Source of the DNA: Pseudobacteriovorax sp.
GTDB taxonomy: Bacteria; Bdellovibrionota_B; Oligoflexia; Oligoflexales; Oligoflexaceae
Length of the DNA stretch: 15,285 bases
NCBI GenBank assembly: GCA_050293845.1
Contig: JBNKNM010000126.1
Span: 1-15,285, forward strand
Reading direction: 5' to 3'
A program made the position numbers and the translations under genes. Below the pieces are notes generated by a model. The model was given only the letters and a program-made list of their open reading frames with translations, had not been told where the DNA came from and made no database searches. Shown here one piece after another: positions 1 to 15,285 of this stretch (position 1 is the stretch's first letter; every line of letters begins with the position of its first letter).

Positions 1-40
1 TGCTAGTGGTCTGGTCAACTAGTCTCCCTTGCGAGTCACC

Positions 41-958
41 TCACAAGCCCCCTCCTTTAGGTGGGGGTAATTGACCGATACTCGTAGTTTGCCATGAAAA
101 TTCCAGTGATGATATTGTCCCCCAGCTATTAAGCAATATGGGGTCGTTGCGAAGTCCGTGACCAAAGCCAGTGGCGTCGATTACAGGAATTTGTGTCCTC
201 TCATGAATCTCACGACATAGTCCCTCTTTACTGAGTAGCTCAAAGGATTCTAAGCCTACAAAATCGCCTAGTATAATGCCTTTGACTCCAGTCAAGGAGC
301 CACTTTGTTGCCACTGCTTGAAGCAGCGCAGTATTTTAGGAGGGGATTCATTCACGTCTTCGAAAAACAAAAGGTAGCCGGGAAATTCGCGAGGTAGGAA
401 GGGCGTTCCTATAAGCTGAGTCAATACTGACAGACAGCCTCCAAATATTTTCCCCGTTTGTACTGCACCAAGCCCCCAGCTACCCACAACGGGAAAATTT
501 CCGTGCCAAGGAGCGGTGCCGGCTAATAAGGCGAGGAGTTTTTGTGACGAGGGGGACAGAGGGTCAGACCAGTACTTGGTATTTGGCATAGGGCCGTGAA
601 CGCATGTCCATGTAGTGTTAACGGAAATGGCACTATGTAGAGCTGAGATATCTGAAAATCCGACCACGATCTTCGGCTTAGATCTAGCCACATTCTGCCA
701 GTCAATTTGGTCAATGAGATCACTTGAACCATAGCCGCCGCGTCCACAAAGGATGACATCGGTGTCTGGGTGCGTGAAAGCATCTGTAAGTTCCTGAAGT
801 CGTTTGCTTATATTGTTTGCCTGCCAGAGCAGCCGGGAATCGCCTGCTGGTGCACTGTAGTCAATATGAAAGCCTAAGTTTTTTAGTTCTAATATTTTTT
901 CATCCAGGGTATCGTCAGGAGCTTTGCTGGCGGGATGGATAATTTTAATTCGCTTCAT
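41..958 (-). CDS. ldcA: LD-carboxypeptidase (peptidase S66 family, muramoyltetrapeptide carboxypeptidase-like)
   Basis: 305-aa ORF with S66 motifs: N-terminal IIHPAS, RGGYG, GFSD (nucleophile Ser), HGP, GGCL (usually GGNL), FFEDVNE (Glu) and FGH (His). The Ser-Glu-His triad appears intact. Confidence 0.9.
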   Translation of the reverse strand: MKRIKIIHPASKAPDDTLDEKILELKNLGFHIDYSAPAGDSRLLWQANNISKRLQELTDAFTHPDTDVILCGRGGYGSSDLIDQIDWQNVARSKPKIVVGFSDISALHSAISVNTTWTCVHGPMPNTKYWSDPLSPSSQKLLALLAGTAPWHGNFPVVGSWGLGAVQTGKIFGGCLSVLTQLIGTPFLPREFPGYLLFFEDVNESPPKILRCFKQWQQSGSLTGVKGIILGDFVGLESFELLSKEGLCREIHERTQIPVIDATGFGHGLRNDPILLNSWGTISSLEFSWQTTSIGQLPPPKGGGL

Positions 959-1011
959 GCTTCCTAAGACCTATATGTTTTACAAGACAAGCTTCTCATG
1001 GGGGATAAATC

Positions 1012-2136
1012 ATGGGTTACAACTATGATTGTCGGTTATTCACAGGTTATAAACCTTGTAAGTATAAGATGGATTGTGCAGGCTGTCATCATTACGATCC
1101 TGTGGATCAACGGATTGCTGTGGTTAGTTTGGAAGCTATGGGAGCTGTGCTACGCTCCACCTGTCTGCTGCCAGCTATCAAACGTAAATACCCTCAAAGT
1201 CATATTACCTGGGTTACACTAAAAAATGCAAAGCCTTTGCTGGATAATAATCCCTATATAGACAGGCTCGTGGCATTGGACCCTGTAAACTATCCTCTAT
1301 TGCAAAAACTTAAGTTTGATCATCTTTATGCAGTGGACAAGTCAGCCCAAGCAGGTGCTCTCGCAGCTATGATGCATGCTAATCATAAATGGGGTTTTGG
1401 CGTCGATGAAAATGGTGTGATCCGCCCCTTTACAGAAGAAGCGGATTATCAATACTCTTTGGGGCTAAATGATCATTTAAAATTCTTTGTTAACGAGAAG
1501 GCAGAAACCCAGCAAATCACAGAAACCATGGGATTAGAGTGGGCGCGGGACCCTTATATTTTGGAGCTGACGACGGGTGAAAAAGATGACGTGCAGAAGT
1601 GGCGAACGAATATTCTTCGTGAGGCTAATGCTAAAAAAATCATAGGCTATAATACTGGGTGTTCGGTACTATTTCCATACAAGAAATTCACGGTCACACG
1701 TGCTGTAGAAATTATTCGTGAGTGGCGCAATCGCTTTCCTGACTATGCGATTGCCCTTTTGGGTGGCCCTGAGGATAGTGATCGGCAGGAGCAAATGAAA
1801 TCCTATTTTTTGGAAGATCCTAAAGTAGTAAACACGCCAACAACTCAAGGTTTGCGGCAAGGAGTAAAGTGGATGGCAACTAGCGATCTAGTCCTTTCTG
1901 GCTGCTCCTTGGGTCTGCATATTGCGATTGCCTTGCAAAAGCCAGCTATAGCTTGGTTTGGGGTATCTTGTAGCCAAGAAATCGACCTATACGATAAAGG
2001 TCATAAACTAGTTGCGGACGTGCCTTGCACACCCTGTTGGCGCAAGTCTTGTGATAATGAACCAAAATGCTTTAATGCGGTTTCTAGCGAAAAAATAATG
2101 ATGGCTACACAACGCATTAAAAAAGATTTTCTATAG
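1012..2136 (+). CDS. Glycosyltransferase family 9 (ADP-heptose:LPS heptosyltransferase-like) with N-terminal Cys cluster
   Basis: 374 aa. GT9-like segments: 'AMGAVLRSTCLLPAIKRKYPQSHITWVT', 'LLDNNPYID', 'LLGGPED', 'DLVLSGCSLGLHIAIAL..P.IAWFG', and C-terminal 'CTPCWRKSC...C'. GGGGGA SD-like sequence upstream of the ATG. Confidence 0.88.
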   Translation: MGYNYDCRLFTGYKPCKYKMDCAGCHHYDPVDQRIAVVSLEAMGAVLRSTCLLPAIKRKYPQSHITWVTLKNAKPLLDNNPYIDRLVALDPVNYPLLQKLKFDHLYAVDKSAQAGALAAMMHANHKWGFGVDENGVIRPFTEEADYQYSLGLNDHLKFFVNEKAETQQITETMGLEWARDPYILELTTGEKDDVQKWRTNILREANAKKIIGYNTGCSVLFPYKKFTVTRAVEIIREWRNRFPDYAIALLGGPEDSDRQEQMKSYFLEDPKVVNTPTTQGLRQGVKWMATSDLVLSGCSLGLHIAIALQKPAIAWFGVSCSQEIDLYDKGHKLVADVPCTPCWRKSCDNEPKCFNAVSSEKIMMATQRIKKDFL

Positions 2137-2154
2137 TATAATCAATAGATTATA
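2137..2154. promoter_or_regulatory. 7-4-7 palindrome TATAATC-AATA-GATTATA containing an exact IHF-consensus match
   Basis: Arms 2137-2143 and 2148-2154 are exact reverse complements. 2140-2152 (AATCAATAGATTA) fits WATCAANNNNTTR. The region is AT-rich, so chance is possible. Confidence 0.35.
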
Positions 2155-2185
2155 TTAAATCCCTCGGGGTGACGAGACCGTCAAA

Positions 2186-2232
2186 GCCGTCCTTGCATAA
2201 CTAAAACGCTTCCGGTTTGCAAGGCTGGTGGC
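2186..2232 (+). other. Interrupted stem-loop between the GT9 and DUF3050 genes (possible terminator or leader structure)
   Basis: CCTTGCA (2191-2197) pairs with TGCAAGG (2218-2224). The stem extends outward by GCCGT/GTGGC and inward by AACT/GGTT with G-U pairs. There is no immediate U-tract. Confidence 0.35.
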
Positions 2233-2310
2233 AGAGTTAAATTTTCCCTATACTGAAAATATCCGCAAAGTTGAATGAGCGATACAGCACTAGGTGGAGG
2301 TGGCCTCTAA

Positions 2311-3111
2311 ATGTCCTTCATTACCGATAGGTACTATCAAATACTGGAAAATCACCGTTTATATCAAGTCGTCGTGTCCCAGAGATCTTTAGCCTACTTT
2401 ATGGAACGTCATGTTATATGTGTTTGGATATACCATGCGCTATTACAGAGTCTATATCAGGAAATTATCGAAGGCATGCAGGCCATTAACACTGATGATA
2501 AAAAGGAGTGCGTGCGTCTTGTAACCGAAGTTGTGCTGGATGAAGTTGTAGAAGATTTAGGTGATGGCCACTTTCAAAGCCATCTCGAGCTGTATGTGGA
2601 GGCCATGGAAGATGTTGGGGCTAATGTTTCCACAATACTGACTTTTTTCGACATGGTGGAGAAAGGTTTTAGCTTACGCCGCTCCTTAGAGTTGGCAAAA
2701 TTTCCAGCAGAATGTGTATCTTATGCGAAGCGGATGTTGCCCTATTTTACCGAGCCGGCATTCAAAAAGGCCGCTGCATTGTTTTATGAAGGGGAGCCAT
2801 TTATCCCCGACACCTTTTTATCCAATATTGAAGCCATGCTCCCCAAAGTCCCTGTGAACCATTTATTAGACTATTTTGAAAGCCATATTGAAGGCTTAAA
2901 AAGGCCAGGATTTTCAGCTTCGGGTAGGCTCGTGGAAATTCTCTGTATGGCGGATAATCGCTATCACCAGCAAGCAGAAAGAGTTGCTGAAAAAGTGATG
3001 AAAGCACGGATAGAGCTATGGAATCATATCTTGATGAACGTCGATCATGACTATTTGCACATGCCCAATCTTACCGTAATTCCAGGAGGTAAAGCCATGC
3101 TCCTAAGATAG
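2311..3111 (+). CDS. DUF3050-family heme-oxygenase-like (HDO-fold) protein, divergent
   Basis: 266 aa following the DUF3050 pattern as I recall it: 'H.LY', 'FME.HV..VW', 'R.V.EVVL.E', 'SHLELY.EAM..VGA', 'AAA.F...E..IPD.F', 'Y.ESHIE', 'LC', 'ARIELW..I'. SD GGAGGT at 2296-2301. Confidence 0.75.
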   Translation: MSFITDRYYQILENHRLYQVVVSQRSLAYFMERHVICVWIYHALLQSLYQEIIEGMQAINTDDKKECVRLVTEVVLDEVVEDLGDGHFQSHLELYVEAMEDVGANVSTILTFFDMVEKGFSLRRSLELAKFPAECVSYAKRMLPYFTEPAFKKAAALFYEGEPFIPDTFLSNIEAMLPKVPVNHLLDYFESHIEGLKRPGFSASGRLVEILCMADNRYHQQAERVAEKVMKARIELWNHILMNVDHDYLHMPNLTVIPGGKAMLLR

Positions 3112-3777
3112 GACGAGCGGCCCCACGCCCCCTTTTTCTATGATTTCTCCAAGGTGGTGGCAAGTGAAGTGCGCTCCTGCAGCTTGTAAGCTTTCTGCAT
3201 TGTGCTGCGTACATACTCCGACGGTAGTCATTTTTGCAAAGTAGGCTGCTTTAAGGCCGGGTATACTATCTTCGAATACAAAAATGCGGTTGTGGTCTGC
3301 AAAGGAAAACCCCAATTTTTTAGCACCCATAAGATATGGTGAAGGATCAGGTTTGGGCTTGGTATAATCTTCAATACCAAAGAAAAAGGGAACATTTAAA
3401 TCATGATGAGACAATATTTTAGAAATAAATTCCCGGCTGGCATTACTGACAATTCCAAAACTCATGCCCAGATTTTGTATGAGCTGCAAAAACTTTTTTG
3501 TTCCGGGAAGTAGATTAACATCATGTATGTGATTCATCACTAATGTGGATTTTTTTGCAGCTAGCTGATCTTTGCAGTAAGGCTTATGGGCAAATTGGGA
3601 CAATGTTGATGCAATATATCGTGTGGATTTCCCTATCTGAGCAAAAAGTATCTCTGTAGGAAGGTCCTGCTTAAAAAGCAAAAAATATGATTTTTTCCAA
3701 GCTTCTAAGTGAATTGGTAGGGAATCTACGAGAACGCCGTCAAAATCAAATAGTATTGCCATCTCTGAGGGTTTCAA
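3103..3777 (-). CDS. HAD-superfamily phosphatase (beta-phosphoglucomutase/CbbY-like, subfamily IA)
   Basis: Motif I FDFDGVLVDS, motif II VSN, motif III KPKPDP.PY, motif IV FEDS..G. The TTG start at 3777 is preceded by SD AAGGAGGA (3788-3781); ATG at 3762 is an alternative. Overlaps the DUF3050 3' end by 9 nt (convergent). Confidence 0.9.
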   Translation of the reverse strand: MKPSEMAILFDFDGVLVDSLPIHLEAWKKSYFLLFKQDLPTEILFAQIGKSTRYIASTLSQFAHKPYCKDQLAAKKSTLVMNHIHDVNLLPGTKKFLQLIQNLGMSFGIVSNASREFISKILSHHDLNVPFFFGIEDYTKPKPDPSPYLMGAKKLGFSFADHNRIFVFEDSIPGLKAAYFAKMTTVGVCTQHNAESLQAAGAHFTCHHLGEIIEKGGVGPLVLS

Positions 3778-3831
3778 AAGTCCTCCTTTCTCAGGTATAA
3801 AGAAGAATTGATACTACAGTAAAGAGGACTT
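3778..3831 (-). promoter_or_regulatory. Inverted repeat that would sequester the HAD gene Shine-Dalgarno sequence
   Basis: On the + strand AAGTCCTC(C)TTT (3778-3789) and AAAGAGGACTT (3821-3831) are reverse complements apart from one bulged base. Confidence 0.4.
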
Positions 3832-3863
3832 GTCATGGGCATCTAATTGAAAGGCATTGGGAT

Positions 3864-6311
3864 ATGGTACAAAGACTCATTAAAAATTCTACTGTAAAGG
3901 TGACAGAGGCTCTGCAAGCCGCACTCATGGAGTATGCAAATCAGCGAAAGTCCGTGGTTGGCCCCGAAGGCATACTTGTAGCTTTATTGGACCAGAAAGA
4001 TTCCATTGCCATAAAAATTATAAATAATCTGGACTTGGATTCAGGAACCGTGCGCGCAGAAATCGTCGATATGGCCATCGCTGCTATTAATGCTCTACCC
4101 CAATTCCATCCAGGGCAAGTTAGCCAGATACGCATGACCAAGGAAGTAGAGAACTTGTTTGAAGCTGCCGATCGGGAGCGGCGACGCATGGGCGACGCCT
4201 TTATATCAACGGGAGCCCTCTTCTTAGCGTGCTTTGATCATGCGGTACCAGGGAACGAAAAAATTCTAACGAGTGTGGATCTCAACTATAAGGATTGTGT
4301 CAAAGCCCTTGATGATATCAGGGGTAACCAAAAAATTACTGACCGAGAAGAGGAGTCTCGCCGTTCGGTCCTACAGGAATATACTGTTGATCTTACTTAC
4401 CTAGCGAGAAAAGAACAGCTGGACCCTGTTATTGGCCGGGATGCCGAGATCAATCGTGTCATCCAAATATTGTCCCGACGGAAGAAGAATAACCCTCTGT
4501 TATTAGGGGAGCCTGGTGTTGGAAAAACTGTGATTGCTGAGGGACTGGCTAATCGTATCGCTTCAGCTGATGTCCCTGAGTATCTGTCGGATAAACGCAT
4601 CCTTTCCCTTGAAATTGCCAGCTTAATCGCGGGAGCTAAGATGCAAGGCGAGTTTGAAGAGCGATTGAAAACAGTAAAAGATGAAGTGATAGCCTCGGAA
4701 GGGCAAATTATCTTATTTATCGATGAAATTCATACGGTGGTAGGAGCGGGGAGATCTTCCGGGGGGCTGGATGCCTCAAATATGCTTAAACCTGCCCTTG
4801 CGCGGGGACAGCTGCAATGTATCGGAGCCACCACTAATAAGGAGTATAAGCAATATATCGAATCGGATAAAGCTTTAGAGCGTCGCTTTCAACCTGTTCG
4901 CATCGAAGAGCCCAGTGTTGAAGATACTATAGAGATTCTCAAAGGAATACGGGGACGGTATGAGAATCATCATAAAATTCAGTATGCTGATGATGCTTTG
5001 ATAGCTGCCACCGAACTATCCCAGAAGTACATTCTCGATCGCAGTCTCCCGGATAAGGCCATTGACCTCTTGGATGAGGCGGGTGCTGAAAAGCGCCTCA
5101 AGGTAATTTATAGCCCTCCTGAAGTTCGAAAAATTGAAAAGGAGCGTTTAGAACTGTTGGATCAAAAATCAAAAGCTTTCAATGAACAGGATTTTGAGAA
5201 AATGTCTAGCTTTCAAATGCTGCTTGCTCAATTGGATGAGTCCCTAGAGGAGCTAAGACGGCAGCATAAGGAAAGCACCGAGCAGGTAAATAATGTAGTA
5301 GATCGCGAGAATATAGCAGCCTTAGTGAGCCGTCAAACCGGCGTTCCAGTTACAAAAATGATCGCCCAAGAGGCGGAAAAGCTGCTTCACCTAGAGAAAC
5401 ACCTTCAGAGCCGTGTTATAGGGCAAGAACATGCTGTTAAATCGGTTGCTAACGCCATTCGTCGCAATCGTTCTGGAATCAAAAATACCGATACTCCCAT
5501 TGCTTCCTTTTTGTTTTTGGGCCCCACGGGGGTGGGAAAAACAGAGCTTGCCAAAGCTATCGCATCAGAGGTGCTGGACTCTGATCATAGGATCATTCGT
5601 ATTGATATGTCCGAATATATGGAACGTCATGATGTAAGCAAATTGATTGGATCACCCCCCGGATATGTTGGTTACGGCGAGGGGGGACAGCTTACAGAAA
5701 AAGTGCGAAGGCAGCCTTATTCTGTGGTGCTGTTTGACGAGTTTGAAAAAGCCCATCCCGACGTATTTAATCTTCTTTTACAAATCCTCGATGAAGGTTG
5801 GTTGACAGATGCAGAAGGTCAACGGATTAGCTTTACCAATACTGTAATTATTGGTACCTCAAACTTAGGTTCCGAAGTCTTAGGAGAGAAAAAAGCTCCC
5901 ATCGGTATCGGTTCCCACGTAACTCCATGGTCGAAGGATGATGAATCAAAGGAAATATTTAAGGTTGTCAAAAATTTTCTTAGACCAGAATTTATCAATC
6001 GCCTCGATGAGATCATTATTTTCAATAAACTTGGTGAGCATGAATTTGAAAAAATCCTTGATCTTATCTTGAAAGATTTGAAATCCCGTATGTCCCATAT
6101 GGGAATAGAATTGATCATTGATGAAGAATCAAAGAAATATATTATCGACTCCATTGATACCAATCAATATGGGGCAAGGCCATTAAAAAGGAAAGTTCAG
6201 GATCTTGTTGAAAATGAAATTGCCAATATCCTGATCGGAGCTGATCCTAAGGAAATCAAGAGTATTAAAGTTGGTGTTGACAATGGTGATTTGTCTCTGA
6301 AACCTCAATAA
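3864..6311 (+). CDS. clpC: ATP-dependent Clp protease ATP-binding subunit, ClpC-type Hsp100
   Basis: 815 aa. Clp-N repeats; AAA1 'LDPVIGRD..I', Walker A GEPGVGKT, Walker B ILFIDEIH, 'ALERRFQ'; short UVR-type middle domain ('[12 protein letters not shown]'); AAA2 GPTGVGKT, 'RIDMSEY', pore loop GYVG, '[11 protein letters not shown]'; ClpP-loop-like 'PIGIG'; 'RPEFINR', 'GARPLKR'. Confidence 0.88.
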
Positions 6312-6362
6312 TGATGATCTAAATTTCCTATGTAGCGCTGAGTTAGGCGAAAATTGCGGCTA

Positions 6363-6380
6363 GGGTCAAATATTTGACCC
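6363..6380. promoter_or_regulatory. Perfect 18-bp palindrome GGGTCAAATATTTGACCC (candidate operator or hairpin)
   Basis: The sequence equals its own reverse complement over 18 bp. It lies in the clpC-HTH gene spacer. Confidence 0.5.
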
Positions 6381-6621
6381 GATGGCTAAGTAAGATAAAC
6401 ATTGATACCATTAATCCGGGATCTGAAAAAATGGCGAGATGACACCTTTGCCCCTCTTGGTAGTTTTGGTGCGGTATGGCCATCTATCAGGACGCAAGGC
6501 TCGATAGTACATCACCGCAATGAACTCCCGTAAAATGATAAAGTTGTATTTTGCAGCAATGTCTGAGTCGGGGTTAATTTTTCGCATTCAGGTTGATAGG
6601 GTTTACTTCAGCGGAGGGTCT

Positions 6622-7170
6622 ATGGCTGAGCAATGGATGTCCATTGTCGAATACGCTCGTACTTTTGCGATATCGGATATGACTGTCCGACGTAGAATTA
6701 AAAATGGCAAGCTCAACGCTGTACTTCGTGATGGAAAATATTACATTCAGATCAATCCCGATCATGTGTCTCATGAAAGTCCTGATACCGAGATCAGGCC
6801 CCTTAGTCCTTCCCCAGTATCAGCTCCTGTTATGGATATGAAAGCTCCTTCTCCCTATGGGGTCAATAAGGGTGGCGCTGTCTTATCCCCGCGCGGCTGG
6901 CATCAAAATCAGCAAGAATCAACCTCAGGAATCATAGCAAATCCAGTGCACCAAGGGGATGGAGTAGATATTAAAGGCCTCGTAGATTATTGTAATCGGT
7001 CTTTGAGTAGGATTGCATCCATCGAAAGGCACCTAAACGATACATACCAGAGTAAATTAGCCCGCATGGAGGCTGAACTACGTAGTAAGGATATGGAGAT
7101 CGCTCAACTGAAACAGAGGGTTGAAGATCTGCAAATTCTAATCAAAATGTATGATGGCAGTCGCACCTAA
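6622..7170 (+). CDS. Hypothetical DNA-binding protein: N-terminal MerR/excisionase-like HTH, low-complexity linker, C-terminal coiled coil
   Basis: Preferred start is ATG 6622 with GGAGG at 6613-6617; the ORF track extends to 6520. 'WMSIVEYARTFAISDMTVRRRIKNGKLNAVLRDGKYYI' is a typical HTH_17/MerR-type wHTH. Pro/Ser-rich middle; heptad-rich 'LARMEAELRSKDMEIAQLKQRVEDLQILI'. Confidence 0.75.
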   Translation: MAEQWMSIVEYARTFAISDMTVRRRIKNGKLNAVLRDGKYYIQINPDHVSHESPDTEIRPLSPSPVSAPVMDMKAPSPYGVNKGGAVLSPRGWHQNQQESTSGIIANPVHQGDGVDIKGLVDYCNRSLSRIASIERHLNDTYQSKLARMEAELRSKDMEIAQLKQRVEDLQILIKMYDGSRT

Positions 7171-8264
7171 TCCTCGAAAAAAATAAGACTAGAATCTCCA
7201 TAGGAATAAAATCGATAGCTGTTTTCAATAGCGAATTGATACAGTGCCTTTGTTTTATCATATCCCACGAGGGCTGAAATTAGCATGAGCAAAGTACTTT
7301 CAGGCTGATGGAAGTTCGTCATGATCCCGGCCAATATTTTTGAGCGATAGCGTTCTGCGCGTGTCTTGGGATATATGAATAGGTCTGTAGACCACCATTG
7401 CTCTGCTTTATCAGCAAGTTGATCCATGGTGGTTAAAGAGAGGAATGATTCCATAGATCGGAAACTAGTGGTCCCTACAGTAAAGATGGGGATTTTTTGC
7501 TGGTAGGCCGTGTAGATGGCTTGCCAGCTGTCCTGGGGAATGAAATATTTTTCAGCGTGCATCTCATGTTGATCAAGCTGTTCTGTTTTGACTGGTAGAA
7601 ATGTCCCGGCACCCACATGCAATGTGATGTCGACAATTTTGATTTTGCTTTGTTGAGAAAGCTTTTCGCAGAGCTCTGTAGTGAAATGCAGCCCTGCCGT
7701 TGGTGCCGCCACACTTCCACGGGGACCAGCATATACCGTTTGATAGGACTTTGTGTCTGCGCTTTGCGATGCCGGTAACGGATGCTCTCGCTTGATGTAA
7801 GGGGGAAGCGGGATAAAACCCTCGTCTTCAACAAAACCATAAAAGTCCTCCCAAGTCAGGGGGAAGCTGATAGTGAAATATGGCGTTGTTGCTGAATGCA
7901 CCTCCTCCACGGTACCCACTGTGGTACCGAAGTAAATGTCCACCGAAGGCTTAAGCTTTTTCATGGGTTTGCCGATGGCTTTCCATTTACAAGTTTTGGA
8001 ATGACTGAGGGGCTCAATCAGCATAATCTCCACCCTTCCCCCATGCTTTGTTTTGCCAATGATCCGGCTGGGAATGACGCGACTATTATTGCGTATGATG
8101 ACGGCTTCTTGGGGTAAATAATCAAGCAAACGATGCACTTTGGTATTGATAAACTGCCCCCCTCTAGCAACAAGAAGCTTGGCTTCCGCTCTATTTTCAA
8201 GGGGCTGATGAGCGACCAGCTCGGGGGGGAGATCATAGTGAAAGTCTTTTTTACTGAGGCTCAT
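7167..8264 (-). CDS. queA: S-adenosylmethionine:tRNA ribosyltransferase-isomerase (queuosine biosynthesis)
   Basis: 'DFHYDLPPELVAHQP', 'NNSRVIPSR', 'G.IPLPPYIKR', 'YQTVYA..GSVAAPTAGLHFT', 'TLHVGAGTFLPV', 'VGTTS.R..ES', 'TNFHQPESTLLML', 'YRFYSYGD'. Start moved to ATG 8264 (MSLSKKDF, AGGA upstream) from 8297, which would overlap the upstream gene. Confidence 0.97.
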   Translation of the reverse strand: MSLSKKDFHYDLPPELVAHQPLENRAEAKLLVARGGQFINTKVHRLLDYLPQEAVIIRNNSRVIPSRIIGKTKHGGRVEIMLIEPLSHSKTCKWKAIGKPMKKLKPSVDIYFGTTVGTVEEVHSATTPYFTISFPLTWEDFYGFVEDEGFIPLPPYIKREHPLPASQSADTKSYQTVYAGPRGSVAAPTAGLHFTTELCEKLSQQSKIKIVDITLHVGAGTFLPVKTEQLDQHEMHAEKYFIPQDSWQAIYTAYQQKIPIFTVGTTSFRSMESFLSLTTMDQLADKAEQWWSTDLFIYPKTRAERYRSKILAGIMTNFHQPESTLLMLISALVGYDKTKALYQFAIENSYRFYSYGDSSLIFFED

Positions 8265-8271
8265 AAGTTTC

Positions 8272-10428
8272 CTATACAATAAAAAGTGGTTTGCCATCTA
8301 GGGTACCTGTCCAGGGTAATCGATTTAGTTCCCCCACCCGTCGCGCCTCGCTAAAGTAGCCGGTTGCATCCCCATAGGCATAAAGTAAGGGGTCATTCTG
8401 TAATTGCTTGGTGAGCTGCTTAAGGGACTCCTCTCTGCCTGACATGACACTAATACACCAAGGGTGGGGTGCGAAGCAGGAGTGGAGGGGGAGGAGAGGA
8501 TCTCCGCTCTTATCCAACCATAAAACGCCGCTGTGATCGCGGTAGATGGGAACGTCTCCTTGCTTCTGATACTCCTCAAAGAGTTGAAAAGTGCGAATCT
8601 TGTGGGGCAGAGGTAAGGCCATGGGCTTTAAATCTGCTACTTGTTGGCAGGCTTCTGCAAAACTATGCTGGGAATCCGGACTGAATATGAAGATGCCTCG
8701 GGAAGACAAGCAGCCCAATCCAGATAAGCTATAGATGTCTTTTTGGATTTTTTCTAAATCCGTTGCCAAAGAACGGCTGTCGATAATATCAAACGCAAAT
8801 TTACTACCAAACCCCTGTACCTTTAAGGCCGTTTCCTTTCTTACACATTCTATGGTTTGGTCGGAGCCAAAAAGAAAGCAGGCATCAAATTGCTGATGAC
8901 TACTCGCATCTAAGCGTTCGTGTGAAGGCATGAAATTCAGCTTGGCTCCGCTGGCTTCAATAAAGGCTTTAAAAGCATTAAAAAATTTCTGGTGGGTGCG
9001 CGTGGCCCGTAATGTCACCTTTAGATTCAGACAGATCGCTAATACCACAGGATAAATGACCGCCAGGGGATGAGTCTGCGGGGATACTATCAGCCAACGC
9101 TCGGGGGTTTCCCTATTAAAGGTCTTTTCTACAGCCCGATACCACTGAGAGAGGCCTTGTGGAATATCTGCTAACAGATCTTCAATAGCCCATTGCACCA
9201 CCTGGTCCATTTCAAAACTGGTTTTAAGTATCTTTTTAATATGATCTGAAGATAACCATAGTGCTAGGTTTTTATAAAAAAAATGAATCCTTTTAGGGAT
9301 TATGGTCGCTTGCCAGTGAGTACTTTTAGAGCCCGCAGCTACCTCCTGGATGTGTTGTGATAACAGGCTTTCAGCGTTAAGAGAGCAGCCTTTTAAAACT
9401 GTATTTGGCAAGCGCCCGCAGAGCGTGAAGCTGCCATCGGCCTTTAAGTCGACTAGGTCCTGGGTGCGTATGCTCCCAGAGCAGTCAATGCGCAGTGGAT
9501 CATGGATCACAAGAGCTCCTCTGCCTTCCTTTAGAACCTTTGCAGAATCTTGCTGGACTCCTATAGCTACCCAGCTGGGGAATCGAAACCGCCGTCCTTC
9601 CTGACTTGGAATTTCATATGCCTGGCAAGCCAGTTCACACATACCATACTCACTAATAATGGGGATACTTTGATGGCGGCTTGCAAAGATTTTTTGTATG
9701 GCATCATGCAGCTCTGATCGCGATACTTCGCGGGTGCGGCCTTTGGTTCCTCCCGTTTCGATGACAATACTTCCGGGAGGAAGGGGGCAGTGGTAACCTG
9801 AGTCGTACAACTCAATAAAGTGAAATCCGGTCCCAAAGACCCATACCGGAGATTGCAGGCCCGGTTGCGGTCTAGAAAAGCTGACCGGTGAAGAAGCGGC
9901 AATCCACGTGATCATTTGAGCTAGGCTAGAATTGCGCCACTCTGTTGCAGGGGGAACAAGACTATAGCCTTGTCTTGTCCTGGGGTCAGAAAAATAGTGT
10001 TTTAGTACCTCGTGGAATATAGTAACTGAGCTAATTTGGTATAATTTTAATCCCGCGCTTGAAAATTGTGACTGGGATCTCAAGGATTCCGTTGTACCGC
10101 TGGATAAGAATTTGTGGGGCAACTGGTCGGGAAATAATGTTGCTGGTTGGGACTTAAACCATTCGATAGGATAAATGGGTCTTTGGGCCGGCAAAGCGGG
10201 GTTTTGATCCCATAGGGGACGAGCTATGACCTGTTGCCATAGTTGCTGATTGCTTGCATTCAGGCTGTTTTGTTCTGCATCCACCACAGTTTTGACTCCA
10301 TCGTAAAACCCCTTCCTCAGAAGCTCCTGCAGAGAGAACAGGGAGGGGGATACAAGATGACAAAGTGAGTTGTTAAACGAACTTCCATTTACTATATTCT
10401 TTAGTGCTGGCCAATAACGATCATGCAT
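8272..10428 (-). CDS. Fused LuxE-like acyl-protein synthetase (aa ~1-350) and LuxC-like acyl-CoA reductase (aa ~375-718)
   Basis: N half: 'PIEWFK', 'FLSSGTT', 'SSLAQM', 'VFGT', 'IETGGTKGR.RE..R.ELH', 'SEYGMCEL..QAY', 'F.FPSWV', 'I.TQDL', 'GR....LKGCS'. C half: ALDH-like 'FDACFLFGSDQTI..VR', 'GFGSKFAF.II', 'DIYSLSGLGCLSSR.IF'. One uninterrupted 718-codon frame. Confidence 0.8.
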   Translation of the reverse strand: MHDRYWPALKNIVNGSSFNNSLCHLVSPSLFSLQELLRKGFYDGVKTVVDAEQNSLNASNQQLWQQVIARPLWDQNPALPAQRPIYPIEWFKSQPATLFPDQLPHKFLSSGTTESLRSQSQFSSAGLKLYQISSVTIFHEVLKHYFSDPRTRQGYSLVPPATEWRNSSLAQMITWIAASSPVSFSRPQPGLQSPVWVFGTGFHFIELYDSGYHCPLPPGSIVIETGGTKGRTREVSRSELHDAIQKIFASRHQSIPIISEYGMCELACQAYEIPSQEGRRFRFPSWVAIGVQQDSAKVLKEGRGALVIHDPLRIDCSGSIRTQDLVDLKADGSFTLCGRLPNTVLKGCSLNAESLLSQHIQEVAAGSKSTHWQATIIPKRIHFFYKNLALWLSSDHIKKILKTSFEMDQVVQWAIEDLLADIPQGLSQWYRAVEKTFNRETPERWLIVSPQTHPLAVIYPVVLAICLNLKVTLRATRTHQKFFNAFKAFIEASGAKLNFMPSHERLDASSHQQFDACFLFGSDQTIECVRKETALKVQGFGSKFAFDIIDSRSLATDLEKIQKDIYSLSGLGCLSSRGIFIFSPDSQHSFAEACQQVADLKPMALPLPHKIRTFQLFEEYQKQGDVPIYRDHSGVLWLDKSGDPLLPLHSCFAPHPWCISVMSGREESLKQLTKQLQNDPLLYAYGDATGYFSEARRVGELNRLPWTGTLDGKPLFIV

Positions 10429-10545
10429 CGGATATCAATAGCTTTCAAACCATTCATAATAGAGTAAGCTTAAATATCTATGCATCCCTTTGTGATGCCA
10501 AATCAACGGTGTATATAACGATTTACCACCAAAGGCAAGTGAGTA

Positions 10546-11355
10546 ATGTCTGCAAATTATCAACTTAAACTAGATCGCTTTGAAGGGCCTTTGGATCTGC
10601 TCCTGCATCTGATCAAGGTTAATGAGATTGACATCTTTAACATCGATATTTTCCTGTTAGCAACCCAGTATATTCAGTACCTTAGAACAGTGCGCTATGA
10701 CGATCTCTCTGTAGCAGGTGAGTTTCTTGAAATGGCCGCCACCCTTGTGGAAATAAAAACCCGGATGTTGCTACCTCGTAATGACATTGGCAGCGCTGGA
10801 GATGAGAGTGAGGATGAGGACCCGACCAAGACTCTGCATGAAAGGCTGCTTACTTATGAAAGTTTCAAGGGGGTGGCAGAGTTTTTAGGACACCGTCCTC
10901 GCTATGATATTATTATTTGTCAGTCCCCTGAACCTAAAAGGCTAGCTCCGCTGTATGAACATATCGAGGCTCCTCTGGAAGGTGATACCACCTCTTTAGT
11001 CATTCTCTATGAACAGATGCTGAAGGGGCTGGCAGAGCGCAAACCTCCAGCCAAGGTTGAAGCAAAGATGCATATGGTGACGGTCGATCAAAAGATCCAG
11101 GAGCTGGAAAAACTGATCGAAACAGTTAAGTTTGCTCTATTTCAAGGTTTTTATAAAAAATTTCGCTCCCGCTATGAGCTTGTAGTCTATATTTTGGCTG
11201 CCCTGGAACTTTCTAAGGGCGGAAAAATAAGGCTCCTTCAGCAGGAAATTAATGGGCCTATATGGCTTTATCGCAGCGATTTCGACCGCAAAAACCTCCC
11301 TATTGGCGCAGCTAGGTTAGCAGAAGATCAAACAATTAGGAGTCCAGAGAGTTGA
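10546..11355 (+). CDS. scpA: Segregation and condensation protein A (SMC kleisin)
   Basis: 'FEGPLDLLLHLI...EIDIFNI', 'GEFLEMAATLVEIKTRMLLP', 'EDP...L..RL..Y', C-terminal winged helix 'LVVYILAALEL.K.G.I.L.Q'. Confidence 0.95.
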   Translation: MSANYQLKLDRFEGPLDLLLHLIKVNEIDIFNIDIFLLATQYIQYLRTVRYDDLSVAGEFLEMAATLVEIKTRMLLPRNDIGSAGDESEDEDPTKTLHERLLTYESFKGVAEFLGHRPRYDIIICQSPEPKRLAPLYEHIEAPLEGDTTSLVILYEQMLKGLAERKPPAKVEAKMHMVTVDQKIQELEKLIETVKFALFQGFYKKFRSRYELVVYILAALELSKGGKIRLLQQEINGPIWLYRSDFDRKNLPIGAARLAEDQTIRSPES

Positions 11356-12572
11356 CCGATAAGAAAAGACCCGACCAGGACCAAGAAACTTCCTTTGCGG
11401 ACTTTGAGTTCGAGGCTGAGTTAGAAAGCTTGGCTGCGGAGGTTACAGGCACAGACCTTGGTGACAAGGGAGGTGATCCCCCGCAGGCCGCCGCAATTGC
11501 AGCACAGGAAGATGGTGTAGATGATAGTCTTGAGCATACCATTATGGTGAAGGAGTCTTCCCCCGTTGATATTTTTATAGATGCGACGGGGAAGGCCGAT
11601 CAGGAGCAGGCGGATCACAGCTTGACATTTGCAGAACAGGAAAGTGATGGGCTTTGCTTTACCGAGCAGTTAAGCCTACAGGGGCAAGTGGAGGCGATAC
11701 TTTTTGCTAGCCCAAAACCTATGAAACCTTCTGAAATAGCGGACATTATTCAAGATGAAGATCATGACATTGCGGTGGCCGATGTCGAGGCTGTTATCAC
11801 CCACCTAATGCGCCAATATGAGGAGTCCGGAGGAGGCTTCACCCTTATTCACGAGAAAGGAGTGGGATATCAGTTTCAAACGGTACCAGCAGCAAGTCGT
11901 CTCATGGAAAAAATGTTTTCTAGCAGACCGCGGCCCTTATCCCGTGCGGCTCTTGAAACCCTCTCCATCATTGCCTATCGGCAACCAACCACGCGTGCGG
12001 AAATAGAATATGTTAGGGGTGTCGACGCAGGGTCCATCATCAAGAATCTTTTGGATAGAGAGCTCATCAGGTGTGTGGGGCGCAAAGAGGATGCCGGTAG
12101 GCCCATGGTATTTGGTACAACAGCTGAATTTTTAAAGGTTTTTAACTTAAAAACCCTAGGAGACTTACCACCGTTAGCTTCTTTCCAGCCACCCTCAGAT
12201 ATACTCAAAAATAGTCAAATTGACATTAAAGGCCCTGTTGATGTAGAAGAGTTCGTCGGAGACCAAGATCAGGAACAGCCGGAAGTTTCCGTAGGCCTTG
12301 AACAGGAGCTTCCAAGGGCTGCAATTAGCGATGAACAGGATGATGACGAAACGCCACTGCAATCTGAAGCAGATAGTCCCTCGTTTGTTGATAACGCATC
12401 AGCTAGGGAACTGGTCGATGGTTCAGAAAGGGATGAAGATCCACCAGTTCCAGGGACATCTGTAACGGGTGCGACTCAATTTGACTTTAATGAAACGGAA
12501 CAAAACAATGACAGCAATAAGAATTCAAAAATTTCTCTCCCAACAAGGGATAGCCTCAAGGAGGGAAGCTGA
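11352..12572 (+). CDS. scpB: SMC-Scp complex subunit ScpB with long acidic N- and C-terminal extensions
   Basis: Core aa ~109-277: 'VEAILFAS.KP', 'GYQFQT', 'LSRAALETLSIIAYRQPTTRAEIEYVRGVD', 'GRKE.AGRP..FGTT.EFL..F.L..L.DLPPL'. The TTG start overlaps the scpA TGA (TTGA); the exact start is uncertain. Confidence 0.93.
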   Translation: MTDKKRPDQDQETSFADFEFEAELESLAAEVTGTDLGDKGGDPPQAAAIAAQEDGVDDSLEHTIMVKESSPVDIFIDATGKADQEQADHSLTFAEQESDGLCFTEQLSLQGQVEAILFASPKPMKPSEIADIIQDEDHDIAVADVEAVITHLMRQYEESGGGFTLIHEKGVGYQFQTVPAASRLMEKMFSSRPRPLSRAALETLSIIAYRQPTTRAEIEYVRGVDAGSIIKNLLDRELIRCVGRKEDAGRPMVFGTTAEFLKVFNLKTLGDLPPLASFQPPSDILKNSQIDIKGPVDVEEFVGDQDQEQPEVSVGLEQELPRAAISDEQDDDETPLQSEADSPSFVDNASARELVDGSERDEDPPVPGTSVTGATQFDFNETEQNNDSNKNSKISLPTRDSLKEGS

Positions 12573-13260
12573 AGGATGGATCCAAGATGGTCGGGTTAGC
12601 GTCAATGGAAAGCTAGTACTTACTTTAGGAGCTAAAGTTGATCCTGAGCACGATGAGGTCGCTATCGATGGCAAACTCGTTAGTAAAAGCCCTCTTCCAA
12701 AAGTGTATTGGATGCTGAATAAGCCAGATTTGTATTTAACAAGTCATAAGGGTGATGAGAACAAGCAAACCATATTTGATCTTCCTGCTTTGAAGTATGT
12801 TCCCTTTAAAGTCAATGCGGTAGGTCGTCTTGATTACAGGACTGAAGGCTTACTGCTTCTATCAAACGATGGCGATTTTATTCATCGTCTCACGCACCCT
12901 AAGTTCAAGGTGCCACGTTACTACTACGCACTAGTAAGTCATAAACTCAGTGCTGAGCAGCTTAAAAATGTAAGATCAGGGGTTGCGCTGAGTGATGGTA
13001 AAACCGGACCCATTGAAATACAATTTGCCCAGGGCATGAACCTAGGCAAAAGCACGGGAAGCTGGTATTACCTAAAAGTTCATGAAGGAAGAAATCGGTT
13101 GGTGCGCCGGATTTTTGAGCACTTCGATTTCAAAGTCATTCGTTTGGTACGAGCAGGGTTTGGTGACTTGAGACTACCAGATAGTTTGGCGTCTGGAGAG
13201 TATAGGCAATTAAATTCTGCACAGATAAAGCAACTAAAAAAAGCTGTGGGATTAAAATAG
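12508..13260 (+). CDS. rluB: rRNA pseudouridine synthase, RsuA/RluB family
   Basis: S4 domain 'IRIQKFLS..GIASRREAE..I..GRVSVNG', 'LNKP', catalytic 'VGRLD..TEGLLLLSNDG', 'HP', 'EGRNR.VRRIF'. The position after scpB matches the common scpA-scpB-rluB order. Start placed at ATG 12508 (MTAIRIQK). Confidence 0.9.
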   Translation: MTAIRIQKFLSQQGIASRREAEGWIQDGRVSVNGKLVLTLGAKVDPEHDEVAIDGKLVSKSPLPKVYWMLNKPDLYLTSHKGDENKQTIFDLPALKYVPFKVNAVGRLDYRTEGLLLLSNDGDFIHRLTHPKFKVPRYYYALVSHKLSAEQLKNVRSGVALSDGKTGPIEIQFAQGMNLGKSTGSWYYLKVHEGRNRLVRRIFEHFDFKVIRLVRAGFGDLRLPDSLASGEYRQLNSAQIKQLKKAVGLK

Positions 13261-13273
13261 TGAGGAGTAGCAT

Positions 13274-14263
13274 ATGAAATTAGCAACAAAGAGAAACGAA
13301 ACTCGCGATGGTCAGCTGGTGATAGTTTCTCAGAGTGGTGAACGCTATGTTGCGGTACCAGAAATTGCTCATCATTTGCAGTATGCATTGGATCACTGGG
13401 ATGCAGTATTACCCTCTCTCGAAGGCGTTTATCGAGATTTGAATACGGGCAAACTAACTGGAGACACCTTTCAACCCGAGGATTTTATAGCTCCACTACC
13501 TCGTGCCTACGAATGGGTTGATGGATCTGCCTACATCAATCATATCGTTCTAGTTCGTAAGGCTCGTGGTGCCGAACCCCCAGCGACCCTGGAAACGGAC
13601 CCTTTGGTTTATCAGGGAGGTTCCAGCCGCTTTCTGGCCTCTTGGGAAGATATAGAACTTGCCAATCCGGACTGGGGGTGCGACTTTGAGTCGGAAATCT
13701 GCGTTATTTTGGGTGATACTCCCCAAGGGGTAAAAGCCGAGGAAGCCGAGAAGTATGTGCGGTTGGTCGGTATCATGAATGATATATCCCTAAGGAACTT
13801 GATACCAGGAGAATTGGCGAAGGGATTCGGTTTTTTCTGTTCAAAACCAGCTTCAGCCTTTGCTCCCATTTTGGTAACTCCCGATGAGTTAGGCGATAAA
13901 TGGCGAGGGGGGCGTTTGCACCTTCCCCTCATTACCCACTATAATGGAAATAAATATGGTGATCCTGATGCCGGTCCCGAAATGCACTTTTCATTCTATG
14001 ACCTTATAGCCCATATTAGCAAAACGCGCTCTTATACGGCGGGAACCATTTTAGGGAGCGGCACAGTAAGCAACGAAGATCGTAGCCGAGGTAGTTCCTG
14101 TCTCGCTGAAAAGCGAATGATCGAGAAAATCGATACTGGTGCCATAGCAACACCATTTATGTCATATGGTGATACGGTTGAAATCGAGATGTTTGATACA
14201 GCTGGAGCCTCTATATTTGGTAAAATATCACAAAAAGTAGTGCCACCAGCCCAGGATAAATAA
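13274..14263 (+). CDS. Fumarylacetoacetate hydrolase family protein
   Basis: 'MKLAT.....RDG.L.IVS', 'APLPRAYEW.DGSAY.NH', 'YQGGS', 'DFESE..VI', 'NDISLR', 'SKP', 'AGTI.GSGTVS', 'GD.V.IEM'. SD GAGGAG at 13262-13267. Confidence 0.92.
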   Translation: MKLATKRNETRDGQLVIVSQSGERYVAVPEIAHHLQYALDHWDAVLPSLEGVYRDLNTGKLTGDTFQPEDFIAPLPRAYEWVDGSAYINHIVLVRKARGAEPPATLETDPLVYQGGSSRFLASWEDIELANPDWGCDFESEICVILGDTPQGVKAEEAEKYVRLVGIMNDISLRNLIPGELAKGFGFFCSKPASAFAPILVTPDELGDKWRGGRLHLPLITHYNGNKYGDPDAGPEMHFSFYDLIAHISKTRSYTAGTILGSGTVSNEDRSRGSSCLAEKRMIEKIDTGAIATPFMSYGDTVEIEMFDTAGASIFGKISQKVVPPAQDK

Positions 14264-14284
14264 TCGCAGTCTAGGGATCTTCTT

Positions 14285-15058
14285 TCAGCAGTCTGAGGGA
14301 AGGTTCCGGTGGACCTTATGGACGCTCGCCTGAGCTGTGGGCATGATTATGATATTGTCAATATTAACATGGTCTGGGCGTGACGCTACAAATACAACAC
14401 TCTCAGCAATATCCACTGCGGTAAGCGGTGTTAGCCCCTCATAAACTTTATCGGCTTTCTTTTTACTACCCAGACGTACAATAGAAAATTCAGTTTCTAC
14501 CATACCAGGATCGATGGAAGATATGCGAATTCCTGTACCATTGAGTTCTAATTTTAAGGTTTTATATATGGCCTTAACGCCATGTTTGCTAGCGCAATAT
14601 GGTCCTCCGCCTTCGTAGACTTGATGTCCAGCAATGGAGCCAATGAAAATAATGTGGCCAGACTTTCGGGGTTTCATGTACTGCAGCGCTGCCTGGCTCA
14701 TACGGAGGACCCCAAGGACGTTGGTATCAAATATGGTTTGCCAGTGATCTTCTTTGCCGTTTGCAATGGGGTCGGTCCCTATCACTAGTCCAGCATTATT
14801 GACTAGGATATCTGGCGCGCCCCACGCTTGATATGCTGTATCACAAAAGGCTTGGATACTATTTCCAGAACAGACGTCAAGGGAGTGCTTTAGGATTGTT
14901 CCGCTACTAGCCTCCTGTTCCAATTTAGCTAGACGTTCGACGCGTCTAGCCCCAATAACAACTTTGCAGCCCAACTGAATAAATTCCTTGGCGCAAGCAT
15001 AGCCAATGCCAGAAGAGGCTCCTGTGATCCAAACGACTTTTTCTTGTAGCCTATTCAT
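14285..15058 (-). CDS. Short-chain dehydrogenase/reductase, YdfG-like (probably NADP-dependent)
   Basis: TGASSGIG, 'GARR.ERL', 'LDV', NNAG, 'GSIAG', YCASK, 'PG.VETEFS.VR', 'PL...DIAE.V.F..SRP.HVNI'. Confidence 0.92.
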   Translation of the reverse strand: MNRLQEKVVWITGASSGIGYACAKEFIQLGCKVVIGARRVERLAKLEQEASSGTILKHSLDVCSGNSIQAFCDTAYQAWGAPDILVNNAGLVIGTDPIANGKEDHWQTIFDTNVLGVLRMSQAALQYMKPRKSGHIIFIGSIAGHQVYEGGGPYCASKHGVKAIYKTLKLELNGTGIRISSIDPGMVETEFSIVRLGSKKKADKVYEGLTPLTAVDIAESVVFVASRPDHVNIDNIIIMPTAQASVHKVHRNLPSDC

Positions 15059-15061
15059 CCG

Positions 15062-15285
15062 TTAGTCCTTAGAGCGCTTAACAACAACGGACCTGTCGTT
15101 ACCCTCGCCTCGAGATATAGACTCGAAACCTTGAGAAATGGCGTGTTTATGCTGCAGGCGTCGATAAAAACTATTGGTAGGTGATAGTACTACTTCTTCT
15201 AGAGAGTTGTCCTTTTTGAGTTTTTTGACGGCATTATTGACGTCAATCAAGGCATTTTTTTCACGATTGATGGAAGTACGGCGGT
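15062..15285 (-). CDS. 3' end of an R3H-domain protein (5'-truncated by the window edge)
   Basis: The frame stays open to the window edge (..RRTSINREKNALIDVNNAV..). It contains 'L.PTNSFYRRLQH' (RxxxH) and 'S.S.GEG..R.VVV', typical of R3H nucleic-acid-binding domains. The stop is 3 nt before the SDR start. Confidence 0.8.
   Translation of the reverse strand, partial: RRTSINREKNALIDVNNAVKKLKKDNSLEEVVLSPTNSFYRRLQHKHAISQGFESISRGEGNDRSVVVKRSKD

Follow-up and report, generated by a model that had tools for sequence, protein, structure and literature searches.

The 15,285-nt stretch of Pseudobacteriovorax sp. DNA analysed here (the window) encodes on its minus strand a protein in which a LuxE-like adenylating domain is followed, within the same polypeptide, by a LuxC-like reductase domain. 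Judging from homology, we consider it moderately probable that this protein is a soluble single-chain acid-to-aldehyde reductase of the LuxE/LuxC type, which would consume ATP and NAD(P)H and would require neither CoA nor a carrier protein. We found no paper that deals with the LuxE-LuxC fusion family.

The sequence-only reading that preceded this work had described a single 718-aa frame, and the frame is indeed open from 8272 to 10428 on the minus strand, although its start had to be corrected, a product of 671 aa being more likely:

8272..10428, minus strand: whole open frame (P0001), 718 codons plus TAG
8272-10287, minus strand: coding sequence probably in use, 671 aa
10285..10299, minus strand: probable true start, consisting of GGAG (10299-10296), an 8-nt spacer and GTG (10287-10285), which is codon 48

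Because residues 1-44 of the 718-aa frame have pLDDT <50 in the full-length AF2 model, the database gene call on the same contig (P0002) is 671 aa long and begins at codon 48, and a GGAG lies 8 nt upstream of the GTG at 10287-10285 while the ATG at 10428 has no such site, the real protein is probably the 671-aa product starting from GTG 10287. Residues are numbered below in the 718-aa frame; in the 671-aa numbering, Cys348 becomes Cys301 and Cys573 becomes Cys526. All motifs cited in the sequence-only reading were recovered in the translation of the 8272..10428 frame, and the codon positions that it gave for Cys348 (9387-9385) and Cys573 (8712-8710) agree with the arithmetic from the ORF start:

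Residues 109-113: SSGTT
Residues 223-230: IETGGTKG
Residues 259-266: SEYGMCEL
Residues 338-339: GR, followed by KGCS at 346-349
Residues 520-522: FGS
Residues 539-543: GFGSK
Residues 570-575: GLGCLS

These motifs are not chance resemblances, since in the family alignment (54 rows, namely P0001 and 53 of the 120 listed relatives) residues S109, S110, G111, T112, E224-G227, K229, E260, Y261, R339, G347, C348 and S349 of the LuxE half, and H453, R474, G572 and C573 of the LuxC half, are invariant in 54/54 rows.

The N-terminal half comprises the following features:

9361..10287, minus strand: LuxE-like adenylating (acyl-protein synthetase) domain, residues 48-356, assigned by profile against 7xc6_E and by PaaK-family fold
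9742-9744, minus strand: lysine K229 of ETGGTKG
Residue D324, within the LuxE-like domain: aspartate of IRTQD
9412-9414, minus strand: hinge arginine R339
9385..9387, minus strand: Cys348 in KGCSL, by alignment the counterpart of the acylated LuxE Cys364

The family profile covering residues 48-356 matched 7xc6_E, the LuxE of Photobacterium phosphoreum, at E=1.3e-22 and almost end to end (profile positions 5-292 on LuxE 71-368), the next match being at E=0.55. The model of this domain (pLDDT 87.5) found PaaK-family AMP ligases as its structural matches, so that fold and profile both uphold the LuxE-type domain originally read from the motifs. In the alignment, K229 corresponds to Lys238, R339 to Arg355 and C348 to Cys364, the KGCSL of the fusion lying opposite the KGCSL of LuxE. 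According to PMC9157457, the LuxE motif TRxxKGCxLS carries Cys364, Lys238 and Arg355 constitute the catalytic pair, and LuxE is likened to PaaK1; the roles assigned here to catalytic residues of LuxE and LuxC are drawn from that paper and from PMC12041015. The C-terminal subdomain of other adenylate-forming (ANL) enzymes is absent from the fusion, as it is from LuxE, in which a short free tail stands in its place. The Pfam LuxE model (cut-off 24.9 bits) is matched by 18/54 family members at E<=0.01, and stand-alone relatives score as high as 58.9 bits; residues 1-375 of the window protein, searched alone, gave no match even at E<=10. Of the two Pfam models with which the sequence-only reading had proposed to check the halves, the window protein itself matches LuxC (PF05893, 27.2 bits) but not LuxE (PF04443).

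The Cys348 loop is internal, being succeeded by a linker and then by another domain of 340 residues:

9298..9360, minus strand: inter-domain linker, residues 357-377, of low conservation and low model confidence

Overall, the full-length AF2 model reaches a pLDDT of 87.1 and a pTM of 0.84; over residues 341-370 the pLDDT blocks are 67, 55 and 52, and the segment 360-364 lies below 50. The stretch from L350 to D417 measures 51-87 residues across all 54 rows.

The C-terminal half comprises the following features:

8275..9297, minus strand: LuxC-like ALDH-fold reductase domain, residues 378-718, assigned by Pfam LuxC, by profile against 7xc6_A and by Foldseek
Residues of the LuxC-like domain: H453; R474, aligned to the Lys of LuxC IKTSSA; FGSDQT 520-525; GFGSK 539-543
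8710..8712, minus strand: Cys573 in GLGCLS, by alignment the counterpart of the catalytic LuxC Cys296
8299..8301, minus strand: Leu710, aligned to LuxC His442

The family profile for residues 376-718 matched 7xc6_A (LuxC) at E=4e-18, the Pfam LuxC score exceeded the cut-off of 21 (residues 497-604, model positions 153-263 of 401; 22/54 family members match at E<=0.01), and Foldseek searches with the full-length model returned ALDH structures, 7xc6_A ranking third (E=3.5e-10), all of which agrees with the LuxC/ALDH-fold domain suggested at the outset. Cys573 aligns to the Cys of 'DQQACFS' at chain index 285 of LuxC, which we equate with Cys296 because the 477-residue chain is inferred to lack the first 11 of the 488 LuxC residues. 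Both acyl-carrying cysteines, which the sequence-only reading had held to be kept in one chain, are therefore aligned with their LuxE and LuxC counterparts. The Rossmann-type nucleotide motif is conserved as well (G521 in 52/54, T525 in 53/54 and R474 in 54/54 rows). The position of LuxC His442 is occupied by His in 47/54 rows and by Leu or Ile in the other 7; the window protein is one of these, and so are P0003, P0004, P0005 and P0007, four of the closest relatives listed for it. PMC9157457 reports that H442R abolished activity in two LuxC enzymes, but denies a direct catalytic role to the polar residues that surround LuxC Cys296; for the latter reason Leu710 need not be disabling. Where LuxC has the Asn of its AGNVP motif, family members carry Thr, Asn or Ser (Thr452 in the window).

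This half is very divergent, with about 14-15% identity to stand-alone LuxC-like proteins, and a pairwise BLAST against one of these was not significant (E=0.30). Searched on its own, the window protein gave no match among PDB sequences with phmmer and none in NCBIfam; the gap to known LuxE and LuxC is bridged by profiles only, and not by single-sequence searches. The fusion can be aligned to LuxC as far as about LuxC residue 446 and ends 6 residues past the last aligned position; in the profile alignment to 7xc6_A, the C-terminal oligomerisation segment P460-P488 of LuxC is absent from the fusion, as are the N-terminal ~85 LuxC residues. The segment P460-P488, as described in PMC9157457, is supplied by an adjacent subunit and completes the L-shaped acyl cleft, which is long and hydrophobic. 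Since both of these regions are missing, the acyl pocket of the fusion may differ from that of LuxC.

Both domains were found in one ORF in 48/55 related Bdellovibrionota/Oligoflexia loci from different assemblies. Among the remainder, one more locus (L043) has both domains in one ORF, with the C-domain match in two pieces, 4 are cut by contig ends, one (L046) has a broken frame with two overlapping ORFs, and one (L020) contains the N domain alone. The last two are what would be expected if an assembly or frameshift error had joined two genes; however, the frame is uninterrupted in the window and in the 48 independent loci, the linker is of similar length in all 54 rows, and the best 150 matches among 1.84 billion cluster representatives are, with few exceptions, two-domain proteins of full length. 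We thus regard an artefact as ruled out, its probability being negligible, and conclude from this conservation that the fusion is real and selected. It is inherited as a conserved chromosomal gene of Oligoflexia-type Bdellovibrionota. The family numbers hundreds of members, nearly all annotated as hypothetical, and the ESM Atlas also lists two-domain clusters elsewhere: LuxE+LuxC for Bacillota (758 and 769 aa), and AMP-binding+LuxC for Pseudomonadota and Actinomycetota. The search for further fusions that had been proposed from the sequence has accordingly uncovered a large family, conserved in Bdellovibrionota/Oligoflexia, with at least 48 single-ORF loci. The caveat raised at the time, that such a fusion might already be common and characterised, proved right as to common; as to characterised, no account of a naturally occurring LuxE-LuxC fusion turned up in our literature searches.

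Gene pairs of the kind that probably gave rise to the fusion are still present in other phyla. Stand-alone luxE/luxC pairs (L055-L079, from Verrucomicrobiota, Eremiobacterota and other non-luminous phyla) encode LuxE-like proteins that are 29-37% identical to the N domain of the fusion and share with it the motifs SSGT, SSLAxM, ETGGxKG, EYGMCEL and KGCSL. The gene order in these pairs, luxE then luxC, is the domain order of the fusion, and a number of the luxC-like partners encode short proteins (357-392 aa). Unlike the fusion, they are separate genes, some of them beside a class-III aminotransferase or MFS transporter gene. At 14/24 stand-alone LuxE-like loci, a same-strand downstream gene is matched by the C-domain profile of the fusion; it mostly follows immediately, an MFS transporter gene standing between the two in L055 and L079, and the four downstream genes that were scanned all score 111-149 bits with Pfam LuxC. 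The other 10/24 have no luxC-like gene within reach. In a quick-search tree of the N domain, built from 25 fused rows (24 of 47 fused loci and the window) and all 24 split ones, fused and split rows are parted by one branch with an SH-aLRT of 99. Most likely, then, to judge from gene order and sequence similarity, the fusion arose from an adjacent luxE-then-luxC pair.

The sequence-only reading had noted the lack of lux genes nearby, and this was confirmed: 0/12 other window ORFs of >=216 aa match LuxA, LuxB or LuxD, and no luxA, luxB or luxD was found among the window ORFs or the syntenic neighbours of related loci. To our knowledge, the host lineage of the fusion is not known as luminous. 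The gene neighbours in the window and in related loci give no hint of lipid metabolism either. Directly downstream of the fusion lies a gene for tRNA modification:

7167..8264, minus strand: queA, matching the QueA equivalog at 347 bits against a cut-off of 324

The relatives of queA begin to align at residue 14 of the longer ORF, and 7 nt separate the TAG of the fusion from the probable ATG of queA at 8264, on account of which the two genes are likely co-transcribed. Among 51 fused loci, the first ORF downstream of the fusion is SprT-like in 22 and an M14 peptidase in 13, and where queA is present in such loci it lies beyond those genes; it directly follows the fusion in the window and 3 loci. 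We have down-weighted the queA adjacency as a functional clue, because SprT-like and/or M14 genes intervene in most relatives. Rfam and tRNA scans of the window found nothing, and promoter and terminator counts between 7000 and 10700 were not above those of shuffled sequences.

The catalytic cycle that we propose for the fusion is modelled on that of LuxE and LuxC. By homology, the LuxE-like domain would adenylate the acid by means of the SSGTT loop, K229, D324 and R339, and the acyl group would then be taken up by Cys348, in the KGCSL loop past the hinge arginine. Carried on a flexible linker of about 20-30 residues, this loop would reach the LuxC-like active site, where the acyl group would be transferred from Cys348 to Cys573 of the same chain or of a partner chain. 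In the last step, NAD(P)H occupying the Rossmann part (R474, FGSDxT) would reduce the thioester and free the aldehyde. As to the substrate, our default guess is a fatty or other hydrophobic acid.

The closest known system appears to be the LuxC-LuxE complex of P. phosphoreum (PDB 7XC6). It comprises the same two catalytic modules, with LuxE Lys238, Arg355 and Cys364 (KGCxLS) and LuxC Cys296 as key residues in PMC9157457, and by analogy the fusion would be expected to follow the same course from acid through acyl-AMP and two successive cysteines to the aldehyde, with no CoA or carrier protein. In contrast to the complex, the fusion is one polypeptide with LuxE preceding LuxC; its first cysteine is internal, whereas the acylated Cys of LuxE is placed by the same paper on a short free C-terminal tail. 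It also differs in the two missing LuxC segments, in the replacement of His442 by Leu and in standing apart from luxA, luxB and luxD. The Bacillota, Pseudomonadota and Actinomycetota clusters of the ESM Atlas, known from cluster summaries alone, resemble the fusion in joining adenylating and LuxC-type domains in one chain. Carboxylic acid reductases (CARs) combine adenylation, phosphopantetheinyl carrier and SDR-type reductase domains in one chain. The predicted overall reaction of the fusion, acid + ATP + NADPH to aldehyde in a single chain, would be that of a CAR. However, the fusion has no carrier domain or phosphopantetheine arm (no Pfam match, and the inter-domain region is a low-confidence linker), its reductase has an ALDH fold with a catalytic Cys rather than an SDR fold, and the acyl group would ride on two protein cysteines. 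CARs are also mentioned in 10.1101/2025.08.11.669332.

Two other readings of the protein deserve consideration. It could be an acyl-protein synthetase or acyl-transferase in which Cys573 serves only as acceptor or relay, or the window copy could have lost its reductase activity. Such a role would fit the loss of the counterpart of the essential LuxC His442 in the window (Leu710) and 6 other rows, the variable AGNVP Asn position, the shortened and strongly diverged C half, and the automatic name of a related Bacillota two-domain cluster, 'LuxE/PaaK family acyltransferase'. We nonetheless find it unlikely: the Rossmann-type motif, including G521, T525 and R474, is kept, most of the family retains the His442 counterpart, and the polar residues near LuxC Cys296 have, as mentioned, no direct catalytic role.

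Alternatively, the chemistry could be as we propose and the substrate not a lipid, being instead a small or polar carboxylate tied to tRNA wobble-base modification, for example a CmoA/CmoB product (carboxy-SAM or cmo5U34). This idea stems from four loci without the usual synteny (L007, L013, L014 and L018), in which the fusion is directly downstream of cmoB on the same strand and which in 3/4 cases also contain cmoA. These cmo genes are bona fide, all scoring above NCBIfam cut-offs (TIGR00740, 202-229 bits against 193; TIGR00452, 296-330 against 275); in L013 the fusion ORF overlaps that of cmoB, in L018 miaB lies upstream too, and queA, which adjoins the fusion in the window and 3 loci, encodes another wobble-34 enzyme. 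The segment forming the acyl cleft of LuxC is, moreover, missing. On the other hand, the four cmo loci may be one lineage and hence one evolutionary event, gaps of ~170-440 nt separate cmoB from the fusion in 2/4 of them, and the position next to queA has the look of residual synteny. Nor is the family basic (median pI 6.19, pI >8 in 5/54), unlike many RNA-binding enzymes, and we found no paper linking cmoA/cmoB with LuxE/LuxC. A substrate of this kind thus strikes us as distinctly improbable. The more specific proposition, that the fusion is no lipid enzyme but a new tRNA-modification or SAM-derivative enzyme, which reduces the carboxyl introduced by CmoA/CmoB (in carboxy-SAM or cmo5U34) and yields an aldehyde or some group derived from it, would explain its place as third gene behind cmoA-cmoB in the four loci, the queA adjacency in the window and why the long acyl cleft of LuxC was lost, and we hold it to be very improbable.

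If active as the proposed acid-to-aldehyde reductase, the fusion would be a natural one-chain enzyme for this conversion that operates with no carrier protein or phosphopantetheinyl transferase, at about half the size of a CAR. It would also be simpler than the LuxC4E4 complex, which could make it appealing for the production of aldehydes, alcohols and alkanes and for self-luminous reporters. Its conservation raises the question of which aldehyde a non-luminous, partly predatory bacterial class makes from a conserved chromosomal gene. Finally, the fusion offers a tethered model for how the cysteine loop of LuxE reaches the active site of LuxC, the two being >30 Å apart according to PMC9157457.

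The fusion gene occupies positions 8272..10428 of the minus strand as one unbroken frame of 718 codons followed by TAG, and translation of this frame placed all the motifs named in the sequence-only reading where that reading had put them, including the codons of Cys348 (9387-9385) and Cys573 (8712-8710). Residue numbers hereafter follow the 718-codon numbering. The start probably lies further in than ATG 10428, at codon 48. GTG 10287-10285 has GGAG 8 nt upstream, and inspection of the sequence found no GGAG-like site upstream of ATG 10428; residues 1-44 have a pLDDT below 50 in the AF2 model, and the database gene call of this very contig (P0002, 671 aa) takes codon 48 as its first residue.

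Taken alone, the fusion protein was hard to classify: Pfam gave only a partial LuxC match (27.2 bits, cut-off 21, over residues 497-604) and zero matches for the N half even at E<=10, while NCBIfam, as well as phmmer against PDB sequences, gave zero matches. The identity of the protein was resolved by adding relatives. A word-indexed search retrieved 325 relatives at E<=0.001 among 7664 candidates. In the family alignment, composed of the fusion and 53 of the 120 relatives listed, 18 of 54 rows matched Pfam LuxE and 22 matched LuxC (E<=0.01). An N-domain profile that combined the window with 24 fused loci and every one of the 24 stand-alone LuxE-like loci recovered Photobacterium phosphoreum LuxE (PDB 7XC6, 7xc6_E) at E=1.3e-22 over LuxE 71-368 (runner-up E=0.55), and a C-domain profile, drawn from the window, 24 fused loci and 14 LuxC-like genes that stand alone, recovered chain positions 142-435 of LuxC (7xc6_A) at E=4e-18 (runner-up E=0.0033). 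The full-length AF2 model (pLDDT 87.1, pTM 0.84) matches aldehyde dehydrogenases, LuxC being third in rank (E=3.5e-10), and the N-domain model (pLDDT 87.5) matches the PaaK-family AMP ligases AjiA1, ClxA, NatL2 and PaaK1/2; LuxE is itself compared with PaaK1 in PMC9157457.

In PMC9157457 and PMC12041015, LuxE is described as using Lys238 and Arg355 for adenylation and carrying the acyl group on Cys364, within the flexible C-terminal motif TRxxKGCxLS; Cys296 of LuxC, more than 30 Å away, takes over the acyl group, which is reduced with NADPH. HMMER alignments set K229, R339 and C348 (KGCSL) of the fusion against Lys238, Arg355 and Cys364, and Cys573 against the Cys of LuxC 'DQQACFS' at chain index 285, which would correspond to Cys296 if the 477-residue chain starts at residue 12 of a 488-residue LuxC. 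These four residues, among them the two putative acyl-carrying cysteines, are invariant in 54/54 rows of the family alignment; SSGT (109-112), ETGG (224-227), H453 and R474 are likewise invariant. R474 lies opposite a Lys in LuxC, and FGSDxT is aligned with the LuxC nucleotide-binding turn (G521 in 52/54 rows, T525 in 53/54); judged by aldehyde dehydrogenases in general, both mark a putative NAD(P)H site. The fusion would first adenylate its substrate, then hold the acyl group as a Cys348 thioester, pass it on as a Cys573 thioester and finally reduce it with NAD(P)H. Domains, folds and catalytic residues all support the initial reading, and the protein is best classed as a putative one-chain form of the known LuxCE fatty acid reductase.

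The fusion nevertheless departs from its counterparts. Whereas LuxE Cys364 belongs to a flexible C-terminal motif, Cys348 is internal, and the AF2 model shows a short helix after it, then a linker modelled with low confidence (residues ~357-377). The C domain is short for a LuxC, at about 340 residues, and its alignment begins near LuxC residue 153 and stops near 446; since the protein ends 6 residues past the last aligned position, it is devoid of the P460-P488 element which, according to PMC9157457, a neighbouring subunit of the LuxC tetramer contributes, sealing the long L-shaped acyl cleft. The same paper reports LuxC H442R as inactive; this position is His in 47 of the 54 aligned proteins and Leu or Ile in the remaining 7, including the window protein (Leu710), four of the 6 others being among its closest relatives listed.

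A scan of species-representative genomes yielded 79 loci, 55 of them belonging to the fused Bdellovibrionota/Oligoflexia type (with the labels Oligoflexus, Pseudobacteriovorax, Oligoflexales or Pseudobdellovibrionaceae, with several vaguely 'Proteobacteria'). Both domains lie within one ORF in 48 of these 55, and contig ends cut four. One locus (L043) has both domains in one ORF with the C match in two pieces; in another (L046:284-1928) two overlapping ORFs share the fusion between them, as a frameshift would leave it, and a third (L020:9800-10864) encodes an N domain alone (354-aa ORF, 45% identity to the window N half) with no C domain nearby. In an exhaustive profile search, 3767 cluster representatives passed E<=0.001, of which 1027 also passed E<=1e-30; the best 150 were nearly all full-length and two-domain. 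In the ESM Atlas, the fusion's own cluster has 394 members, is commonest in Bdellovibrionota and is named 'hypothetical protein'; by cluster summaries alone, Bacillota also have two-domain LuxE+LuxC clusters and other phyla have AMP-binding+LuxC ones. The fusion is therefore real yet already common, nearly always without a name, and a full-text literature search brought up no account of LuxE and LuxC being fused in nature.

Verrucomicrobiota, Rhodothermota, Bacteroidota and other phyla contributed 24 loci whose LuxE-like gene stands alone (314-436 aa). The C-domain profile matches, in 14 of these loci, a separate downstream gene on the same strand, immediately adjacent in most cases, with an MFS transporter gene intervening in L055 and L079; Pfam LuxC matched all four of these genes searched (111-149 bits). 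The C half of the fusion is only ~14-15% identical to such proteins, and pairwise BLAST against one of them was not significant. In a quick maximum-likelihood N-domain tree (24 of 47 fused loci, the window and all 24 split loci, Bacillota forms left out), fused and split rows part on one branch (SH-aLRT 99). Together with the downstream luxC-like genes, this fits one fusion event that joined a luxE-luxC pair in the ancestor of the fused lineage. Class-III aminotransferase genes precede the stand-alone luxE-like (and luxC-like) genes in L058, L059 and L063, and MFS transporter genes follow them in L055:1276-2505 and L079:10851-12089 (Verrucomicrobiota, Hydrogenedentota and unlabelled MAGs), which suggests an acid to aldehyde to amine route in those lineages. 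An M14 carboxypeptidase gene lies upstream of the stand-alone LuxE-like gene in L056 (Rhodothermales) and in L070, which is unlabelled and groups with L056 on the N-domain tree.

In the window, the fusion is surrounded by housekeeping genes, and the entire block is syntenic across Oligoflexales-type loci.

Genes flanking the fusion in the window
One flank: scpA, scpB, rluB, a fumarylacetoacetate hydrolase (FAH) family gene, a short-chain dehydrogenase (SDR) gene
Other flank: queA, a conserved 216-aa protein, a Clp ATPase, a HAD hydrolase, a DUF3050 gene
Other flank, continued: a family-9 glycosyltransferase (GT9), an LD-carboxypeptidase

The queA gene probably starts at ATG 8264, 7 nt past the fusion stop, making co-transcription of the two likely. 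The longest queA ORF, read from ATG 8297, would overlap the fusion by 26 nt (window 8262-8297); as homologues align only from residue 14 on and ATG 8264 begins MSLSKKDFHYDLPPELVA, this overlap is probably not real. In most Oligoflexales-type loci, an SprT-like metalloprotease (~190 aa) and/or a secreted-looking M14 carboxypeptidase (~355 aa), encoded on the same strand, separates the fusion from queA (for example L028:12156-13834, L005:12086-13153 and L025:3449-4036). The first ORF downstream is SprT-like in 22 and M14 in 13 of the 51 fused loci analysed, with queA, where present, beyond them; both genes are missing from the window, whose queA adjacency therefore looks like compaction rather than a functional signal.

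Four fused loci without the usual synteny carry the fusion directly after a true cmoB, preceded in three of them by cmoA, all exceeding NCBIfam cut-offs.

Loci with cmoB followed by the fusion
L007, 2761-6970
L013, 8248-11941 (the cmoB and fusion ORFs overlap)
L014, 7804-11989
L018, 8842-12085 (miaB upstream, aroK downstream)

CmoA and CmoB make cmo5U34 in tRNA, and this arrangement provides a lead towards wobble-base chemistry. Counting against this lead are the possible common descent of the four loci, the 170-440 nt gaps in two of them and a fusion-family pI that is not basic (median 6.19). In the literature, LuxC/LuxE homologues occur in several non-luminous settings, namely flagellin glycosylation islands (PMC4875605) and the LuxC-related acyl thioester reductase TabE (10.1101/2025.08.11.669332), with the mel2 locus of Mycobacterium marinum and one Riemerella gene also listed.

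Among the window neighbours, the 815-aa double-AAA+ Clp ATPase (3864-6311) scores 950 bits against a ClpB equivalog cut-off of 1232, matches it in two stretches and is 60-75% identical in related loci; it could represent a ClpB/ClpC-like variant whose middle region is shortened. The 216-aa protein (6520-7170), with weak helix-turn-helix and coiled-coil matches only, is kept beside queA in most related loci. Finally, the ScpB ORF (within 11352-13260) is long (406 aa, ScpB domain at residues 112-275) and overlaps the rluB ORF by ~100 nt, so that one start or end was probably mis-set by the mechanical ORF call.
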